A stretch of DNA of 64,000 nt, taken from Candidatus Gottesmanbacteria bacterium UBA6580 (GTDB lineage Bacteria > Patescibacteriota > Microgenomatia > UBA10105 > UBA927). The DNA is taken from the NCBI GenBank assembly GCA_002433895.1, contig DJJA01000003.1:376881-440880 (forward strand), in the 5' to 3' direction. Positions 1 to 64,000 of this stretch are shown piece by piece; position 1 is the first letter of the stretch, and each line of letters begins with the position of its first letter. Below the pieces are notes generated by a model, which saw only the letters and a program-made list of their open reading frames with translations, did no database searches and had not been told where the DNA came from. A program made the position numbers and the translations under genes.

Positions 1-2417
1 CAAAAAGCCCAGACTTTACCGCCCCTCTTAACGTAACTCTTGAGATGGAAACGGGTACGGGTAAGACTTACGTTTACCTCCGCTCCATTTTAGAGCTATA
101 TCAAAAATATGGACTATCTAAGTTTATTATCGTCGTCCCTACGGTAGCCATTAAAGAGGGCGTTATGAAGTCCCTAGCTATCACTAAAGACCATTTTAAG
201 GGTCTGTATAACAACTTGTCCTATGAGTACTACGAGTATGTATCTACTAAGCTAATGACCGTCCGAATGTTTGCGCAGTCCTCTCACCTGCAAATTATGG
301 TCATTACAAAAGACGCTTTTAATAAAGATAAAAATATCATCCATAACAACCATGACCGCATGGGAGATAAACCAATTTCTCTTATCCAAAAGACTAACCC
401 TATCGTTATCTTAGACGAACCACAGAAGATGGGTGGAGAGGCTACCCAATGGGGCATAAAAGAGCTTAACCCCCTCATAGTACTTAGATACTCTGCTACG
501 CATAGAGATATTGAAAATCTGGTTTACAAGCTTACCCCTTTTGACGCCTATGCCAAAGGTCTAGTTAAAAAAATAGAACTAGCGACCGTTGTAGAGGAAA
601 GCGACCCAAATACCAAAAAGATTATTCTGGAGAATATCTACTCCTCTGGAAGTAGCCTAAAAGCCAAAATAAAGGTGTTCATAAAGCAAGCAACATCCGT
701 GCAACTCAAAACTATTACTGTTGGCTCTGGTGATAACTTAGCTACTAAATCAAAAAATCCATATTACGACGGCTTTACCGTCTCCGAGATTAACTTAGGT
801 AATAACTACATTCTTTTTTCTAATGGTCTAAAGGTGTATGTGGGTCAATCCTCTGTAAATGAGGATGAAATAGTACGCATGATGGTACGTGAGATAGTTT
901 TAGAACACTTGGAAAAAAAGCGAAAGTTTAACCCACTTGGGATTAAGACCCTCTCTCTTTTCTTCATCCACCGTGTAGACGACTACCTACCAGTAGACGG
1001 GTGGCTCCGCAAAATGTTTGAGGAAGAGTACCAGAAAGCTACCAATGCCGACTACCAAGAGTTTAAGACCGCAAGAGTTGACAAGGTACACTCTGGGTAC
1101 TTCTCAGAGATGAAAAAAACCTCCTCAATAGAAAATGACGAGAAAGCCTACGAGCTGATTATGAAAGATAAGGAAAAATTGCTCTCCTTAGATAATCCCG
1201 TGGAGTTTATCTTTTCCCATTCTGCCCTACGTGAGGGATGGGACAACCCCAATATCTTTAATATCTGTACCTTAGCTTACTCAACCTCTGATATTAAAAA
1301 AAGACAGGAAATCGGACGAGGCTTGCGTCTAGTGGTAAACCAGCAAGGAGACCGCATATACGACCGAGATATAAACGTACTTACCGTAGTTACCAACGAA
1401 AGCTACCAAAATTATGTATCTGAATTGCAGACCGAGTTTAGAGATGAGGCAGGAGAAAGCGCCCCACCTGTAGAGCATAAGAAAAAACGAGTTAGCCTAA
1501 CCCTAAAAGATGACGCATTAGCTAACAAGAGCTTCCAGAGCCTTTGGAAGTTACTAGCAAAGCGGGCTAAGTTTGTTGTCTCTATGCAAGAAGAGGAAAT
1601 AATAAGTAAGTGTGTAGATGAAATTAACAAAATTGACGAAAGTAATATCCGAGAAATTCGGGTACGCATTACTAAAACAGGAATAGACACACTTCTACTT
1701 GATGATATTAGAGGCAACATCGTAAGCGACCGAAGCTACGAAATCGGAGCCTCTAAACAGCTACCTAACATTATTGCCCTCCTCCAAGCCGATACTAAGC
1801 TCACCAAGAAAACCCTATTAGCCATACTCCAAAGGGTAAATAATTTTGACCTGTTTTTCAAAAACTCCTACCAGTATGCAAGCCTCGTTTCCTACGCCAT
1901 TAAAACCGTCATATCAGACCTAGCCTCTAAAGGTATTAGCTATGTAGAGATTAGCGACAATTACGGATTATCGCTTTTTAATAAAGAAGTCCAGACTTAC
2001 GAAAAGTATTTAGTAAAGCTAGAGAGCGCCAAGACCCTCTATAAAACAGCAAATAACGGACAAGTGGACGCAGTCATTATTGACCCCAGCCCGTCCGTAG
2101 AGGGTGTATCACAGCCAGAGAAAAGGTTTGCCGAGAACGCAGACCGCAACGATACGGTTAAGTTTTTCTTTAAGCTCCCAGACACCTACTCTATCGCAAC
2201 TCCCGCAGGGCAATATACACCAGACTGGGCGGTAGTAGTTGAAAATGGCGACCATAACCAAGTCTATTTTGTAGCAGAAACTAAGGATACTAATATCATT
2301 AGTAGTCTCCGCCAAGAGGAGCAGATAAAAATACTCTCTGCACGAGCTATGTTTAAGGAAGTCATGCCAGAGGTCATTTTCAAAGCTCCCGTAAGCGAGT
2401 TTAGCGACCTTGCATGA
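1..2417 (+). CDS. res: Type III restriction endonuclease Res subunit (helicase plus C-terminal PD-ExK nuclease); 5'-truncated at window edge, frame open to nt 3
   Basis: Walker A TGTGKT, DEPQ box, helicase motif QEIGRGLRL, C-terminal PDWAVVVE...VYFVAETKD nuclease motif; no stop upstream of first Met. Confidence 0.75.
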   Translation, partial: KSPDFTAPLNVTLEMETGTGKTYVYLRSILELYQKYGLSKFIIVVPTVAIKEGVMKSLAITKDHFKGLYNNLSYEYYEYVSTKLMTVRMFAQSSHLQIMVITKDAFNKDKNIIHNNHDRMGDKPISLIQKTNPIVILDEPQKMGGEATQWGIKELNPLIVLRYSATHRDIENLVYKLTPFDAYAKGLVKKIELATVVEESDPNTKKIILENIYSSGSSLKAKIKVFIKQATSVQLKTITVGSGDNLATKSKNPYYDGFTVSEINLGNNYILFSNGLKVYVGQSSVNEDEIVRMMVREIVLEHLEKKRKFNPLGIKTLSLFFIHRVDDYLPVDGWLRKMFEEEYQKATNADYQEFKTARVDKVHSGYFSEMKKTSSIENDEKAYELIMKDKEKLLSLDNPVEFIFSHSALREGWDNPNIFNICTLAYSTSDIKKRQEIGRGLRLVVNQQGDRIYDRDINVLTVVTNESYQNYVSELQTEFRDEAGESAPPVEHKKKRVSLTLKDDALANKSFQSLWKLLAKRAKFVVSMQEEEIISKCVDEINKIDESNIREIRVRITKTGIDTLLLDDIRGNIVSDRSYEIGASKQLPNIIALLQADTKLTKKTLLAILQRVNNFDLFFKNSYQYASLVSYAIKTVISDLASKGISYVEISDNYGLSLFNKEVQTYEKYLVKLESAKTLYKTANNGQVDAVIIDPSPSVEGVSQPEKRFAENADRNDTVKFFFKLPDTYSIATPAGQYTPDWAVVVENGDHNQVYFVAETKDTNIISSLRQEEQIKILSARAMFKEVMPEVIFKAPVSEFSDLA

Positions 2418-2584
2418 TAAGCCAAAAAAGTACTGATAATCTGAAAAAGATATTTAAGGAGGAGTACAAAGCCGACTTAACAGACGAAGAGGCAAAGGAA
2501 GCAGGTCAAAAGTTGGTGGACTACTTTAGCCTTTTAATAGAGATTGATAAAAAGGCAAAAATTGTTAGGAAAAATGAAATATAA
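2414..2584 (+). CDS. Small hypothetical protein (56 aa), translationally coupled to res via ATGA overlap
   Basis: ATG overlaps the res TGA stop; continuous 56-codon frame ending 3 nt before the recombinase ATG; no homology recognised. Confidence 0.3.
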   Translation: MISQKSTDNLKKIFKEEYKADLTDEEAKEAGQKLVDYFSLLIEIDKKAKIVRKNEI

Positions 2585-2586
2585 AT

Positions 2587-4203
<1,617 letters not shown>

Positions 4204-4481
4204 TTTTTTGTAATTCGGATCAATTCCTTTTTGGGACGAAACTTACGGTTTCCTCCCAACCTGCCCGTAATGCTACGCAACGCGTTGCAGGCGGACTTTT
4301 CCCTAAATAGGTGCCGCGAACTATTCAGATCTCAACCGTACGTTCGCGACAGGTATTATCTTTGTTAAAGAGTAAAGGTCACAAAATACCCTTGACCAAT
4401 CCTTGTATTCTATCATTTATTGTGTAAGAATGGGAATAATTTCAGTTCTGCCCCAATATATTTTTTCCACAGGAGGTATTT

Positions 4482-5513
4482 ATGGCACAAGATCAGAAGC
4501 TTCAGGCTATCAGGTTGGCGATGGAGACGATTGAAAAGCAGTATGGCAAAGGCTCCATCATGAAGCTTGGCGAGCGGGCAAATGTCCATGACGCGATTGA
4601 TGTGGTTCCTACGGGTATTCTCCCGCTTGATCTCGCCCTCGGCGTCGGGGGAGTGCCGCGCGGAAGAATTGTAGAAATTTATGGTCCTGAAGCATCAGGA
4701 AAAACAACGGTCTGTTTGTCGATTATCGCGGAAGCGCAAAAATCAGGGGGTGTAGCCGCATTTATCGATGCGGAACACGCGTTGGATCCGCAGTGGGCAG
4801 AAGTGCTGGGGGTAAAGCTTGATAATCTGCTTATTTCCCAACCCGACACTGGAGAGCAGGCACTCGAAATTGCTGAAACACTGATTAGAAGTGGCGGCAT
4901 TGATGTCATCGTCATTGATTCCGTCGCGGCATTGGTGCCGAGAGCCGAAATCGAAGGTGAGATGGGCGACAGCATGATGGGGGTGCATGCCCGGTTGATG
5001 TCCCAGGCGCTCCGTAAATTAACTGCGGTGATTTCGAAATCTAAAACGATTGTGATATTTACCAATCAATTGCGGCAAAAAATCGGCGTCATGTTCGGTA
5101 ATCCTGAAACGACTACCGGAGGTATGGCGCTTAAGTTCTATGCGAGCATCCGGATGGACAGCAGAAAGATTGAAACCCTCAAAGACGGGGATAAGGTGAT
5201 CGGGAGCAGGCACCGGGTAAGGATTGTAAAAAATAAAGTCTCCCCACCGTTCCGGCTTGCGGAATATGATGTGATGCACGACGGTATTTCCAAAGAAGGA
5301 GCGCTTTTGGATGTCGGGGTAGAACTGGGAGTGCTGAATAAATCCGGTGCGTTCCTAAAATACGGCACGCAAATGCTCGGTCAGGGGAAAGAAGCCGCCA
5401 AGCTGTTCCTCAAGGAAAACGGCAAGTTATTTAAGGAAATATCAGAGGCTATCTGGAAAGCCGTAAAATCAGGTCACGCGTCACTCAAAGTCGCGCACAC
5501 TGAAGAAGCCTGA
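4482..5513 (+). CDS. recA: Recombinase RecA
   Basis: Full-length RecA: GPEASGKTT Walker A, characteristic L1/L2 region; SD AGGAGG 7 nt upstream. Confidence 0.95.
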
Positions 5514-6287
5514 TTATTTTTTCTTAAATCCTTCGAGCGCGTGCAGAATTTCGAGAGGAATCGCAAACACGACCGTATTTGACTGATCAGACGAGATATC
5601 GTTTATCGAATTGAGTGTCCGGAGGTGTAAAGCTCCCGGAATTCCCGACATTGTTTTTGCCGCTACAGCAAGGTTCTTTGAGGCAATCACTTCTCCTTCT
5701 GAGTTGATGATCGTCGCTCTCTTTTCGCGTTCCGCTTCCGCCTGCTTTGCCATGGTGCGCACCATGGATTCCGGAAGTTTTATGTCCTTAAGTTCTACAC
5801 TCGAAACATCGAGTCCCCACAGACCTGCTGATTTTTCTACTATGTCTCGAATTTTGACGGCAAGCTCATGTCGTTGTGTCAGGAGCTGGTCAAGGGTGAC
5901 TTCGCCGATGACGTTGCGCATCGTGGTTTGCGCGAGTTGTGATACTGCCCAGTAAAAATTTTCTACCTCGAGGATAGCTTTTTGGGCGTCAGTAATTTTG
6001 TAGTAAATGACCGCAGTGATTTTGGTGCTTACGTTGTCTTTGGTGATCACTTCCTGATCGGGTTCTTCTACCACTTTGGTACGGATGTCTACTTTCTGCC
6101 ACGTCTGAAAGACGGGGAGCACGATGCGCCATCCGGGCTTAAGGATGCCAGAGAATTTCCCAAAGGTAAATTGTATACCGCGTTCGTATTCATTAATTTG
6201 CTTGAGGGACGATAAGATAATGACAAGTAAGCCTACAAGTATCGGGGTCATGCCGGCAAATAGTAATTCCATAGTGTGCTTATTCAC
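5514..6287 (-). CDS. SPFH/Band-7 (stomatin/prohibitin-like) membrane protein
   Basis: N-terminal TM helix followed by SPFH domain and C-terminal EAEREKRA coiled-coil segment; stop abuts recA stop with zero gap. Confidence 0.75.
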   Translation of the reverse strand: MNKHTMELLFAGMTPILVGLLVIILSSLKQINEYERGIQFTFGKFSGILKPGWRIVLPVFQTWQKVDIRTKVVEEPDQEVITKDNVSTKITAVIYYKITDAQKAILEVENFYWAVSQLAQTTMRNVIGEVTLDQLLTQRHELAVKIRDIVEKSAGLWGLDVSSVELKDIKLPESMVRTMAKQAEAEREKRATIINSEGEVIASKNLAVAAKTMSGIPGALHLRTLNSINDISSDQSNTVVFAIPLEILHALEGFKKK

Positions 6288-6325
6288 TCATAGTATATAC
6301 TGCAATTATTGTTGGAACAAGAAGG

Positions 6326-6838
6326 GTGAGAAGCGTTATGGATACTGATCAATCGGAAGTATACGAAAAGCTCATGGCGCAAGCGATCCGCTTTGTGTCG
6401 TATAGACCCAGAAGCGAAAAAGAAATCAGGGATTATCTGACTCAAAAACTGTCACGAAGCCATACCACCGCCCCGCTGGTACTTGCGCACGCGCTCCGGC
6501 GTCTCACTGAGCTCGGATATATCAATGACACGGAATTTAGCGCCTGGTGGGTTGGGCAGCGTACCGGCAGAAAACCAAAAGGGGCACGGGTGATACGTAT
6601 GGAGCTCGTCCGTAAAGGAATAGCGCCTGAGATTATTGAAGACGCCCTACGCGAGGGGATGAAAGGTGAGCAGTCAGAAGTAAATTTGGCAAAGGCCACG
6701 GCAAATAAAAAGCGGGACACCTGGAAGCATTTGCCCCTGCAGGAACAGAAACGGAAGCTGTCTGACTATCTTTTACGGCGCGGGTTTTCATCAGAGATAA
6801 GCTGGGGTGTCGTTGACGATATACTCACAAACGTGTAA
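6326..6838 (+). CDS. recX: Regulatory protein RecX
   Basis: RecX-like repeats (SEKEIRDYLTQKL...; GYINDTEFSAWWV); positioned just after recA. Confidence 0.7.
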   Translation: MRSVMDTDQSEVYEKLMAQAIRFVSYRPRSEKEIRDYLTQKLSRSHTTAPLVLAHALRRLTELGYINDTEFSAWWVGQRTGRKPKGARVIRMELVRKGIAPEIIEDALREGMKGEQSEVNLAKATANKKRDTWKHLPLQEQKRKLSDYLLRRGFSSEISWGVVDDILTNV

Positions 6839-7017
6839 AATACCAGGTATAGGCAGAGGATGTACCCTGCCATCAAGCGAATTATAAAGATCAGCAAAAC
6901 TGAATTTTTGTAGGAACATGAGATATATACGAACCACAGATTCTCCTACAGACGCCGCCTAAAGATTGCGCGGTCATTTTTGCTGCATTTTTTCTTCGCC
7001 TTTAAGAAAGGAATCAT

Positions 7018-8583
7018 ATGTTTGATGTACTCAAAACGTTATCGGGGTTAGTAAAACCCAAGAACACCCGTGGAGTTAGTGTAAAGGTAGCGCCGGTAGA
7101 AGACACAGCGCCTGTTATGCAGGCACAACCCGCTGCTAAAAAAGTCAAAAAAGGCGCTCAGCAACAGCCGCAACAGCCGGCAGTGCCCACCGTTGATGTC
7201 GACGCAATGCGGAAGCTCGCGGAAGCGCAGGCCCGGGAGATTATCCTGGAAGCCAAAGACGAAGCGCTCAGAATTCGTCGTGACGCGGAGACGGATGTCC
7301 GCAGACTGGAAAGCAGTGTGCGGGAACGGGAGATCGCCGCGGACCGCAAGGACGCAGCGCTTACAGATAGGGAGAAACGGGTAATCGAGTCAGAAGCCAT
7401 GATCATAAAGAAGCGTGAGGAAGCGGAACAAATTCGGCAACAAACCATTGATAAGTTGGAAAAAACCGCGCATCTTACCCGCGATGAAGCAAAAGAAATA
7501 ATCCTTTCTGAATTGCGTAACGAGTTGGACGCAGATATGGCGCGTGAAATCAAAGAAGCAGAGGCGGAAGCGCGCCTCGAGGCAGAGACCAAAGCCCGTG
7601 AGATATTGGTGGATGCCATGAAACATGGTGCCACCGATTACGTGCCGGAATACACGGTGTCGGTTATCAAAGTCACGGATGAAGAAGTAAAAGGCAGGAT
7701 TATTGGTAAAGAAGGCCGGAACATCCGTGCGTTTGAAACCGCGACCGGAGTAGACGTAGACCTCGACGAAGAAGGGGTTATCAGACTTTCCAGCTTTGAT
7801 CCGGTACGCCGTGAAATTGCCAGGGTGACGTTGGAACGGTTGCTCCGGGATGGCCGTGTACAGCCAGGGCGCATTGAAGAGCTCATTGAACAGGTGAAAA
7901 AAGAAACAGAACGCATCATGTTTGAGGAGGGGCAGAAGCTATGTCACTCTGTGGGGGTTTACAATCTCCCGCCGCCACTGATTGCCATGTTGGGGAGATT
8001 TAAGTACCGATACTCATTTGGTCAAAATATGATTGCCCACACGATGGAAGAAACAAAGATCGGTGTGGCTATCGCCCATGAGATCGGCGCAGACGTGAAT
8101 GTCGTACGCTTGGGGTGTTTGCTCCATGACATCGGTAAAATCGTTGCCGATAAAGAAGGAAACCATGTGGAGTTGGGAGTCGAGCTGTGTAAGAAATACG
8201 GCTTACCCCAGAAGGTAATCGATTGCGTAGCTCAACATCACGAAGACTCCGCATTCACGAGCGCGGAATCGATGCTTGTGTATATCGCCGACGCGATATC
8301 CGGAAGCCGTCCCGGTGCACGGTATGAAAATTATGACGAGTACGTCAAGCGCCTCAAAGATCTTGAGGAAATCGCCAAGTCCCACAAGGGAGTGACCGAG
8401 AGCTTTGCGTTCCAGGCAGGAAGAGAAATCCGCGTCATCGTCGATCCAGGGACAGTTTCTGACGCCACCACGGCGGTACTGGCCAAAGAGATCCGTGATG
8501 AAATCGCCAAAAAGGTGATCGTGCCAGGAAGCGTCAAGGTGACGGTTATCCGCGAATTACGCGCGACAGAGGTAGTCAAATAA
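7018..8583 (+). CDS. rny: Ribonuclease Y (KH + HD domains), lacks the usual N-terminal membrane helix
   Basis: KH motif IGKEGRNIRAFE, HD motif LLHDIGK, C-terminal RNase Y architecture; RBS AAAGGA; in-frame stop 5 codons upstream of ATG. Confidence 0.85.
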   Translation: MFDVLKTLSGLVKPKNTRGVSVKVAPVEDTAPVMQAQPAAKKVKKGAQQQPQQPAVPTVDVDAMRKLAEAQAREIILEAKDEALRIRRDAETDVRRLESSVREREIAADRKDAALTDREKRVIESEAMIIKKREEAEQIRQQTIDKLEKTAHLTRDEAKEIILSELRNELDADMAREIKEAEAEARLEAETKAREILVDAMKHGATDYVPEYTVSVIKVTDEEVKGRIIGKEGRNIRAFETATGVDVDLDEEGVIRLSSFDPVRREIARVTLERLLRDGRVQPGRIEELIEQVKKETERIMFEEGQKLCHSVGVYNLPPPLIAMLGRFKYRYSFGQNMIAHTMEETKIGVAIAHEIGADVNVVRLGCLLHDIGKIVADKEGNHVELGVELCKKYGLPQKVIDCVAQHHEDSAFTSAESMLVYIADAISGSRPGARYENYDEYVKRLKDLEEIAKSHKGVTESFAFQAGREIRVIVDPGTVSDATTAVLAKEIRDEIAKKVIVPGSVKVTVIRELRATEVVK

Positions 8584-8773
8584 GCTATTCGGGACAAAAC
8601 CTGCGGTTTTTTCCCGACGTAGCGTCGGGCTTAGCCCGAGGAAAACCGCTACTGCTCTTTTTCCCTCAATAGCACATGGGTTGTGCAACTTTTATTATTG
8701 GATTGTCGGGACGACCCAAAATATCTATCTGTTACGATTTAGATTGTTACAGTGCGATGTATTAAATGATAGG

Positions 8774-8802
8774 TTGACAGTACGCGCTATATCTTTTACA
8801 GT
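8774..8802 (+). promoter_or_regulatory. Candidate sigma70 promoter for hup (TTGACA-17-TACAGT)
   Basis: Consensus -35 TTGACA at 8774-8779, 17-nt spacer, -10 TACAGT; about 80 nt upstream of hup. Confidence 0.3.
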
Positions 8803-8883
8803 GCCTCTTAGAGATTGTTGCAACAATCCCTTAAAAAAAATGTCTTGTCAGAACCCTCTGCCCAAGAGGAGGTGAATATCTAC

Positions 8884-9156
8884 ATGACTAAAGCAGATCT
8901 CGTCGATGTCGTAGCGAAAAAAGCTAATCTCACCGCCAAAGCAGCTCGCGAAGCAGTCGCAGCAGTATTTGGAGCCGTTACCGATGCATTGAAAAAAGGT
9001 GACAAGGTGGTGGTTACCGGATTTGGTACCTTTATGGTACGAAGCCGCAAAGCACGAACTGGCCGCAACCCGCAAACAGGGTCAGCGATCAATATTCCTG
9101 CACGCAAGACTCCTGGTTTTACCGCCGGGAAAGCATTAAAAAAAGTCGTTCGCTAA
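8884..9156 (+). CDS. hup: DNA-binding protein HU
   Basis: MTKADLVDVVAKK...GFGTF...RNPQTG HU signature; SD AAGAGGAGG 8 nt upstream of the ATG at 8884 (track ORF starts earlier at 8815). Confidence 0.9.
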   Translation: MTKADLVDVVAKKANLTAKAAREAVAAVFGAVTDALKKGDKVVVTGFGTFMVRSRKARTGRNPQTGSAINIPARKTPGFTAGKALKKVVR

Positions 9157-9237
9157 ATTGTTTGACTTTTTCCAAATCAGAGGCTCGCTTTCTCAAAAAG
9201 GCGGGTCTCTTTTGGTATATACTAGGGAGGAAAGTCT

Positions 9238-10218
9238 ATGGTAATTTCGGTATCACACCTTTCAAAGCATTATGAAGTGCATAAAAAAGAACCGGGTTTT
9301 GCCGCTTCGGTGCGGTCGTTGTTTCACCGGAATTATGAATCAGTCGCGGCAGTTGATGACATATCGTTTGAGATAGGGAAAGGTGAGCTTGTCGGATTTA
9401 TCGGACCAAACGGCGCCGGGAAAACGACCACCCTGAAGTGTTTAACCGGCTTGCTCTATCCCACTTCAGGACATGTTTCCGTATTGGGGAGCGTGCCGTT
9501 TGTACGCGATCACGCGTATTTACGCCGGATCGCGCTGGTGATGGGACAAAAAAACCAGTTGTGGTGGGATTTACCTGCGCAGGAAACGTTTCTTCTCAAT
9601 AAAGAAATTTATGGTATCGGGGACGAAGAATATAAAAAAAATATCGGTGAATTGACGTCGCTGTTGGACGTAGAAGAGATGGTAAAAATTCCTGTCCGCA
9701 AGCTGTCGCTCGGCGAGCGGATGAAAATGGAACTTATTGCCGCGCTGATACACGCACCGGAAGTGCTGTTTCTTGATGAGCCAACCATAGGGCTTGATGT
9801 TGTGATGCAGAAAAAGATGCGTGATTTTGTAGCATCATATAACTCGCTTCACCGTTCGACGATAGTGCTGACTTCCCATTACATGGAAGATGTCCGGCAG
9901 CTGGCAAAGCGGGTCATCATTATCGATCATGGGAAAATTATGTATGACGGGGCGCTTGAGCGGTTGGTAAAGCGGTTCGCTAAACATAAACTTTTGTCTG
10001 TTGTGTTGGACGAGTATGTACCTCCTGAAAGGCTTGAAAAAATTGGGGAATTGGTTTCCTATTCATTTCCTAAAGTTGTCATCAAGGTAAGCAGAAACGC
10101 TTCGAGCCTGGCAGCAGCAGAGCTTTTACAGCATTTTCCTGTTGATGATCTGAATATTGAAGAGCCTGACATCGAAGATGTTATCCGGGATGTGTTTGCG
10201 GGTAACAAAAAAATATGA
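9238..10218 (+). CDS. ABC transporter ATP-binding protein
   Basis: Walker A GPNGAGKTT, ABC signature LSLGERMKM, Walker B LFLDEPT. Confidence 0.9.
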   Translation: MVISVSHLSKHYEVHKKEPGFAASVRSLFHRNYESVAAVDDISFEIGKGELVGFIGPNGAGKTTTLKCLTGLLYPTSGHVSVLGSVPFVRDHAYLRRIALVMGQKNQLWWDLPAQETFLLNKEIYGIGDEEYKKNIGELTSLLDVEEMVKIPVRKLSLGERMKMELIAALIHAPEVLFLDEPTIGLDVVMQKKMRDFVASYNSLHRSTIVLTSHYMEDVRQLAKRVIIIDHGKIMYDGALERLVKRFAKHKLLSVVLDEYVPPERLEKIGELVSYSFPKVVIKVSRNASSLAAAELLQHFPVDDLNIEEPDIEDVIRDVFAGNKKI

Positions 10219-11009
10219 AACGGCTGCTGACTATTTTTCTGTTGTATGCGCAGCACGCACTGGAATACAAAGCCCGTTCATTTGTTTGGTTTTTTGTTAT
10301 CCTTATCGATGTCGTTGTGTACCTCCTATATTGGCGCGGCGTGTTAACAAATCCATCCGGTGCGCAGATATGGTCTTTTTCTGAAGCGATTTCTTACTAT
10401 TTGTTGCTGCTCGTCGCCGGTTCATTTTTGCAGGTGCATATAGAGGAAGAAGTCGCATTTGAAGATATACAGTACGGACGGTTATCCCAATATTTACTCC
10501 GGCCGTTTTCGTATACGAAATTTAAATTTTTTCAGGAATTGCCGTGGCGGATAATACAGGGAGGATTTGGGGTCATCACGTTGTTGGGTATATCGGTATT
10601 TATCCGCCGTCCGGAATTGGTTTCTGACATGCGGCTTGTACCGCTTGTCGCCGCTATTGTCATAAGCGCATATCTGTTGTGCTTTTTTTATAAAATGATT
10701 GTCGGTCTTATCGCGTTTTGGACGATTGATTTTTCGGGATTTCAGAATATCCAGACAATCATTTTTATATTGTTTAGCGGTATATTGGTGCCGCTGCATT
10801 TATTGCCTGATTCAATCAGGGCATTTGCCCTTTTTCAGCCGGTTGCCTACATGTTGTATTATCCGGTGCGTGCCACACAAGGAGTATTGGGGGTAACTGA
10901 ATTATGGCAGGTGTTAGGTATGCAGTGGGCATGGCTTATTCTGCTTTTGGGTGTCTACCGTACGATGTGGAGGCATGGTTTGCGGCAATTTACTGCTGTG
11001 GGGCAATAA
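10215..11009 (+). CDS. ABC-2 family transporter permease
   Basis: Six predicted TM helices; start overlaps the ATPase gene stop (operon). Confidence 0.7.
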   Translation: MKRLLTIFLLYAQHALEYKARSFVWFFVILIDVVVYLLYWRGVLTNPSGAQIWSFSEAISYYLLLLVAGSFLQVHIEEEVAFEDIQYGRLSQYLLRPFSYTKFKFFQELPWRIIQGGFGVITLLGISVFIRRPELVSDMRLVPLVAAIVISAYLLCFFYKMIVGLIAFWTIDFSGFQNIQTIIFILFSGILVPLHLLPDSIRAFALFQPVAYMLYYPVRATQGVLGVTELWQVLGMQWAWLILLLGVYRTMWRHGLRQFTAVGQ

Positions 11010-11012
11010 ATT

Positions 11013-11801
11013 ATGAAACGTTATTTTTCTATTTACCGTCAGCTTCTCCGGCTCAATTTAGCCTCGCTGCTGACTTACCGGGTGAATTTCTTCAACAATA
11101 TTATTGCCAGCATCGGGTGGGGGGCCATGTCTTTATATAGCGTCATTATGCTGACCGCCCGGGTAACTGACGCATACGGGTGGCAACGTGCGGAATTGCT
11201 GTTATTCAATGGTATATACGGGGTGATTGTCGGCATATTCCATATGTTTATCAGTATCAATATGGGGCGGTTGTCGAAAGTAATCCACATGGGGGAGCTG
11301 GATGGAATTTTATTAAAACCCATTGATTCGCAGTTTGCGGTGAGTTTGTGGATGGTAAATTTTGCGACCATCTTCCGTATTCTGATGGCGTTGGGATATA
11401 CGGTGTGGATCACCGGACAATTACATTTGGCGCTCACTGTGCCACAGTTGTTACTTTTCGTCGTTCTTGCGTTATCTGCCCTTATACTTCTTTACTCGCT
11501 TTGGTTTCTGATACTTACGAACCTTATATGGTTTTCCAATATGACCAATCTCGTGTTGTTTATGTATTCATTTGAAAGTATGGCGAGATTTCCGAAAGAG
11601 ATGCTGCAGCAACTCTCATCTTTTCTGTTTGTTTTTGTCATGCCGCTCGCGCTTGTTATCAATACCCCGTCACGGGCATTACTCGCGAAACTTGATTACA
11701 AGGACGCGTTGGCGGTGCTCGTCCTTGCTGCAGGGATGTGGGCAGCCTCCCGCTGGTATTGGCGGTTTGCGCTCCGTCATTACACGAGCGCCAGTAGTTA
11801 A
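11013..11801 (+). CDS. ABC-2 family transporter permease (second subunit)
   Basis: Polytopic membrane protein immediately downstream in the same operon. Confidence 0.7.
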   Translation: MKRYFSIYRQLLRLNLASLLTYRVNFFNNIIASIGWGAMSLYSVIMLTARVTDAYGWQRAELLLFNGIYGVIVGIFHMFISINMGRLSKVIHMGELDGILLKPIDSQFAVSLWMVNFATIFRILMALGYTVWITGQLHLALTVPQLLLFVVLALSALILLYSLWFLILTNLIWFSNMTNLVLFMYSFESMARFPKEMLQQLSSFLFVFVMPLALVINTPSRALLAKLDYKDALAVLVLAAGMWAASRWYWRFALRHYTSASS

Positions 11802-11848
11802 TAGATCATACTTGCAGACATTGATGTAAGTTACTATACTTAATCTAT

Positions 11849-12682
11849 ATGCCACCGAAAGCAAAAAAGAAGCGTGCATCATTAAAACTCGATGAGATGA
11901 CCGGTCAGATAAAAAATACTGATACCCCGGAAGTGACCGTTCCTGAACAAAGCGAGCCGCCTGTGCGGCAAGTGGTGGAAGTCGTGGAGGAGGGCGCAGT
12001 ACCGGAAGCAATTGAAACGATTAAAAAAGATGCAGAGGAAATAGAAGAAGCAGTAGAAGCGATAGAGGAAGAAGTTGAACAAATGAAAGAAGAAGTGGAG
12101 CCGGATGTGGTAGCATCACCGCGTATGCAGGAAGAAGCAGAAGAAAATTCCAAAGGAGTAGGTTCATTATTTGTAAAGTCAGAGCCTGGGGTTACACCTG
12201 AAATTACGGTTGTCGGGAAGCGGGGTCCGTCTCTCGGGGTATGGGTCGGGGCTATGCTTGGGGTCGCGCTTGCTATCGGCGTATCGCTCATTCTCTTGGT
12301 TCGTGGGCCATCAACGTTGCCATTTTTTGCCGCGAAGCCCACGCCGACACCAACGCCGACGGTTGCTGCTCCTTCGCCAACTCCCGCTACAGTCACGAAA
12401 AGTGACGTAAAGGTGTCTGTTATAAACGGAGGAGGAACTCCTGGAGCCGGCAGTAAAATGAAAACGTTTTTGGAAGAAAAAGGGTACACCGTAGTCAGTG
12501 TCGGAAACGCGGAGGAGTATACCTATACCGATACGGAAGTATTGGTGAAATCCGGCAAGGAAGATTACGCAAAGTTACTGTCTGAAGATTTGAAAGCGGA
12601 TTATGTATTGGGCACATCTTCTGCCACCGTTGAAGATAGCGCTGAATATGACGCGCAGGTAATCGTCGGTAAAGAGGAATAA
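11849..12682 (+). CDS. LytR_C domain membrane protein with acidic N-terminal region and Pro/Thr linker
   Basis: E-rich N-terminus, single TM, PTPTPT linker, C-terminal VKVSVINGGGTPGAGSKMKTFLEEKGY LytR_C-like domain. Confidence 0.6.
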   Translation: MPPKAKKKRASLKLDEMTGQIKNTDTPEVTVPEQSEPPVRQVVEVVEEGAVPEAIETIKKDAEEIEEAVEAIEEEVEQMKEEVEPDVVASPRMQEEAEENSKGVGSLFVKSEPGVTPEITVVGKRGPSLGVWVGAMLGVALAIGVSLILLVRGPSTLPFFAAKPTPTPTPTVAAPSPTPATVTKSDVKVSVINGGGTPGAGSKMKTFLEEKGYTVVSVGNAEEYTYTDTEVLVKSGKEDYAKLLSEDLKADYVLGTSSATVEDSAEYDAQVIVGKEE

Positions 12683-12715
12683 GCGCGCCTCATCAGAGAA
12701 GAGCGTAGGATCCCC

Positions 12716-13462
12716 ATGAAATATAAAGCCATCATTATGGATGTTGATGGTACGAGTGTGCCAAACGCTATTGATGGTGTGCCAACCCCACGGGTAGTGC
12801 GCGCAGTTGAAGCCGCACAAAGGCAGGCACATGTCTCTGTATGCACCAGCAGACCCATATTTATCGCCAAAGATGTTATCCATGCGTTGGGTATCTATGA
12901 CCCGTGCGGCATAAACGACGCAACACAAATATATGATCCTACAAAGAAAAAAATAGTCAAAACATTTGCGTTGCCCCAAAAGGAAATCGGCCTGGTTTCC
13001 GATTTTTTCGCGAAAAAGAAATTGCGGTTTATGGTAAACACCGGTGAGACAGAGGAGTATTATGAGGGTGGCCCATTTCCTGATGAAGTGTGTTCATTGT
13101 GTGTACCGGAAGTGCCGGTGCAAATCGCCATGGCGCTTCGGGATGAGCTTACCAAAATAGCAAATATTTCTGTGCAAACACCGCCATCGTACGAAAAGGG
13201 AAACGTGTGGGTGTCGGTAACGAGCGCCACGGCCACCAAGCTTCATAGCGTGGTCGAAATATGCACGCGTATCGGGGTGCGGCCGGAAGAAACAATCGGC
13301 ATTGGGGATGGATACAATGATTTTCCGCTTTTGGAAGCGTGTGGTCTAAAAATTGCCATGGGAAACGCGGTGCCGGAGTTAAAAGCAGTTGCTGATTTTA
13401 TCGCGCCGACGGTCGCCGAAGACGGGGTAGCTACAGTGATCGAGAAGTTTATCCTTTCGTAA
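12716..13462 (+). CDS. HAD-IIB (Cof-like) phosphatase
   Basis: Motif I IIMDVDGT, motif IV GDGYNDFPLL. Confidence 0.8.
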   Translation: MKYKAIIMDVDGTSVPNAIDGVPTPRVVRAVEAAQRQAHVSVCTSRPIFIAKDVIHALGIYDPCGINDATQIYDPTKKKIVKTFALPQKEIGLVSDFFAKKKLRFMVNTGETEEYYEGGPFPDEVCSLCVPEVPVQIAMALRDELTKIANISVQTPPSYEKGNVWVSVTSATATKLHSVVEICTRIGVRPEETIGIGDGYNDFPLLEACGLKIAMGNAVPELKAVADFIAPTVAEDGVATVIEKFILS

Positions 13463-13512
13463 TACCCCTCAACCCTCCTCTTGCGCTCCATTTGATGGTA
13501 AAATGAACCCGT

Positions 13513-14736
13513 ATGAAATATTACATCAAAACATTCGGTTGTGCGGCCAACGAGGCGGACTCGGAGCGTGTTGCCGCGCTATACGAAGCGCGCGGGTACA
13601 AGCGCAGTAAGACAATGAAGGCCGCTGATGACGTGGTGATCAACACCTGTATGATCAGGGCATCTGCCGAGCACCGGGTCTACGGATTGGTATACAACCT
13701 TACCCAAGAAAAGAAAAAAGGCAGAAAAGTAAAAATTGTAGTCACTGGGTGTATGGTGGGGATGGCAGCACGCGAAAAAACCGGAAAGATGCTGGCAACG
13801 CTAGCCAAAAAAATGCCGGGCGTGGATGAATTTTTACCCATCGAAGAAGTTGGATTTGATTTTGCGCCTATACGAACCAATGCACATCATGCATGGGTGC
13901 CGATCGCCAATGGGTGTAATAATTTCTGCACGTTTTGTGTCGTGCCGTTTACCAGAGGACGGGAGATCAGTAGACCCATGGGCGATATCATCACTGAAGT
14001 GCGGGAGCTTGCCGCGAAAGGAATGGCGCATATTACGCTCGTGGGACAGAATGTTAATTCATACGGTGCTGATTTACTGGTTGGCGCGGACAATGTACAG
14101 GTGATGAGGGATTTACCGGATAAGCAATATTTCCGTATCGAGAAAGAGGGCAAGATAAATGAAAAAACATTTATGGTAGAAGGTAGGCAAATGAAACCCA
14201 CGTATGTCAAACACCTGGGAAGATTACGTATACCTACTTTGTTTCCGCAGCTTCTTACCGCGATAAGCGAAATTGAGGGGATAGAGGTTATTGATTTTAT
14301 TTCCAGTAATCCTTGGGATTTTTCGGACGACTTGATAAATGTGATTGCAGGTAATGAAAAAATTTCCCGTCATATCCATTTACCCGTACAGGCGGGGGAT
14401 AACGATGTACTGAAAAAAATGAACCGTTGGTATACGCGGGAAGAATACCTCGCGCTGGTTTCCAAACTGAAGGCACGCGTTAAGGGGGTCACTATAAGTA
14501 CGGATATTATTGTAGGATTTCCCGGAGAGACTGCAACCCAGTTTGAAAATACGGTGAAGCTTGCACGAGAGGTCGGGTTTAGTAAGGCATATGTTGCCAT
14601 TTATTCCGATAGGCCTATGACGGCAGCGCATAAAGCGCTAACAGACAATATCCCTTTTGCCGAAAAGAAGCGCCGCTGGAGTGTGCTAGAAGAGTTAGTT
14701 AATAAAACAAATTTGCGCGCTGGTACGTACAAATGA
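13513..14736 (+). CDS. miaB: tRNA-2-methylthio-N6-dimethylallyladenosine synthase MiaB (radical SAM methylthiotransferase)
   Basis: N-terminal MTTase domain, radical SAM CNNFCTFCVVP, TRAM-like C-terminus; followed by miaA. Confidence 0.85.
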   Translation: MKYYIKTFGCAANEADSERVAALYEARGYKRSKTMKAADDVVINTCMIRASAEHRVYGLVYNLTQEKKKGRKVKIVVTGCMVGMAAREKTGKMLATLAKKMPGVDEFLPIEEVGFDFAPIRTNAHHAWVPIANGCNNFCTFCVVPFTRGREISRPMGDIITEVRELAAKGMAHITLVGQNVNSYGADLLVGADNVQVMRDLPDKQYFRIEKEGKINEKTFMVEGRQMKPTYVKHLGRLRIPTLFPQLLTAISEIEGIEVIDFISSNPWDFSDDLINVIAGNEKISRHIHLPVQAGDNDVLKKMNRWYTREEYLALVSKLKARVKGVTISTDIIVGFPGETATQFENTVKLAREVGFSKAYVAIYSDRPMTAAHKALTDNIPFAEKKRRWSVLEELVNKTNLRAGTYK

Positions 14737-15698
14737 CCAAGGTGCTTATTATCACAGGTGCTACCGCGACCGGAAAAACTAAACTGGCAACCGCCGTCGC
14801 CAAGGAATTGGGTGGTGAGCTCGTGAGCGCTGATTCCCGCCAAATTTATAAAAGGCTTGATATTATTTCCGGTAAAGATATCCATCCGGGTGACACGTCC
14901 CGTCACCAAAAAACAGTTCTGTTCCGTGGTGAAAAATATCCGCTTGTAACGTATCAGATCGATGGTATACCGGTGTGGCTGTATGACGCTGTGTCACCCG
15001 ATCAGCCATGTAGTATTGCGTTATACCGTTCGCTCGCCCGTGCAGCTATTGCGGACATCGTTTCCCGGGGGAAGCTGCCAATTATCGTTGGAGGGGCCGG
15101 ATTGTACATACAAGCAGTGACTGATACGCCCGAGACAATTGATGTGCCCATGGACAACCTGGCGCGCCGGCGTTGGGATTTACTTACGGTGGAAGCATTG
15201 CAAAAGGAACTTATTGGCATTGATCAGGCGCGGCTGTCACGCATGAATAATTCTGACAGGAACAACCCCCGGCGGCTTATACGTGCACTCGAAGTTGCAC
15301 GGTGGCTTGCACAACACAAAGAACTCGGAAAAAAAATGAAAGAATTTCATGCATTATGGATTGGTCTCCGAAACACAGTATCGGATATGGAACATGGCAT
15401 CCGTGAGCGCGTTCGATCCCGATGGAAAAGTGGTGCTGTCGATGAAGTAAAAAAACTCGGTGACATGGCGCCGCATTTGCCGGCAGTAAGCACTCTCGGT
15501 ATCGCTGCAATCACTGACTATATCCGTAATATAAAAACGGAAGAAGAAGCCATGGAAGCATGGGCGAAGGAGGAAATCGCATACGCCAAACGGCAAGCCG
15601 TGTGGTTTAAGAAAAACAAACATATACACTGGTTTGACAGCGGTCAAGACGGGCTCGCAACACTTGTAGTGAAGGTTGTGCGTGAGTGGTATACTTAA
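14733..15698 (+). CDS. miaA: tRNA dimethylallyltransferase MiaA
   Basis: P-loop ITGATATGKT, SADSRQIYK motif; start overlaps the miaB stop. Confidence 0.9.
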   Translation: MTKVLIITGATATGKTKLATAVAKELGGELVSADSRQIYKRLDIISGKDIHPGDTSRHQKTVLFRGEKYPLVTYQIDGIPVWLYDAVSPDQPCSIALYRSLARAAIADIVSRGKLPIIVGGAGLYIQAVTDTPETIDVPMDNLARRRWDLLTVEALQKELIGIDQARLSRMNNSDRNNPRRLIRALEVARWLAQHKELGKKMKEFHALWIGLRNTVSDMEHGIRERVRSRWKSGAVDEVKKLGDMAPHLPAVSTLGIAAITDYIRNIKTEEEAMEAWAKEEIAYAKRQAVWFKKNKHIHWFDSGQDGLATLVVKVVREWYT

Positions 15699-16681
15699 AG
15701 GAAGCTATGCCAACCAAAATAGAAATTTCTCATAAGACGATAATATTTACGCTGGTACTCATCGCCGCGGTATGGCTGGTGTTACAGATACGCGATATTC
15801 TGTTTTTGCTTTTTATATCATTTATTCTCATGTCTGCGCTGCGGCCAATCGTCGATGGCATGAGTAAGTTACGGATCCCAAGGTTTATTTCGATATTGTT
15901 GTTATACGGGCTTATATTTGGCGGGTTGGGAGCGGGAGTCCTCAGCATGATCCCGACGCTTAGCAGCCAGTCAAGTAAGTTATTTACCCAGTTGCCAGAG
16001 TTTTTGTCCCGGATATTCCCGTATATTTCATCTGATGTCCGTTCACTATTGCAACAGGCGGGGCCTGTTGGCGAAAATTTATTACGGGTGACGGTCGGCG
16101 TGTTTTCAAATGCAATCGCGGTGGTGACAGTGATGACATTCACCTTTTACTTTTTATTGGAACGGAAGCACCTCGAAAACTTCCTTGCCGGTTTCCTTGG
16201 TGGTGACACGGGGAGCCGGGTGTTTACCGTGCTCTTGCAGATTGAAAAGCGCCTGGGAGCGTGGGTATTGGGGCAGGTGTGTCTTATGATATTTATTGGT
16301 CTATTGGTCTACGGCGGGTTGTTTTTCCTGAGGGTAGAATATGCTTTGCCTTTGGCTATATTTGCAGGAATTCTGGAAATCGTTCCGACGATTGGCCCTA
16401 CAGTATCCGCTATCCCTGCAATATTGGTAGCCTTTGGAAGTTCGCCAATTCTCGCCCTCTCGGTAGCCGCGCTTTATATTATTGTTCAACAGATAGAAAA
16501 TAACTTATTGGTGCCGCTTGTTATGAAACAAAGCGTTGGGTTGCCGCCGGTGCTTACTATTTTGGCGCTTATGATCGGGGCCAAATTTGGCGGAGTCGCA
16601 GGGGCAGTGCTGGCAGTGCCGGTGCTTATATCTATTCAAGAAATTGTTAATTCACTCCCTGTTTCTTCTAAGGGAAAATAG
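15686..16681 (+). CDS. AI-2E family transporter (PerM/UPF0118)
   Basis: Eight TM helices with AI-2E-like topology and conserved GLVGAxLAVP-type C-terminal segment; alternative start at 15707. Confidence 0.75.
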   Translation: MVYLKEAMPTKIEISHKTIIFTLVLIAAVWLVLQIRDILFLLFISFILMSALRPIVDGMSKLRIPRFISILLLYGLIFGGLGAGVLSMIPTLSSQSSKLFTQLPEFLSRIFPYISSDVRSLLQQAGPVGENLLRVTVGVFSNAIAVVTVMTFTFYFLLERKHLENFLAGFLGGDTGSRVFTVLLQIEKRLGAWVLGQVCLMIFIGLLVYGGLFFLRVEYALPLAIFAGILEIVPTIGPTVSAIPAILVAFGSSPILALSVAALYIIVQQIENNLLVPLVMKQSVGLPPVLTILALMIGAKFGGVAGAVLAVPVLISIQEIVNSLPVSSKGK

Positions 16682-16694
16682 GTTTTTTGTGCAC

Positions 16695-17045
16695 CTTGGG
16701 ATCCTCGTAAGCCAGATTCTGTTTTCCGCCGGTTGGCGGATGACTCTCATTTCTCTAATGCCCGTAAAATTCGGTCCTCCCAAATGCGTGGTAGTAACGG
16801 ACCAGTCTCCGGTTGCAGCGGGTGGGATTGCCAACGTTTCACCCATCTTCCGAGCCTATTCGGCTTGCGGCTGATGATCGTCTCTGTGGCTCTCTCAATC
16901 TGTCAGTTCAGATTTCGTTCCTGACTCCTTACGGAGTCAGGACACCCGATCTTACGACGCTCCGCTTACGCGGAGTCCCCTGCATTTCGCTGTCTGGACT
17001 TTCCTATACGTACGTGTAACCGTATATATCGAGAATCCGGGTTCC
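16695..17045 (-). ncRNA. rnpB: RNase P RNA (bacterial type A)
   Basis: On the minus strand: P4 5' strand AGGAAAGUCCAGAC, GGGUGAAACG module, P4 3' strand ACAGAAUCUGGCUUA; P1 pairing GGAUUCUCG/CGAGGAUCC; fills a 445-nt gap that otherwise holds only short three-frame spurious ORFs. Ends approximate. Confidence 0.7.
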
Positions 17046-17126
17046 CAAAGTGCAGCTTATAGTATACACCATTACTGTGAGATATTCCACTGAAATATAT
17101 ACTATTTCCGAGTATCGTAGGGGATA

Positions 17127-18653
17127 ATGCTTGCCAAAATTCTGTCCGGAGCAGTCGTGGGTCTCGACGCAATACCGGTTACGGTAGAGGTAGATATTTC
17201 TTCAAAAAGTCTTCCGTCATTTACTATAGTCGGTTTACCGGACAAAGCTGTGGAAGAAAGCAAGGAGCGGGTGAGGTCGGCAATCAAAAACAGCGGCGCT
17301 GAATTTCCCAATCACCGTATTACCGTCAATTTAGCACCCGCTGATCTTCCAAAGATAGGCCCTGCATATGATCTTCCCATAGCATTGGGTATGTTAATCG
17401 CCTCCGGTCAGCTCGCGCCGGTTGCAGATGGCGCGTTGTTCGTGGGTGAGTTGTCGCTTGATGGCGGGTTAAGGCATACAAACGGAATTTTGCCGTTAGC
17501 ATTGATGGGTCGGGATCAGATGCTCGCCGACACGTTGTACGTGCCTGCTCCTGATGCGAAAGAAGCTTCGGTGATTAAAGGTTTACGGATTATATCCGTG
17601 CCCACGCTTTTGGCATTGTTCCGCCATTTATCCAAAAGTGAAACGTTGCCGGTGTACCCCCATACCCCTTTTTCAGAGGTAAGCATCCCGCAGGGATTTG
17701 AGTTTGATTTTGCTGACGTTACCGGACAGGAACATGTCAAGCGGGTGCTCGAAATTGCGGCAGCAGGAGGACACAATGTGTTTATGCAAGGTCCGCCAGG
17801 GGCAGGGAAGACAATGCTGGCACGTACTCTTCCTTCGATTTTGCCCGCGATGACCGAGGAAGAGGCAATAGAGGTCACCAAAGTGTATTCGGTGACGGGA
17901 AACTTATCCCAGGGTGAATCACTGGTAAAGTACCGCCCGTTTCGCTCACCGCATCATACGACTTCCCGTATTGGCCTCATTGGGGGTGGCACCCGGCCAA
18001 TGCCGGGAGAGATATCGTTGGCGCACCGGGGCGTATTGTTTCTGGATGAGTTTCCGGAGTATCCCCGTCATGTACTGGAGGCATTGCGGCAGCCGGTAGA
18101 AGATGGTATCGTCACTATTTCGCGCGCGGTGGGCACCATGCGGTATCCGGCGAAATTTATGCTCGTGGCCGCGGCAAATCCTTGTCCATGCGGTAACTTT
18201 CATTCGGTAGCGCGGCCATGCACCTGTCTCCCTGGTATGGTAGCGCGATATCAAAAGCGGATTTCAGGACCCCTCATAGACCGTATTGACTTGCATGTAC
18301 AGGTGCCGGTTGTTCCTTCGCACAAGCTCGGTATCGATATGGCGCCTGCGGAGCCATCCAAAGCGGTGCAAAAAAGAGTGCAGCGCGCGAGGGATATCCA
18401 GACAAAGCGCTTTGCGGGGACAAAAGTGACCTGCAACGGTGAGATGAGCACGAAGTTGGTGAGAGAATATTGCGTGTTGCCTTCTGATGCCGGTGATTTT
18501 TTGCGTCAGGCGGTCGCGAAAATGGGACTATCCGCACGCAGTTATTACCGGATTTTGAAGGTATCGCGGACTATTTCTGATCTTGCCGGGGCGACACATA
18601 TACGCCTTCAGCATGTTGCAGAAGCGCTCCAGTACCGTCCGCATGAAGTATAG
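17127..18653 (+). CDS. comM: YifB/ComM family Mg-chelatase-like AAA+ ATPase
   Basis: N-terminal Lon-like domain, Walker A GPPGAGKTM, Walker B VLFLDEFPE, C-terminal ComM domain. Confidence 0.9.
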   Translation: MLAKILSGAVVGLDAIPVTVEVDISSKSLPSFTIVGLPDKAVEESKERVRSAIKNSGAEFPNHRITVNLAPADLPKIGPAYDLPIALGMLIASGQLAPVADGALFVGELSLDGGLRHTNGILPLALMGRDQMLADTLYVPAPDAKEASVIKGLRIISVPTLLALFRHLSKSETLPVYPHTPFSEVSIPQGFEFDFADVTGQEHVKRVLEIAAAGGHNVFMQGPPGAGKTMLARTLPSILPAMTEEEAIEVTKVYSVTGNLSQGESLVKYRPFRSPHHTTSRIGLIGGGTRPMPGEISLAHRGVLFLDEFPEYPRHVLEALRQPVEDGIVTISRAVGTMRYPAKFMLVAAANPCPCGNFHSVARPCTCLPGMVARYQKRISGPLIDRIDLHVQVPVVPSHKLGIDMAPAEPSKAVQKRVQRARDIQTKRFAGTKVTCNGEMSTKLVREYCVLPSDAGDFLRQAVAKMGLSARSYYRILKVSRTISDLAGATHIRLQHVAEALQYRPHEV

Positions 18654-18660
18654 GGAAAAC

Positions 18661-18693
18661 AAAACCCCGCACCCAAAGGGTGCGGGGTATTTT
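18661..18693. terminator. Bidirectional intrinsic terminator between comM (+) and a small minus-strand gene
   Basis: AAAACCCCGCACCC-AAAG-GGTGCGGGGTATTTTG: perfect GC-rich hairpin flanked by A-run on one side and T-run on the other. Confidence 0.8.
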
Positions 18694-18703
18694 GATAAAA
18701 CGT

Positions 18704-18859
18704 CTTACCAGAAAAAAATTAGCCACCAATCTTGTACATTCCTGTACCACAGACCGGGCATTTGCCTTTCATAGCCGGTTTGCCATTTTTCATGGTAACT
18801 TTGACGGCGTTTGGATCTTCACGCTTCGCGCGGCATTTTACACAATACATTTGTGCCAT
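18704..18859 (-). CDS. Small zinc-ribbon protein (51 aa, CxxC...CxxC), absent from ORF track
   Basis: GGAGGTG SD 11 nt upstream of ATG; MAQMYCVKCRAKRE...KGKCPVCGTGMYKIGG; ends at the bidirectional terminator. Confidence 0.6.
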
Positions 18860-18893
18860 AGTAGTATTCACCTCCTTTCACCACAATACGTTG

Positions 18894-19283
18894 TTATTGC
18901 GGCAATGATCGAGCGAGCAGGAATTCACTGATAAGTATAATCGTCGTAAAAATAATGGTTTTTAGTATGTCCGCGCGCAATACCCGCGATTCTTCCGGGC
19001 TGACTGCTATGGCAGATGGGGCTTTGCGGATAGCCGGAAGTGTGAATGAAACCTGGGATACCGGCAATGGTTGCACCGTAGCATCTGGTGCGATTTGGAT
19101 TGCCACAGGGGATAGTTTCGTTCTGTGACGCTGGGCGAGCAGTTTTTCCTTTTTGGTTTTCTTCGGCATACTGCGTAATATCCGTGCGCATGAGCGTAGC
19201 ATAGCCCGGCTTCGGTTGTCAAATAAAATAGCCTCAATGTGAAGCAGTATGGTATTACATGCTCCGGAAACCGTGATTGACAA
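18894..19283 (-). CDS. Hypothetical protein (129 aa), possibly co-transcribed with the zinc-ribbon gene
   Basis: ORF ends 34 nt upstream of the small gene; no recognisable domain; start uncertain. Confidence 0.25.
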   Translation of the reverse strand: MSITVSGACNTILLHIEAILFDNRSRAMLRSCARILRSMPKKTKKEKLLAQRHRTKLSPVAIQIAPDATVQPLPVSQVSFTLPAIRKAPSAIAVSPEESRVLRADILKTIIFTTIILISEFLLARSLPQ

Positions 19284-19317
19284 AAATTAAACAGGAATCG
19301 TAATATAATGAATACGA

Positions 19318-19800
19318 ATGGTGTTCAGTAGCACATTACTTATTACCGGAATAGCCATAGGTTTTTTGTTGTGGCTCAGTATCATTTCCGCTTTGCTTAT
19401 TCGGATGATTTCCCATTATAATAGGTTAAGCAAAGGTGTCACGAAGCAGAGTCTTTTGGATGTGCTCGAATCTATACTCAGTTCTCTCCAGGATATAAAA
19501 GTCAGGAGTGTAGCACTTGAAAAAGTGACACGGGAACTGCAGGTAGACGGCGCATTACACGTGCAGCGAATTGGTATTGTCCGGTTTAATCCGTTTGCCG
19601 ATACCGGGGGAGCGCAGAGTTTTTCAATTGCGCTGCTTGATGGAAAAAATTCCGGTATTGTGATGACATCGCTGTATGCCAGGGCAGGGAACAGGTGGTA
19701 TATAAAAGAAATAGTATCGGGTAAAGGTAAGGATCTCGCGTTGTCAAAGGAAGAAGAGGCTGCTATAGACAACGCAAAGCATATAGGAGGAATATCATGA
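19318..19800 (+). CDS. DUF4446 family membrane protein
   Basis: N-terminal TM helix; RIGIVRFNPF...GGAQSFSIALLD segment typical of DUF4446. Confidence 0.6.
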   Translation: MVFSSTLLITGIAIGFLLWLSIISALLIRMISHYNRLSKGVTKQSLLDVLESILSSLQDIKVRSVALEKVTRELQVDGALHVQRIGIVRFNPFADTGGAQSFSIALLDGKNSGIVMTSLYARAGNRWYIKEIVSGKGKDLALSKEEEAAIDNAKHIGGIS

Positions 19801-20969
19801 ACAAGCAAAAATTTATCTCGACAATTATCGTCGGATTAGTACTTTACCTCATATCGACCGGTTTGTCGTTCGCAGCGTTTTCTTATTTGGGAAAGTCATC
19901 ACCCGGCACCAAAGCGCCTAATACACAAAATGGATCGCAGGAGCATTTTGCGATAGATCCTTCATTACCACGTACAGAAGCGTGTCCGATAAACGGTCAA
20001 TTGTATACCAAACAGGAAAAAGATATTTGGTCAGCACGTCGGCCGCTTGCCGTCATGATAGAAAATCACGAAGAATCACGGCCACAATCTGGATTATCCA
20101 AAGCAGATGTGGTGTATGAAGCGGTTGCCGAAGGTGGTATTACCCGGTTTATGGGTATTTATTACTGCGGAGCTGCGGCGGAATCGGTGAATTTGGCACC
20201 GGTTCGGAGCGCTCGGGAATACTATTTGCCTTGGGTCCTTGAGTACGACGCGCTGTATAACCATGTTGGAGGAGCCGGGCTTTGTAACGATAACACAGTC
20301 GATGAACGCGCTAAGGCGCTATGCCATATCCAGACATACAAGGTGAAAGATATGGATCAGTTTGGCATTTCATTCCCCACATGTTTTAGGAATTACGACC
20401 GGTTGGATCATCCGGTGGCAACCGAGCATACGATGGTGTGTGTTACCGATAAACTTATCGCGCTGGCTAAGCAGCGCGGATGGACGAACGTGGATGCGTC
20501 AGGTGTTCCTTGGGATAAGGGATTCCAATCATGGAAATTTAAAGATGACGCAAAAGAGAGTGAACGGGGAACAAATACGTCTATCAGCTTTTCTGCCTGG
20601 AAAGGTTACGAGAAGCAATATGGCGTACGGTGGGATTACGATAAAATAGCCAACGTTTATAAGCGTTACAACGGTGGTATCGCGCATACCGATTTAGAAA
20701 CCAAAGAGCAGCTTTCTGCAAAAGTGGTCGCAATACTGTTTGCGAAAGAGATCGGACCAGTCGACAGCCATGCCCACCTTCTGTATGAAAATATTGGGAG
20801 CGGGGAAGCAATTGTGTTCCAGGATGGTAAAGCGACAAAGGGGGTATGGAAGAAGGCGACAAGGAACGCGCGGACAATATTTTATGACTCAGCAAACAAA
20901 GAGATTACATTAACCCGCGGGCAAATATGGATAGAAATGCTGCCCACCGGAACAACAGTAACATACTAA
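19797..20969 (+). CDS. DUF3048 domain protein (YerB-like, secreted/lipoprotein)
   Basis: Signal/TM at N-terminus; RPLAVMIENHEESRPQSGL...YEAVAEGGITRFMGIYY DUF3048 N-domain signature. Confidence 0.65.
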   Translation: MNKQKFISTIIVGLVLYLISTGLSFAAFSYLGKSSPGTKAPNTQNGSQEHFAIDPSLPRTEACPINGQLYTKQEKDIWSARRPLAVMIENHEESRPQSGLSKADVVYEAVAEGGITRFMGIYYCGAAAESVNLAPVRSAREYYLPWVLEYDALYNHVGGAGLCNDNTVDERAKALCHIQTYKVKDMDQFGISFPTCFRNYDRLDHPVATEHTMVCVTDKLIALAKQRGWTNVDASGVPWDKGFQSWKFKDDAKESERGTNTSISFSAWKGYEKQYGVRWDYDKIANVYKRYNGGIAHTDLETKEQLSAKVVAILFAKEIGPVDSHAHLLYENIGSGEAIVFQDGKATKGVWKKATRNARTIFYDSANKEITLTRGQIWIEMLPTGTTVTY

Positions 20970-21008
20970 ACCTCTGCCCAAGCCGCCATCGGCGGAGAAG
21001 GAGGATAT

Positions 21009-21590
21009 ATGCTTCTTGAAGATCTGATTATCTCGCGTGTCAGAGTGAAGATGCTTTCATTATTTTTGAATAATCCCTCGACTATTTATCATGTCCGCGA
21101 AGTAGTGCGGCAGGTGGGTGAAGAAATAAACGCCGTGCGGCGGGAACTAGCACACCTTGAAAAAGGCGGGATGCTTGCTAAGGAGCAGCGCGCAAACAGA
21201 CTGTTTTACCGTTTCCGTAAAGAGTACCCGTTATATTTTGAGCTTATGGAGCTTGTGGGGAAAACAACAGGATTAGGATGGGATATCGTAAAAAATAAAG
21301 TGAAGCTCGGGAAAATCAAATATGCGATGCTTTCGGGTAGGTATTTGCGGGGATTGCCGCATAAAAGCAGCAGTGATGTAGATCTTTTGATTGTAGGATC
21401 GGTGGTATTGCCGGAATTATCCAATATGGTGAAAGGTGAAGAGGTGCGCCGGGAACGCGAGTTGAATTATACGGTAATGACAGAAGAAGAATTTGCATTC
21501 CGGAAACGCAGGCGTGATCCGTTTGTACTGGAGATATTAGCAGGCTCCCGGGTGATGCTCGTAGGCGATGAAGAAGAATTGGTGAGCTAA
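21009..21590 (+). CDS. Winged-HTH regulator fused to a minimal nucleotidyltransferase-like domain
   Basis: N-terminal wHTH (IYHVREVVRQVGEEINAVRRELAHLEKGGML); C-terminal hG[GS]-x10-DxD pattern SGRYLRGLPHKSSSDVDLLIVG. Confidence 0.5.
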   Translation: MLLEDLIISRVRVKMLSLFLNNPSTIYHVREVVRQVGEEINAVRRELAHLEKGGMLAKEQRANRLFYRFRKEYPLYFELMELVGKTTGLGWDIVKNKVKLGKIKYAMLSGRYLRGLPHKSSSDVDLLIVGSVVLPELSNMVKGEEVRRERELNYTVMTEEEFAFRKRRRDPFVLEILAGSRVMLVGDEEELVS

Positions 21591-21706
21591 CGTTTTTTTG
21601 TCAATCCGGTCTTGACCGGATGAGCCGCTAATAAATACAATACATAGATTCCGGTTCGCTTCGATTTTGCGAGGTGGACTCATAAATCAGAACGAAAAAT
21701 ACGTAT

Positions 21707-23065
21707 ATGTTTAAAAACCCACGGAGGGTATTTTTTTTGTTATTCATTCTCACGATGCTTCTGATCGTGATTGATTTGCCGGAAAATTACCGTCTCAAAT
21801 TTTCTGCGTTTGGTGTCACTGTTGACCGGGTGATTAATCCTCCCACTATCCGGATTTTTGGATTGGAAAAGAAGCTTACCACCTCCTTGGGGTTAGACCT
21901 CGCGGGAGGAAGCCATGTCGTTTTGGAAGCGGATATGAAGGACATTCGCCAAAGCGACCGTGTGACCGCGTTGGAATCAGCAAAAGAAGTGATAGAGCGC
22001 AGAGTGAACTTTTTCGGCGTGGCGGAGCCGGTGCTGCAGACGGCTGTCTCTGAAAATTCATACCGAATTATCGTGGAATTGCCGGGTGTAAGTGACGTGG
22101 ATCAGGCGATATCGCTTATCGGGCAGACTGCGCTTTTGGATTTCCGTGAATTTACGGACGAGAGCGAGGCGTCGCCCGGAGCTTTTGTAATTCCTACTCT
22201 TGAGACAACAACGTCAGTGGGTCTTACCGGAAAAGATTTGGCGCGGGCAAGTATGCAGTTTAGCCCCAATACAGGAGAACCGGAGATTGCTCTAGAGTTT
22301 AACAGTGAGGGAGGAAAAAAATTCGCGGATGCGACAAAGCGGTTAACCGGCAAGCCGTTAGCTATTTTCCTTGACGACATACCGCTCACCGCCCCTGTCG
22401 TGCAAGGAGTGATACCTGACGGTAAAGCAGTGATTACCGGAAGCTTTACACAGGAAGGGGCAAAAACTCTCGCGCTGCAGTTAAATGCAGGGGCGCTCCC
22501 AGTATCGGTGAAACCCGTTGAGCAGCGCACGGTGGAAGCCACGCTCGGGGCTGAATCAGTCACAAAGAGTATACGGGCAGGAGTAATCGGCCTTGGATTT
22601 GTCGCGGTATTTATGGTTGCCCAATACGGCAGGTTGGGGCTGATCGCCGACGCGGCGCTTGTTTTATATGGCTTACTCACATTTGGATTATTCCGGCTAT
22701 TTGGCGTGACATTGACGTTACCCGGTATTGCCGGATTTTTGCTTTCCATTGGTATGGCGGTTGACAGTAATATACTTATATTTGAGCGGTACAAAGAGGA
22801 GCTCAGGAGCGGGAAGCCTTGGAAAATAGCGATAGAGCATGCGTTTGGAAAAGCGTGGGATAGTATCCGGGACGCAAATTTTACGACGATTATTACCTCA
22901 CTTATCCTATTTAACCCCGGCAACTGGGCGATCCTGCCATCCAGCGGGCTTGTGCGGGGGTTTGCCGCGACTCTGCTTATCGGAGTATTTGTAAGTTTGT
23001 TTACGGGGTTGGTGGTGACGCGGACATTTATCCGTGTGTTTTATTCCGAAAAGCGAAGCGGATAG
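21707..23065 (+). CDS. secD: Protein translocase subunit SecD
   Basis: N-terminal TM, periplasmic domain GLDLAGGSHVVLEAD, C-terminal six TM helices. Confidence 0.9.
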   Translation: MFKNPRRVFFLLFILTMLLIVIDLPENYRLKFSAFGVTVDRVINPPTIRIFGLEKKLTTSLGLDLAGGSHVVLEADMKDIRQSDRVTALESAKEVIERRVNFFGVAEPVLQTAVSENSYRIIVELPGVSDVDQAISLIGQTALLDFREFTDESEASPGAFVIPTLETTTSVGLTGKDLARASMQFSPNTGEPEIALEFNSEGGKKFADATKRLTGKPLAIFLDDIPLTAPVVQGVIPDGKAVITGSFTQEGAKTLALQLNAGALPVSVKPVEQRTVEATLGAESVTKSIRAGVIGLGFVAVFMVAQYGRLGLIADAALVLYGLLTFGLFRLFGVTLTLPGIAGFLLSIGMAVDSNILIFERYKEELRSGKPWKIAIEHAFGKAWDSIRDANFTTIITSLILFNPGNWAILPSSGLVRGFAATLLIGVFVSLFTGLVVTRTFIRVFYSEKRSG

Positions 23066-23131
23066 AATCCGCACGAAGTGCGTACAAGGAGGATCAAAAA
23101 TCGTAAGATTTTATAAGGAGAAAGAAAAAGT

Positions 23132-24013
23132 ATGATACGGTTCAGTAAATTTATCTGGGTGTATGCGATTATTTCCGCGCTTGTGCTCGTACCGGGAATA
23201 TTTTCCCTTGTGCGATACGGATTCCGGCCATCCATAGATTTTTCCGGAGGTACGCTTGTGGAATACCGGACAAGTGCAAAGGTACCGGAGGCGGTTATGC
23301 GTCAGGCAGCTCTCGATGCCGGGGTCAGTCTCGTCAGTATTCAGCAGTCAGGCGGCAGCGCGTATCTTATCCGCATGAAGCCCGAGACAAATCAGAAAAT
23401 TTCACTTATGACGCAGGGCGTAGAACGTCTTGCCTCTGTAAGTGCACTTGCAGTCCGGAATGAAACAGTGGGTCCGACACTCGGAAAAGAATTGTTGTCT
23501 AAAACTTTGATCGCGGCAATTTTGGCAGCCTCAGCAATTCTAGGATATGTAGCGTACGCGTTTAAAAATATCCGGTTCGGCGTTGCCGCGGTGATTGCGC
23601 TGCTTCATGATCTTTTAGTGGTGTTGGGAAGCTTCTCGCTATTTGGGCATTTCCTAGGTGTTGAGGTAGACACCCTGTTTGTCACGGCATTTCTTACCAC
23701 CATGAGTTTTTCTGTGCATGACACGATTGTTGTATTTGACCGTATTCGCGAGTATACGAAGCGTGACCGGTCACGGCCATTTGATGAAATTGCCGATATT
23801 GCGGTTACCGAAACGATGAACCGGTCACTTACCAATTCATTTACGATTATTTTTATGTTGGTAGCATTGGTGTTGATGGGAGGAGATACAACTAAATGGT
23901 TTGTCGTAGCATTGCTTATAGGTACCGTATCCGGAACATATTCCTCACCGTTTGTGGCAACACCAGTGCTGTTGCTGTGGCATAAGCTGGAAGCGAGAAG
24001 GCGGTCACGTTAG
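23132..24013 (+). CDS. secF: Protein translocase subunit SecF
   Basis: SecF topology, conserved IDFSGGT and SVHDTIVVFDRIRE motifs. Confidence 0.9.
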   Translation: MIRFSKFIWVYAIISALVLVPGIFSLVRYGFRPSIDFSGGTLVEYRTSAKVPEAVMRQAALDAGVSLVSIQQSGGSAYLIRMKPETNQKISLMTQGVERLASVSALAVRNETVGPTLGKELLSKTLIAAILAASAILGYVAYAFKNIRFGVAAVIALLHDLLVVLGSFSLFGHFLGVEVDTLFVTAFLTTMSFSVHDTIVVFDRIREYTKRDRSRPFDEIADIAVTETMNRSLTNSFTIIFMLVALVLMGGDTTKWFVVALLIGTVSGTYSSPFVATPVLLLWHKLEARRRSR

Positions 24014-24023
24014 CCCTGGGTTT

Positions 24024-25406
24024 TTAGTGTGCAGCAAGATTTTTTAATTCTTCCATCCGCTTCAGAAGGGCATCTCTGTCGTTTTGTAATGTGCCTGCTT
24101 CGACTTCAGCAAACAACGCGTCTAGTACTTTGCCGATAATGGGGCCGGGTTTAGTGTCATAGAGTTTCATGACATCATGTCCGTTTACGTGTAAATCAGA
24201 AACGGCAAATGGTTGCAGTTGCACTTCTTCCAGCCGTTTTTTGTATAACTCCAGGCGCCACGATGTTTCGGTGGCTCCACCGCCGAGCCTGTCGCCAATC
24301 CGGAGTGCCAGGATATGGGGAAGATTTTCTTTGCCAACTCTTCGGATAAAACGCCGCAACGCGCTATCGGTTTGGCGTTCATCGACGCTGAACTGATGCC
24401 ACCGCACCAAGGTATACAGCAGATCAGATTGTTTTTTGGAGAGCCGTAGTCTCCGCCCGATGTCTTTTGCGATATGGGCACCTGCCACCTCGTGATTGTA
24501 AAACGTGATAAGCCCTGTTTTGTCCTGGCGGAATGTTTTGGGCTTTCCTAAATCATGGATAAGGGTGGCAAGCCGCACCACGGGGTCGGTAGACGGACAG
24601 AACTTCATCGCCATGACCGAGTGGGTGCCTACATCGTATATATGATGCCGTTTAGGGCTTTTTTGCGGAGTGGCAAATGAAGATTCCAGTTCCGGCAAAA
24701 TATAAAGCAGCAAACCGAGATTTTTTAAAACCAATATTGCGTCAGCGGCATGGGTGGCAGTCAGAATTTTAAAAAACTCATCGCGTATGCGCTCCGCCGA
24801 AATTTGTGTGAGAGAGGAGGCGTGCGAGGAGATCGCCTTTGCGGTTTCGTCTTCTATGGTAAAACCCAGCCGCGCGGCAAACCGGACTGCCCGGAGCATG
24901 CGGAGCGCGTCTTCGGCGAACCGTTCAGACGCAATGCCAACCGTGCGGATGCGTTTTTCGTTGAGATCTTTTTGTCCGCCATACGGGTCGATTAAGCTTT
25001 TGCCGTCAAACGCGATCGCGTTTATCGTAAAGTCGCGCCGGGCGAGGTCTTCTGTGAGTGTTTTGCCCCAGGAAATTTTATCCGGGTGGCGGTGATCCTC
25101 GTATCCTTCTTCGCTCCGGTATGTCGTGATTTCGTAAATATCTTCAAGCTCTTCATTTCCGTTTGGCGCGGTGGTATCCCCCTGTTTTCTGATTTTTATA
25201 CCGACCGTCCCAAAGAGGTTGTCATAAAAACTATCGGGGAAAAGCGCGAGAATTTCTTCTGGAGTTGCGTTTGTGGTGAAATCCCAGCCTTTGGTTTCCA
25301 TACCCAGGAGTAAATCCCGTACGGATCCTCCTACTGCATAGGCTTCAAATCCCGCTTTTTTCAGGATGTCGATCACTGTTACCGCTGATTGAGGAAGGCT
25401 GATCAT
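24024..25406 (-). CDS. cca: CCA-adding tRNA nucleotidyltransferase with HD domain
   Basis: GGSVRDLLLG class-II NTase head, HD motif IHDLGK; consistent with tRNA genes lacking encoded CCA. Confidence 0.85.
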   Translation of the reverse strand: MISLPQSAVTVIDILKKAGFEAYAVGGSVRDLLLGMETKGWDFTTNATPEEILALFPDSFYDNLFGTVGIKIRKQGDTTAPNGNEELEDIYEITTYRSEEGYEDHRHPDKISWGKTLTEDLARRDFTINAIAFDGKSLIDPYGGQKDLNEKRIRTVGIASERFAEDALRMLRAVRFAARLGFTIEDETAKAISSHASSLTQISAERIRDEFFKILTATHAADAILVLKNLGLLLYILPELESSFATPQKSPKRHHIYDVGTHSVMAMKFCPSTDPVVRLATLIHDLGKPKTFRQDKTGLITFYNHEVAGAHIAKDIGRRLRLSKKQSDLLYTLVRWHQFSVDERQTDSALRRFIRRVGKENLPHILALRIGDRLGGGATETSWRLELYKKRLEEVQLQPFAVSDLHVNGHDVMKLYDTKPGPIIGKVLDALFAEVEAGTLQNDRDALLKRMEELKNLAAH

Positions 25407-25424
25407 ACTGATATTATACCCCCA

Positions 25425-27098
25425 ATGGCTAAGAAGTGGCAGATAAGTAAACAGTTCACTCCGATCCGATCGGAGTTAACCGCGGAGCTGATCATAGAAG
25501 ATATCCTCAAAGACAGGGGAATTATCACCCCCGCGGAGCGGGCAGCTTTTTTGGCTCCCCCTGATCCTAGCTCGTTGCGGGCAAAAGACGTAGACATTGA
25601 TCCTAAAGCATTGGCAAAAGCGATAGCCCGTATTCAAAAAGCGATAAAGAATAAAGAATCAGTAGTGGTGTATGCCGATTATGATGCGGACGGCATTACT
25701 GCCGGCGCTATCATGTGGGAAACGCTGTGGCACATGGGAGCAAGGGTAATGCCCTACATCCCACACCGCGTGGACGAAGGGTATGGACTATCGGAAAAAG
25801 GAATAGATGCCGTACGCAGCCAATATGACCCCACGCTGATTATTACTGTGGATCACGGGATAACCGCAAAAGAGCAGGTGAAGTACGCCAAAAAACTTGG
25901 AATAGAAGTGATTATTACCGATCACCATGTGAAGCCCGATAAGATACCGGATTGCCAGATTGTGCATACGACACTCCTTTCCGGGAGCGGAGTTTCATGG
26001 TTTGTATCCAAAGAATTACTTGCGGCAAGTGGCAACGATGCCGGTCAACACGAGCGTGAGCTTACCGCGCTTGCGGCGGTAGGTACTATCGCTGATTTGT
26101 TGCCATTAACCGGTATTAACCGGTCTATTGTAAAGTTTGGGCTTGGGGTGCTCCGTAAGACAAATAGGATAGGATTTAACGCGCTTATTACAGAAGCGGG
26201 GATAGCAAAGGAAGCGATAGATACCTATACCGTGTCCCATATGCTCGCCCCGCGGCTTAACGCGATGGGGAGATTAGAACACGCGTTGGACGCGCTACGG
26301 CTGCTTTGTACAAAAGATCAGGTAAAGGCAGATTTACTGGCGCAAAAGTTAGGAACAACTAATAAAGAACGGCAACAGCTCACCATAGATACGGTGACGC
26401 ACGCAAAAGAATTGGTACCAAAAACACTTAAAAATATCATTGTTATATCACATGAATATTATAACCCGGGGGTCATTGGGTTGGTGGCCGGGAGATTGGT
26501 GGAGGAGTATTGGCGGCCATCAATAGTACTTGCCATAGCAGATGGTTTTGCCAAGGCATCTGCCCGCAGTATTCCCGGATTTAATATTGTTGAGGCAATC
26601 AGAAGTTGCAGCGATTTATTGGTAGATGTGGGGGGTCATCCGATGGCGGCAGGTTTTACGGTGGTTGCGGAAAAAATTCCGGCACTCACAAAGCGGCTGG
26701 AAGCGCTCGCGGAAAAAGAGATTGATGAAGAGATGCTCAAGCGTGTGCTGAAAATTGACGCGGAAATACCTTTTACTATGGCTTCGGAATCGCTCTGGCA
26801 GAAGATACAAAAACTGGAGCCGTTTGGATTTGGAAATTATGAGCCGCTCTTCGCGTCTATGGGGGTATTGGTAAGTGATGTCCGCATGATCGGAGCCACC
26901 CGGAAACATCTAAAACTAAAGGTGCATATGCCGGGGTCACAGCGGGTAGTCGATGCGGTGGCGTTTAATATGGCTGAACTTTACGGGAGTTTACAAGGGA
27001 GTGATTCCGTAAACATTGCCTACACCATCGATATGAATGAGTGGAACGGGAAGCGGAATTTGCAGTTAAAGATAAAAGATATAGCAATACCGCAATAA
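25425..27098 (+). CDS. recJ: Single-stranded-DNA-specific exonuclease RecJ
   Basis: DHH motifs (ADYDADGITA, ITVDHGI, ITDHH), DHHA1 domain, C-terminal OB fold; track ORF starts at 25389 overlapping cca, the Met at 25425 is more plausible. Confidence 0.85.
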   Translation: MAKKWQISKQFTPIRSELTAELIIEDILKDRGIITPAERAAFLAPPDPSSLRAKDVDIDPKALAKAIARIQKAIKNKESVVVYADYDADGITAGAIMWETLWHMGARVMPYIPHRVDEGYGLSEKGIDAVRSQYDPTLIITVDHGITAKEQVKYAKKLGIEVIITDHHVKPDKIPDCQIVHTTLLSGSGVSWFVSKELLAASGNDAGQHERELTALAAVGTIADLLPLTGINRSIVKFGLGVLRKTNRIGFNALITEAGIAKEAIDTYTVSHMLAPRLNAMGRLEHALDALRLLCTKDQVKADLLAQKLGTTNKERQQLTIDTVTHAKELVPKTLKNIIVISHEYYNPGVIGLVAGRLVEEYWRPSIVLAIADGFAKASARSIPGFNIVEAIRSCSDLLVDVGGHPMAAGFTVVAEKIPALTKRLEALAEKEIDEEMLKRVLKIDAEIPFTMASESLWQKIQKLEPFGFGNYEPLFASMGVLVSDVRMIGATRKHLKLKVHMPGSQRVVDAVAFNMAELYGSLQGSDSVNIAYTIDMNEWNGKRNLQLKIKDIAIPQ

Positions 27099-27323
27099 AC
27101 AAAAATCCCCACATTCTTACCAGCGCTTCATGCCGGAGAATATGGGGATTATGAATAATAGATTTTCCTCATACACGCTTGGATTGAAAAAGTGAATAAT
27201 TTAATGAATTCACTCCTTCAGAAAAAGCGTGTATAAGGACAAAATGTCGAAATTGGGTGTGAGACCAAAGAAAATACATGGTAAGCAGCAAGTTGCTTAG
27301 TGTTATTTCTTTGTGAGTCTCCT

Positions 27324-27371
27324 GCCCAAAAATAAAACTATGGAGACCTCTCCATAACGAGGTCTCCATAG
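27324..27371 (-). terminator. Intrinsic terminator (minus strand) after small Cys/His-rich ORF
   Basis: 11-bp perfect palindrome CTATGGAGACC/GGTCTCCATAG followed on the minus strand by UUUUAUUUUU. Confidence 0.6.
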
Positions 27372-27389
27372 AGAAGTTTGCCCCCACGC

Positions 27390-27659
27390 CTAATGTGGTT
27401 GTGTCCGCTGTCGACGCTTCGGTTCGTGGCGGTGTTCGTCGTGATGGCTATGGTCGGGGTGTCCTTTGGAACACCACGTGCAAGTATTTTCGCGACCCGG
27501 GGTCGGGGCAGAGCATCTACCACCTTTATGGTGTTTTTTGCTTCTACAGTTGCATGTTGCCACAGACGTTTGTGATTTGGGTGTCAACGCCTGGATGACT
27601 TGTAAAAACATTGATTGTTTTATGGTTACTGGAACTGAACCTGTTCGCCTCTTACTCAT
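27390..27659 (-). CDS. Small Cys/His-rich basic protein (89 aa), unknown function
   Basis: SD AGGAG 7 nt upstream of ATG; CxC...C...CxxC then HPDHSHHDEHRHE His-rich tail; intrinsic terminators on both sides; region is open in several frames, so coding status uncertain. Confidence 0.35.
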   Translation of the reverse strand: MSKRRTGSVPVTIKQSMFLQVIQALTPKSQTSVATCNCRSKKHHKGGRCSAPTPGRENTCTWCSKGHPDHSHHDEHRHEPKRRQRTQPH

Positions 27660-27775
27660 GATTGACTCCTCTTGCTAAATGACTTGCCCGGATAAAATGG
27701 TTGATCGTTAAATTTTTTCACTGCAGACTTCATAAGCAAACCTCTTTTTTGAATTTTTTCGGTGATGTTGTCGGA

Positions 27776-27815
27776 TAAGGAAAAAGACAGAAAAGGACAG
27801 GCTAATTTTCTGTCT
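27776..27815 (-). terminator. Intrinsic terminator (minus strand) after small ORF A
   Basis: AGACAGAAAA/TTTTCTGTCT 10-bp stem, 11-nt loop, U5 tail on the minus strand. Confidence 0.5.
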
Positions 27816-27865
27816 TTATCATTGTCCAAGAACTAACTCTCAAAATTGTTAAGGTGCCAAATACT

Positions 27866-28045
27866 TTACTCTTGTCCCTGTGCCGTTTGTGTGCCAGCAG
27901 CGTTGGCGCTCCCTGTGTCGGGTGCCATAGGAAATATGACCGTCACGGACTGCGCCTCGTTGGTGACGGATGCGATCATCCATGCCACCGGAGGCCGTTT
28001 CTCGGGTACTATTTCTGCCGCTAATTGTTTGTCCGTTTCGTTCAT
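27866..28045 (-). CDS. Small hypothetical protein (59 aa) with strong SD
   Basis: AAGGAG-N6-ATG ribosome binding site; MNETDKQLAAEIVPEKRPPVAWMIASV...; flanked by terminators; a Cys-rich plus-strand ORF overlaps and is the alternative. Confidence 0.35.
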   Translation of the reverse strand: MNETDKQLAAEIVPEKRPPVAWMIASVTNEAQSVTVIFPMAPDTGSANAAGTQTAQGQE

Positions 28046-28164
28046 GTATCTCCTTTGTGCTATCGCCATGTCTTGCTGTCCGCCTAATTCTGAGGCTCAC
28101 AGAACGACTATTGGCGGATTGATGGTTAGTACATTCGCTCGTCTGAACTCGTTTATTTTCTAAC

Positions 28165-28190
28165 CATCAAAAAACCCCTCTTTTGGAGGG
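28165..28190 (-). terminator. Intrinsic terminator / attenuator within the minus-strand leader
   Basis: CCCCUC-CAAAA-GAGGGG hairpin followed by UUUUUU on the minus strand, about 115 nt downstream of a consensus promoter and upstream of small ORF A. Confidence 0.55.
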
Positions 28191-28312
28191 GTTCGTGTGT
28201 TTGGTTTTAAAAAGTTTTTTAAGCTGCCATCACACGACCCCCCCGACATTTCGGAGGTTAATAAGGGTCATAAAGTGTGATTGCTGCCAAGATTTCATAG
28301 TCACAGTCAATT

Positions 28313-28341
28313 ATTATAAATAGACAACTTATCTCTTGTCA
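28313..28341 (-). promoter_or_regulatory. Consensus sigma70 promoter firing leftward (TTGACA-17-TATAAT)
   Basis: Reverse complement reads TTGACAagagataagttgtctatTTATAAT; -35 hexamer overlaps the -35 of the divergent aspS promoter. Confidence 0.5.
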
Positions 28342-28363
28342 ACCGGTAATCGGGCAAATATAA
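28335..28363 (+). promoter_or_regulatory. Sigma70 promoter for the T-box leader and aspS (TTGTCA-17-TATAAT)
   Basis: TTGTCAaccggtaatcgggcaaaTATAAT, perfect -10, 17-nt spacer. Confidence 0.55.
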
Positions 28364-28369
28364 TAAGAA

Positions 28370-28556
28370 ATGAAGTACGCGATGATGGCCTGACAAGCCG
28401 GAGTGGCCCGGGGTAACAACCGGAACGGGTATGCCCGTAATAGCTCTAATAAGATCCGCCTACGCAAAAGCTACGGCGAGATGAAATAAGGTGGTACCGC
28501 GAATTACCCGTTCGCCCTTATACTATTACTAGTAAGGAGAACGGGTTTGTTGTGTC
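28370..28556 (+). promoter_or_regulatory. T-box riboswitch leader, putative Asp specifier (GAC)
   Basis: T-box consensus AAUAAGGUGGUACCGCG at 28485-28502; terminator ACCCGUUC...GAACGGGU + UUUGUUGUGU; candidate specifier loop CCUGACAAG; directly upstream of aspS. Confidence 0.6.
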
Positions 28557-28570
28557 ATAATGATAGATAT

Positions 28571-30454
28571 ATGAGAACACTCGCGTCACAGGTATCGGCA
28601 TTAGAAGGAAAAACGGTTGTATTGCAGGGGTGGGTTCTTGCGCGGCGGGATCATGGCAAGATCATGTTCCTCGACCTCCGGGACCGTTCCGGTGTTGTGC
28701 AGCTTGTTGGAAGTAAATCATTGGGCGATGCGCACGCAGAAGATGTCATAACCGTCACAGGACTGGTGAAGAAGCGGCCAGAATCGATGGTAAATGAAAA
28801 AATTATTTCCGGTACCGTGGAAGTTGAGATACAGGAAATTTCGGTTATTTCCAAAGCCCGTGAGTTGCCGTTTCCCATAGACACTGACGGACACGAAGTA
28901 AATGAAGAAATCAGAGCCAAATACCGCTATCTGGATTTACGCCGTCCCAGGATGGCCCGTAATATCCGATTGCGGAGCAAAGTCGTCAATTTCATCCGTA
29001 ACTTTTTATCAAACCGCGATTTCGTTGAAATAGAAACGCCAGTGCTAACCAAAACGACCCCCGAAGGAGCGAGGGATTTCCTCGTGCCGTCACGTCTGCA
29101 GCCGGGAAAATTTTACGCACTTCCGCAGTCACCACAGCAGTATAAACAGCTTCTGATGGTTGCCGGATTTGAGCGGTATTTCCAGATTGCACGGTGTTTC
29201 CGTGATGAAGACCCCCGCCGTGACCGCGCGTATGGTGAGTTCACCCAGCTCGACATGGAAATGTCATTTGTGACGCAGGATGATATTTTAACGCTTACTG
29301 AGGAGATGTTTACCACCCTCATCCGCCTTATGTTTCCGGCCAAACACATTTCCCAAACTCCCTGGCCGAGGTTGTCACACCGGGAAGTCATGGAGAAGTA
29401 CGGCACTGACAAGCCGGATCTGCGAAAAGATAAAAATGATCCCGATGAATTGGCATTTAGCTGGACAGTTGATTTTCCGCTTTTTAATGAGCAAAAAGAT
29501 GATGATTTCTTTTACGGATCCGGTGGCGCAAAATTTGCGCCGAGCCACCATATGTTTACCGCACCGCATCCCGATGACATCCCGCTTCTTGATACCGATC
29601 CGCTGAAGGTGCGGGGACTGCAGCATGATTTGGTGCTGAACGGATTTGAGGTAGGTGGCGGGAGTATCCGTATCCATCAAGCGGAGGTACAAGCGAAGGT
29701 GTTTGACCTTATTGGATTTAGCGAAAAACAAAAGCAGGAGTTTTCCCACATGCTCACCGCGTTTAGTTATGGTGTGCCGCCACACGGTGGGATCGCGCCC
29801 GGCATCGACCGCCTGATGATGGCGCTTTTGGGAGAGCCGAGCGTGCGGGAGGTCATGGCATTTCCGACATCTGCGTCAGGTGGGACAAGTGTCATGGACG
29901 CGCCCAGTAACGCTTCACCCGAGCAGCTCGTTGAGCTTGGCATTTCCGTAGCAACAATGGGAAACACGAAAGAAGGAGGAGGTAAAGCGGTGTACGAGCG
30001 GATAGTCGGGGACATTAAGGCACTTAAATTGGCATTTGAGCCGTACGAACACGAAGCAGTGCGTACTTCAGAAGATGCCGCCAAAATCCGGAATACGCCA
30101 CTTTATGAAGGCGCAAAAGCCCTCGTGCTGTATGCGGATGAAAAACCGGTCATGGTAGTTGTTCCCGGTGACCGTAAGCTCGATATGAAAGCGTTTAAAT
30201 CGCAGTATCACATCCGTGACCTACGGATGGCAACACCCGCCCAGGTGGAGGAAGTGACCGGTGTTACTATCGGCGCGGTGCCGCCATTTGGACATATATT
30301 TGGCATACCTGCATACATGGACGCAGCGTTTAAGAAAAACTCGCACGTTTCATTTAATGCCGGTCTTCATACCCATTCCATACGGATGAGTGAAAAAGAT
30401 TATGAAAAGATGGCGAAGCCGACTATTGGTGAGTTTTCTAAAATACTTGAATGA
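28571..30454 (+). CDS. aspS: Aspartate--tRNA ligase (GAD-less) fused in frame to a C-terminal YbaK/ProX-type aminoacyl-tRNA deacylase domain
   Basis: N-terminal OB anticodon domain, class II motifs 1 to 3 (FRDED, GGGSIR, GIDRLMMAL), normal AspRS C-terminal SPEQLVELGISV; then about 165 extra residues with a YbaK-like order of motifs (YEHE..KALVL..VVPGDRKLDMKAF..GAVPPFG..SFNAG); ATG at 28571 preferred over the track TTG at 28547. Confidence 0.85.
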   Translation: MRTLASQVSALEGKTVVLQGWVLARRDHGKIMFLDLRDRSGVVQLVGSKSLGDAHAEDVITVTGLVKKRPESMVNEKIISGTVEVEIQEISVISKARELPFPIDTDGHEVNEEIRAKYRYLDLRRPRMARNIRLRSKVVNFIRNFLSNRDFVEIETPVLTKTTPEGARDFLVPSRLQPGKFYALPQSPQQYKQLLMVAGFERYFQIARCFRDEDPRRDRAYGEFTQLDMEMSFVTQDDILTLTEEMFTTLIRLMFPAKHISQTPWPRLSHREVMEKYGTDKPDLRKDKNDPDELAFSWTVDFPLFNEQKDDDFFYGSGGAKFAPSHHMFTAPHPDDIPLLDTDPLKVRGLQHDLVLNGFEVGGGSIRIHQAEVQAKVFDLIGFSEKQKQEFSHMLTAFSYGVPPHGGIAPGIDRLMMALLGEPSVREVMAFPTSASGGTSVMDAPSNASPEQLVELGISVATMGNTKEGGGKAVYERIVGDIKALKLAFEPYEHEAVRTSEDAAKIRNTPLYEGAKALVLYADEKPVMVVVPGDRKLDMKAFKSQYHIRDLRMATPAQVEEVTGVTIGAVPPFGHIFGIPAYMDAAFKKNSHVSFNAGLHTHSIRMSEKDYEKMAKPTIGEFSKILE

Positions 30455-30483
30455 CGCACGCATTGATAGACCGCATAAAAAAG

Positions 30484-31422
30484 ATGTGGGTGTTGAGATA
30501 TTGGGATAAGCTGCTGTTTGCAGTAGTGTTTATCCTATTTTTTGTGTTTTCTCCCGGGGTAAAGATACTTGAGCGGATTTCGTCTTCCGCAGGACCGCTT
30601 ACCAGAGTGTTGCCGTTTGCAACCCCTTCTCCCGCACCGTATCCTACCAACACCACGGGAATATACCCCGGATTTGAAATATCAGCAGCCGGCGTGGTGG
30701 TATATGATGTCGCAAGTGGTGTGACGCTTTTTGGTAGAAACACGGATGTATCGCTTTTTCCTGCTTCGACAACCAAAATTATGACGGCGTTGGTGGCGTT
30801 AGAGCATTATGGGCTTGACGACGTTGTGCATGTCCAGACGGTCGCGAACACAGGAGCGGTGATGGGCCTGGTGCCCGGGGAGAGGATTACGGTTGAAAAT
30901 TTGCTGTACGGCGCGCTCGTGCAATCGGGTAACGATGCTGCGTGGGCGCTGGCAGAACATTTTCCCGGTGGTGTGGAAAAGTTTGTAGAGGCGATGAACA
31001 AAAAAGCCGCTGATCTTCATTTAGTAAATACGCACTTTACCAACCCCGTCGGTTTTGATGATCCCAATCATACGATGACCGCGATTGACCTTACACGGCT
31101 TGCCGCATATGCGCTGACGAATAAAACGATTGTAAAAATTGTTGCTATACCACAGATTACTATTTCAGATGTGACACACACACAATTTCACCCACTGACG
31201 AATGTAAATACGCTGCTCGGGAAAATCCCCGGAGTTGCCGGGATAAAGACAGGCTGGACAGAAGAAGCGGGTGAAAATCTGGTAACGCTCGTAGAGCGTG
31301 ATAACCACAAAGTGATTATTGTGGTGCTTAAGAGCCTCAACCGTTTCGCTGATACTGAAGGACTTATTAACTGGGTGTTTGGTAATTATTCGTGGCAGAA
31401 CTACAATCAGGAAGCGGAGTGA
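30484..31422 (+). CDS. D-alanyl-D-alanine carboxypeptidase (serine-type, PBP5/6 family)
   Basis: SxxK ASTTK, SxN SGND, KTG KTGWT; N-terminal TM; track ORF begins at 30451 overlapping the aspS stop. Confidence 0.8.
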   Translation: MWVLRYWDKLLFAVVFILFFVFSPGVKILERISSSAGPLTRVLPFATPSPAPYPTNTTGIYPGFEISAAGVVVYDVASGVTLFGRNTDVSLFPASTTKIMTALVALEHYGLDDVVHVQTVANTGAVMGLVPGERITVENLLYGALVQSGNDAAWALAEHFPGGVEKFVEAMNKKAADLHLVNTHFTNPVGFDDPNHTMTAIDLTRLAAYALTNKTIVKIVAIPQITISDVTHTQFHPLTNVNTLLGKIPGVAGIKTGWTEEAGENLVTLVERDNHKVIIVVLKSLNRFADTEGLINWVFGNYSWQNYNQEAE

Positions 31423-31440
31423 TATTTATACGTCACGTAG

Positions 31441-32514
31441 TTAATTTGCCGTAGCCTCCACGTATTCAGGATTTACGGCAGGAACATACGCGATAAAGCC
31501 GTCATCACCTTCAAATACAAAGACGGGTTGCAGATATGTTTGTGGTTCTACGGAATCATAGTACGCCAAATACACGCTCCGTACCGTAACCACCAGTGAT
31601 TTTGGAAGTTGTAGGAGGAACCCTCCACCACTTTGCAGTTCTTGCCATGCCTGTGTGCTGGTTTTTAATGAGTATGTCGCGGAGGTCTCATAGTCTATCG
31701 GCCAGTACGCATAGCTAAAATGTAAAATACGCTTTTTTTGGTTGCCTGAGCCGGAAAATACTATAGAAATTGGCCCTTCGGAAAGTGTACCGGTGACAAC
31801 TTTTGTTCCTGCCACGTGGGGGCGGTAAAAATCTACCCGTACCGCGTCAGCCTGTGACTGGCTGGGAACCGGGACAAGTTTGTTTTCGGAAACTTTGTAA
31901 AATACGACACGGACATCTCCCGTCGCGAAATCGTCTGGAAATAGACCGTACGTTTGGAGTACATTTCTGGCTTCTGCCCGCGCCTCTTGAGCAGATGGTA
32001 CTTTGCTGTTTAAAAATAGACCGGTATCCTGTTGAAAATCGTACCGGATGATGAAATTGGTTGAAACAATGTCATACCAAAGGTGCCGGAGTTGATTAGC
32101 CGGGTCGTCGAACCGGTAAATATTTTTGTTCGATGGTTCGGGTATCGGCGTGGTCGCAAATCCCAAGCGTTTGGCGAACGCCTGGGCGGTCGACAGCGCC
32201 AGAAGGTTGGACCCTTTTTTAGGCATAAAGTAAACGTTGGCCGAAGATGAGGCGACAGGGACTGACCCCTCGATAGTTTGGAGCTGATAGATAAGTTGTC
32301 CGGCAGGAGACGCTTGCTGCGGCGGAAACGTGAGTGGAGGAAGTGATCCAAACGCGTGATTTGGTGGTGGTGCCTGCGGCGGGAAAATCGCGAGATAGGC
32401 CGTGACAATCAGTCCCCAGAATATCCGGAGCAATATGTAGCCGATAACCCCCAAAATGGACCAATTGATAGCCCTGCGGGTGTAATAAGCGGTTTCCGTC
32501 AGCGAGTTGCTCAT
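31441..32514 (-). CDS. Hypothetical membrane-anchored protein (N-terminal TM, Pro-rich linker, extracytoplasmic domain)
   Basis: Long ORF with a single N-terminal TM helix; no domain recognised. Confidence 0.5.
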   Translation of the reverse strand: MSNSLTETAYYTRRAINWSILGVIGYILLRIFWGLIVTAYLAIFPPQAPPPNHAFGSLPPLTFPPQQASPAGQLIYQLQTIEGSVPVASSSANVYFMPKKGSNLLALSTAQAFAKRLGFATTPIPEPSNKNIYRFDDPANQLRHLWYDIVSTNFIIRYDFQQDTGLFLNSKVPSAQEARAEARNVLQTYGLFPDDFATGDVRVVFYKVSENKLVPVPSQSQADAVRVDFYRPHVAGTKVVTGTLSEGPISIVFSGSGNQKKRILHFSYAYWPIDYETSATYSLKTSTQAWQELQSGGGFLLQLPKSLVVTVRSVYLAYYDSVEPQTYLQPVFVFEGDDGFIAYVPAVNPEYVEATAN

Positions 32515-32585
32515 AGGCAGTATAGTACCACAGGAAAAGGTACCCTACATTGAGTATATGGATATGACTTGATAGAATCAATCGT

Positions 32586-33998
32586 ATGACGACGCGTACA
32601 CGGATTGCGCCATCTCCAACGGGTTTTCCGCACATCGGGACTATATACCAAGTGCTTATCGACTATGCTTATGCGCATAAAACAGGAGGAAAGTTTATTC
32701 TCCGGTTGGAAGATACCGACAGAGCGCGGTTTGTGGAAGGGGCGGAAGAGGTAATATACGCGTCCCTCGCGTGGTTTGACTTGTTGCCTGATGAAAGTCC
32801 AAAAATAGGTGGTCCGTTTGCGCCATACCGGCAATCAGAGCGTCTCGCTATTTATAAAAAGTACGCCGATGAACTCATCAGTAAGGGGCACGCATATTAT
32901 TGTTTTTGTACCCGCGAGCGGCTGGAAACGATGCGGAAAGATCAGGAAGCGAAACATCAACCACCTATGTATGACAAAACATGCATGGCGCTTACCCCCG
33001 GTGACGTTGCGGCAAAATTAGCCGCACATGAGCCCTATGTCGTCCGGATGAAAATACCCGAACACGAAAAAATTGCGTTTGATGACATAATTTCGGGTCA
33101 TATCGAATTTGATAGTGATGTTATCGATCACCAGGTTATCATGAAATCAGATGGCTTCCCGACATATCATTTTGGTGTGGTCGTGGACGATCATCTGATG
33201 GAGATTACTCATGTATTCCGGGGGAAAGAGTGGATTTCTTCCACGCCAAAACACGTGTTGTTGTATAAATATTTTGGTTGGCAAATGCCGGTACATGGCC
33301 ATTTACCTCTGATCCTCAATGAGGATGGTAAGGGAAAATTATCGAAGCGTCACGGTCACGCCTCGGTTGACTATTACCGTAAAGCAGGGTATTTGCCTGA
33401 AGCAGTGCTGAATTATTTGTCTAACATCGTCTGGAACCATCCCGAAGGAAAAGAAATTTATGACCGTAAGGAATTTATAGAACAGTTTGAGGTAACGGCA
33501 ATTACGGCGCAAGCGCCCCGTTTTGATTTAAAAAAACTTGATTGGGTAAATGGCCAGTATATCCGTGCTATGCAGGATGAAGACTTGCTCGCGCGCATTG
33601 CCGATTTTGACGATAGGGTAAAGCAATTGGATAAAACACTGCTTATGAAAACTATGCCTTTGGTAAAGGAAAGGATGCACCTTTTGAGTGACTACTGGTC
33701 GCTCGCGGCTTTCTTTTTTGAGGCGCCGAAGGAATTTGAGCGCCCCTTAAATAAAGAATTAGTGAACGTAGCAGTGAACGCTTTAGGGGAATGTGACTGG
33801 TCACATGAAAAGATGGAGCAAGCAATACGAGCGGCGTCAGATACTGCAAAATTGAAAGCGCGCGATGTGTTTATGGAATTGCGTTTAGCGGTAACCGGAA
33901 AAATGGTTGGACCACCGCTTCTCGAATCGCTTGAAGTGTTGGGCAAAGATATAACTTTAGGTCGGTTTCAACGCGAAGAATTAGATAAGCTTCTCTAA
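32586..33998 (+). CDS. gltX: Glutamate--tRNA ligase
   Basis: HIGH motif PSPTGFPHIGT, KMSKS-like KLSKR, class I catalytic core plus anticodon-binding domain. Confidence 0.9.
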   Translation: MTTRTRIAPSPTGFPHIGTIYQVLIDYAYAHKTGGKFILRLEDTDRARFVEGAEEVIYASLAWFDLLPDESPKIGGPFAPYRQSERLAIYKKYADELISKGHAYYCFCTRERLETMRKDQEAKHQPPMYDKTCMALTPGDVAAKLAAHEPYVVRMKIPEHEKIAFDDIISGHIEFDSDVIDHQVIMKSDGFPTYHFGVVVDDHLMEITHVFRGKEWISSTPKHVLLYKYFGWQMPVHGHLPLILNEDGKGKLSKRHGHASVDYYRKAGYLPEAVLNYLSNIVWNHPEGKEIYDRKEFIEQFEVTAITAQAPRFDLKKLDWVNGQYIRAMQDEDLLARIADFDDRVKQLDKTLLMKTMPLVKERMHLLSDYWSLAAFFFEAPKEFERPLNKELVNVAVNALGECDWSHEKMEQAIRAASDTAKLKARDVFMELRLAVTGKMVGPPLLESLEVLGKDITLGRFQREELDKLL

Positions 33999-34011
33999 AT
34001 AATAAGGAGGG

Positions 34012-34872
34012 TTAGACGTAGTCAATCCAATGTGGGTCTGTCTCCACCGTCAGCTCTAGATACACTTTTTTATTCGCAGCGACTTCGAGTTCTTTGCGGG
34101 CTGCCATACTTATTTCTTTTATCATGGATCCGTCTTTTCCGATGATCATGCCCTTGTAGCGGTCAGCGGATGTAAGCAAGCGTGCTTTGATATAGGTAAC
34201 ACCATTATCCCGTTCTTCTATTTCATCAACAAACGCCGCTATCGCATAGGGTACTTCGCGGCGAAGATTGAGGAATGCTTTCTCACGGATAATTTCCGCG
34301 ATAAATGTTTTACTGTCTAAGTTAAGTCCCGGCTGAGGCAGCGTGGATGTATCGATAAACGGCTGTCCTTCGGGTAAGTACTCAAAGATGGCGTTGAGAA
34401 GCAGTGGGATATGTTTATTTTCGAGCGCGGATATCTCTATGACCTGATCAAATTCATCTTCCATAAACCGGTACTGCACCATGTGTGTCGGACTTTGTAC
34501 GTCGACTTTATTGATAACGAGTATTTTCGGGATTTTCAGCTTGCGGACAATGCCCAGTACCCGGTTTTCTTCTTCTGCCCGTTCCCTCGTATGGTCTACC
34601 ATATAGACGATTACATCGACGCCTTTTTCTATGGTTTCCTCGGTTCTTAGGTTGATGCGCGCGGATACCTGGTCGATGACCTTAGCAAATATACCCGGAG
34701 TATCCATAAAAACGATCTGTCCGCGTTCGTCTTCAAATACCGCCTGAATAGGGAAACGGGTGGTTTGTGGTTTAGGCGAGGTAATAGACACCTTCTGTCC
34801 CAAGATGGTGTTAAGAAGGGTCGATTTACCTACATTTGGGCGCCCTACAAGGGCGACGACACCGGCTTTCAT
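34012..34872 (-). CDS. era: GTPase Era
   Basis: G1 GRPNVGKSTL, G3 DTPG, G4 NKVD, C-terminal KH domain. Confidence 0.9.
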   Translation of the reverse strand: MKAGVVALVGRPNVGKSTLLNTILGQKVSITSPKPQTTRFPIQAVFEDERGQIVFMDTPGIFAKVIDQVSARINLRTEETIEKGVDVIVYMVDHTRERAEEENRVLGIVRKLKIPKILVINKVDVQSPTHMVQYRFMEDEFDQVIEISALENKHIPLLLNAIFEYLPEGQPFIDTSTLPQPGLNLDSKTFIAEIIREKAFLNLRREVPYAIAAFVDEIEERDNGVTYIKARLLTSADRYKGMIIGKDGSMIKEISMAARKELEVAANKKVYLELTVETDPHWIDYV

Positions 34873-34902
34873 GTACGTATTGTACTATAATTACCCATAA
34901 CC

Positions 34903-35430
34903 ATGCAGAAAATACGTGATGAAGTGCTCGTTGCTGAGGTGGCGGAAGGGAATATCTCCGCGTTTGAGGAGTTGGTTAACCGGTACCAAAAAAAACTCCT
35001 TTCGTTTGTATTTTCTATTGTCTGGGATGAAGCTGCCGCACAGGATGTGGTTCAGGAAACGTTTATCAGCCTCTATAAAACAATCGACCGCATTGATACG
35101 GCGAAGAAGTTTTCGGCATATTTATTTTCCATTACGAGAAACTATGCTATTTCATATCTAAGGAGCCGCAAAGTGCACGCTCCGCTAGAGACAGCGGAGA
35201 AAGTTGCTGGAGACGATAATCCGGAATTACGGTTAGAGGTGAGTGATGAAAACAAGCGTGTACAAGAAGCACTCAATATCATAGATCACAAATATAAGCA
35301 GGTGATTATGCTTTATTATTTCGATGATTTATCATATGAAGAGATAGCAAGTCGTCTCGGTGTACCGGTAAATACGGTGCGCACCCATCTGAAGCGCGCC
35401 AAAGAAGCGCTTCGCCGGGTATTACTATGA
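34903..35430 (+). CDS. RNA polymerase sigma factor, ECF (sigma-70 regions 2 and 4)
   Basis: Region 2 FSIVWDEAAAQDVVQETFISLY, region 4 HTH LSYEEIASRLGVPVNTVRTHLKRA. Confidence 0.85.
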   Translation: MQKIRDEVLVAEVAEGNISAFEELVNRYQKKLLSFVFSIVWDEAAAQDVVQETFISLYKTIDRIDTAKKFSAYLFSITRNYAISYLRSRKVHAPLETAEKVAGDDNPELRLEVSDENKRVQEALNIIDHKYKQVIMLYYFDDLSYEEIASRLGVPVNTVRTHLKRAKEALRRVLL

Positions 35431-35822
35431 AAAAAACAGATGTTACCCATGCCGTTATGGAGAAAGTGACCCGGTTTGAGGAGAACCGGTCACGGCGGTG
35501 GATAGTCGTATTTATTGCAATAATTTTAGGTATCGCGGCACTTATCGGGGCAGCTGTGCTGCGGACATACGATGTGCTTAGTAAGCAACACACATTGGAT
35601 CTTCTTGAAATTTTTTATGAAGACAAAGAAATAATTGCAGAGTTTTGGCGGGACGCAGTCGCGGTCATTGTGGAGGAACTGCCGAAGCAGACTATATTCA
35701 TGGGATTACTACTCTGTGTTCTTCTGGTGACTATCTGGGCGATAACACGCCGCCGAAGAAAAATTGTGCAGCGGCGACTGAGTGAACTTGCAAAACGCAG
35801 GAAAAAAAGCAACAATAACTGA
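35427..35822 (+). CDS. Putative anti-sigma factor (two-TM membrane protein)
   Basis: Start overlaps the sigma gene stop; two predicted TM helices; typical genomic position of a cognate anti-sigma. Confidence 0.5.
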   Translation: MKKTDVTHAVMEKVTRFEENRSRRWIVVFIAIILGIAALIGAAVLRTYDVLSKQHTLDLLEIFYEDKEIIAEFWRDAVAVIVEELPKQTIFMGLLLCVLLVTIWAITRRRRKIVQRRLSELAKRRKKSNNN

Positions 35823-35839
35823 GTAAAGAAAGGGGGAGC

Positions 35840-36292
35840 ATGAAAAACTACTTACCCATCATCATCGGCGTCTTTGTGATAATCGCTGTAGGATTTCTTG
35901 TCCGTCAGTATTCCATGAGCCGGGTAGCACCACTGAGTTCTTCGGGAAACAACGCAGTACCCACAGTTGCCCAGGAGCCGGGGGAAACTGTAGAAACGGG
36001 CACCACCCCGATTGAAGAAAAGGATGCGGTGGTTACCTCCGCGAGTATTTCTCTTGCCATAAGTTCTCCGGCAAATAATATCACTGTCACGAGTAGCTCA
36101 CTGGTAGTGCGGGGGAAAACTGCACCAAAAGCAGAAGTATTTGTAAATGATGCGGAAACAGAGGCAGATGCCAATGGAAATTTTTCTGTGACGCTTACAT
36201 TGGATGAAGGTGAAAACTACATACTCGTGGTGGCAAACGATGCGAATGGTAATTTCTCCGAAAAGGAGCTCACGATCACCTATACACCGTAG
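35840..36292 (+). CDS. Exported protein with Ig-like beta-sandwich domain
   Basis: N-terminal TM/signal; ITVTSSSLVVRGKTAPKAEVFVNDAETEADANGNFSVTLTLDEGENYILVVAND Ig-like pattern. Confidence 0.5.
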   Translation: MKNYLPIIIGVFVIIAVGFLVRQYSMSRVAPLSSSGNNAVPTVAQEPGETVETGTTPIEEKDAVVTSASISLAISSPANNITVTSSSLVVRGKTAPKAEVFVNDAETEADANGNFSVTLTLDEGENYILVVANDANGNFSEKELTITYTP

Positions 36293-36344
36293 TGAAACTT
36301 TTTGTCCGCTTTCCGCGTACTACATATAGAAAGGTATATTTCGT

Positions 36345-37115
36345 ATGAATACAACTCATAAAGTAGCCGTTAGTGTATTGACCCTTATATTAGTGTTGGG
36401 ATTACCAGCACACACAGTGCTTGCAGACGACGATCAGGGAGATGATGATCGGGGTGGGCTGCGTCAGGCAAAAGTGGAGGCACGGGTAGAATTCCGGCAG
36501 GAAAAGAAAAACATTTTTGAGAAATTCCGCGAAAGAGTCGGTTCACGAACTGCGGAACTTAAAAATTTTCTTGGTGGTGGTAGAGCAGCTATAGGGAGCG
36601 GTACGATTACCGCCAAAACCGATACCACGCTTACCGTTGAGAAAGACGGAAAAAGCTACCTTGTTAACTTAGGCGATAAAACACAAATCCGCCGCAGATT
36701 TTGGGGGAAGTCCGATCTTTCGGAGTTTAGTGTCGGAAATGTCGTAAATGTCATTGGTCTGTGGACAGATGACACCCACACGGCCATAAATGCAACTTTG
36801 GTGCGAAACGTTTCTATACAGAAGCGCTTCGGTGTGTTTTTCGGAGACGTGAAGTCGCTTGTTACGAACGGTTGGGTGATGAGCACTAAAAGCGGCAACC
36901 GCGCAGATCAGACAGTCACCGTCACTTCTGATACGAAATTTGAAAACCGTAACGGCGAGACGATTACTAAGGCTGATGTCGTCGTAGGACACAAGGTGCG
37001 TGTCCGCGGGCTCTGGGACAAAACGTTAAACACCGTGACGGAAGTCACACAGGTCAAGGACTTTAGTTTGCCTGTCCAGGTAGAAGTGAAAGCGACGGTC
37101 ACTCCTACTCCATAA
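36345..37115 (+). CDS. Secreted DUF5666-like repeat protein
   Basis: Signal peptide; two repeats of TxTVxVTSDTKFE..G..I...D...G..V.VxGLW type. Confidence 0.5.
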   Translation: MNTTHKVAVSVLTLILVLGLPAHTVLADDDQGDDDRGGLRQAKVEARVEFRQEKKNIFEKFRERVGSRTAELKNFLGGGRAAIGSGTITAKTDTTLTVEKDGKSYLVNLGDKTQIRRRFWGKSDLSEFSVGNVVNVIGLWTDDTHTAINATLVRNVSIQKRFGVFFGDVKSLVTNGWVMSTKSGNRADQTVTVTSDTKFENRNGETITKADVVVGHKVRVRGLWDKTLNTVTEVTQVKDFSLPVQVEVKATVTPTP

Positions 37116-37185
37116 ATTTGGTATCCGATAAGTACCCACTAGCCCCGCCATCAGGCGGGGTTTTTGGTGTGATAGAATTGCCACA

Positions 37186-38001
37186 ATGAAGCTCTCCAAA
37201 ACTACCGTGAGGAAATTTCAGGATATGATTTTTTCCTGGTGGAAGGATAATCGCAGAGATTTGCCTTGGCGCCGTACGAGAAATCCTTATCACATCCTTG
37301 TTTCCGAAGTCATGCTGCAACAGACACAGGTTTCGAGAGTATTACCGAAGTACGCGGAGTTTCTGGCGGTATTTCCTGATGTTTATAGTCTTGCTGCGGC
37401 ACAACCCGCAAAGGTGCTTACCTTGTGGCGGGGATTGGGATATAACCGGAGGGCACTGTATCTCCAAAAAGCCGCAAAAGTGATTGTTACGGATCATAAG
37501 GGTATATTTCCGGATAGCGAGGTGGCGCTTACTAAACTTCCAGGATTGGGGTTATATACTGCTCGAGCAATTATGGTGTTCGCTTTTGAAAAAAACGTCG
37601 CCATGGTAGATACAAACATACGACAGATTATTACTCACTATCTCTTTAATGGGCTGCCACAAAAGGAAAAATTAATTCAAGAAGCTGCCGATATGTTGGT
37701 GCCGGATGGTCGCGCGTGGGAATGGCATCAGGCACTCATGGATTTCGGGGCGAGTGCTATGGGTAAAGAGAAGAGATCAATGCACATCGTCAAAAAGCAG
37801 GCGCCTTTTAAGGGTTCAGATCGGTATTATCGGGGGAGGATTATCGATGTGCTTCGGGTAGGCAGTGTGAAAGAGCTGCAGTTGGTTGCTGACTTTGTTG
37901 ACGAGTACAGTAAAACTCCTGATTTTTTTCACCGGATAATAGATGGATTGGAGAAAGACGGGTTGCTCGTGAGGAAAAAAGGTTTACTGACACTCCCGTA
38001 A
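37186..38001 (+). CDS. HhH-GPD base-excision DNA glycosylase (MutY/Nth family) lacking Fe-S cluster cysteines
   Basis: WRRTRNPYHILVSEVMLQQTQV, HhH LPGLGLYTARAI, catalytic D in VDTNIRQI; no CX6CX2CX5C motif. Confidence 0.75.
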   Translation: MKLSKTTVRKFQDMIFSWWKDNRRDLPWRRTRNPYHILVSEVMLQQTQVSRVLPKYAEFLAVFPDVYSLAAAQPAKVLTLWRGLGYNRRALYLQKAAKVIVTDHKGIFPDSEVALTKLPGLGLYTARAIMVFAFEKNVAMVDTNIRQIITHYLFNGLPQKEKLIQEAADMLVPDGRAWEWHQALMDFGASAMGKEKRSMHIVKKQAPFKGSDRYYRGRIIDVLRVGSVKELQLVADFVDEYSKTPDFFHRIIDGLEKDGLLVRKKGLLTLP

Positions 38002-38010
38002 TACCTATTA

Positions 38011-38637
38011 TTATTTGCTGAATATCTCAATACCTCCGTTCCCTCCGGGGTACACAAAGCTTGTTTCAAACGTTTCCCGACTTATACGGCGTGACGGGTG
38101 AGGCGGCAGACCTGGGTCGTGGAGAGAAAAGTGGATGCCGTCAAAGTCATACAGTAGTACATAATGGAGCATAAATCCCGGTTTACTGTTGAGAATACTT
38201 GAGTTAAGCGTAACGCCGACCAGATTATCCTTGTGAAGGAAGGAAATGATTTCTTCTATACTAGCTCGGCGGGTTTCGTGGGGAACGAGGCGTAAAAATT
38301 CCGGGATATCCGGAATTACAAATGCGATATTTGATCGTTCGAGATAGTATTTGGTCGTATCCGCGCCAAAAACTTGTTGTAAGTATTTTGTTCCTTCTTT
38401 ATAGAGTCTGTCGTAGTCGACTGGCTCAATGTTACGAACCTTAATTCCCCGTTTCGCGAGCGCTATGTCGCCGCCTACTGTCCATGTCCCCTTGCTGGGG
38501 ATTGCCTTGGTCAGCATATCGATTTCTTCCCACGTCATATCCTGATTGTTGTAGTGCTTGAGCACCATGCGGAATACTGCGTTGACGCAGTGCGTGTCGT
38601 CACCGCTATTGGAGACAAACGGGGGGATACGTTTCAT
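38011..38637 (-). CDS. Putative papain-like cysteine peptidase (C39-like)
   Basis: DDTHCVNAV catalytic Cys context and downstream HDPG; start moved to MKRIPPF to avoid overlap with mazG-like gene. Confidence 0.45.
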   Translation of the reverse strand: MKRIPPFVSNSGDDTHCVNAVFRMVLKHYNNQDMTWEEIDMLTKAIPSKGTWTVGGDIALAKRGIKVRNIEPVDYDRLYKEGTKYLQQVFGADTTKYYLERSNIAFVIPDIPEFLRLVPHETRRASIEEIISFLHKDNLVGVTLNSSILNSKPGFMLHYVLLYDFDGIHFSLHDPGLPPHPSRRISRETFETSFVYPGGNGGIEIFSK

Positions 38638-38650
38638 GGAAATATCTGCT

Positions 38651-38989
38651 CTATCTGTTATCACCTTCGCCGGATATGACACCGCGATTTTTCCTGTCTT
38701 CTACCTTTTTGGCGTTTTGGGTGGCGACTTCTTCGAGCCCTACACCCAACTCACTGGCGCATGCCGTGAGGTACCAAAGCACATCGCCCAATTCCTTGAT
38801 CATTTCTTTCCGTTTATCGGGAGTAAGAATCCCACCGGAATCGCGGATAAGTTTTTTGACTTTGTCGGCAACCTCACCCGCTTCTCCCGCAAGTCCAAGG
38901 GTGACGTACGCCACATTATTTCCCTGATTGGGGTATATAGCGGTCTTTTTGACAATATTCTGGAATTCTTCAAAATTCATAATGGTCAC
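38651..38989 (-). CDS. MazG-like nucleotide pyrophosphohydrolase
   Basis: LAGEAGEVADKVKK and ELGDVLWYL EExxE/D metal-binding helices. Confidence 0.75.
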   Translation of the reverse strand: MTIMNFEEFQNIVKKTAIYPNQGNNVAYVTLGLAGEAGEVADKVKKLIRDSGGILTPDKRKEMIKELGDVLWYLTACASELGVGLEEVATQNAKKVEDRKNRGVISGEGDNR

Positions 38990-39017
38990 TTTGTCACTTG
39001 GTTATTTTGTTAATTTG

Positions 39018-39848
39018 TTAACTGTTATTTAGTATATACAAATCCTGCCCATAGGTATTTATCCCGACATGTGTCGCCTTGCCTACCAATACTGCTTCGT
39101 ACGGTCGGCATGCACGGCATTCACCCTCGCGGCATTTGAAATGACCTAGCTTGCGGGCAAGCGCTACTTTACGTGCCAGTTCCAGTACTTTTTTCTCTGA
39201 AATTTCGCTATCCGGGATGTCCATGTCTACCGGCTCGTCATCCCGGTCGAGATACCAGTAGCTGATACCCGTGATCGGTTTGGTTTGGGTGTGGCTCGCG
39301 AGTAAATAATAAATAGGGAGTTGCAGAGATTCCGGGTCTTCATCAAATTTGCCGGTTTTAAAGTCGATAATGCGTACGCTGTCGGTGTCTTCTTTATATT
39401 CCAACCAATCTACTTTGCCGCAGAGTATAATATTGTCGTCCTCGGATAACCAATAGTAAGGAAGTTCCTGGCGGATTTTAATAGTTTTTTTAGCCAAGGG
39501 ACCGGGGTGCAGTGTCACTCGGTTGATCATATCTCGGGCTCTTGATTTAAATTTTTCTTCCTGTTCATTATCGGTGAATCCGCCTTTTTGCCCACTGACG
39601 TTTTCCCAGATTTTTTCAAATGTTTCCATGAGCGGGGCCGCAAAGCGCTCTTCTGTGGGAAGTTTAGATAGCATATCTATCGCGTCATGTACTGCCTGAC
39701 CCAGGGCGAGGGGGGGTTCCATCACCGAGATTTTTCTGTTCGTTTTGGGGTCTCGGTAGACGTTACGCAGGTAGTACGCCCGTGGGCATTTCAGGTAATC
39801 GCTGATAGAAGAGTGGGAGACCCATACCGCGGAATATTTGTCCTTCAT
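39018..39848 (-). CDS. PD-(D/E)XK nuclease with Cas4-like Fe-S cysteines (stand-alone)
   Basis: N-terminal CPRAYYL, core IIDFKTG...LQLPIYYLL, C-terminal CREGECRACRPY cysteine cluster. Confidence 0.7.
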   Translation of the reverse strand: MKDKYSAVWVSHSSISDYLKCPRAYYLRNVYRDPKTNRKISVMEPPLALGQAVHDAIDMLSKLPTEERFAAPLMETFEKIWENVSGQKGGFTDNEQEEKFKSRARDMINRVTLHPGPLAKKTIKIRQELPYYWLSEDDNIILCGKVDWLEYKEDTDSVRIIDFKTGKFDEDPESLQLPIYYLLASHTQTKPITGISYWYLDRDDEPVDMDIPDSEISEKKVLELARKVALARKLGHFKCREGECRACRPYEAVLVGKATHVGINTYGQDLYILNNS

Positions 39849-39851
39849 ATA

Positions 39852-40703
39852 TTATCGTATGAGAAAAATGCCGATCGTGGTGAGTATAGCACCAATGATT
39901 TTTTTGCCAATATGTGAGCGCTCTTTGAGAAATATCGCGCTCAGAATAACCGTAAGAATTATTGAAACCCGTCCGATTGCACTCAGCTGTGACACATACG
40001 TGCCGTATTGCAGTGGAAGATAAAACATGAGCGCCGCAAATGTATACAGCACGCCGTATATGACGAGGTTACGGTTAATTTTCCTGACGTCGTGCAGGAC
40101 TTTCCCAAATGATTTCGGGAATGATAACAGCAGTATAATGCCGATAATAAACGCGCCGACGGGGAGATACGAAATAGCGGTATATGATTTCAGGATAAAG
40201 GCGTCAAAAATAATCGCTGTGCCGAAGCACGCTGCTCCGCCGATCGCTTGCCATGCCCCGACACTTAATTGGAATTTATGTCTGTTGTAGTTGATGACAA
40301 CGACTGCCGCAAGGATAAATAATATTCCGACAATCTGAGCGCCACTCAAGCGCTCATTGAGGAATATGTAGGAGAGCGCGACACTGACGAGCGTGCCGGC
40401 ACTTCCCAGGATACTCATCTCTGAAGCCTCTATCGTTTTTATCGCGCGGAAGAAAAGTAAATTGCCGTACGCGTAAAGAAATCCGATGATAAAGAGGAAT
40501 AGCCAGACATTGGAAGGCGGCAGTGTGAAGCCGACAAAGTAAGCGACAATCCCTCCGACAATCGCGAGAAGAAATTCAAAAATAATCGATGAGGTGACAG
40601 GATCACTGTCACTTTTTTTCATCGCGAGTTTCTGAAATATCGCCGCGACCGAAAACCCTACGACATTGAGTGCGCCGAAAATTAACCAATGCATGTTGAT
40701 CAT
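39852..40703 (-). CDS. EamA/DMT family transporter
   Basis: Ten TM helices in two EamA repeats. Confidence 0.75.
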   Translation of the reverse strand: MINMHWLIFGALNVVGFSVAAIFQKLAMKKSDSDPVTSSIIFEFLLAIVGGIVAYFVGFTLPPSNVWLFLFIIGFLYAYGNLLFFRAIKTIEASEMSILGSAGTLVSVALSYIFLNERLSGAQIVGILFILAAVVVINYNRHKFQLSVGAWQAIGGAACFGTAIIFDAFILKSYTAISYLPVGAFIIGIILLLSFPKSFGKVLHDVRKINRNLVIYGVLYTFAALMFYLPLQYGTYVSQLSAIGRVSIILTVILSAIFLKERSHIGKKIIGAILTTIGIFLIR

Positions 40704-41797
40704 TATACGATATTGAGTGTTCGGGCGATGTAGCGAATATCCTTATCGCGGATATGAAATCCTAACGGGAGAAATAATACGCCGCGTTTGTTGCTCCAGG
40801 GCGCATCGGGAAATTTGAACCACACGAGAATATTTTTATCATGCAGTTCTTTTTCTATATTTTTTAGTTTTTCTGTGTCCCCGTGATGGCGGAAACCGAC
40901 GGGATATACATGGAGTTCCTGTTTGGCGGCTTCTGGGATAGCGATGGAGTACCAGAGGGAATTTTTGGAATACACGCCGCTAAGGAGCTGTTCATACAGC
41001 GCTACCTGATGATGTTTGCGTTGTTGTACTTTGGTAAAGTGAAAATGCTTGTGAATATGGGGGATGAGCGGGTTGCCCGCGTGCCCACTGTTACTGTCTC
41101 CGACGATATCATCGTGGATTTTCAGTGTTTTCTCATGCGCGTAGAGGATGAGCCTGGGATCGCGCGCAAGCGTGGCAGTTACAAGCAGCGCGCGGAAAAA
41201 GAGATACCACGCGTGCACGGAAAAACGGTATATCCATTCGCTTTTCTTGTTGCCGGGTGCCACAGCGGCACTCCCAGCTTTCCAATATATATAGCTTCCC
41301 GGCACGGGTGAAACTTTACGCAGGCTGTCGATAAGGTGGTGATTATCCCCAAAAAGCTTCACCTTGTCGGGTTCTACGAGACGATGCACAGCATCTTCTA
41401 TGACGATAGTGTTTGGATTGCTATGCACCAGTTTTTTTATGTTAGATGTGTCTATACATGGTAGCCCGCACGCGTGAAATAAGATGATAACCGCGGGCGT
41501 ATGGGTTTGGATATGTTTATTGAGTGCTGATATGTTTACCCGAAAATTATCATCAACCGGATAATGTACCGGGCGGAATCCGTGATTTCTGATATTGATG
41601 ATGACATCCATGCAGTAAAAATCAGGGACGAGAATGACCGCATGCTCCGGGATGTTTTTGTTTTTTAAAAGTACCCAGAGCGCGTCTTCAAACGACAAAA
41701 AATAAGCGCGCTGCAGATCGCTTGGTAGCATGTTTGGTGTAAAGGTAAGAAACGGCAATAAAAATGGTTGGTAATAGTTGATCATAAGAAATAACAA
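40703..41797 (-). CDS. DegT/DnrJ/EryC1/StrS aminotransferase family-like protein
   Basis: ILVPDFYCMDVI N-terminal pattern and C-terminal LPLGFHIRDKDIRYIARTL pattern; conserved Lys context weak. Confidence 0.5.
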   Translation of the reverse strand: MLFLMINYYQPFLLPFLTFTPNMLPSDLQRAYFLSFEDALWVLLKNKNIPEHAVILVPDFYCMDVIINIRNHGFRPVHYPVDDNFRVNISALNKHIQTHTPAVIILFHACGLPCIDTSNIKKLVHSNPNTIVIEDAVHRLVEPDKVKLFGDNHHLIDSLRKVSPVPGSYIYWKAGSAAVAPGNKKSEWIYRFSVHAWYLFFRALLVTATLARDPRLILYAHEKTLKIHDDIVGDSNSGHAGNPLIPHIHKHFHFTKVQQRKHHQVALYEQLLSGVYSKNSLWYSIAIPEAAKQELHVYPVGFRHHGDTEKLKNIEKELHDKNILVWFKFPDAPWSNKRGVLFLPLGFHIRDKDIRYIARTLNIV

Positions 41798-41814
41798 AAA
41801 GAACCGCGGTATCG

Positions 41815-42762
41815 TTAGCTGGTCTTCGGAGGAGGGGGAGGGGGGACAGTGAAGTGATCGACGATAGTGAGGAACCCGTTGGTATCGACATGCCCGCCGA
41901 TAAATCCGGCGTTATCTTTGTTATTTACCAATTCTTTGAGTGGTTGCTGTCCGTTTTCCAGTGTTGCGACGTATCCGCACAGCTCCATAAATTTCCAGTC
42001 ACTCGTGCTGTCCCCAACGCTTAATGTATCTTTGGCGTCTATTCCCAGATGGGAAAGCACATTGAGTGTGGCTTGGCGTTTGGATACGTTTTTTGGCGCG
42101 ATATTACAAAACTGATGGGGATTGGCGATGGGATGAATACTCCATGTGGTTTCTATCGAACCGAGAAATGGGGCAAGTACTTCGGTTACTTTTTGTATGC
42201 CTGACTCGTCCGGTACGATGGGGAGGATTTTAAATATCTCCTGATTTTCCGCGATTTCCTCCAGTGAATCGACGAGTATCGGCGGCTGTTGGAGTATATG
42301 CGTATGCACCTCGGTAAGTTTGGATTCCTGATGTTTTAGCACATAATATGCGTCACGGGTATAGAGCTCCATATAAAAGTTACCCGCGATACACGCGCTC
42401 AAGACACGTTGCGCGAGGGATGAGGGTATCGGGTGGGATTCTACGATTTTGTTTTGCAAGGGATCGATGACGATGCCCCCGGCAAACGTGATGTGCGGGT
42501 TAGTGAGTTTGGCAGATTCGATGATGGGGGTAATTGAGTAATGCGGTTTGGCGGTACAAAGCACCACGGGGATGCCACTATTTTTTATCGCGGCAAGACG
42601 ACTGATGACGTCAGGATGAGGATACGGCGTATTGTAACCGATTTTTTCTCCGACGATGACGCCGTCTATATCGATGACGAGTGCTTTGATCACAACCCTG
42701 ATTATAACAAAAGCAGCGGAAAGGTATTTTACAAACGGAAAAATAGTAGTATAGTGATACAA
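41815..42762 (-). CDS. HAD-IIB (Cof-like) hydrolase
   Basis: LVIDIDGV motif I, GDSTSD motif IV; track start is TTG, a GTG at 42696 (MIKALVIDIDG) may be the true start; polyproline C-terminus from a G-rich tract. Confidence 0.7.
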   Translation of the reverse strand: MYHYTTIFPFVKYLSAAFVIIRVVIKALVIDIDGVIVGEKIGYNTPYPHPDVISRLAAIKNSGIPVVLCTAKPHYSITPIIESAKLTNPHITFAGGIVIDPLQNKIVESHPIPSSLAQRVLSACIAGNFYMELYTRDAYYVLKHQESKLTEVHTHILQQPPILVDSLEEIAENQEIFKILPIVPDESGIQKVTEVLAPFLGSIETTWSIHPIANPHQFCNIAPKNVSKRQATLNVLSHLGIDAKDTLSVGDSTSDWKFMELCGYVATLENGQQPLKELVNNKDNAGFIGGHVDTNGFLTIVDHFTVPPPPPPKTS

Positions 42763-42787
42763 AGTCGCTGCCCCAAAACTTTATTGA

Positions 42788-43513
42788 ATGAGAGAAGCGT
42801 ATACGAAGCCACCTGAGTCGCGGGAACACGAACTGCAAAAACCATTTCAGATTACCGTCATCGGTGCCGCGTGTTCGGGGAAATCAACACTCCTCCGGTC
42901 GCTGGAGGATAGCGGATTTACCGTACATACCGAACCGGATAATCCGGTGTTTCCGTTATTTTTGGAAAACCCCAAAAAGTTTGCGTTCCAAAATCAGCTG
43001 CATAAAACGACACAGCTCATGCAGCTTGAAATTCTGGATACCAAAACAGACGGGCTTACTGACCCGCATTTCCGCGAAAGCGGCGTGCTTGCGACCGACA
43101 TCTACAACCGGTATCTCCACGATCAGAAGTTGATGACCGATGATCAGTTTTCGTATTTGCAGTGGCTGTACGAGCATCACATGTCATCGTTTCCCAAGCC
43201 TGATCTCGTGGTATATCTCCACGCAGATGACGGCACGATTAAAGACCGGGCGCTCAAGCGGGACGGGTTAGTGGCGCACGACCCGCACGAATTACAACCA
43301 TATTGGGACAGGCTTATCGCAGATTTGGAAAAAAGGGATATCCCTGTATTTCGAGTAAACACGGGAGTTCATCAGGTGAAAGAATCACAGGAGCTGATTT
43401 TGGGCGAAGTGGAGCGGTTGAAAAAAGTGCCGGAGATTGCTGAAAGCACCGATGACATTGGGGGTGTATATGCGTACCGCAGTGTCCGTCTTGAAGTCAC
43501 CCTTCCTCAATAG
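42788..43513 (+). CDS. Deoxynucleoside kinase
   Basis: P-loop IGAACSGKST, RESGV (ERS-like) motif, LID region. Confidence 0.75.
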   Translation: MREAYTKPPESREHELQKPFQITVIGAACSGKSTLLRSLEDSGFTVHTEPDNPVFPLFLENPKKFAFQNQLHKTTQLMQLEILDTKTDGLTDPHFRESGVLATDIYNRYLHDQKLMTDDQFSYLQWLYEHHMSSFPKPDLVVYLHADDGTIKDRALKRDGLVAHDPHELQPYWDRLIADLEKRDIPVFRVNTGVHQVKESQELILGEVERLKKVPEIAESTDDIGGVYAYRSVRLEVTLPQ

Positions 43514-43548
43514 TTTTCCCCGATTGTAAGAAATGCTACATTACATGT

Positions 43549-44085
43549 ATGAAATATGTAGCACTCCTCCGTGGTATAAATGTCGGCGGCAATACATTGA
43601 TTAAGATGGCAGACCTCAAGGCGGCGGTTAAAAAAGCAGGATTTACCAACGTTATGACGTATATCGCCAGCGGCAATTTGCTCTTTGAAACGAAAGAAAC
43701 GGGTGCTGCGGCTATAGAAAAAACACTTGAGCAGGTGATACACCAAACATTCCATTTACCCGTGCGGGTAGTGGTTCTTAACGACAAACAATACAAGAAG
43801 GTGCTGGATGATGTACCGGAAAGTTGGAAAACTCGTGGTGATATCCGCTGCTACATAGCATTTCTCAAGCGACCGACTACAGCGGCGCAAGTCATGAAAG
43901 AAGTTCAACCCAAAGAAGGTATTGATGTGATCACCCCGGGTACGGGTGCCGTGTATATGGCGACTTTGCTTTCCGGGTTAACCAAAAGCGGAATAAATAA
44001 AATTATTGGGAAGAAAATTTATCAGGATATGACAATGCGGAACTACAACACGTCAAAAAAGTTGTTGGAGCTTCTGGAGAAATAA
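43549..44085 (+). CDS. DUF1697 domain protein
   Basis: MKYVALLRGINVGGNTLIKMADLK signature N-terminus. Confidence 0.7.
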   Translation: MKYVALLRGINVGGNTLIKMADLKAAVKKAGFTNVMTYIASGNLLFETKETGAAAIEKTLEQVIHQTFHLPVRVVVLNDKQYKKVLDDVPESWKTRGDIRCYIAFLKRPTTAAQVMKEVQPKEGIDVITPGTGAVYMATLLSGLTKSGINKIIGKKIYQDMTMRNYNTSKKLLELLEK

Positions 44086-44091
44086 GCAGGG

Positions 44092-44580
44092 TTACGATAT
44101 TTCTATAATGGTGAACGTTTTGGTGCCCGATGGTGCCTGAAATTCCACCACATCATTCATCCGTTTTCCTAAAATCGCGTGGCCAAGCGGGGAAATATGT
44201 GAAATAGATTTTTGGCCGGGATTGGATTCATAGCCGCCAACGATGGTGTACTCATATTCACGGGCTGCATCTTTGAGCTTTACCGTGCTACCTATTTGTA
44301 CCGTGCCGTCATTTACGGAGGAAACAATTTTGGCAAGCTTTATAAGCCGGGTGACACGGCGCAGTCTGCCGTCGATAAAATTCAGTTGCTGCCGCGAGGC
44401 TTTATAGTACCCGTTTTCAGAAAGATCACCCATCTCACGCGCCTTTTTGAGGTGGTCAACTGCCTCGGGCCGCTTAGCTTCTAATTCCGCTTTTTCGGCG
44501 ACAATCTTGTCATAACCCACCTGCGTAAAAGGGATACGTGGCTCTTTGCGGTTGAGGAGAAATTTTGCGATCTTTACCAT
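44092..44580 (-). CDS. greA: Transcription elongation factor GreA
   Basis: N-terminal coiled coil with GDLSENGYYKA, C-terminal FKBP-like domain. Confidence 0.9.
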   Translation of the reverse strand: MVKIAKFLLNRKEPRIPFTQVGYDKIVAEKAELEAKRPEAVDHLKKAREMGDLSENGYYKASRQQLNFIDGRLRRVTRLIKLAKIVSSVNDGTVQIGSTVKLKDAAREYEYTIVGGYESNPGQKSISHISPLGHAILGKRMNDVVEFQAPSGTKTFTIIEIS

Positions 44581-44581
44581 G

Positions 44582-44652
44582 CTGCGGGACTAGGATTCGA
44601 ACCTAGATAAGCAGATTCAGAGTCTGCTGTACTACCATTATACGATCCCGCA
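44582..44652 (-). tRNA. tRNA-Gln (anticodon CTG), no encoded CCA
   Basis: Cloverleaf: U1-A72 acceptor UGCGGGA/UCCCGCA, discriminator G, anticodon loop CUCUGAA, T arm CUAGGUUCGAAUCCUAG. Confidence 0.8.
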
Positions 44653-44744
44653 TGTAGGGGTATTATACCTCAATTTAGCCTTATGGTGGTACTCACGGTG
44701 ATTGCGCTATAAATACACGATTATTGCGTTAGATGGGGCTACGT

Positions 44745-45035
44745 ATGGTAGAGAAAAACAAACGACAACGAAGATTTAGTGATGCAGTGAGGCTACAAAA
44801 AGCAGGAATTACTGTAAGTACCCGAGATTTAGCCCAGGCAACAGGCAGTGACGAGCGTGACCTCGAAGGGATACTTGTGGCGCAGGATTCACCTGCTTTA
44901 CGGGCGGTTACCGAGGGGAGAGAGCGACGTCTCGTCCGTATGTCCGGAATGGGTGATAATGACGGCGGCACTATTGGATTTGCCTTATTGGTAGAAGATA
45001 TAAAGAAACTATTCGCTAAGTTTAGAAAGAAATAA
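44745..45035 (+). CDS. Hypothetical small basic protein (possible HTH)
   Basis: ORF with weak RBS; ITVSTRDLAQATGSDERDLEGIL helix-turn-helix-like segment; no family recognised. Confidence 0.35.
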   Translation: MVEKNKRQRRFSDAVRLQKAGITVSTRDLAQATGSDERDLEGILVAQDSPALRAVTEGRERRLVRMSGMGDNDGGTIGFALLVEDIKKLFAKFRKK

Positions 45036-45055
45036 TACGTTATACTGAGTAGAGT

Positions 45056-45313
45056 ATGTTAGTTGCTCACGTTGTTATTTCCTTTACGAGTTTAGTTATC
45101 GCATCACTCACTGCCCTTACTCCAACAAAACAAAAACTTTTTATTACCTATATCACTACCGTGGGGACACTGGTGAGTGGCGTATTGTTGATGGTTTTTG
45201 AAACAGTTCCGGTATCGCGGGTTTGTATAAGCGGCGGGGCTTTTCTCGCATCGGTTATAGCTTTGACTGTTATCGCTAAATGGAGACTTACTTCGAAAGC
45301 CAAGCTTTACTAA
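45056..45313 (+). CDS. Small membrane protein (3 TM)
   Basis: 85-aa hydrophobic ORF between the small basic ORF and the helicase. Confidence 0.4.
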   Translation: MLVAHVVISFTSLVIASLTALTPTKQKLFITYITTVGTLVSGVLLMVFETVPVSRVCISGGAFLASVIALTVIAKWRLTSKAKLY

Positions 45314-45332
45314 CGTTTTTCCCTCCACTATA

Positions 45333-46517
45333 GTGAGGTTCCGTATGCCACAACTATCTCGTGACCAAAAAACCGCGTTAGAACATGTATTGGAGTGGTA
45401 CCGCAAAGACAGGCAAGCGATGCAGTATGTGACACTAGGGGGTTACGCGGGGACGGGTAAGACCACGCTCATCGGCGTCATCCGGCGTGAACTTCACAAG
45501 ATTGATCCGGGGCTAAAGGTAGGGTTTGTAAGCTTTACCGGCAAAGCCGCACGGGTACTGCAGAGTAAGATAAAAGAAGCTGATGTCATGTATAAGCAGG
45601 ACAGTGTGGGTACTATTCACTCGCTTATCTACACCCCGGTGCTTAACGATAGGGAAGAAATCATCGGGTGGAAAACGAAAGATACCATTGACCGCAACCT
45701 CATCATTATCGATGAGGGCTCGATGGTAGATAGAACGATATGGGAGCATCTCGTGTCATACCGGGTGCCGATGATTGTGGTGGGAGATCACGGGCAGTTG
45801 CCGCCGATAAGCGGAAACTTTACCCTCATGCAGACACCACAATTGCGGTTAGAAGAAATTCACCGGCAGGCGCGGCAAAATCCCATTATTGCACTTTCTA
45901 TCGAGGCGCGGGAAAAGGGGATGATTACCGCGGGCCGTTACTCGAGCCATGTGATTAAGTACGATCGCGACGATCCCGAAACGGGCGAAGTGATGAGCGA
46001 AATGCTGACTAACTACAACGCCAAAACGCTCATCCTGTGCGGGTACAATAAGACGAGAAAGCGGCTCAACGCGTTTATCCGTAATGCTTTGGGATTTGAA
46101 AGTCCCGCGCCCGTGGCCGGTGACCGGGTTATTTGTCTCCGGAACAATCACAAAGCAAAAATCTACAATGGTATGTTGGGAACAATTCTTGAAATTGCGC
46201 CAAAAAATCATCAGGCGTATGAAGTAGAGATCGAAATAGACGGGGAGCGCGATACGTACAAAGGGCTTATCGCTATCGATCAGTTTGACGCCGATACGGC
46301 ACTTAATTTCACCGAAAATAGACGATTATTTAACGGCATTGACTTATTTGACTTCGGCTACTCGCTTACCGTGCACAAAGCACAGGGATCACAAGCCAAG
46401 CGCGTGATACTTTTTGAAGAACGGTTTTCCAAAATGACAGATGACCAGTGGAAGCGCTGGCTCTATACCGCAGTGACCAGAGCGGAAGAGGAGCTCTATA
46501 TCTTTCCATCTCCATAA
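45333..46517 (+). CDS. Dda/RecD-like SF1B DNA helicase (short form)
   Basis: Walker A GYAGTGKTT, Walker B LIIIDEGSM, motif III VVGDHGQLPPI, motif VI-like VHKAQGSQ...AVTRAEEEL. Confidence 0.8.
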   Translation: MRFRMPQLSRDQKTALEHVLEWYRKDRQAMQYVTLGGYAGTGKTTLIGVIRRELHKIDPGLKVGFVSFTGKAARVLQSKIKEADVMYKQDSVGTIHSLIYTPVLNDREEIIGWKTKDTIDRNLIIIDEGSMVDRTIWEHLVSYRVPMIVVGDHGQLPPISGNFTLMQTPQLRLEEIHRQARQNPIIALSIEAREKGMITAGRYSSHVIKYDRDDPETGEVMSEMLTNYNAKTLILCGYNKTRKRLNAFIRNALGFESPAPVAGDRVICLRNNHKAKIYNGMLGTILEIAPKNHQAYEVEIEIDGERDTYKGLIAIDQFDADTALNFTENRRLFNGIDLFDFGYSLTVHKAQGSQAKRVILFEERFSKMTDDQWKRWLYTAVTRAEEELYIFPSP

Positions 46518-46533
46518 CGTATACTTTGGGGGT

Positions 46534-47109
46534 ATGCCACAACCACAACTCGAAGCTAAATATGTCAAAAGTATCAATGGTACCGATGACATCATCAAAG
46601 ATAACCGGCTCAAGGTGACCTTTTTGGGTCGCTCCAATGTGGGCAAATCCAGCCTGATCAATTCACTGGTGGGGAAGCCGCTCGCCCGCTCCAGTAGTAG
46701 GCCGGGCAAAACAGTGAAGCTCGATTTTTTCCTCGTGGAACAGCGGCTCTTTTTTGTCGATTTGCCCGGTTACGGTTTTGCCAAACGGAGTAAAGAAGCC
46801 CTTGAGCATTACCGCAAACTTATCGCCTGGTATTTGTTCCGGTCAGAGGTAAATCATAAAATCGCGGTGCTTATTATTGACGCGAAAATAGGGCTGACCG
46901 ATTACGACCGGGAGTCGATCAACTTACTTACCGATCATCGGATACCGTTTATCGTGGTCGCCAACAAAGTAGATAAGCTCAAGATGGGTGAGCGCCACAA
47001 ACAGCTTGAATTTATCCGTGAAGAAATGGGTGGGTTACCCCTCGTTGTGTACTCATCGCACACGCTGGAAGGTAGGGGAGAGCTACTCAATATCATTATG
47101 GGAAAATGA
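46534..47109 (+). CDS. engB: Ribosome biogenesis GTP-binding protein YihA/EngB
   Basis: G1 GRSNVGKSSLIN, G3 DLPGYG, G4 NKVD. Confidence 0.9.
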   Translation: MPQPQLEAKYVKSINGTDDIIKDNRLKVTFLGRSNVGKSSLINSLVGKPLARSSSRPGKTVKLDFFLVEQRLFFVDLPGYGFAKRSKEALEHYRKLIAWYLFRSEVNHKIAVLIIDAKIGLTDYDRESINLLTDHRIPFIVVANKVDKLKMGERHKQLEFIREEMGGLPLVVYSSHTLEGRGELLNIIMGK

Positions 47110-47633
47110 GCGCCATGACTTCAGGTGATATAAAAATCATAAACGATATGTCTGCTTCGCTCCTCGTTATGCGCGAAGCGGGTAAATGGCTCAAAGATAG
47201 CGGAAAAAATCCAAATAAATGGTGGCAGTTACAGAACCTTACGCCGGAGTTTTTGCTTCAATTTGTTACGGCGGAAGAATTTTATGTAGTGACGATAAAC
47301 GGCGCTCCGGCAGCTTCCGCGGTATTACAAATTACCGATAGTAATCAGTGGGAATTTATTGATGGCAATACGCCGCTCAAGGCGCTGTATATCCACTGGG
47401 TATGCGTATCCCGGCAGTTTGCCGGCAGAGGTTTGCCAACACTACTTATAAAACACGCAGAGAAGCTAGCGCAGGCAGCTCATGTGGCGTTCATGCGGGT
47501 AGACACCAACGCGGATGAGCCAAAGTTACGGCGTATATATGAATCGAACGGGTTTACGTTGGTAAAAGTATTAAATGAAGGATACCGTAACACTGCGTAT
47601 TTTCAAAAAACGCTGGCAAAACAAGAGAAGTAG
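47106..47633 (+). CDS. GNAT family N-acetyltransferase
   Basis: Acetyl-CoA binding motif RQFAGRGLPTLL; GNAT fold length. Confidence 0.7.
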   Translation: MSAMTSGDIKIINDMSASLLVMREAGKWLKDSGKNPNKWWQLQNLTPEFLLQFVTAEEFYVVTINGAPAASAVLQITDSNQWEFIDGNTPLKALYIHWVCVSRQFAGRGLPTLLIKHAEKLAQAAHVAFMRVDTNADEPKLRRIYESNGFTLVKVLNEGYRNTAYFQKTLAKQEK

Positions 47634-47651
47634 TGATACGTATGTAAATAT

Positions 47652-48344
47652 ATGACTGTTAAGTTATTGTCATGGAATATTTGGGGAGGAAAGTTTTTAC
47701 CTGGAGTTGCCGACTTTCTTACCGCATCGAACGCAGACATTATCGCGCTGCAGGAGGTGGAGGAGCAGGATGACGGCAACAATACGGCGCAGTATATAGC
47801 CGGTAAACTCGGATACACGCACGCGTACGCGCGCTCAATGCGGTACAACAATAAGGGCAAAGATGTGTACCGCGGTAACGCGGTGCTGAGTAAATATCCG
47901 ATCATTGATCACACAATCCATGTGTTATCCCGGGATCAGTCGCGCACCGCGGTACAGGCGGACATTGATGTTGGGGGGAGCGTGCTTCATGTGTTTTCGG
48001 TGCACATTATCCATTCGCATCAACAGCCATCGCCCATACAGGTTGAGCAGGTCACCAGCTTAATACACGCAGCACCCAAACAGCGAACGGTTATTATGGG
48101 TGATTTTAACGCGGTCCCGGAAAGTGAGGCGATCAGGATTATGCGCAAGTCTTTTACCGATCCTGATACATCTGATACACCGTCGTGGTGTCTGTATCCT
48201 GATGGGTGTAGCGTGTGTAAACCAGAACGCGTGGAGTGGAAGCTTGATTATGTTTTCACTACCGATGATATTGCCGCCAAAGATTTCAGGGCAGAAACGT
48301 CCGAAGCTTCCGACCATCTGCCCATAAGTGTTGTAGTTGGATAA
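47652..48344 (+). CDS. Endonuclease/exonuclease/phosphatase (EEP) family protein
   Basis: WNIWGG..., IIALQEV, GDFN, SDHLP motifs. Confidence 0.8.
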   Translation: MTVKLLSWNIWGGKFLPGVADFLTASNADIIALQEVEEQDDGNNTAQYIAGKLGYTHAYARSMRYNNKGKDVYRGNAVLSKYPIIDHTIHVLSRDQSRTAVQADIDVGGSVLHVFSVHIIHSHQQPSPIQVEQVTSLIHAAPKQRTVIMGDFNAVPESEAIRIMRKSFTDPDTSDTPSWCLYPDGCSVCKPERVEWKLDYVFTTDDIAAKDFRAETSEASDHLPISVVVG

Positions 48345-48346
48345 TC

Positions 48347-49843
48347 TTGTGGTACACTCCACATACTGATTTATCACATGTACTGATGCATTTTTCTCGC
48401 ACCATAATCCGGAATATTTCTCCTCTATTCTTCCTGTGGGTTCTCATTATTATTTTTTCCGTCTATTTTTCATTTGTTGCGTTCAACCGGCATGACAATT
48501 TCCATTCGAGAAGGTTAGACATGGGTAACATGGAGCAAACCGTATGGAACCTGACGCATGGGAATGGATTTACCCTCACCGATCCTATGGGGACAGAAAA
48601 TATTTCGAGGCTTGCGGTGCATGCCGATTTCCTCCTTGTGGGTATGGTGCCGTTTTATATGCTATGGCAGGACGCAAAAATGCTCATCCTCGTGCAAACT
48701 ATCGTTGTCTGCCTTGGGGCGTTACCTCTCTATTGGATAGCGAAATACATCCTACAGTCAGCTTGGCTTGCGTTATTGTTTGCGCTTGCGTATTTATTAT
48801 ATCCACCGCTTCAGCACATCATGCTTCATGATTTCCACGCAGTCGCACTCGCGACGACCTTTTTGCTTTTCGCGTATTGGTTTATGCTGGGCAAGCGTTA
48901 TGTCTTGTTTGTATTGTTTGCATTACTTGCTGGTTTCGGAAAAGAAACAGTATGGATTACCGTGGGACTTATGGGGTTGTATATCGCTATTTGGCAGAGG
49001 AAAAAAGTTCTTGGTGGGGGAGTTGCTATCGCCGCGTTTTTTATATTTTATTATCTTTTCTGGCACGCGATCCCTGCCGTGACACCTAACGGACAGCATT
49101 TCGCGTTGCAGTATCTTTCAGAATACGGTGACAATACGACAAGTGTCGTATGGAATGTACTCCGCAATCCCGGATCGGTACTCTTCACATTTATTCAACC
49201 CGATAGGCTTGAGTATTATTACCGGTTGCTCCTGCCGGTGGGATTTTTACCGTTATTTTCGCCGTTTGTCCTTGTATTTGCGGCGCATAGCTTGGTGATA
49301 AATACTCTCAGTAGTTACAGTCTGATGCGCCAAATTGATTATCAATACACAAGCGATATCATCCCGTTTCTTTTTATCAGCGCCGTGTACGGTTACCAAA
49401 AAGTAGTTTTGCTTGTTCTACAATATGGAAGAACAAATCAACCGGTGCGGTTTTATATCACGGGGGTTATGGTTTTGTGTATGGCACTGAGTTCGTTCTT
49501 ATGGGGGGAGCTGCCCCTCACCCGTGAGGACAGATTTTATTACTTTATCTGGCCGTTACCTGAAAAAAATACATTGCGCCGAATGGAAGATATGATGTTG
49601 CCGGAGTATACTGTATCGGCAACAAACGATATCGGGTCACATTTCGCGAAACGGATGTACTTGTATAATTTTCCGGTAAACGCGATGACCGCGGATTACG
49701 CATTGGTGCGGCTTGGCGATCAATATGCTTGGCCGAGCGGTGATGAGCAGCAGCGGGTGGTGATGCAGTTACTTCAAAGTCCTGATCACGCCCTGATCGC
49801 GCGGGACGGTAATTTTTATGCCTTTGAAAGGAAAAATAAATGA
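48347..49843 (+). CDS. DUF2079 family polytopic membrane protein (putative glycosyltransferase-like)
   Basis: NRHDNFHSRRLDMGNMEQTVWN N-terminal signature, at least 10 TM helices. Confidence 0.65.
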   Translation: MWYTPHTDLSHVLMHFSRTIIRNISPLFFLWVLIIIFSVYFSFVAFNRHDNFHSRRLDMGNMEQTVWNLTHGNGFTLTDPMGTENISRLAVHADFLLVGMVPFYMLWQDAKMLILVQTIVVCLGALPLYWIAKYILQSAWLALLFALAYLLYPPLQHIMLHDFHAVALATTFLLFAYWFMLGKRYVLFVLFALLAGFGKETVWITVGLMGLYIAIWQRKKVLGGGVAIAAFFIFYYLFWHAIPAVTPNGQHFALQYLSEYGDNTTSVVWNVLRNPGSVLFTFIQPDRLEYYYRLLLPVGFLPLFSPFVLVFAAHSLVINTLSSYSLMRQIDYQYTSDIIPFLFISAVYGYQKVVLLVLQYGRTNQPVRFYITGVMVLCMALSSFLWGELPLTREDRFYYFIWPLPEKNTLRRMEDMMLPEYTVSATNDIGSHFAKRMYLYNFPVNAMTADYALVRLGDQYAWPSGDEQQRVVMQLLQSPDHALIARDGNFYAFERKNK

Positions 49844-50766
49844 AGAAAATTGACGTAAGTATCGTCGTGCCGCTTTTTAATGAGAAAGAAAGTTTGGGCG
49901 AATTAGTTGCCGCGATCACCCGTGCGTTCCGGGGGTTTGTATTTGAGTGCGTTTTTGTGGATGACGGAAGTACTGACGGATCGTTTCAAAAATTGGCTGC
50001 CATGCGTAAAAAAATGGATTTCCCGGTGACGCTTGTCAGGCTCAGGAAGCGTTCGGGAAAGTCTGCCGCATTATCCGAAGGGTTTGTTCACACAAAGGGA
50101 AGCGTTGTTGTCACGCTGGATGCTGATTTACAGGATGACCCATTTGAAGCGACAAAGCTTATCAAAAAACTAGATGAGGGTTATGATCTGGTCGTAGGGT
50201 GGCGGCAGAAACGGAGGGATTCAGGCGGTAAACTGGGAGTTTCTCACGTGTTTAATTGGGGTGTGTCTATGGCATCGGGCGTCCGGTTGCACGATATGAA
50301 TTCCGGACTGAAAGCGATGAAGTCAGGCGTCGCGAAAGAAATAAATCTGTATGGGGAATTGCACCGTTTCGTGCCAGTCCTCGCCCACGCGAGGGGATTC
50401 CGGGTAGGGGAAACGCCCATTGTTCATTACCCGCGTAAGTACGGTACATCAAAATTTGGTGTTGAGCGGATTTTCGCGGCATTTGACTTGCTTACAACAT
50501 TATTTTTAGCAGGATTTGGTACCCGGCCGCTTATGGTATTCGGCCCGCCGGGCGTCGTACTCGTCGCCGCAGGAACACTTGCTATCGGCTATTTGTCTGT
50601 CCTCCATTTTATGGGGCAATCCATTGGTACCCGGCCGTTGCTGCTGTTCGGTGTGCTATTTGTATTGTTTGGCGTACAACTATTGTCGACTGGGTTGTTG
50701 GGCGAACTTATTACTAGTATTTCAACCCACCAACGGCGGTCACCTGTTTCGGAAATACTTACATGA
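49840..50766 (+). CDS. GT2 polyprenyl-phosphate glycosyltransferase (ArnC/GtrB-like) with C-terminal TM helices
   Basis: VDDGSTDGS, DADLQDDP DxD motifs; two C-terminal TMs. Confidence 0.85.
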   Translation: MKKIDVSIVVPLFNEKESLGELVAAITRAFRGFVFECVFVDDGSTDGSFQKLAAMRKKMDFPVTLVRLRKRSGKSAALSEGFVHTKGSVVVTLDADLQDDPFEATKLIKKLDEGYDLVVGWRQKRRDSGGKLGVSHVFNWGVSMASGVRLHDMNSGLKAMKSGVAKEINLYGELHRFVPVLAHARGFRVGETPIVHYPRKYGTSKFGVERIFAAFDLLTTLFLAGFGTRPLMVFGPPGVVLVAAGTLAIGYLSVLHFMGQSIGTRPLLLFGVLFVLFGVQLLSTGLLGELITSISTHQRRSPVSEILT

Positions 50767-51035
50767 ATATAACCATTGACGCTTGGGTACTATTCGGATT
50801 TTTGGCGCAGTTTGTTTTTTTTCTGCGGTTTGCTGTGCAGTGGTGGGCATCGGAAAAGGAAAAAAAGAGCGTTATACCACTGTCTTTTTGGTACCTCAGT
50901 ATCGCCGGCTCGGTGATGATACTGATATACGCCATCAAGCGGGAAGATATTGTCTTTATTACTGCGCAGTTTCTCGCTCTGTTTATATATGCCCGTAATA
51001 TCGTACTCCGCAAAAAAGAAACAGTAGCGCCCTAA
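50763..51035 (+). CDS. Lipid-A-disaccharide synthase N-terminal (LAB_N) domain membrane protein
   Basis: WVLFGFLAQFVFFLRFAVQWWASEKEKKSVIPLSFWYLSIAGS 3-TM LAB_N signature; typical partner of GtrB-like GT2. Confidence 0.7.
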   Translation: MNITIDAWVLFGFLAQFVFFLRFAVQWWASEKEKKSVIPLSFWYLSIAGSVMILIYAIKREDIVFITAQFLALFIYARNIVLRKKETVAP

Positions 51036-51091
51036 CGACAACATCAGCCTCTGTTTAGGAGGCTGATGGCAATGGTCTATGTATCAATTGA

Positions 51092-51544
51092 TTACTCCAC
51101 AATAAGCATGCCCTTCATGCCCATTTCTCTGTGTTTGCCTACCGAGCAATAGTATTCATAGGTTCCGGCTTTGTCCGGGGTAAATTCGATGATGTCTTCT
51201 TTTCCGCCTTCAATTACTTTGGTCCGTACGTCGAGTTCATCAACAACCCAATCGTGTGGCATCTTGCCGGTGTTTTTGAATACTAATCGTACTGGTTGCC
51301 CTGATGTAAAGGTAAGTGCGTTTAAAGAAAATTTAAATTCACTTCCTTCTATGGTGATTTCCCGGACACCGTCAGCAGTGACATTTTCGGATGAACCCTG
51401 TAAGTCAGATACAGGTGCGGGAGTGCTCGCGGCCGTTGTTTGTTCCGCGTCATTTGCGGTTGGTTGACCGGATTGATTTACATACCATATCGCCCCTGCC
51501 CCGAGCGCGAGCAGTACTAACACTATCAGGATATTATTTTTCAT
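51092..51544 (-). CDS. Cupredoxin (plastocyanin/azurin-like type-1 copper protein), exported
   Basis: Signal/TM anchor; copper ligands H...YEYYCSVGKHREMGMKGML. Confidence 0.75.
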   Translation of the reverse strand: MKNNILIVLVLLALGAGAIWYVNQSGQPTANDAEQTTAASTPAPVSDLQGSSENVTADGVREITIEGSEFKFSLNALTFTSGQPVRLVFKNTGKMPHDWVVDELDVRTKVIEGGKEDIIEFTPDKAGTYEYYCSVGKHREMGMKGMLIVE

Positions 51545-51615
51545 TCATGAACTCCTTTCCTGTAATGTATCGTACAGGATAACACGAATACTGGCTAGTG
51601 TTTATTTTTCCGGGG

Positions 51616-51993
51616 TTATTTAGTACCGAAAAATTGGAGAATATTTCCCTCGGGATCCGCGATTGTCATACACCATGTGGCTCCTGTCGGCGCGAGAAAC
51701 GGTTTGGCTATCCAGGTGACATCTTTGTCTTTTAGTTCTTCATACGCAGCAGATACACTGCTTACTGGAAAGCCGATCATGATGCGGTAGGGATCCTGGT
51801 TTTTTCCGTGCACTTTGTCGTGCCTACCGATAGAAAAATACGTATCACCAAAATCAAATCCGATACACGAATCATCAGGATGTGTCGTTACTTCTCGGAC
51901 GGTAAAACCCAATACGTCTTCATACCATTTGGCTAGCTTTTCGTGATTTTCCGACCAAATGATGACAGAAAGCATTTTTGCCCGTAGTTTCAT
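51616..51993 (-). CDS. VOC (glyoxalase/bleomycin-resistance) family protein
   Basis: Paired beta-alpha-beta-beta-beta modules; start set at MKLRAK. Confidence 0.65.
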   Translation of the reverse strand: MKLRAKMLSVIIWSENHEKLAKWYEDVLGFTVREVTTHPDDSCIGFDFGDTYFSIGRHDKVHGKNQDPYRIMIGFPVSSVSAAYEELKDKDVTWIAKPFLAPTGATWCMTIADPEGNILQFFGTK

Positions 51994-52079
51994 AGATGTG
52001 CTTCTATAGTAACCGGAAATCAAAAATAGTCAATCTGTCGCGTTTGCTACACATGATATGATAAGAAAGGAGGAACAAT

Positions 52080-52289
52080 ATGATGAAAATGAAAATGTCT
52101 GAACTTGAGTGGGCGGCGTGGATACTGACGGTTATCGGCGCGCTTAACTGGGGGCTTATTGGCGCGTTTCAGTTTGACCTCGTACAAATAATTTTTAGTA
52201 CCAATCCATGGCTTATGCGGGTAACCTATAGCCTCATCGGCATTGCCGGGGCGTATTGGCTGGTAAAGGTGCTCACCATAAAGAAGTGA
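52080..52289 (+). CDS. DUF378 small membrane protein
   Basis: SD AAAGGAGG; IGALNWGLIGAFQFDLV signature. Confidence 0.6.
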   Translation: MMKMKMSELEWAAWILTVIGALNWGLIGAFQFDLVQIIFSTNPWLMRVTYSLIGIAGAYWLVKVLTIKK

Positions 52290-52326
52290 GTTTTTCTTTT
52301 TTGTAAAATAGGTTACTATACGTTCC

Positions 52327-53100
52327 ATGAAGAAGCTTCTCGGGATATTCGCACATCCGGACGATGAATCCTATATGGCTGGCGGCACTATTGCCAAATA
52401 CGTGAAGGCTGGTTGGCAGGTCGACCTCGTTTGCGCGACCCGCGGAGAAAAGGGAACCAGAGGTGAATACACCGACGCAGATGACGTGCAGTTTGGTGTC
52501 ATCCGGCAAAAAGAACTGGAAGCAGCAGCTTCCATACTCGGTGTCCGGTCAACGACATTTTTAGATTATAAAGACGGCGGACTTAGCGCGATGCCCCCTG
52601 GTGAAATAGAAGAAAAAATTACCCGCTTTCTGATGGAACACGTTCCGGATGTCGTGCTTACTTTTGAGCCGGCGGGGATAACCAATCATCCGGATCATAT
52701 AAAGCTGACGCTCGCGACGACGTTTGCGTTTCAGAAATACGCGTGGGAGAGAAAATCGCTCAACCCCGCAGACGACAACCCGCCGAAACTGTATTTCGGA
52801 TGTATGCCGGAAAGCATCGTTTCTTATTTTGTGAAAAAAAAGTTTATTCCCGAAGAATCGTTTGATAAGCCTATGACTGGGGTTGAAGACAAACGCATTA
52901 CTACCGTTATTGATATTAGCCGGGTAAAGACCACAAAAATAAATGCGCTTAAATCACACGTGAGCCAGGCAGGTGAAATTGAGCAGCATTTGAGTATTCC
53001 CAATAATCCGTTTTTGAAACAGGAGCACTTTATCCTCCGTTTCAGTGGAGTCACCGAAGTGTTTATGGGGAAGTATGATCGCATTGCTGACCGACTATGA
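52327..53100 (+). CDS. PIG-L/LmbE family N-acetylglucosaminyl deacetylase
   Basis: AHPDDE zinc-binding motif, HPDH. Confidence 0.8.
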   Translation: MKKLLGIFAHPDDESYMAGGTIAKYVKAGWQVDLVCATRGEKGTRGEYTDADDVQFGVIRQKELEAAASILGVRSTTFLDYKDGGLSAMPPGEIEEKITRFLMEHVPDVVLTFEPAGITNHPDHIKLTLATTFAFQKYAWERKSLNPADDNPPKLYFGCMPESIVSYFVKKKFIPEESFDKPMTGVEDKRITTVIDISRVKTTKINALKSHVSQAGEIEQHLSIPNNPFLKQEHFILRFSGVTEVFMGKYDRIADRL

Positions 53101-53903
53101 AACTCGTTATTTCAAATTTGCACGCAAGCGTTGAAGGGAAAGAAATATTGCATGGGGTATCCATGACGGTGAAAGCCGGCGAGGTGCACGCGATTATGGG
53201 GCCTAACGGCAGCGGTAAATCAACACTCGCCTCTGTCCTCCTGGGACACCCGGCATACGAAACAACACTCAAGGGCAAAAAAAAGTCCGCAATCACGCTG
53301 GATGGGAAAAACATACTTCCCATGCCGCCTGAAAAACGTTCGCTTGCGGGATTATTTTTGGCGTTTCAGTCACCTATCGCAATTCCCGGAGTTACCGTGA
53401 TGAATTTGCTCCGCACGGCGTATGAAGCACACCTTCCGCAAAAGAATATCAAAACATCCACGGTGCAAAACCCTGCCCTCGCGCGGCGGTTTCAGGTGGG
53501 GGGTATGTCGATAGGTGAATTTACGGATATGGTACAGAAACATGCGAAAACGCTGCGTTTACCCGAGGAGTTATTGCGAAGAGGAATACATGAGGGATTT
53601 TCCGGTGGAGAAAAGAAAAAAATAGAAATGCTCCAGGCGCTCGTACTTCCGCGAAAAGCAGCAATTTTTGATGAAATAGATACCGGCTTGGATGTGGACG
53701 CGTTGCGCGCGGTATCAAAGGGGATTGAGGTGCTACGGGCAAGCGGTGTGGGTGTGCTCATTATTACTCATTACCAGCGGATACTCCGGTACGCCAAACC
53801 GGATTACGTCCATGTGTTGGTGGCGGGTAAGCTAGTAGACCGTGGGGACGCGGGATTAGCAAAAAAGATCGAGCAACACGGATACAGCGCGTATATAAAG
53901 TAA
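53097..53903 (+). CDS. sufC: Fe-S cluster assembly ATPase SufC
   Basis: Walker A GPNGSGKST, signature FSGGEKKK, Walker B IFDEIDTGLD, H-loop. Confidence 0.9.
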   Translation: MKLVISNLHASVEGKEILHGVSMTVKAGEVHAIMGPNGSGKSTLASVLLGHPAYETTLKGKKKSAITLDGKNILPMPPEKRSLAGLFLAFQSPIAIPGVTVMNLLRTAYEAHLPQKNIKTSTVQNPALARRFQVGGMSIGEFTDMVQKHAKTLRLPEELLRRGIHEGFSGGEKKKIEMLQALVLPRKAAIFDEIDTGLDVDALRAVSKGIEVLRASGVGVLIITHYQRILRYAKPDYVHVLVAGKLVDRGDAGLAKKIEQHGYSAYIK

Positions 53904-53940
53904 CCAGATCACACGTTTCTTCTTAAAAGGATTAAAGCCT

Positions 53941-55338
53941 ATGGGACAACGATCACCGGTAAGCAGTAAGTACAAATACGGTTTTCATAAGCCGGAAAAC
54001 TACATGTTTAAGTCCCAAAAAGGACTCGACGAAGCGGTAGTTTTGGATATCAGTAACCAAAAAGGAGAGCCGCGGTGGATGCGTGAGCGGAGACTTATGG
54101 CGTACAAGATATTCGGCATGAAGCATATGCCGATGTGGGGTGCCGACCTTTCTACCATAGATTTCAACGACATTTTTTACTACATCAGGCCGACAGATAA
54201 AAAAGCGAATACCTGGGAGGATTTACCTCCGGAAATACGTGATACGTACGACCGGATCGGTATACCCGAAGCGGAAAAAAAGTTTTTGTCCGGGGTTTCT
54301 GCGCAGTACGAAAGTGAAGTGGTGTATAAAAGCATCCAAACGGCGTTGTCGAAAAAAGGAGTGATTTTCTTGGACATGGATTCGGCGCTCCGCGAGTATC
54401 CCGACCTGGTACGGCAATATTTCGGTACGGTTATTCCTTCGGGAGATAATAAATTTGCCGCGTTAAATACCTGTGTGTGGAGCGGCGGGTCGTTTGTATA
54501 TGTGCCTGCCGGAGTACATGTCGATTTGCCGTTACAAGCCTATTTCCGCATCAACGCCGCTAATATGGGGCAGTTTGAACGCACGCTTATTATCGCGGAA
54601 GAAGGAAGTTATGTGCATTATGTGGAAGGTTGTACGGCGCCTATTTATAGTACCGATTCGCTTCACTCCGCAGTGGTAGAAATTATCGTCAAAAAAGGCG
54701 CGCGGGTACGCTACACCACCATCCAAAACTGGAGTTCAAATGTTTATAATCTTGTAACCAAGCGCGCAAAGGTGGAAGAAGAAGGAACCATGGAGTGGGT
54801 AGATGGAAACTTGGGGAGCAAGATTACGATGAAATATCCGAGTGTATATCTCATGGGAAGAAAAGCGAGAGGTGAGGTGCTTTCTATCGCGTACGCCGGT
54901 GCCGGCCAGCACCAGGACGCCGGAGGGAAAGCGGTGCATTATGCGCCAGAGACGACGTCACAGATAATTTCGAAATCGATAAGCCGCGGCGGAGGACGCA
55001 CGTCATACCGGGGCTTAATAGAAGTATTTGCCGGAGCAAAGAATTGTAAATCAAAGGTTGTATGTGACGCGCTCATATTGGATGAAGCGTCACGGTCAGA
55101 TACGTATCCCACGATGAAAATAGGTGAGCCGCGGACGCAAATAGAGCACGAAGCAACGGTTTCCAAAATCGGCGACGAACAGCTTTTTTATCTGCAGAGC
55201 CGTGGCGTTACCAAGGAAATCGCCCAGTCGATGATTGTCAACGGATTTATTGAGCCGATTGTCAAGGAATTACCGCTTGAGTACGCGGTTGAAATGAACC
55301 GGCTCATACAGTTGCAGATGGAGGGGTCAGTCGGATGA
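53941..55338 (+). CDS. sufB: Fe-S cluster assembly protein SufB
   Basis: Full-length SufB with conserved C-terminal beta-helix region. Confidence 0.9.
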   Translation: MGQRSPVSSKYKYGFHKPENYMFKSQKGLDEAVVLDISNQKGEPRWMRERRLMAYKIFGMKHMPMWGADLSTIDFNDIFYYIRPTDKKANTWEDLPPEIRDTYDRIGIPEAEKKFLSGVSAQYESEVVYKSIQTALSKKGVIFLDMDSALREYPDLVRQYFGTVIPSGDNKFAALNTCVWSGGSFVYVPAGVHVDLPLQAYFRINAANMGQFERTLIIAEEGSYVHYVEGCTAPIYSTDSLHSAVVEIIVKKGARVRYTTIQNWSSNVYNLVTKRAKVEEEGTMEWVDGNLGSKITMKYPSVYLMGRKARGEVLSIAYAGAGQHQDAGGKAVHYAPETTSQIISKSISRGGGRTSYRGLIEVFAGAKNCKSKVVCDALILDEASRSDTYPTMKIGEPRTQIEHEATVSKIGDEQLFYLQSRGVTKEIAQSMIVNGFIEPIVKELPLEYAVEMNRLIQLQMEGSVG

Positions 55339-55964
55339 AATCAATCAAAAAAAATACGCTTATTATCCGCACTATCGAAAGCGGTACTATCCGTGAAGAT
55401 TACGCGGTGGCAGCTTCTGTACACCTGACATTGGTGTATTTTGTATCAGGGAGTGGTGGTGAGATTAACCTGACTCCACGTGTTCACCTGGTGGGTGATG
55501 GGTCATCTGCTACTGTGTTGGGGTTAGTGAAGGGAACAAAATCAGCAAGTATTCAGATACATACACTTCAGCACCATAAGGCTCCCAATACGACCAGTAA
55601 TTTGCTTATAAAAAGCGTGCTGTCAGATAAAAGTGAGTGTAAGTATGATGGCGGTATCCGGGTCGACGCCTCTGCGCAAAAAACAGATGCGTACCAGCGT
55701 AATGAAAATTTATTACTCGACGAACATACCAAGGCAGTGAGTTCTCCGGCGCTCGAGATTTTGGCAAATGACGTGCGGTGTACTCACGGTGCTGTGGTAA
55801 AAACCTTGGATGAGAATGAATTATGGTATTTATCTACCCGGGGTATTGATCGAGGGGTATCACGCAGTATGATAGCTGAAGGTTTTTTGTTGAGCGCATT
55901 TTCGCAGATAGCGGATGGTGACGAGCGGAGACAAGTTGAAGAACGTATGCCGTTTACGGTGTAA
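55335..55964 (+). CDS. sufD: Fe-S cluster assembly protein SufD, short form (209 aa)
   Basis: SufBD beta-helix core and C-terminal helices; lacks the N-terminal domain; ATGA overlap with sufB. Confidence 0.7.
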   Translation: MKSIKKNTLIIRTIESGTIREDYAVAASVHLTLVYFVSGSGGEINLTPRVHLVGDGSSATVLGLVKGTKSASIQIHTLQHHKAPNTTSNLLIKSVLSDKSECKYDGGIRVDASAQKTDAYQRNENLLLDEHTKAVSSPALEILANDVRCTHGAVVKTLDENELWYLSTRGIDRGVSRSMIAEGFLLSAFSQIADGDERRQVEERMPFTV

Positions 55965-55967
55965 TAT

Positions 55968-56288
55968 ATGTATATGGAAGAATATACTTTTGTAAGTTTG
56001 GTTACAGAGTTGCCGGCAGGAAGTATGAGAACATATTCGGTGCGGGGCAGGCAAATCGCGCTTGCCAACGTTGACGGAAATTTTTTTGCTGTTGATGATA
56101 TTTGTACACACGAGCATTGTTCACTGGGAAGTGACGGGGCGCTTGATGGAAATGTTGTTATTTGCGGGTGTCACGGAGCGCAGTACGATGTAATGACAGG
56201 TGAAGTGTTGGCTCCTCCGGCACCAAGAAGTGTTTCATCGTATGAGACAAAAGTAGAAGACGGTAAAGTGATGGTAAAAATACCATAA
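55968..56288 (+). CDS. Rieske [2Fe-2S] ferredoxin-like protein
   Basis: CTHEHC ... CGCHGAQYD Rieske ligands. Confidence 0.85.
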   Translation: MYMEEYTFVSLVTELPAGSMRTYSVRGRQIALANVDGNFFAVDDICTHEHCSLGSDGALDGNVVICGCHGAQYDVMTGEVLAPPAPRSVSSYETKVEDGKVMVKIP

Positions 56289-56290
56289 TT

Positions 56291-57520
56291 ATGTTTGACG
56301 CCAAAAAAATTCAAAAAGATTTTCCCCAGCTTACCCGGAAAATTAACGGCAAGCGCATTGTCTATTTGGACTCAACCGCCACATCGCTCAAGCCCCGGCC
56401 GGTGATTGATAAGGAAAACGAGTATTACACCCAATACACGGCAAACGTATTCCGGGGAATTTATACAACCAGTGAAGAAGCCACGGCAGCGTATGAAAAC
56501 GCCCGTGTGCTCACCGCTTCATTTATCGGTGCAGCAACACCCGAAGAAGTTGTATTTACCCGTAACACTTCTGAATCCATTAATCTTGCCGCGTATAGTT
56601 ATATGCTCAATTCTTTTCAGCCGGGTGACCGCGTGGTGACGACCATCATGGAGCATCACTCAAACTTTGTTCCCTGGCAGCAGCTGGGTAGGAAACGCGG
56701 AATAATGGTAGATATATGGGGTGTAACTCCGGATGGTCTGCTCGATATGGCAGCACTTGAAAAGTTGATAACACCCAAAACAAAATTGTTAGCAGTGACC
56801 GCCGCGTCAAATGTGCTTGGAACCATTACTCCGATAACAGAAATTGTTCGAGTAGTAAAACGCCTCAATCCACACTGTTTGGTGCTGGTGGACGCCGCGC
56901 AAGCAGTGCCGCATATGCCCGTCAATGTCCAAGAGTGGGATGCTGATTTTGTGGTGTTTTCCAGTCACAAAATGTTGGGACCTACGGGTATCGGTGTGTT
57001 ATGGGCGAAGCGGGAGTTGTTAGAAGAAATGACACCGTTTAATTATGGCGGCGATATGATTTCAGAAGTGCATGTAGACCGCACCGTGTTTAAAGCACCC
57101 CCGCACAAATTTGAAGCGGGTACGCCGCATATTGCAGGGGTTATCGGCTTTGGCAAGGCCGTGGAATATCTAAGCGCGCTTGGTATGGAAAATATACGGG
57201 CACATGAACGCGATTTGGTGAGTTACGCGATAAAGCAATTTCATGCTGTTGCGGGGTTGGAATTTTTAGGACCTAAAAATCCGGACATTAGGGGGGGAGT
57301 GTTTGCGTGTACACTCAAAAACGCGCATCCGCACGACATCGCGCAATTATTAAATGAAACGAACGTGTTTATCCGGGCCGGCAATCATTGCGCCATGCCG
57401 CTCCATGAACATTTTGGTGTCGTTTCTACCGCGAGGGCTTCATTTTATGTTTACACGACCCGTGAAGATATCGACGCGTTTATCGAGGGCATATTGCGTG
57501 TTCAAAAAACTTTTTCCTGA
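56291..57520 (+). CDS. sufS: Cysteine desulfurase SufS
   Basis: PLP-lysine SSHKMLGPTGIG, active-site Cys in GNHCA. Confidence 0.9.
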   Translation: MFDAKKIQKDFPQLTRKINGKRIVYLDSTATSLKPRPVIDKENEYYTQYTANVFRGIYTTSEEATAAYENARVLTASFIGAATPEEVVFTRNTSESINLAAYSYMLNSFQPGDRVVTTIMEHHSNFVPWQQLGRKRGIMVDIWGVTPDGLLDMAALEKLITPKTKLLAVTAASNVLGTITPITEIVRVVKRLNPHCLVLVDAAQAVPHMPVNVQEWDADFVVFSSHKMLGPTGIGVLWAKRELLEEMTPFNYGGDMISEVHVDRTVFKAPPHKFEAGTPHIAGVIGFGKAVEYLSALGMENIRAHERDLVSYAIKQFHAVAGLEFLGPKNPDIRGGVFACTLKNAHPHDIAQLLNETNVFIRAGNHCAMPLHEHFGVVSTARASFYVYTTREDIDAFIEGILRVQKTFS

Positions 57521-57891
57521 TGGATCTCTACCGCGAACAAATTCTTGACCATTATAAACACCCCAGAAATTTTGGCCATCTGGAGGGCGCGCATGTGATG
57601 AGCGAAGAAATAAACGTAAGCTGCGGCGATAAAATCGCGATAGAAATTCAGTTGAGTGATGACAAAGAACGTATTGCGGATATACGGTTTTCCGGAGAAG
57701 GGTGCGCGATAAACCAGGCGAGTGCGTCTATGCTTACTGAAGAAGTGAAGGGGATGACTATCCCACAGGTAATGAAGCTTGATCTTCCATATATAGAAAA
57801 GCTATTGGGAACAACGTTGACGCCATCACGGGTAAAATGCGCGTTGTTACCACTGGAGGCTATACAAAAAGCGGTGCAATCTGTAAGATAA
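57520..57891 (+). CDS. sufU: Fe-S cluster sulfur-transfer/scaffold protein SufU (IscU family)
   Basis: NifU-like fold with CGD, GEGC and C-terminal Cys ligands. Confidence 0.8.
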   Translation: MDLYREQILDHYKHPRNFGHLEGAHVMSEEINVSCGDKIAIEIQLSDDKERIADIRFSGEGCAINQASASMLTEEVKGMTIPQVMKLDLPYIEKLLGTTLTPSRVKCALLPLEAIQKAVQSVR

Positions 57892-57934
57892 CTCATGTTG
57901 TTTTTGCGGTTGGTGGGGTATATTTGATACATAT

Positions 57935-58189
57935 ATGGATCCACAAGACCCGAAAGTCATACGGAAAATACGAAACTGGACGATGCGGATAGACCGCGAT
58001 CTCTGCATAGGAGCAGCTACCTGTGTCGCGCTCGCTCCCAAAGCATGGGCGCTTGATGACGAAGCAAAAGCTATTATTTTAGATACCACAGAAGAAGAAA
58101 CCGATGAAGCGCTTATGGAGGCGGCAAAAGGGTGCCCCGTTATGGCGATATTTATTACCGACGAAAACGGGAAACAGCTTTACCCATAA
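57935..58189 (+). CDS. Single-cluster [3Fe-4S]/[4Fe-4S] ferredoxin
   Basis: DRDLCIGAATC ... GCPVMAI pattern; likely true start at Met 57983 (MRIDRDLCIGA). Confidence 0.65.
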   Translation: MDPQDPKVIRKIRNWTMRIDRDLCIGAATCVALAPKAWALDDEAKAIILDTTEEETDEALMEAAKGCPVMAIFITDENGKQLYP

Positions 58190-58291
58190 GCACGCACTTC
58201 TTACGTTTCCGGGGGAGTTTGCGTGATACTTCATATTATTTGCGACTACATTATATAGCGGGTTTTCGTTTGTTTGTGTTACCTTAGCATT

Positions 58292-60025
58292 ATGAGAGAT
58301 AGCGTGACTTGGAAAATCGGGGGCGAGGCGGGATTTGGTATCATGTCCGCAGGTACGGTGCTTGCCAGGACATTCACCCGCGCAGGATATCATATATTTG
58401 CGGTCAACGATTATCCGTCGCTTATCCGTGGAGGGCACAACATAGTTACCGTGCGGATAAGTAGCCTTCCGTTTCACGGGATAAATAAAGACCTCAACAT
58501 TTTGGTCGCGCTAAATGCCGAAACCGTGGAGTTTCATAAAAATGAATTAAGTCCCGATGCCCTCGTGCTGTTTGATCCGAAAGATAAAGAGTGGGTAGCG
58601 ACCGATTTTCCTGTTGGGGTACGCCTTATTCCCATCCCGCTTCGGGATATCATAAGCGAGTTGCACGCCGATGGCGTGATGCGTAACACCGTGGTGCTGG
58701 GCGCGACGGTAGCGCTTTTGGGCGCTCCGTTTGAAGCGTTATTTTCAGTGATCCGCGATCAGTTTGCCCACAAAGGTGAGGAAGTGGTTGCCCAGAATGA
58801 AAAAATCGCACGCGCCGGATTTGATTTTATTGCTACGCATTTTTCTTCGGAAGTAAGCATGCATGTATCTCCCGGAACAGTGACCGAAAAACAACTGGTA
58901 GTAAACGGGAGCGAAGCGCTTGGGTTGGGGGCAGTGCGTGCGGGGCTAAAGTTTGCCGCAATTTATCCGATGACCCCGATTAACGCGATTATTTCATTTC
59001 TTGCTGACCATGCCAAAGAATTCGGCGTGGTCTATAAGCAGCCGGAAGATGAGATCGCTGGTATCAATATGGCAATCGGTGCATCTATCGCGGGAGTGCG
59101 CAGCATGGTGGCGACCTCCGGAGGCGGATTTGCGCTTATGGTCGAAGGATTATCGCTCGCGGGCATGGTGGAGGCGCCACTTGTTATCGATTTGGGGATG
59201 CGGGTGGGACCTGCAACTGGTATGCCGACCTACACTGAGCAAGGCGAATTGCTTTTTGCAATCCACGCCGGACACGGGGAATTTGCCCGTATTGTGTTGG
59301 CTCCCGCAGATGCCGACGAAGCATATTCTCTTACCATAGACGCATTTCATTTAGCGGATAAATATCAGATACCCGTCTTTGTCCTTACCGATAAGTATCT
59401 CAATGAAAGCCAGTGGTGTATGAAGCTTTCGTCACTCCAGAAGCCGGTAACGCTTGACCGGGGTAAGATAATTACCGATGACACGGGTAAGCCCGACGGC
59501 GAATTTTTACGATATGATGTGTCACCTGAAGATGGTGTGTCCATGCGGAGTGTGCCAGGAGTAAAACACGGCCAATATTACGCAAATTCCTACGAACATG
59601 ACGGTCTGGGGCATGTTACTGACAATGCCGGAAAACGGGCGGAAATGGTTGCGAAGCGCCTAAAGAAGCTAAAAGCGATACAGTCGGCCGTCATGCCACC
59701 CAACCGCGTTGGCGATGAGCAGCCGGACATTACGTTCGTCACCTGGGGCACCACAAAAGGACCGGTGTTGAGTGCTGCGGAATTGTTACGGGTGAAGGGC
59801 AAAAAAGTAGCAGTTGTTTCGTATCCATGGGTATTTCCGTTTCCTGTAGAGGCAACCAAAACGTTGCTTTCCGGAGGAAGCCGGGTAATCGACGTCGAAC
59901 AAAACGCGACGGGGCAACTTGCGTATCTCATACGGGCGGAAACCGGTATCGACATACAGGAGAAATTCCTGAAATCAGATGGCAGACCGTGGTTACCGGA
60001 AGAGATAGTAGATAGGATAAAATAA
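58292..60025 (+). CDS. korA: 2-oxoacid:ferredoxin oxidoreductase, fused gamma-alpha subunit
   Basis: N-terminal gamma domain IGGEAGFGIMSAG, alpha domain; track ORF from 58274. Confidence 0.85.
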   Translation: MRDSVTWKIGGEAGFGIMSAGTVLARTFTRAGYHIFAVNDYPSLIRGGHNIVTVRISSLPFHGINKDLNILVALNAETVEFHKNELSPDALVLFDPKDKEWVATDFPVGVRLIPIPLRDIISELHADGVMRNTVVLGATVALLGAPFEALFSVIRDQFAHKGEEVVAQNEKIARAGFDFIATHFSSEVSMHVSPGTVTEKQLVVNGSEALGLGAVRAGLKFAAIYPMTPINAIISFLADHAKEFGVVYKQPEDEIAGINMAIGASIAGVRSMVATSGGGFALMVEGLSLAGMVEAPLVIDLGMRVGPATGMPTYTEQGELLFAIHAGHGEFARIVLAPADADEAYSLTIDAFHLADKYQIPVFVLTDKYLNESQWCMKLSSLQKPVTLDRGKIITDDTGKPDGEFLRYDVSPEDGVSMRSVPGVKHGQYYANSYEHDGLGHVTDNAGKRAEMVAKRLKKLKAIQSAVMPPNRVGDEQPDITFVTWGTTKGPVLSAAELLRVKGKKVAVVSYPWVFPFPVEATKTLLSGGSRVIDVEQNATGQLAYLIRAETGIDIQEKFLKSDGRPWLPEEIVDRIK

Positions 60026-60030
60026 CAATT

Positions 60031-60894
60031 ATGGCAACCCTTACCGCAGAATCATACAATACCGGATTTTTACCGACCTGGTGCCCGGGGTGCGGGGACT
60101 TCGGGATATGGAAATCCCTGCAGGGCGCGTTTGCCAAACTCGGTATCGGACCGGATGATGGATTTATCGTCTATGGCATTGGCTGCCACGGCAACATGTA
60201 TGACTGGATGAAAATGTACGGTTTTGCAGGGTTGCACGGTAGAGCATTGCCCGTTGCTCAGGGAGCAAAGCTCGCCAACCACACGCTCCCTGTTGTTGTT
60301 GTATCGGGAGATGGTGACTGCCTGGGAGAAGGCGGTAACCACTTCATGCACGCAGCCAAAAGAAATCCGGATATTACCGTCATTATCCATGACAATCAGG
60401 TGTATGGGTTGACTACCGGTCAGGCATCGCCTACCGCTAAGCCAGGATTTAAAACCAAATCGACACCGGAGGGTTCGACTGACGCGCCGGTTAATCCGCT
60501 CGCGCTCGCGATCGTATCCGGCGCGACATTTGTCGCGCGCGGGTTTGCCGGAGATTTACCCGGACTCACCGCGCTGATGACTGAGGCGATGAACCATAAG
60601 GGTTTTGCGGTGCTCGATGTAATGCAGCCGTGTGTTACCTTTGATAAAGTACATACATATCAGTGGTACCGCCAGCGGTTGTACCGGCTTGCAGACAGCG
60701 GATATACGCCCGATAACAAGCTTACAGCGCTGGAAAAAGCGATGGAGTGGGGAGACAAAATTCCGTTGGGCGTCTTTTATAAAGAAGATAAGCCAACCAG
60801 TGAAGCTCTGGAGCCTGCGCTTTCAGGTGCACCTCTAAACCGCTTGCCGTTGGAGGTAGCGCATTGGGACAAGCTACTCAATGAATTTGTGTGA
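60031..60894 (+). CDS. korB: 2-oxoacid:ferredoxin oxidoreductase beta (TPP-binding) subunit
   Basis: WCPGCGDFG, GIGCHG, SGDGD TPP motifs. Confidence 0.85.
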   Translation: MATLTAESYNTGFLPTWCPGCGDFGIWKSLQGAFAKLGIGPDDGFIVYGIGCHGNMYDWMKMYGFAGLHGRALPVAQGAKLANHTLPVVVVSGDGDCLGEGGNHFMHAAKRNPDITVIIHDNQVYGLTTGQASPTAKPGFKTKSTPEGSTDAPVNPLALAIVSGATFVARGFAGDLPGLTALMTEAMNHKGFAVLDVMQPCVTFDKVHTYQWYRQRLYRLADSGYTPDNKLTALEKAMEWGDKIPLGVFYKEDKPTSEALEPALSGAPLNRLPLEVAHWDKLLNEFV

Positions 60895-60922
60895 TGCGGG
60901 ATACTCTCATCAAAATCGGGGG

Positions 60923-60960
60923 TTGACAATTGATTAGCACTTGTTATACTAGAGTGCTAA
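60923..60960 (+). promoter_or_regulatory. lon promoter (TTGACA-16-TATACT) overlapped by a CIRCE-like HrcA operator
   Basis: TTAGCACTT-GTTATACTA-GAGTGCTAA matches TTAGCACTC-N9-GAGTGCTAA in 17 of 18 positions; the -10 lies in the spacer. Confidence 0.6.
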
Positions 60961-60969
60961 TACGTCATT

Positions 60970-63396
60970 ATGAGTACTTCACTCGACAATCCAAATCAGA
61001 TGTTACCAGTTGTCCCGATACGGGACGGCATCGTGTTTCCGGGTACCGAAATGATCCTCACTTTCGGCCGGCAGCGTTCGGTAAAAGCTATTGAAGCAGC
61101 ACAAAATGCCGGTAGGCGGGTTGTGCTCGTCATGCAACGCAACCCCAATATCAATGATCCTACACCGTCTGACTTATACCAGATTGGTACGGTCGGAGAA
61201 ATCGTGCAGATGATGCGCAACGAAGGAGAAATAAATGCGTTGGTGCGCGGTATTTCAAAAGTCGAGCTTACTTCATATGAAGCTGTAGAGCCGTTTTTCG
61301 TGGCGAGAGTGGCTGAGATTGCCGATGTCATTGAGGACGATGAGGAAACCAAAGCTTTATTTAACCACCTCACTAACGAACTCAGACAAGCGGTGAAGCT
61401 TGGGAAAACCATGGACTTTCTGACATTTATGAATATTATGTCCGGCATGTCGCCGGAGACATTGTCGTATCAGCTGGCAGGTGTGATGGATACAAAGCCC
61501 AGCGAACGCCAGGAGCTGTTGGAAATAAATTCCGTAAAAGCCCGTTTTGAAAAAGAAGCGGCGTATCTTGCCAAAGAAGTAAAAGTGTTGGAGTTGGAGA
61601 AAAAAATTGCGACAAAAACCCAAGAGAAATTTGAGAAAAATGTAAAAGAGCAGGTGCTTCGCGAGCGCATAAAAACGATCGAAAAAGAGCTCGGTGACGA
61701 CGATGAGAATAAAGAGTTTAAAGAGCTTGCCGATAAGATCAAAAAGGCAGGCATGCCGCAGGAAGTAAAGGAAAAGGCGGAAAAAGAACTACGCCGCCTC
61801 ACGCAAATGTCCCAATACAATCCGGAAGCCTCTTATGTGCGGACATACCTTGATTGGCTGGTGGAAGTACCGTGGAACGAAGAGAGTGCTAACACCGTCA
61901 ATTTGTCGGATGCGGAGAAGGTGCTTAATCAGGATCACTACGCGTTGGGGAAAATAAAAGAGCGTATTTTAGAGTTTTTGGCTGTGATGAAGTTGCGGAG
62001 TGCGAGTGATGAACCCGCAGAGAAAGCGGAAAAAACTCCAAAGAGTGCGGCCGAAAAAATGACCCCAAAGCGTGGCAGTAAATCCGCGCCAACAATTTTG
62101 TGTTTTGTCGGCCCGCCCGGTGTGGGAAAAACATCCATCGGAAAATCAATTGCCCGTTCGTTGGGACGCAAGTTTGTCAAAATGTCACTGGGTGGCATAC
62201 GGGATGAAGCAGAAATCCGTGGACACCGCAGAACCTATGTAGGAGCGATGCCGGGACGCATCATCCAAGGCATCAAGCAGGCAGGCACCAAAAACCCGGT
62301 ATTTATGTTGGATGAGATCGACAAAGTCGGGGCAGATTTCCGCGGTGACCCATCAGCCGCACTGCTCGAAGCGCTCGATCCGGAGCAAAACTACGCATTT
62401 TCTGATCATTATCTGGAAGTGCCGTATGATTTGTCTGAGGTATTTTTTATCACGACCTGTAACGTACTCGATACAATTCCACCGGCGCTCCGGGACAGAC
62501 TGGAGATTATCCGTTTTGCCGGATACACGGAAGATGAAAAATTCCACATTGCTAAAGACTATCTGTTTGAAAAACAGCGGGTAATCCACGGGGTGCCTAC
62601 TAAAGTTGTTGATATTGCTGATGAAGGGCTCCGGGAAATTATCAGACAATACACCCGGGAAGCAGGGGTGCGTAACCTGGAGCGCGAAATAGCAACCATT
62701 TTCCGGAAGGTTGCCAAAAAGATTGCCGACTCGGACGCAAAAAACAGGAAATCATTTGCGATTAAGCCCGCTGATCTACAGACCTATTTGGGACCCACGA
62801 AATTTACGTCATCCTTGGCAGAGAAGAAGGATGAAGTGGGTATGTCTACCGGACTCGCGTGGACTGAAGCCGGAGGAGATATATTGTTTATCGAGGTCGC
62901 CCTTATGCCGGGCCGCGGAACGCTTATTCTCACCGGTCAACTGGGTGACGTCATGAAAGAATCCGCGCAGGCGGCTATGTCCTACGTGCGGAGCCGATGG
63001 AAGGCGCTCAAGTTACCGGAAAAGTTTTACCAGAAGCTTGATGTTCATGTACACGTACCGGAGGGTGCGGTTCCCAAAGACGGTCCGTCGGCGGGAGCAG
63101 CGATCGCTACCGCGATTGTCTCGGCGCTCAGCAAAAAAGCCGCTAAGCGGTTGGTCGCTATGACCGGAGAAATTACGCTCCGGGGTAGGGTACTCGAGAT
63201 AGGCGGCGTGAAAGAAAAAGTGATTGCGGCGCACAGGGCAGGTATCAAAGATGTGATATTGCCCAAAAATAATAAAAAGGACTTGGAAGATATACCCAAA
63301 GCAGTCATGACCGACCTGAAGTTCCATTTTGTGGAACACATGGACGAGGTGCTCAAGGTAGCCATGCCTTCACTCAAGTTTTCGGCACAAAACTAA
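60970..63396 (+). CDS. lon: ATP-dependent protease Lon
   Basis: LON N-domain, Walker [11 protein letters not shown]16 catalytic DGPSAG with K dyad; Lys/Glu-rich insertion around residues 335-375. Confidence 0.95.
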
Positions 63397-63407
63397 TTTT
63401 TCTTCAC

Positions 63408-64000
63408 CTACTGCTTCATGTAGTCGTACACTGTTTTTGATAGTGACGCCATGAGCTTGTCCGTTTCTTCGCCTTCGGTGGTACCGTTGGTGAATACCCC
63501 AATGTAATACGTATGTTTCCCGTCGGTAACAATACCGGCGTCATGGATAATGCCGACTTCCGTGCCTATTTTATGATAGGCGGTGACGCCATCCGGCAGG
63601 TCGCCCGGAATTCTTGTTTCGAAGTCGGTATCTTTGAGAAACGAGAGCATTTCAAGCGTGTGTGCTTCATCGGTAACTTTGCGGTCGTAGATCAGGCGGA
63701 ATATCTTTGCCATATCCTGGTTCGATGTTTTATTGGCAACCAAGTCTGTTTGGGTAAGTCCCCAAGTGGCAGCTATTTCTTTTAATTTTGGAAACCCGAC
63801 GATGTGATTTGCTAGGATATAGGCTGCGGTATTGTCACTTTGTTTGATCATGAGTTTTGCGAGTGTTTTTACAGAATAGACGGTGCCGGGATCGTTATAA
63901 CGGATGGAGCCCGTGCCGTAATCCTGAATATCATTTGCCTGTACCGTGATATCACGGTCAAGATCGATTTCTCCATTGTTTGCGTAGTAGTAAAGGGCCG
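63408..64000 (-). CDS. Class-A beta-lactamase-like / PBP serine hydrolase, 5' part beyond window end
   Basis: SDN motif MIKQSDNTAA, KIG(KTG-like) triad YHKIGTE; frame stays open upstream of the first Met to nt 64000. Confidence 0.6.
   Translation of the reverse strand, partial: ALYYYANNGEIDLDRDITVQANDIQDYGTGSIRYNDPGTVYSVKTLAKLMIKQSDNTAAYILANHIVGFPKLKEIAATWGLTQTDLVANKTSNQDMAKIFRLIYDRKVTDEAHTLEMLSFLKDTDFETRIPGDLPDGVTAYHKIGTEVGIIHDAGIVTDGKHTYYIGVFTNGTTEGEETDKLMASLSKTVYDYMKQ

What the first reader, a model, noticed from the sequence alone, without database searches (positions are those of the whole stretch)
27099..28370. A 1.3-kb island between recJ and aspS without long credible ORFs but dense in promoters, hairpins, terminators and two RBS-equipped mini-ORFs
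In an otherwise tightly packed genome this stretch holds a consensus leftward promoter, a structured leader with terminator, a 59-aa ORF and another terminator. It also holds an 89-aa Cys/His-rich ORF, a third terminator, and further long hairpins at 27170-27320. Several frames on both strands are simultaneously open around 27.4-27.6 kb, which is unusual for protein-coding DNA. The island could be a small regulatory RNA/peptide locus, a metal-responsive module, or a degraded element.
Basis: seen in the sequence. Interest (0 to 1): 0.6.

Follow-up and report, generated by a model that had tools for sequence, protein, structure and literature searches.

The report
Conserved mini-operon with structured RNA ends
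The "empty" 1.3 kb between recJ and aspS is a conserved leftward mini-operon of an uncultivated Gottesmanbacteria lineage: a very strong promoter, an RNA on/off switch, two real but unknown tiny proteins and a highly structured RNA tail, none of which match any described family.

Summary
On the minus strand, in order:
- the only 12/12 sigma-70 promoter in the window
- a 144-nt leader ending in a hairpin plus U-tract
- a 59-aa gene (B)
- a hairpin plus U-tract
- an 89-aa basic Cys/His gene (A)
- about 270 nt of consecutive hairpins ending in a terminator that abuts the recJ stop codon

The block sits between recJ and aspS in every fetched relative that carries both flanks. It is therefore neither junk nor a degraded element.

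Genes A and B are under purifying selection (dN/dS 0.15-0.46). Their families are tiny, and they have no Pfam, NCBIfam, PADLOC or PDB relative.

The 3' hairpins covary strongly, and G·U pairs place the RNA on the minus strand.

In the leader, an invariant strand (GGGUCGUGUG) can pair in two ways. It pairs upstream to close a conserved hairpin, or downstream with the 5' half of the terminator. That is a terminator/antiterminator switch.

The trigger is unproven. My best guess is translation of a conserved, nearly leaderless 22-26-codon mini-ORF. The main rival is a ligand- or protein-binding hairpin.

Rfam has no match for any of it. A metal role for the locus was not tested. An Asp T-box lies just outside the interval.

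The parts
28313..28342 (-). Promoter of the island operon: TTGACA-18 nt-TATAAT. Its -35 hexamer overlaps the -35 of the rightward aspS promoter.
   Evidence: 12/12. (the only 12/12 in the window). Conserved in 20 of the loci read, including the most distant one, L009.
28169..28312 (-). Leader RNA, acting as a transcription attenuator. It consists of a long hairpin (P1-P2-P3), an A/U-rich linker and terminator T1.
   Evidence: Fold z = -4.4. 19 distinct homologues aligned. No Rfam match. Single copy in the window.
28230..28298 (-). Conserved mini-ORF inside the leader (MKSWQQSHFMTLINLRNVGGVV*). Its UGA stop lies inside the shared strand. An in-frame GTG at 28304 lies 8 nt after the -10.
   Evidence: The ORF is present in all 21 leaders. 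The start codon is AUG or GUG, 8-14 nt after the -10. The distance from the start to the AUUA anchor is 36, 33 or 30 nt, always a multiple of 3. Translation has not been shown.
28236..28269 (-). P2-P3 hairpin: GACCC / UUAUUAAC internal loop / CUCCGA-loop-UCGGGG / GGGUC.
   Evidence: P2 covaries (CG:14, AU:4). P3 changes CUCCGA/UCGGAG to CUUCGA/UCGAAG (read). The same architecture appears in every clade.
28223..28241 (-). Shared strand (segment 2), GGGGUCGUGUGAUGGCAGC. It pairs either with segment 1 (28275-28288, together with the P2 5' strand) or with segment 3.
   Evidence: Both duplexes are found in 15 of 15 representatives. The 2:3 duplex has z = -2.9 to -7.2 in all. The 1:2 duplex reaches z <= -3 in 10 of 15.
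28188..28199 (-). Segment 3, CACACGAACCCC. It is the partner of segment 2 in the antiterminator and also forms the 5' half of the T1 stem.
   Evidence: 87.9% of cells pair, versus 25-58% when the partner columns are slid. L009 carries compensatory changes. The antiterminator is the MFE of the partial transcript in 10 of 14 sequences.
28169..28193 (-). Terminator T1: AACCCCUCC-loop-GGAGGGGUU followed by U6.
   Evidence: The stem covaries (4 pairs changed on both sides). In several relatives gene B starts 15-20 nt after the U-tract with no room for a promoter.
27866..28045 (-). Gene B, 59 aa, with the conserved core RPPVxWxIAxVTxExxSVTVxFP. The N- and C-terminal tails are variable; the C-terminal tail is acidic in several homologues.
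   Evidence: Homologues in 21 loci besides the window. 17 clusters among 5.8 billion proteins. dN/dS 0.16-0.46. AF2 predicts one confident beta-hairpin at residues 22-39.
27847..27858 (-). Conserved motif GCACCUUAACA just after the gene B stop. Role unknown.
   Evidence: Alignment.
27779..27820 (-). Hairpin T2 plus U5, between genes B and A. Probably a partial terminator.
   Evidence: Compensatory stem changes between clades: AGACAGAAA/UUUCUGUCU, AGACGGAA/UUCCGUCU, GUACAGUGC/GCACUGUCC.
27390..27659 (-). Gene A, 89 aa, basic. Invariant residues include C36, C38, C49, A51, T53, C60, C63, K65, H67, H70 and H73.
   Evidence: dN/dS 0.15-0.31. Only 12 representatives among 1.84 billion proteins.
27328..27371 (-). 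Hairpin T3. A U-tract follows it only in the window lineage.
   Evidence: helix 1: 100% paired, 3 pairs changed on both sides. The U-tract is absent in most relatives.
27255..27327 (-). Hairpin X, about 73 nt, with a covarying apical stem.
   Evidence: helix 2.
27167..27248 (-). Mini-hairpin M (GACAUUUUGUC) plus hairpin Y. Y has an invariant internal loop (UUUUUCU / CAAUCNAA) and is the most conserved sequence of the island.
   Evidence: helices 3-5. The covariance model finds one copy per locus (102 bits). Y is not coding: region lengths of 81-87 nt are not multiples of 3.
27101..27150 (-). Hairpin Z plus U-tract. This is the terminator of the leftward unit and abuts the recJ stop codon (27096-27098).
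   Evidence: helices 6-8: 9 pairs changed on both sides; invariant U·G pair at columns 259/294. The U-tract is on the minus strand only (read from the sequence).
28336..28364 (+). Adjacent, separate unit: the aspS promoter, TTGTCA-17-TATAAT.
   Evidence: 11/12.
28373..28522 (+). Adjacent, separate unit: a T-box leader of aspS with a GAC (Asp) specifier in the CUGACAA loop.
   Evidence: RF00230, 42.2 bits, E = 1.7e-7, below the gathering score of 93. The AAGGUGGUACCGCG box is present. It is conserved in relatives.

Best explanation
The island is one leftward transcription unit that is fixed between recJ and aspS in a Gottesmanbacteria lineage.

**Shown:**
- A consensus promoter drives a 144-nt leader, two small proteins (B, then A) and a roughly 270-nt hairpin-rich 3' region. 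The unit ends at a terminator (Z) that abuts the recJ stop codon.
- The leader can adopt two mutually exclusive folds. In one, the invariant strand GGGUCGUGUG(AUG) closes a long hairpin (P1-P2-P3), which leaves ACCCC free to form terminator T1. In the other, the same strand pairs with CACACGAACCCC, which is the 5' half of T1.

**Inferred:**
- T1 is a conditional terminator, so expression of B and A needs the second fold. In several relatives gene B starts 15-20 nt after T1, with no room for its own promoter.

**Inferred, least certain (my estimates):**
- About 35%: the choice is made by ribosomes translating the conserved, almost leaderless 22-26-codon mini-ORF. This ORF runs through the hairpin and stops in or just after the shared strand. 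A ribosome held on the 5' side of the hairpin frees the shared strand for the antiterminator (ON). No translation, or a ribosome sitting on the stop codon, gives termination (OFF).
- About 45% combined: the hairpin, with its invariant UUAUUAMC internal loop, is instead stabilised by a small ligand or a protein.

The hairpins T3-X-M-Y-Z are RNA structures of the same strand. They are most simply a structured 3' UTR, or a 3'-derived small RNA that shares terminator Z.
For: **Synteny and conservation**
- Among the 11 genome-collection loci, all 8 that carry both recJ and aspS have the block between them.
- So does every gene-B contig that reaches the flanking genes, and 6 true hits of a metagenome pattern scan carry the leader.

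**Promoter**
- 12/12 match, unique in the window, and conserved.

**Genes A and B**
- dN/dS 0.15-0.46, with an excess of third-position changes.
- Both have Shine-Dalgarno sequences (read from the sequence).

**Leader**
- P2 and T1 covary. No shuffle of 500 reaches the observed value on four of five measures.
- RNAalifold itself pairs CGUGUG with CACACG.
- The 2:3 duplex is significant in 15 of 15 sequences and the 1:2 duplex in most.
- L009 has compensatory changes in the 2:3 duplex.
- The two folds are close in energy. The antiterminator is the MFE of the nascent transcript in 10 of 14 sequences.
- The hairpin architecture is common to all clades.

**Mini-ORF**
- The start codon (AUG or GUG) is kept at 8-14 nt from the -10.
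- The ORF is open in 21 of 21 leaders, including L009.
- By eye, 5 of about 6 length changes are multiples of three. The non-coding Y region shows no such periodicity.
- The 808-aa gene at 60970 also has a short leader without a Shine-Dalgarno sequence.
- Leaderless short ORFs acting as attenuators have a precedent in mycobacteria (bioRxiv 10.1101/834739; abstract seen).

**Tail**
- 98.6% of cells pair, versus about 44% when slid.
- 19 pairs change on both sides; 0 of 500 shuffles reach this.
- 47 G·U cells against 5 A·C cells place the RNA on the minus strand (counted).
- Folding energies agree with that strand assignment.
Against: - There are no expression data. Transcript ends, read-through and translation are all inferred.
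- The mini-ORF has no Shine-Dalgarno sequence and no run of one codon, unlike classical attenuators. A 1-nt indel shifts its last codons in about half of the clades while the nucleotide sequence stays invariant. That part is therefore conserved as RNA, not as peptide.
- The antiterminator shows no column-wise covariation in the MAFFT alignment, because it is nearly invariant. Its support is conserved complementarity plus one divergent lineage.
- The 1:2 pairing is weak in the L008 clade and in L009.
- L009 keeps the promoter, leader and terminator but lacks A and B. The leader may therefore have a role of its own.
- I found no promoter for the tail, and T3 carries a U-tract in this window. How much transcript reaches X-Y-Z here is unknown.
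Confidence: 0.6

Rival explanations
1. The leader is a riboswitch-like or protein-binding attenuator that needs no translation. A small molecule, ion or protein binds the P2-P3 hairpin at its invariant UUAUUAMC internal loop. This stabilises the hairpin and causes termination at T1. The binding protein could be the basic Zn-type protein A, acting in autoregulation.
For: - The invariant nucleotides sit in an asymmetric internal loop and in the shared strand. The shared strand is conserved whatever the reading frame.
- P2 and P3 covary.
- The layout is a classic expression platform.
- The mini-ORF has no Shine-Dalgarno sequence.
- Gene A is basic and Cys/His-rich, which suits a nucleic-acid binder.
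Against: - No Rfam family matches, even at E <= 10.
- The element is a single hairpin with no multi-helix junction.
- It occurs in one narrow clade and essentially one gene context, so there is no clue to a ligand.
- Length changes in multiples of three and a retained start codon would be unexpected for a purely non-coding RNA.
- L009 keeps the leader without gene A. This argues against autoregulation by A as the only role.
Confidence: 0.3
2. The leader is a stand-alone small RNA of about 130 nt, possibly a dual-function RNA that also encodes the 22-aa peptide. It has its own promoter and terminator. B and A are expressed only by leakage through T1, and the alternative pairing is incidental.
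For: - A strong promoter followed by a strong terminator gives a defined short transcript.
- L009 retains exactly this unit while lacking B and A.
- Terminated attenuator RNAs and their leader peptides can act in trans. One example is rnTrpL/peTrpL (PMC7298713; abstract seen).
Against: - In several relatives B follows T1 within 15-20 nt and has no promoter.
- The 2:3 complementarity overlaps the terminator stem and is kept in all 15 representatives tested. That is hard to explain unless read-through is regulated.
Confidence: 0.15
3. It is a metal-responsive module. Protein A is a metal-binding or metal-storage protein, and the leader senses a metal ion.
For: A has 5 invariant Cys, 3 invariant His and a His-rich tail, HPDHSHHDEHRH.
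Against: - No match to the NiCo, Mn, Mg or other ion riboswitch families.
- No metal transporter or regulator lies nearby.
- The Cys/His pattern fits a structural zinc site in a basic nucleic-acid-binding protein equally well.
- The AF2 model of A is poor (pLDDT 61).
Confidence: 0.1
4. It is junk, a degraded mobile element, or a toxin-antitoxin-type selfish cassette.
For: - The island has somewhat lower G+C than its flanks in places (0.38-0.40).
- It contains a pair of small genes, B (acidic tail in several homologues) and A (basic), which superficially resembles an antitoxin-toxin pair.
Against: - The position is fixed between the same two housekeeping genes across relatives with 58-89% RecJ identity.
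- A and B are under purifying selection.
- Y and the leader are single copy.
- There are no PADLOC, Pfam or NCBIfam hits.
- No transposase or terminal repeats were seen.
Confidence: 0.03

Closest known systems
Ribosome-dependent transcription attenuators (trp/his/leu-type leaders; leaderless short-ORF attenuators of mycobacteria, bioRxiv 10.1101/834739)
   Same: - Four RNA segments with mutually exclusive 1:2, 2:3 and 3:4 pairings.
- An intrinsic terminator directly upstream of the regulated genes.
- A short ORF that overlaps segments 1-2 and stops at the shared strand.
- A start codon almost at the transcript's 5' end.
   Different: - No run of a diagnostic codon, so the signal sensed is unknown.
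- No Shine-Dalgarno sequence.
- The regulated genes are two unknown small proteins, not a biosynthetic operon.
- Translation is not shown.
- The peptide's central part (HFMTLI[TN]LR) is conserved, but that stretch is also RNA structure.
Transcriptional riboswitches and protein-dependent attenuators (for example PyrR-type, or ribosomal-protein leaders)
   Same: - A conserved, covarying hairpin with invariant unpaired nucleotides.
- It is followed by a competing antiterminator and terminator.
   Different: - No Rfam family matches.
- No ligand or binding protein is identified.
- A single narrow clade and one gene context.
- The sensor would be one hairpin with an 8-nt asymmetric loop.
3'-UTR-derived small RNAs that share the terminator of their mRNA (named from my own knowledge, not from a tool result)
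   Same: A conserved structured RNA lies between the last stop codon and the operon terminator. It is on the mRNA strand and has no recognisable promoter of its own.
   Different: - Here there are four or five consecutive hairpins covering about 270 nt.
- No processing site, target or chaperone is known.
- Nothing is known about RNA processing in these organisms.
T-box leaders with a very short Stem I whose specifier sits in a terminal loop (recalled from the actinobacterial ileS T-boxes; applies to the neighbouring aspS leader only)
   Same: - The T-box sequence AAGGUGGUACCGCG.
- A GAC specifier followed by A in a terminal loop.
- The downstream helix appears to sequester the Shine-Dalgarno sequence rather than form a U-tract terminator.
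   Different: - It scores 42 bits against the Rfam gathering score of 93.
- It is in a Patescibacteria genome and serves aspS.
- It is not part of the leftward unit.

Membership tests
Any Rfam 15 family (island, both strands) | A covariance-model score at or above the family's gathering threshold. | tested here: not met
   One search found only two tRNAs in the window. One search, at E <= 10, gave only sub-threshold chance matches in 27099-28370 (miRNA-type hairpins; Phe and Trp leader at 16-19 bits).
Ribosome-dependent (leader-peptide) attenuator | Alternative 1:2, 2:3 and 3:4 pairings that end in an intrinsic terminator. | tested here: met
   T1 has a 9-bp G+C-rich stem followed by U6.
Ribosome-dependent (leader-peptide) attenuator | A short ORF with a functional start site that overlaps segment 1 and ends near segment 2. 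| tested here: inconclusive
   The ORF and its start codon are conserved in 21 of 21 leaders, with in-frame length changes. There is no Shine-Dalgarno sequence, and the 5' UTR would be at most about 7 nt. Translation cannot be tested with these tools.
Ribosome-dependent (leader-peptide) attenuator | A cluster of codons for the amino acid that is sensed. | tested here: not met
   None of the leader peptides contains a repeated codon run.
Riboswitch | A conserved aptamer with covarying helices and invariant unpaired nucleotides, joined to an expression platform. | tested here: inconclusive
   The hairpin with covarying P2 and P3 and the invariant UUAUUAMC loop is present. It is a single hairpin from about 19 closely related sequences.
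Riboswitch | Direct, selective binding of a ligand that changes gene expression. | not testable with these tools
   This needs in-line probing or termination assays.
Intrinsic (Rho-independent) terminator | A G+C-rich hairpin immediately followed by a U-tract on the transcribed strand. | tested here: met
   T1 (28193-28169) and Z (27150-27101) meet this in nearly all relatives. T3 is called by the scan but has a U-tract only in the window lineage. T2 has an A/U-rich stem plus U5.
T-box leader (RF00230), neighbouring element at 28373-28522 | The T-box sequence, a Stem I specifier codon that matches the downstream aaRS, and an Rfam gathering-level score. | tested here: inconclusive
   The T-box sequence and a GAC specifier upstream of aspS are present and conserved. 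The score is 42.2, below the gathering score of 93.
Known protein families for A and B (Pfam, NCBIfam, PADLOC, PDB sequences, PDB folds) | A significant profile or fold match. | tested here: not met
   The best Pfam hit for A is TIL_2 at E = 0.041, below its cut-off.
Dispersed repeat (REP or MITE) for hairpin Y and the leader | Multiple copies per genome. | tested here: not met
   The covariance model R1 finds one copy per locus across 291 kb. The leader motifs are single copy in the window.

The most novel reading that the evidence does not exclude
The leader is a previously undescribed class of cis-regulatory RNA. It is either a new riboswitch or a leaderless-ORF attenuator that reports ribosome status. 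It controls a lineage-specific pair of small proteins, one of them a basic zinc-type nucleic-acid binder. Hairpin Y, at the 3' end, is a new functional RNA motif that works together with these proteins.
Probability: 0.3. Interest if true: 0.65.

Novelty: new variant of a known kind. Interest (0 to 1): 0.45.

Why it matters
- **Little is known about regulation in these bacteria.** Candidate Phyla Radiation bacteria have tiny, tightly packed genomes. Almost nothing is known about how they regulate genes, because nearly none are cultivated.
- **The locus is unusually prominent.** It spends 1.3 kb and the best promoter in 64 kb on two unannotated micro-proteins and about 400 nt of conserved structured RNA. 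That suggests an abundant, lineage-specific function.
- **It offers concrete experiments.** The attenuator can be tested in vitro with heterologous RNA polymerase. Two new small-protein families and a highly conserved RNA hairpin (Y) are also available for binding studies.
- **It illustrates an annotation gap.** Several gene callers missed or mis-extended these genes.

Tried and rejected
- **Rfam.** Searches at the gathering threshold and at E <= 10 gave nothing for the island.
- **Protein libraries for A, B and the extra Zn-ribbon ORF of L019.** Pfam, NCBIfam and PADLOC gave nothing.
- **Solved structures.** A PDB sequence-profile search and Foldseek on the AF2 models gave nothing. Model A has low confidence.
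- **Word-based search with protein A alone.** No hit. Profile searches then found only 6-12 relatives.
- **Longer "relatives" of A (113-186 aa).** These are gene-calling run-ons into the hairpin region or upstream DNA, not informative fusions.
- **Metagenome scan for the leader motif.** Only 6 true hits plus 1 chance hit, so the clade is narrow and no new gene context appeared.
- **A promoter for the 3' hairpin region.** No positionally conserved sigma-70-like site.
- **Coding potential of hairpin Y (the 72-aa ORF at 27169-27387).** Rejected. The frame is not kept across the loop, and lengths are not multiples of 3.
- **Y as a dispersed repeat.** Rejected.
- **RNA on the recJ strand.** Rejected on G·U counts and folding energies.
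- **Column-wise covariation for the antiterminator.** None, because the helix is nearly invariant and L009 is misaligned by MAFFT.
- **Identity of GGGGGUCGUGUG to the tRNA-Pro(GGG) anticodon arm.** Noted, but the search gave no more matches than chance, so I treat it as coincidence.
- **Literature search.** Nothing on this locus.
Full report
**Origin and setting.** The closest genome match is Candidatus Gottesmanbacteria UBA5942 (L001, RecJ 89% identical). The other relatives are labelled Gottesmanbacteria or Patescibacteria, or are mislabelled MAGs. The window carries secF, a CCA-adding/poly(A) polymerase-type gene, recJ (25389-27098, +), the island, aspS (from about 28547, +) and a D-Ala-D-Ala carboxypeptidase. 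Of the 11 genome loci fetched, 8 contain both recJ and aspS. In those the spacer measures 722-1775 bp, and 1165-1493 bp in most. Nucleotide similarity to the window runs through the spacer. It is highest at 27101-27308 and 28164-28427. The opposite is found.

**Checking the observation.** All listed features are present.
- The leftward promoter TTGACA-18-TATAAT (28342->28313) is a 12/12 match. It is the only one in 64 kb, and only four sites reach 11/12.
- One of those four is the rightward aspS promoter (28336-28364). Its -35 hexamer overlaps that of the leftward promoter.
- The leader folds better than shuffled sequence (z = -4.4).
- The 27100-27400 stretch folds far better (z = -11.9).
- The generic scan counts are no higher than chance, so conservation has to carry the argument.
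- Five ORFs of 61 aa or more overlap at 27.34-27.68 kb. Only the 89-aa minus-strand frame finds protein-level relatives in six other loci (E = 1e-16 to 1e-48). The other frames match only the closest relative or match weakly.

**The two small genes are real.**
- *Gene A* (27659->27390) has invariant C36, C38, C49, A51, T53, C60, C63, K65, H67, H70 and H73. Both of its tails are very basic.
- *Gene B* (28045->27866) has the core RPPVxWxIAxVTxExxSVTVxFP between variable tails.
- Pairwise codon analysis gives dN/dS of 0.15-0.31 for A and 0.16-0.46 for B. Differences are concentrated at third positions.
- Both genes have Shine-Dalgarno sequences.
- Both families are tiny. A has 12 representatives among 1.84 billion proteins. 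B has 17 clusters among 5.8 billion.
- Every B homologue whose contig is long enough lies between aspS and recJ.
- No Pfam, NCBIfam, PADLOC or PDB relative was found.
- AlphaFold gives B one confident beta-hairpin (residues 22-39, pLDDT about 95) with disordered tails. A gets a poor model. Fold searches found nothing.
- Longer database "relatives" of A are run-on gene calls.
- The L008 clade carries a different small basic Cys-containing ORF at the position of A. L019 and L020 carry an extra 80-aa Zn-ribbon-like ORF between T1 and B.

**The leader.** I aligned 19 of the 21 distinct leaders. Each of the 19 folds into one long imperfect hairpin. From outside to inside it has:
- an outer P1;
- a 3-nt bulge;
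- P2 (AUGACCC/GGGUCGU);
- an asymmetric internal loop (UUAUUAMC);
- P3 (CUCCGA/UCGGAG) with a variable tetraloop.

The L008 clade and L009 keep this architecture with different sequences. P2 and the terminator stem covary, and no shuffle of 500 reaches the observed value on four of five measures.

The 3' strand of the hairpin, GGGUCGUGUG(AUG), is almost invariant. It is also complementary to CACACGAACCC(C), which is the 5' half of terminator T1.
- RNAalifold picks up this pairing by itself.
- 87.9% of cells pair, versus 25-58% when the partner columns are slid.
- The duplex is far stronger than with shuffled partners in all 15 representatives (z = -2.9 to -7.2).
- In L009 both strands have changed (GGUUUCAUGG / CCAUGAAGCC) and the pairing is kept.
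- For transcripts cut before the 3' half of T1, the antiterminator is the minimum-energy fold in 10 of 14 sequences, and the hairpin is in the other 4. The two states are close in energy, as expected for a switch.
- In several relatives gene B begins 15-20 nt after the U-tract of T1 with no space for a promoter. Expression of B therefore requires read-through.

This is the strongest argument that T1 is an attenuator and not simply the end of a small-RNA gene. One caveat applies: because the antiterminator is nearly invariant, it has no column-wise covariation.

**What flips the switch?** A start codon lies 8-14 nt after the -10 in all 21 leaders (AUG; GUG in the L008 clade). It opens a 21-26-codon frame that runs through the hairpin. 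The frame stops either at the UGA inside GUGUGAUG or, in clades with one extra nucleotide, at the conserved GCAUAA. The distance from the start codon to the AUUA anchor is 36, 33 or 30 nt. By my count, five of about six length changes are multiples of three. The non-coding Y region varies freely, at 81-87 nt.

This suggests the frame is translated, as in ribosome-dependent attenuation. The 808-aa gene at 60970 also has a short leader without a Shine-Dalgarno sequence. Leaderless short ORFs acting as attenuators are known in mycobacteria (10.1101/834739).

Three points weigh against it:
- there is no Shine-Dalgarno sequence;
- there is no run of a diagnostic codon;
- the shared strand is conserved as nucleotides in both reading frames.

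I therefore rate the ribosome trigger at about 35% and ligand or protein binding to the hairpin at about 45%. The remainder goes to other options, including a stand-alone or dual-function small RNA. L009 supports that last option. It keeps the promoter, leader, mini-ORF and terminator but has no A or B, and a tRNA-Gly(UCC) gene follows on the same strand.

**Between and after the genes.** A hairpin plus U5 (27820->27779) separates B from A. Its stem changes in a compensatory way between clades. I read it as a partial terminator that sets the B:A ratio, but this is inference.

After A come hairpin T3, a 73-nt hairpin X, a mini-hairpin M, hairpin Y and hairpin Z.
- On an alignment of 11 distinct sequences, 98.6% of cells pair, versus about 44% when slid.
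- 19 of 60 pairs change on both sides. No shuffle of 500 reaches any of the five measures.
- 47 cells are G·U, and only 5 are A·C (which would be G·U on the other strand). One U·G pair in Z is invariant.
- The gene-strand fold is the more stable one in most loci.

The RNA is therefore on the minus strand and is not a recJ 3' UTR.

Z is followed by a U-tract on the minus strand only, and it abuts the recJ stop codon. T3 has a U-tract only in the window lineage. No conserved promoter precedes X. The simplest reading is a structured 3' UTR, or a 3'-derived small RNA, that ends at Z.

Y is the best-conserved sequence of the island. Its internal loop (UUUUUCU / CAAUCNAA) is invariant. It is single copy per locus and it is not coding. 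L008 and L012 carry a hairpin with a different sequence but the same architecture at that position. Its function is unknown.

**Comparison with known systems, and verdict.** The unit works like a classical attenuator-controlled operon, but it belongs to no described family. The leader, Y, A and B have no match in Rfam, Pfam, NCBIfam, PADLOC or the PDB. It is a new variant of a known kind. It is confined to one Gottesmanbacteria lineage, and only 6 further leader loci turned up in 241 million metagenome records. A metal-related role for A remains possible but untested. The degraded-element reading is excluded.

Noticed in passing
window 28373-28522 (+): A T-box leader lies upstream of aspS. It has a GAC (Asp) specifier followed by A in a 7-nt terminal loop (CUGACAA) on a very short Stem I. 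The downstream helix seems to sequester the AAGGAG ribosome-binding site rather than form a U-tract terminator. It scores 42 bits, below the Rfam gathering score of 93, so standard annotation would miss it. It is conserved in relatives.
   Followed up: partly
window 28313-28364: The leftward (12/12) and rightward (11/12) promoters are back to back, and their -35 hexamers overlap on the same 7 bp (TTGTCAA / TTGACAA). RNA polymerase binding to the two may be mutually exclusive. The arrangement is conserved in relatives.
   Followed up: partly
window 4156-4168 (-) and 28229-28240 (-): The shared strand of the leader (GGGGGUCGUGUG) is identical over 12 nt to the anticodon loop and 3' anticodon stem of the tRNA-Pro(GGG) gene at 4130-4203. 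The 13-mer search with up to 2 mismatches found no more matches than chance, so this is probably coincidence. It was not checked in relatives.
   Followed up: partly
window 28547-30454 (+); L012, L014, L021: AspRS here is about 630 aa and carries a C-terminal YbaK/tRNA_edit (PF04073) domain fused to the class II core. The fusion is conserved in relatives.
   Followed up: no
L009 3485-3830: The most distant relative has a 722-bp recJ-aspS spacer. It keeps the promoter, the leader with its mini-ORF and the terminator, but lacks genes A and B. A tRNA-Gly(UCC) gene follows on the same strand.
   Followed up: partly
L019 1224-1466; L020; L028: Some relatives have an extra 80-aa ORF with CxxC...CxxC (Zn-ribbon-like) inserted between terminator T1 and gene B. 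The L008 clade has a different small basic Cys-containing ORF in place of gene A.
   Followed up: no
window 27656-27733 (-): A 25-codon ORF (MKSAVKKFNDQPFYPGKSFSKRSQS) ends in ATGA, overlapping the start codon of gene A. That arrangement is typical of translational coupling. In L001 the frame stops earlier, and the region is not conserved in more distant relatives.
   Followed up: partly
window 28060-28165 (-); L005, L012, L027: A roughly 105-nt insert with its own hairpins (GAUGGUUAG...CUAACCAUC and CCGCC...GGCGG) lies between T1 and gene B in the window lineage and a few others. Most relatives lack it, and gene B follows T1 directly.
   Followed up: no
L004, L005, L008, L013 (between hairpin Z and the recJ stop); L003 11686-12450: Several relatives have one or two further strong hairpins (about 100 nt) between Z and recJ. 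L003 has an insertion of roughly 700 nt there.
   Followed up: no
window 60923-60972 (+): An 11/12 promoter lies 19 nt upstream of the ATG of an 808-aa ORF, with no Shine-Dalgarno sequence. This suggests that short leaders lacking a Shine-Dalgarno sequence are used for ordinary genes in this genome.
   Followed up: no

Follow-up and report, generated by a model that had tools for sequence, protein, structure and literature searches.

A small Cys/His-rich protein family and conserved 3' hairpins, possibly cognate, in the recJ-aspS gap of Gottesmanbacteria-related CPR genomes

ORF89, a reading frame in the recJ-aspS gap of a Candidatus Gottesmanbacteria genome, belongs to a small-protein family that is new but of a familiar general type, and its ligand pattern is unusual. 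Judged on sequence comparisons, the best overall explanation, to which a probability of about 0.55 is given, is that the gene encodes a zinc-stabilised small protein that is probably RNA-binding and that forms a cassette with a possible cognate hairpin in its 3' region. The window referred to throughout is the whole stretch of DNA analysed, 64,000 nucleotides in length. CPR genomes are tiny, making every conserved gene informative, and small proteins are systematically under-annotated. If the pairing of protein and hairpin is real, the locus would supply two compact, natural and mutually orthogonal zinc modules that bind RNA, and would allow a view, seldom available, of how uncultivated CPR bacteria regulate genes after transcription. 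If it is not, the locus still yields a clean new small-protein family and two new candidate RNA elements for curation.

The gap that contains ORF89 is 1.45 kb long and bounded by the two plus-strand genes recJ and aspS (Table 1). The RecJ of the window is 89% identical to RecJ of a Candidatus Gottesmanbacteria MAG, and a RecJ search returned nine syntenic loci in Patescibacteria/CPR assemblies at 58–89% identity. The order CCA-adding enzyme, recJ, gap, aspS, peptidase S11 (D-Ala-D-Ala carboxypeptidase) is kept in all related loci. The first-pass annotation of this DNA had described ORF89 as a small basic protein gene with its own Shine-Dalgarno sequence and a strong palindromic terminator. Both signals were found, the latter as a 13-bp hairpin followed by a T-run, and the protein sequence and Cys pattern that it quoted are present in the ORF listing.

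Table 1. Features of the recJ-aspS gap and its surroundings, in window coordinates
Feature	Position	Strand	Details
recJ	25389-27098	plus	
H4, branched terminator hairpin with T-run	27099..27150	minus	hairpin 27150-27104; abuts recJ stop codon (27096-27098)
H3, long hairpin	27166..27239	minus	14-bp outer stem; invariant internal loops and inner stem UUUUUCUGAAGGAGUGA ... UCACUnUUUCAAUCCAAGCG; variable apical loop
H2, extended hairpin	27253..27329	minus	MFE fold; conserved core AAGCA...UGCUU at 27273-27288
H1, intrinsic terminator	27371-27328	minus	13-bp stem (27371-27338, 7 G-C pairs), 8-nt loop, T-run TTTTATTTTT
ORF89 (type A) CDS, 89 aa	27659..27390	minus	ORF listing; ATG 27659-27657, stop TAG 27392-27390
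Shine-Dalgarno GAGGAG	27671-27666	minus	6 nt 5' of ORF89 ATG
Possible 25-codon uORF	27656..27733	minus	MKSAVKKFNDQPFYPGKSFSKRSQS; its TGA overlaps the ORF89 ATG (ATGA); putative coding
orf59 terminator hairpin	27775..27832	minus	AAAGACAGAAAA...UUUUCUGUCUUUUUCC; generic hairpin matches in Rfam scan
orf59, small acidic protein gene, pI 4.4	27866..28045	minus	SD AAGGAG; upstream of ORF89; conserved
Sigma-70-type promoter and leader 5' of orf59	28165..28342	minus	TTGACA 28342-28337, TATAAT 28318-28313, perfect match; terminator 28193-28173
T-box leader of aspS	28373-28522	plus	5' of aspS; sub-threshold, 42 bits vs gathering score 93
aspS	28547-30454	plus	
Cupredoxin gene	51092-51544	minus	outside the conserved recJ-aspS neighbourhood

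By its pattern of conservation, ORF89 is almost certainly a genuine protein-coding gene. A tblastn search with its frame matched six syntenic loci (E = 7e-43 to 6e-14), with 66% identity in L001 and 40–47% in L004, L005, L003, L006 and L007. The frame has no internal stop in 11 related loci, and the homologous ORFs remain intact despite differences in length; each of the other five frames carries at least one stop in each locus. Substitutions at first, second and third codon positions number 15/15/36 between the window and L001 and 6/8/28 between L006 and L007. Values of dN/dS (Nei-Gojobori) lie between 0.10 and 0.22 for the nine pairs that can be compared; a further pair, nearly identical, gives 0.30 on the basis of two substitutions. 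The gene thus combines a conserved open frame with a dN/dS well below 1 and a third-position excess, as a coding sequence under purifying selection does. In homologous loci a GGAG/GAGG box is found 5–10 nt before each ATG, so that the ribosome-binding site is kept. The uORF is 7–20 codons long in relatives or missing, and no sigma-70 promoter was recognised directly 5' of ORF89. Segments of the ORF89 product include the peptides TGSVPVTIK and QSMFLQVIQALTPK.

The same DNA had been described at first as open in three other frames and as equally well explained by a structured RNA. Overlapping ORFs do exist, on the plus strand with 65, 67 and 70 aa and on the minus strand with 61 aa, but none of them spans the region and every one of these frames is stopped across the 11 genomes. 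With other frames open as well, ORF length proves nothing and it is conservation that convinces: the tblastn signal of the competing frames fades in distant loci, whereas that of the ORF89 frame persists to 40% identity. An accidental 89-aa frame, either within a structured non-coding RNA or as a spurious ORF of GC-richer DNA, would fit the presence of these shorter ORFs, the omission of the gene by callers in some loci and the lack of a record for the exact product. This explanation is effectively refuted, as the ORF alone folds no better than its shuffles (z = -1.16), no Rfam family matches 27380-27700 even at E <= 10, the frame is free of stops, dN/dS is about 0.15 and the putative ligands are invariant. 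Over the whole window, Rfam at its gathering threshold identifies two tRNAs and nothing else.

The family is confined to a Gottesmanbacteria-related CPR subclade of ultra-small groundwater bacteria, where its gene always lies between recJ and aspS. A word-indexed homology search with the single ORF89 sequence gave no match, and no database record holds its exact product. The family surfaced only through the syntenic loci fetched with RecJ and the profiles built from them. With a profile, six proteins were recovered out of 5.8 billion, and an exhaustive HMMER search of 1.84 billion cluster representatives gave twelve matches, eleven of which are true family members; the twelfth, P0012, was excluded as a spurious repeat protein. 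This rarity is partly an artefact of annotation, since gene callers omit the intact ORF in L066-L071, even though they call the small gene upstream of it. Searches against Pfam, NCBIfam, PHROGs, PADLOC and PDB sequence profiles returned noise only (e.g. TIL_2 at E = 0.04), and a PDB sequence search gave 0 matches at E <= 10. Neither the protein nor the H3 motif was found in IMG/VR viral contigs, and a phage or mobile origin was rejected on this absence of both.

Conservation of the Cys/His positions is the strongest feature of the protein alignment. About 20 homologues carry five Cys and three to four His, and little or no variation is seen at C36, C38, C49, C60, C63, H67 and H73. Seven aligned sequences share C36, C38, C49, A51, T53, C60, C63, K65, H67, H70 and H73 without exception, and all seven have a His near position 45. 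With the alignment widened to 14 sequences, no change is seen at C36, C38 or C49, conservation of C60, H67 and H73 is 90% or more, and C63 has a single exception, in a read-through and probably error-bearing database entry. The core follows the pattern C-x-C-x(5-6)-H-x(3-12)-C-x-A-P-T-x-G-x(4-6)-C-x-W-C-x-K-G-H-x2-H-x-H-H. It resembles a generic zinc finger in offering four or more Cys/His ligands whose positions are conserved and whose spacing is of the knuckle type. Its eight potential ligands would suffice to build two tetrahedral zinc sites, such as one CCHC and one CCHH 'knuckle'. These conserved positions support the early proposal of a small metal-binding protein, and it is likely that the ORF89 product binds metal.

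The protein is also basic and hydrophilic, with a pI of about 10.5 and a GRAVY of -1.3. The same holds for eight family members (pI 10.0–10.9, GRAVY -1.1 to -1.5), and proteins of the family are 78–92 aa long. The inter-cysteine loop of the ORF89 protein is rich in Lys/Arg. The first 30 residues and the Lys/Arg tail at the C-terminus are variable, with disorder predicted for both; the L006/L007 proteins end in ...DHSHHAG. On this composition, the chances that the protein would bind nucleic acid, most likely RNA, are judged to be even. AlphaFold2 models are of low confidence, with a pLDDT of 61 for the full length (7 sequences) and 56 for the core (14 sequences), and consequently no fold supports the zinc-knuckle reading. 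A Foldseek comparison of the low-confidence ORF89 model with the PDB gave 0 matches.

A strongly structured and conserved RNA lies immediately downstream of ORF89, which the first-pass annotation overlooked. The stretch of about 295 nt that separates the stop codons of ORF89 and recJ (27097-27389, minus strand) has an MFE of -120.8 kcal/mol, compared with -65.2 +/- 4.7 for shuffles (z = -11.85), and folds into four hairpins, H1-H4. An alignment of 14 genomes contains 59 consensus pairs with 98.1% of cells paired, against 90.2% when shuffled and 40–49% in slid registers. Compensatory double changes occur in 20 pairs, and 0 of 500 shuffles match these figures. Invariant or frequent G-U pairs would be mismatched on the plus strand, which assigns the structure to the minus-strand transcript. 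In H4 (helices 5-7), a U-G pair is invariant in 14 of 14 sequences and would be a mismatch if read on the plus strand, and the G-U pairs of the H3 outer stem are likewise compatible with the minus strand only. No Rfam family matches the 3' region. A 72-aa frame at 27169-27387 was considered as coding and rejected, as no open frame through the region is shared by all loci and invariant 21-nt blocks are conserved independently of codon position. In the database proteins P0007 and P0010 this 72-aa frame is fused to ORF89. Readings of the motifs as integron attC, dif, HNH or SWIM were dropped, the motifs that define these being missing.

The four hairpins differ in how they are conserved. H1 has the GC-rich stem, the T-run on the transcribed strand and the conserved pairing of an intrinsic terminator. 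Its stem, GGAGACCUC...GAGGUCUCC, starts 18 nt past the ORF89 TAG and is conserved in sequence; 5 of 12 pairs show compensatory changes and 98.8% of cells are paired. Compensatory changes are also seen in two of the four H2 pairs and in four pairs of the H3 outer stem, and L074 carries a compensatory change from U-A to C-G in the H3 inner stem. The H3 element is single-copy within the window. Even among genomes whose coding third positions are saturated, the H1 stem and H3 internal loops keep their sequence, which is beyond what plain terminators need. H1 has little or no T-run in the L006/L007/L036 and L071/L075 lineages, and that of H4 is kept. For this reason it is probable, at least in the lineages with a weak H1 T-run, that transcription of ORF89 continues through H2 and H3 as far as H4.

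The H3 motif and the ORF89 family occur together. In every locus examined the motif is found 152–163 nt (about 155) past the ORF stop. It also follows divergent homologues (L074 and L075; P0008 and P0009), and a partial form follows the most divergent one (L073; P0014). A metagenome scan with an H3 seed of 18 specified bases gave 54 matches, of which only 5 were genuine, and these adjoin an ORF89 homologue or come from the same clade.

The slot occupied by ORF89 exists in two forms. Type A, found in the window, encodes the CxC...CxxC...HH protein followed by the UUCUGAAGGAGUGA hairpin. Type B, found in L008 and L072, encodes a 63-aa basic protein with the pattern CPxH-x(10-12)-CxxCGW, followed by a terminator unlike that of type A and by another long hairpin, also interrupted by an internal loop (CAUCCACC-UUUUCCC-CACGAAUGAA...). 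The leader, orf59, H4, recJ and aspS are all retained in both type B loci; ORF89 and H1-H3 are replaced, and H4 is common to the two types. When L071 (type A) is compared with L008 (type B), the left flank is 90% and the right flank 79% identical, with no similarity across the ORF and H1-H3. The boundaries of the swap lie ~90 nt 5' of the ATG and between H3 and H4, and they recur when L008 is compared with L075 and L072 with L005/L004. The upstream gene orf59 is not exchanged along with ORF89, remaining 90% identical between L071 and L008 while the cassette differs. In L009 the whole insert is missing.

Judged by the RecJ/AspS flanks, neither type B locus is the other's closest relative, and at least two exchange events are therefore required. 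L008 clusters with two type A loci, L071 and L075 (89–99%). By RecJ, L072 falls with L003 and L005, also type A, whereas by AspS it is almost equally close to all loci (80–86%). Homology between the type A and type B proteins is not demonstrable (hhalign probability 6.8%). The type B protein has a sub-threshold match to HMBD (PF19335; E = 0.017, 15.5 bits vs a cut-off of 23.6), and a single CPHCG motif occurs, in the type B protein of L072 only. The joint replacement of ORF89 and its hairpin is suggestive only as a sign of interaction, since a recombined block carries ORF and hairpin together whether they interact or not.

The preferred reading, a zinc-stabilised protein with a possible cognate hairpin, would bring these elements together in one cassette, consisting of about 90 nt of upstream region, the CDS and the conserved hairpins H1-H3, with the common terminator H4 after it. 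The eight-ligand core would hold two zinc sites in knuckle-like halves, CCHC and CCHH, between disordered Lys/Arg-rich tails, and the product would be a zinc-stabilised nucleic-acid-binding protein, most likely for RNA. The invariant internal loops of H3 would be the best candidate for a cognate site, acting in autoregulation or in a small RNP. We infer zinc and nucleic-acid binding, with H3 as the cognate element, from the ligand core, the basic composition, the RNA on the same strand and the joint inheritance and replacement of the two. That the protein binds its own 3' hairpin is a tentative proposal. Somewhat more doubtful is the fuller model, in which a specific protein and H3 would form an autoregulatory unit or miniature RNP that exists in at least two non-homologous, interchangeable forms, has been exchanged repeatedly and lies downstream of an attenuator- or riboswitch-like leader. 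The inner helix of H3 is nearly invariant, and this constraint could serve something other than the ORF89 protein.

Several other functions would account for part of these observations. As a metal buffer or metallochaperone, the protein would use its Cys cluster and the stretch GHPDHSHHDEH to store or deliver Zn, Ni or Cu without any role in nucleic-acid binding. The conserved Cys/His ligands agree with this, as do the composition of the His-rich acidic stretch, which is kept across the family, and the presence at the same position of the unrelated type B protein with its weak resemblance to HMBD. However, the strongly basic character of the protein, with Lys/Arg-rich tails and loop, suits nucleic-acid binders better, and the conserved neighbourhood holds no metal transporter, metal-dependent partner or metalloregulator. 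Neither Pfam nor NCBIfam gave a match to a metallothionein or metallochaperone family, and the cupredoxin to which the first-pass annotation had linked a metallochaperone role is 23 kb away and outside the conserved gene order, which leaves that link unsupported. A metal buffer is thus considered unlikely. A role as a lineage-specific zinc protein associated with the ribosome or RNA polymerase, in which case the downstream hairpins would be mere terminators or an unrelated sRNA, is less probable again. Zinc-ribbon ribosomal proteins such as bL31, bL32, bL33, bL36 and uS14 are analogues for such a protein, and the small, very basic and Cys/His-rich ORF89 product, with a strong SD and its own terminator, would be in keeping with them. 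Against this, ORF89 matches none of the NCBIfam/Pfam models of these zinc ribbons nor any other ribosomal family there. Its absence from L009 and its non-homologous replacement in L008/L072 would be unexpected for a component of a core machine, as would a spread as extremely narrow as 11 members among 1.84 billion representatives.

The repeated exchange of the cassette raises a further explanation, that ORF89 encodes a RiPP precursor or bacteriocin, or a toxin with the adjacent RNA or the acidic orf59 product as antidote, the two cassettes then reflecting conflict-driven diversification. Two alternative cassettes in one locus with at least two exchanges, an acidic protein encoded upstream and a structured RNA alongside would all be in line with it. 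The protein, however, has no signal peptide and no hydrophobic segment, and there is no modifying enzyme, transporter or immunity gene nearby. No adjacent RiPP-modifying or anti-phage defence gene or family match was found for ORF89, including in PADLOC, PHROG and IMG/VR, and the 90% identity of orf59 across a swapped cassette indicates that the two do not co-vary. This explanation is accordingly rated as very improbable, slightly below the ribosomal one.

Among known proteins, the haloarchaeal zinc-finger micro-proteins are the closest class to ORF89. These one-domain proteins (HVO_0758 and HVO_2753, and Brz of Halobacterium) are <100 aa long, and those studied are regulatory (PMC6562870, PMC10716476, PMC2253796). 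Like the C(P)XCG proteins of Haloferax volcanii, the ORF89 product is a stand-alone protein of <100 aa whose Cys/His pattern is its sole recognisable feature, and such proteins are often missed by annotation. Unlike them, it has the arrangement CxC...H...C...CxxC...H...H in place of two C(P)XCG knuckles, comes from a bacterium (CPR) and is followed by a cognate-looking 3' RNA. Membership of the Haloferax C(P)XCG class, defined by at least two motifs and a length of <70 aa, was rejected, as ORF89 has CNC and CTWCSKG, no CPxCG and 89 aa; no sequence similarity to haloarchaeal micro-proteins was found. Several predicted small zinc fingers of Haloferax are reported to bind no zinc (PMC11241148), which is a caution for the zinc reading of ORF89.

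For the proposed mechanism, the closest functional analogy would be Com of phage Mu, a small zinc-finger protein with an mRNA hairpin as its recognition site (PMC6483171). The finger of Com is of the C4 type, and the site it recognises is in the 5' translation-initiation region of a downstream gene, whereas the ORF89 hairpin is 3' of the gene with nothing downstream. ORF89 is not a member of the Mu Com family, having no Pfam match and no PDB sequence match. The retroviral-type CCHC zinc knuckle (C-x2-C-x4-H-x4-C) binds single-stranded nucleic acid. ORF89 resembles it in C60-x2-C63-x3-H67-x2-H70 and in the basic context, but differs in the spacing (x3 vs x4) and in the last ligand (His vs Cys). 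Pfam scans with a library that includes zf-CCHC gave no zf-CCHC match for ORF89. An HNH / His-Me finger (CxxC...DH...N...H...CxxC, about 35-50 aa) was also rejected, as ORF89 has only CxxC-x5-DH, with no later Asn, His or second CxxC and no Pfam match. The likeness to HMBD (CPxH...CPxCG) is limited to type B, with type A giving no such match. On the RNA side, H1 and H4 are similar to intrinsic terminators and to 3'-UTR hairpins or sRNAs in having GC-rich stems followed by T-runs on the strand of the gene; the sequence-level conservation of the H1 stem and H3 internal loops differs from that of plain terminators.

The upstream half of the gap shows conservation of its own. The leader 5' of orf59 (28306-28165), which contains a 22-codon leader ORF, is conserved over about 140 nt and has alternative antiterminator and terminator pairings, making it a candidate attenuator- or riboswitch-like element that was previously undescribed. 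The gene that follows it, orf59, has 17 homologues in the databases, all of them hypothetical proteins. Its terminator hairpin is conserved as well, with a compensatory change in L006/L007.

Judging from its predicted pairings, the leader upstream of the gene for a 59-aa acidic protein may be a new attenuator or riboswitch. It is kept in 13 of 13 related loci, among them those carrying type B, a different small Cys/His protein with a different hairpin. An invariant segment, GGGUCGUGUG, has two alternative pairing partners. One is an upstream CAC..GACC, a pairing that closes the small hairpin CCUCCGA-NNNN-UCGGAGG; the other is the invariant CACACGAACCC, the 5' arm of the leader terminator. These predicted pairings are a classic antiterminator/terminator alternative. 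In several relatives the next gene's start codon directly adjoins the terminator, and in L006 and L007 that gene's SD sits inside the terminator. No Rfam family matches the leader, with Phe, Trp, and His leader matches all falling below threshold.

A putative short ORF within the leader has its stop codon in the antiterminator strand. Its counterpart of 22–25 codons is open in all related loci and conserves an HFMTLIxLR core. Substitutions in this ORF show no third-position bias, so it may or may not be translated; if it is, it would point to an attenuator of arrest-peptide style.

Features around the small-protein genes and elsewhere in the window (window positions unless a locus is named)
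Feature	Position	Strand	Details
Possible upstream ORF	27656-27733	-	25 codons (MKSAVKK...); own AAAGAGG box
Putative leader ORF	28230-28298	-	22 codons (MKSWQQSHFMTLINLRNVGGVV)
59-aa acidic protein gene	27866-28045	-	pI 4.4; SD AAGGAG
Terminator hairpin of 59-aa gene	27775-27832	-	
Promoter and leader	28165-28342	-	TTGACA-N18-TATAAT, perfect match; leader ~140 nt
Leader terminator	28193-28173	-	
T-box-like leader of aspS	28373-28522	+	42 bits vs gathering score 93
Promoter of T-box-like leader	28336-28364	+	
Open frame in H1-H3 region	27169-27387	-	72 codons
Extended database proteins			P0007, 186 aa; P0010, 165 aa
Cupredoxin or plastocyanin-like protein	51092-51544	-	Cupredoxin_1, E = 2e-16
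Type B cassette	L008 ~8052-8243	-	
Type B cassette	L072 2896-3087	+	

The 59-aa protein, encoded by the second conserved small gene, has the core RPPVAWxIAxVTxExxxVTVIFP and no family match. All 17 of its database homologues are hypothetical and belong to the same clade. Its gene is retained even where type B replaces ORF89, the basic Cys/His-rich protein gene between recJ and aspS. The type B cassette sits precisely where other loci have ORF89 and the hairpins H1-H3, which lie 3' of ORF89. Type B encodes a basic 63-aa protein (CPxH-x10-12-CxxCGW) with a sub-threshold match to HMBD, followed by a conserved long hairpin, CATCCACC TTTTCCC CACGAATGAA ... TTCATTCGTG AGCATTT GGTGGATG, which differs from that of type A.

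At the ORF89 start, the ATG shares bases with the TGA of the possible upstream ORF (ATGA), an arrangement suggestive of translational coupling. Among close relatives this upstream ORF is shortened to 7–20 codons, its ATG is replaced by ATA in L004 and L005, and in database protein P0009 it is joined in frame to the ORF89 homologue. At the other end, some assemblies lack the ORF89 stop, with TGG standing in place of TGA in an L066-like genome. Gene callers then run the protein on through the H1-H3 RNA region, as in P0007 and P0010. Both these extensions and the 72-codon frame in the window were rejected as coding because no frame in this region is open in all loci; the extensions look like annotation artefacts over non-coding RNA.

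In L003 (7651-8350), ~700 additional bases separate recJ from the H4 terminator, and the H1-H4 element remains with ORF89, not with recJ. On the aspS side, the stem I/II region of the T-box-like leader is mostly missing, and this leader is possibly a reduced CPR T-box variant. Its promoter overlaps the minus-strand promoter of the ~140-nt leader, with divergent transcription. The cupredoxin that the first-pass annotation placed elsewhere in the window is real, at a distance of 23 kb from ORF89.

Follow-up and report, generated by a model that had tools for sequence, protein, structure and literature searches.

The choice between termination and read-through of a downstream gene is set in bacterial leaders in several known ways. 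The classical leader-peptide attenuators (trp, his, leu, thr, pheA, ilv; Rfam families Trp_leader, RF00513, and Phe_leader, RF01859) combine a short leader open reading frame (ORF) with RNA segments that form three mutually exclusive pairings, 1:2, 2:3 and 3:4. An intrinsic terminator lies just before the gene under control, and termination is the default. In the arrest-peptide and drug-responsive leaders (ermC/ermB, cat/cmlA, tnaC, vmlR and lmo0919-type), the peptide itself is conserved and a stalled ribosome selects the RNA fold; the vmlR/lmo0919-type upstream-ORF attenuators also use a terminator and an antiterminator. The choice can also be set by proteins, such as PyrR, TRAP and L10(L12)4. 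In transcription-terminating riboswitches, the 3′ strand of the 5′ domain is shared with an antiterminator, a terminator follows, and the conformers are near-isoenergetic. Finally, Actinobacteria contain leaderless sensory small ORFs, which are unannotated, lack a Shine-Dalgarno sequence and are located right at the 5′ terminus of the transcript, where ribosome pausing is proposed to remodel the downstream RNA. Mycobacterial attenuators of this type with polycysteine small ORFs have been documented (bioRxiv 10.1101/834739), and leader peptides have been reported in Corynebacterium (PMC3890552). Gene regulation in the Patescibacteria (CPR) is almost unexplored, and a literature search found no paper on a native riboswitch or attenuator in this group.

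Here we describe a leader upstream of a small gene, ORF A, in a 64,000-nt stretch of DNA from Candidatus Gottesmanbacteria bacterium UBA6580 (hereafter the window; all positions are counted from its first letter). The leader shares with the classical attenuators a short leader ORF, the three exclusive pairings and a terminator ahead of the gene. Because of this layout, we read it as a trp-type, ribosome-dependent transcription attenuator for ORF A that operates without codon runs; for this reading, in which we infer that the leader ORF is translated, we estimate a probability of about one half. A preliminary description of the same DNA had recognized a promoter-proximal leader of ORF A with a three-way competition of pairings, which is borne out here, but the riboswitch or RNA thermometer that it proposed as the mechanism is weakened by the results below.

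Genomic context

The window is a gene-dense bacterial segment. An ORF scan found an unusual 1.45-kb gap without a long ORF between recJ and aspS. The features of this region are:

25389-27098, plus strand: recJ, which flanks the 1.45-kb gap
27659-27390, minus strand: ORF B, after an AU-rich hairpin that follows ORF A
27866-28045, minus strand: ORF A, the candidate controlled gene (59 residues, MNETDKQ...), with a Shine-Dalgarno sequence AAGGAG at 28055-28050
28064-28170, minus strand: variable spacer between the leader terminator and ORF A, here with an insert of about 108 nt that contains two hairpins (z = -3.55)
28336-28364, plus strand: promoter of aspS and its T-box, TTGTCA-17-TATAAT, with the -35 hexamer at 28336-28341
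28373-28522, plus strand: T-box leader upstream of aspS (Rfam, 42 bits, E = 1.4e-7)
28547/28571-30454, plus strand: aspS, which flanks the gap on the other side

The leader element is located on the minus strand at the aspS-proximal end of the gap. The T-box, on the opposite strand, is the sole significant Rfam match in the region. The two promoters are divergent and their -35 hexamers overlap (TTGTCA at 28336-28341 on the plus strand and TTGACA at 28337-28342 on the minus strand). The order recJ, ORF B, ORF A, leader and then divergent aspS is held in long homologous contigs. The nearest relatives of the aspartyl-tRNA synthetase (AspRS) share 81%, 70%, 66% and 62% amino-acid identity with it and come from metagenome bins of Patescibacteria/CPR, including Roizmanbacteria and Blackburnbacteria.

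The ATG at 28045 is probably the real start of ORF A, and the protein begins with MNE in all homologues. The AlphaFold2 model of ORF A contains one confident β-hairpin (residues 22-39) and is otherwise of low confidence; the protein is predicted to be mostly disordered. ORF B, separated from ORF A by the terminator-like AU-rich hairpin, has a His-rich tail and Cys and His residues in the invariant pattern CxC-x10-C-x10-CxxC-x3-H-x5-H. Both ORFs are clade-restricted and unannotated; no function could be assigned to either from Pfam, NCBIfam, a profile search of 5.8 billion proteins or AlphaFold2, and no RNA-binding domain was detected in them with Pfam and NCBIfam. The leader always precedes this one orphan protein, ORF A, with no coherent metabolic or transport function among its genes.

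Leader architecture

The leader is delimited by the following features, all on the minus strand:

28337-28342, minus strand: -35 hexamer TTGACA, a consensus match, invariant in 10/10 homologous leaders
28313-28318, minus strand: -10 hexamer TATAAT, invariant in 10/10 variants
28298-28230, minus strand: leader ORF MKSWQQSHFMTLINLRNVGGVV, 22 codons plus UGA, with its ATG 14 nt past the -10 and no Shine-Dalgarno sequence
28222-28288, minus strand: anti-antiterminator, a long imperfect hairpin of segments 1 and 2 (1:2) that begins at codon 4 and ends 8 nt beyond the leader stop
28241-28256, minus strand: apical hairpin CUCCGA-AAUG-UCGGGG (ORF nt 43-58), 95% of alignment cells paired, loop variable
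28229-28244, minus strand: segment 2, the switching strand GGGGGGGUCGUGUGAU, which includes the UGA stop and the three sense codons before it
28238-28244, minus strand: run of seven G within segment 2
28219-28230, minus strand: mini-ORF AUG-GCA-GCU-UAA, which overlaps the leader stop (UGAUG) and whose bases double as the 3′ strand of the outer helix
28185-28199, minus strand: segment 3 CACACGAACCCCUCC, complementary to segment 2 and also the 5′ strand of the terminator
28169-28194, minus strand: intrinsic terminator GAACCCCUC-CAAAA-GAGGGGUUU, a 9-bp stem at 28194-28172 with loop CAAAA, followed by U6
28174-28169, minus strand: the terminator U6, from the fold and a terminator scan

A promoter scan showed that the two hexamers match the consensus at 12 of 12 positions with a spacer of 18 nt; the hexamers had been identified correctly before, but the spacer had been given as 17 nt. 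Transcription is predicted to start at about 28306, about 7 nt past the -10, which gives a predicted 5′UTR of about 4-9 nt for the leader ORF and a predicted terminated transcript of about 138 nt with its end at 28169.

The minimum free energy (MFE) fold of 28310-28163 (minus strand) has an energy of -44.8 kcal/mol (z = -2.97; 3 of 200 shuffled sequences fold equally well). It includes the long imperfect hairpin GGC.GC.AUCACAC ... GUGUGAU.GC.GCU together with the GACCC/GGGUC helix, the CUCCGA-AAUG-UCGGGG hairpin and the terminator, and so reproduces the hairpin with both inner helices that had been proposed from inspection of the DNA. The hairpin includes a CAC/GUG helix, the GACCC/GGGUC helix and the apical hairpin. 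Its energy ranges from -21.5 to -32.8 kcal/mol over a set of eight folded variants; the 1:2 state as a whole spans -22.9 to -33.1 kcal/mol over all 10 variants. The first 10 nt of the leader RNA, the AUG included, are unpaired.

Segment 2 is the pivot of the element. Its core GGGGUCGUGUGAUG is invariant in 10/10 variants and can pair either back into the long hairpin with segment 1 or forward with CACACGAACCCC in segment 3. With the 5′ half masked, GGGGGGGUCGUGUG (28244-28231) pairs with CACACGAACCCCUCC (28199-28185) over 14 bp with one bulged A, and once nt 1-51 are masked, the folded RNA contains this antiterminator in place of the terminator. Both the suggested pairing that sequesters the 5′ strand of the terminator and the CCCCUC/GAGGGG terminator with U6 were therefore recovered, the latter as the 9-bp stem and U6 at 28194-28169. 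Three mutually exclusive pairings are found in all, 1:2 (anti-antiterminator), 2:3 (antiterminator) and 3:4 (terminator), and all of the strands involved are conserved. Segment 2 is common to the hairpin and the antiterminator; a strand of the expression platform is, in other words, shared with what would be the aptamer of a riboswitch.

The G7 run in segment 2 exists as described before, but it lies at 28238-28244, one base from the 28237-28243 first assigned to it. Slippage at this run, also suggested earlier, was rejected as a feature of the family, as the run is interrupted in 7/10 variants (GGAGGGG, GAGGGGG, GAAGGGG). The mini-ORF that overlaps the leader stop recurs as AUG-N6-UAA at a fixed spacing in 10/10 variants, with the six inner bases variable. 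Downstream of the terminator, the spacer carries an insert in some lineages and is just 8-13 nt long in L001, L081 and L092; across lineages, ORF A starts 8-130 nt past the terminator.

Switch energetics

In transcripts that end before the 3′ strand of the terminator, the difference between the 1:2 and 2:3 states ranges from -1.7 to +7.6 kcal/mol over the 10 variants, with a median of about +1.3 kcal/mol. The two conformers are nearly isoenergetic until that strand is made. In the full transcript, 1:2 together with the terminator is favored by 13-22 kcal/mol in the 10 variants, which makes termination the thermodynamic default.

The presence of a ribosome was mimicked in silico by a 30-nt footprint that was masked codon by codon. 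In the window and in most variants, the terminator is removed only by a footprint with P-site codons of about 11-14, and one from codon 15-16 through the stop brings it back. The exceptions are L092, in which the terminator is not lost, and L097, in which it is lost from codon 1. In L083, L088 and L092, the antiterminator displaces the terminator just partly at equilibrium.

Homologues and conservation

With nhmmer, the leader element was detected in the DNA on either side of AspRS in L001, its closest locus, and one more locus (L081) was obtained from a codon-degenerate pattern scan of JGI metagenomes. Two profile searches with ORF A identified 12 protein clusters, all unannotated and all from Patescibacteria-type contigs. 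In every homologue with sufficient upstream sequence, the leader is located directly upstream of ORF A. The final set consists of 10 distinct leader variants (window, L086, L088, L083, L001, L098, L081, L092, L097 and L099). The element is absent from the more distant AspRS loci, a covariance model (R1) found no further copies in the window or in 99 further loci that were collected, and a scan of viral contigs found none. The leader family is confined to one narrow clade.

Four-fold degenerate sites of the AspRS gene served as the reference for divergence. They are 0.42-0.62 identical between the window and its closer relatives and 0.30-0.35 identical, that is, saturated, between the window and L001, L083 or L097. 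Identities within the leader among the 10 variants are:

-35 hexamer: 100%
promoter spacer (18 nt): 55% on average
-10 hexamer: 100%
5′UTR: 65%, length 11-15 nt
leader ATG: 100%
codons 2-7 (18 nt after the ATG): 56% on average, 28% between clades
codons 8-22 (45 nt): 89%
leader UGA: 100%
segment 3 (CACACGAACCC): 98% over all pairs

Set against the saturated AspRS sites, this sharp profile indicates that the leader element, segment 3 included, is under strong selection. The CACAC of segment 3 is conserved at about 98% though it lies outside the terminator stem, and its sole evident partner is segment 2. The terminator stem covaries between lineages (CCCCUC:GAGGGG, CCCCGC:GCGGGG and CCCUCC:GGAGGG).

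Pairing within the hairpin was analyzed in an ungapped alignment of 82 columns. All cells of the GACCC/GGGUC helix are paired (100%), and each of its three one-sided changes yields a G·U pair. The apical pair 45:56 is observed as C-G, U-G and U-A, a compensatory series in which the U-A form changes Gly to Glu in the peptide. The outer helix is retained in two registers, one per clade. Overall, 80-88% of the cells in the hairpin are paired, compared to at most 57% in slid controls; double changes are found in one or two pairs, and the shuffle controls are not exceeded. Since covariation is too sparse to beat the shuffle controls, the fold is consistent with the alignment, short of proof. The one-sided helix changes give G·U pairs solely in minus-strand RNA, which identifies the minus strand as the functional one; a DNA palindrome or a function of the plus strand was rejected for this reason and because the promoter is also directed along the minus strand.

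The leader ORF

The preliminary description had overlooked the leader ORF, which overlaps the hairpin. It is intact and exactly 22 codons long in 10/10 variants, with its ATG 11-15 nt past the -10 and its UGA always inside GGGGUCGUGUGAUG of segment 2. The peptides of the 10 variants conform to M[KRT]xxxxxH[FYLV]M[TA]LI[NTS]LR[NKT]V[GE]GVV. The ATG is invariant though its flanks are just 28-65% identical. For codons 8-22, pN/pS is 0.42 in the leader frame versus 3.5 and 1.65 in the other two frames; codons 2-7, with a pN/pS of 0.91, evolve freely. Leu12 changes from CUU to UUA by two synonymous substitutions, the codons for Arg2 are AGA, CGU and CGA, and codon 9, in a bulge of the hairpin, is UUU, UAU, CUU or GUC (F, Y, L or V), with a hydrophobic residue kept. 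Among the variable columns of codons 8-22 in eight variants, 2/4/5 fall on codon positions 1/2/3, a third-position excess that is not significant; a hand count over the 10 variants gave 4/4/7.

The four-fold sites of the leader ORF are 6/7 to 8/8 identical between clades, compared to 0.35 expected (P 0.0002-0.011), so that coding alone is insufficient to account for the conservation. These nearly frozen sites, and the co-occurrence of G19E with a compensating change in the hairpin, show that constraint at the RNA level dominates; such constraint alone could hold an accidental ORF open.

Codon 16 is an invariant CGA, which makes up 7% of the Arg codons in the window and is used less than any other Arg codon. 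Within the antitermination window there are no tandem repeats of a residue, and the leader peptide matches no family in Pfam or NCBIfam. The missing Shine-Dalgarno sequence is not a strong objection to translation of the leader ORF, since an SD-like motif is found in just 12 of the 41 large ORFs of the window. In three sister lineages whose aspS has no T-box, this essential gene itself starts 9-10 nt past its own -10, and the leader ORF there starts 11-12 nt past its -10. The leader mRNA, with its start predicted from the promoter, is probably short-leadered and not strictly leaderless.

Proposed mechanism

Transcription would begin about 7 nt past the -10, and the first AUG (28298) would open the 22-codon ORF, which traverses both strands of hairpin 1:2 and ends with its UGA in segment 2. 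If the ribosome is absent, hairpin 1:2 would fold first and the 3:4 terminator next, so that the transcript would stop at 28169. A ribosome that proceeds quickly to the stop codon would cover segment 2, which would again allow 3:4 to form and result in termination. A ribosome delayed with its P-site at about codons 8-16 (HFMTLINLR, with the CGA at codon 16) would cover segment 1 and leave segment 2 free. The free segment 2 would then pair with CACACGAACCCC of segment 3, the terminator would not form, and RNA polymerase would continue into ORF A. Candidate causes of the delay are a general limitation of translation or of aminoacyl-tRNA, and a peptide-specific arrest. As the leader has no codon runs, we infer that the position of the ribosome would report either the general translation and charging status or such an arrest.

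The leader differs from classical attenuators in several respects. In its ORF, no amino acid is encoded by a run of codons; the ORF spans both strands of 1:2 and stops inside segment 2, whereas classical leader ORFs stop before segment 2; it has no Shine-Dalgarno sequence and a very short 5′UTR; the gene downstream encodes an orphan 59-residue protein instead of a biosynthetic operon; and it matches no curated Rfam leader family. Points that count against an attenuator are the 5′UTR of about 4-9 nt, which is neither SD-led nor strictly leaderless, the lack of a regulatory codon run, the unconstrained codons 2-7, and the fact that ORF A is a non-biosynthetic orphan.

Compared to the small ORFs of Actinobacteria, which carry runs of Cys or of cognate amino-acid codons, the leader ORF has no such run. 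Those ORFs are leaderless, whereas in the family described here the ATG is located 11-15 nt past the -10, from which the start site is predicted. The mycobacterial ORFs unmask a ribosome-binding site, whereas the present leader is proposed to act on a terminator. With the arrest-peptide leaders it has in common a conserved peptide rather than codon repeats, but there is no resistance, transporter or catabolic gene downstream and no known arrest motif is conserved. The resemblance to the 'RNV' motif of ErmBL is limited to some variants; an ErmBL-like arrest motif was rejected as a family feature, as position 17 is N, K or T. Sensing of Asn or Asp linked to the neighboring aspS was also rejected, as the Asn codons are not conserved and Asp codons are absent.

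Alternative explanations

A new metabolite or ion riboswitch of the OFF type is an unlikely alternative to the attenuator. The bulged hairpin 1:2 would then be the aptamer, in which a ligand would lock segment 2 and lead to the terminator; free of ligand, the RNA would be invaded by segment 3 to form the antiterminator. Like known riboswitches, the leader combines a promoter-proximal position with a terminator expression platform, and its structure is upheld by G·U and compensatory changes. Nucleotides are also conserved beyond what coding needs; examples are the four-fold sites and, in the internal loop, U35 and A37-U39, which are unpaired. Thermodynamics, by which we attempted to rule out a riboswitch, failed to do so, as 1:2 and 2:3 conformers that are near-isoenergetic before the terminator exists suit either mechanism. 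However, the structured domain is a single hairpin with two bulges on its 5′ side and little conserved unpaired sequence, one of the bulges being freely variable (UUU/UAU/CUU/GUC) and the internal loop varying at three positions. Even with no ligand bound, the 1:2 hairpin is stable (-21.5 to -32.8 kcal/mol), and it exposes no toehold. In contrast to known riboswitches, the would-be aptamer coincides with an intact, conserved ORF whose stop lies in the switching strand, and a riboswitch would not explain why the AUG island is invariant and the frame always 22 codons long. The gene downstream is an orphan small protein without a metabolic link, and the family is limited to one narrow clade.

The database search points the same way. 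The Rfam scan gave nothing on the element at gathering thresholds (all 64 kb) and no riboswitch class at E<=10 (27050-28600), so that the riboswitch proposed in the preliminary description was matched to no class, and no other family could be assigned to the element even at this cutoff. The weak matches at E<=10 are to Phe_leader (18.7 bits) and Trp_leader (15.7 bits), with E of 4.5-6.2, compared to gathering thresholds of 41-55 bits, and derive mainly from the terminator. A preQ1-I-like A-rich tail (AUAAAAAACU) was considered and rejected, as neither the helix nor the loop next to it fits that class and Rfam returned no match. A metal-sensing riboswitch, which the Cys/His-rich ORF B might bring to mind, is unsupported: the terminator-like hairpin splits ORF A from ORF B and no NiCo, Mn or Mg family is matched.

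Attenuation mediated by a protein is quite unlikely. The bulged hairpin or segment 3 would be the binding site of a protein that sets the choice between terminator and antiterminator, and ORF A or the Cys/His-rich ORF B could play this part as an autoregulator. The nucleotide-level conservation of the bulged hairpin and the constant association of the leader with ORF A, usually with ORF B nearby, would fit such a protein, and autoregulatory leaders with terminators exist elsewhere, as an account of rplJL of B. subtilis indicates (PMC4538822). Neither ORF A nor ORF B contains a detected RNA-binding domain, however, the predicted structure of ORF A is mostly disordered with one β-hairpin, and binding by a protein would not explain the conserved AUG and frame.

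It is also quite unlikely that the element is a stand-alone, possibly dual-function, trans-acting sRNA of about 138 nt for which read-through into ORF A is incidental. An sRNA would account for the separate consensus promoter and the strong terminator, with the terminated form as the thermodynamic default, and attenuator-derived sRNAs with functions in trans are known, rnTrpL being a reported example (PMC6614838). Yet in every lineage the leader has stayed right in front of ORF A, with a gap to the start codon that can be as short as 8 nt, and the conserved complementarity between segments 2 and 3 would have no role in a pure sRNA.

It is highly improbable that the 22 residues make up a small protein, toxin or signal that is the actual product of the locus, with the RNA structure only stabilizing or terminating its mRNA. 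The C-terminal 15 residues are conserved in the 10 variants (H-[FYLV]-M-[TA]-L-I-x-L-R-x-V-[GE]-G-V-V), but the peptide falls short of the hydrophobicity of a membrane toxin and matches no family, its nearly frozen synonymous sites show that constraint at the RNA level dominates, and the conserved noncoding segment 3, with its complementarity to the stop-codon region, would be unexplained. The RNA thermometer that had been suggested is unlikely and was rejected, as neither a ribosome-binding site nor a start codon is sequestered.

Biological implications

The leader is a compact, well-delimited unit of about 140 nt, suited to heterologous testing, and it points to two clade-specific small proteins, ORF A and the Cys/His-rich ORF B, as a regulated response. 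It also calls for caution in the search for riboswitches, as a structured, conserved leader linked to a terminator may conceal a conserved mini-ORF.

More speculatively, HFMTLIxLRxV[G/E]GVV, the conserved C-terminal two-thirds of the leader peptide, may be a nascent-chain sensor through which a specific small molecule or a translation inhibitor stalls the ribosome, or the element may be a new class of riboswitch that overlaps a translated ORF; we consider this pair of possibilities unlikely. A nascent-chain sensor would mean that a clade-specific small-protein response is switched on in host-dependent Patescibacteria, and either of the two, if true, would be the first native riboregulator characterized in this group. 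If the leader is instead the ribosome-dependent attenuator that we favor, very short-leadered ORFs without a Shine-Dalgarno sequence would be translated in Patescibacteria, and these ultrasmall, host-dependent bacteria would couple transcription and translation to sense their translational state.

ORF B and the elements flanking it

Three features lie between recJ and ORF A:

27165–27245, between the end of recJ and the ORF B terminator: second conserved structured element
27390–27659, minus strand: ORF B, encoding an 89-residue Cys/His-rich protein, with a Shine-Dalgarno (SD) sequence of its own
27768–27830, minus strand: AU-rich hairpin (12 bp) plus a trailing U-run, directly 3′ of ORF A

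The ORF B protein contains an invariant CxC-x10-C-x10-CxxC-x3-H-x5-H pattern and a tail of sequence GHPDHSHHDEHRH, and it is probably metal-binding. It is limited to this clade, with five clusters among 5.8 billion proteins. The AU-rich hairpin, whose sequence can also be aligned in lineages L001 and L081, produced nothing other than spurious miRNA-like hits in Rfam, and probably serves as a weak terminator, or else for processing, between ORF A and ORF B. The element beyond ORF B is a long, near-palindromic hairpin of 26 predicted pairs, three of which display compensatory changes among six lineages (e.g. C-G to A-U, split 3:3). No match to this hairpin was found in Rfam; it could represent a further small RNA, or else a palindrome to which a protein binds.

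Leader stop codon and the insert upstream of ORF A

Two further features lie on the minus strand:

28064–28170, minus strand: insert of ~108 nt, from the leader terminator to ORF A
28219–28230, minus strand: three-codon mini-ORF, AUG-N6-UAA, overlapping the stop codon of the leader ORF as UGAUG

The spacing of the mini-ORF is constant in all ten variants of the leader, with the six inner bases being variable. It may serve in termination-reinitiation, or these bases may simply be the outer helix's 3′ strand. SD-like motifs were found at −20 to −4 in only 12 of the 41 large ORFs in the window, a rough count since the start codons were taken from a mechanical ORF list, which suggests that SD-independent initiation is predominant in this genome.

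The insert has a stable two-hairpin fold (z = −3.55) and is also found in L083, L093, L098 and L099, and in a variant form in L097; just 8–13 nt are present at the equivalent position in L001, L081 and L092. The insert may represent a module that is mobile or has a secondary regulatory role.

T-box leader of aspS and the divergent promoters

The plus-strand side of the locus consists of aspS and its own leader:

28336–28364, plus strand: promoter of the T-box leader and aspS
28373–28522, plus strand: T-box leader matched by Rfam, upstream of aspS
28571–30454, plus strand: aspS, encoding AspRS

A C-terminal YbaK/ProX-type editing domain (PF04073, tRNA_edit) was assigned to AspRS on the basis of Pfam hits precomputed for homologous proteins; the 517-residue AspRS of L098 does not contain this domain. 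The T-box match, with a shortened stem I, scores 42 bits (E = 1.4e-7), under the Rfam gathering score of 93. The T-box is found in seven of the ten lineages and is missing from L001, L083 and L098, where the aspS ATG is located only 9–10 nt downstream of the −10 element (TACAAT) and aspS is therefore near-leaderless. The aspS T-box has been gained or lost inside one narrow clade. In every lineage, the −35 hexamers of the divergent leader/ORF A (minus strand) and T-box/aspS (plus strand) promoters share 5 bp within 28336–28342, and because of this overlap, occupancy of the two promoters by RNA polymerase may be mutually exclusive.
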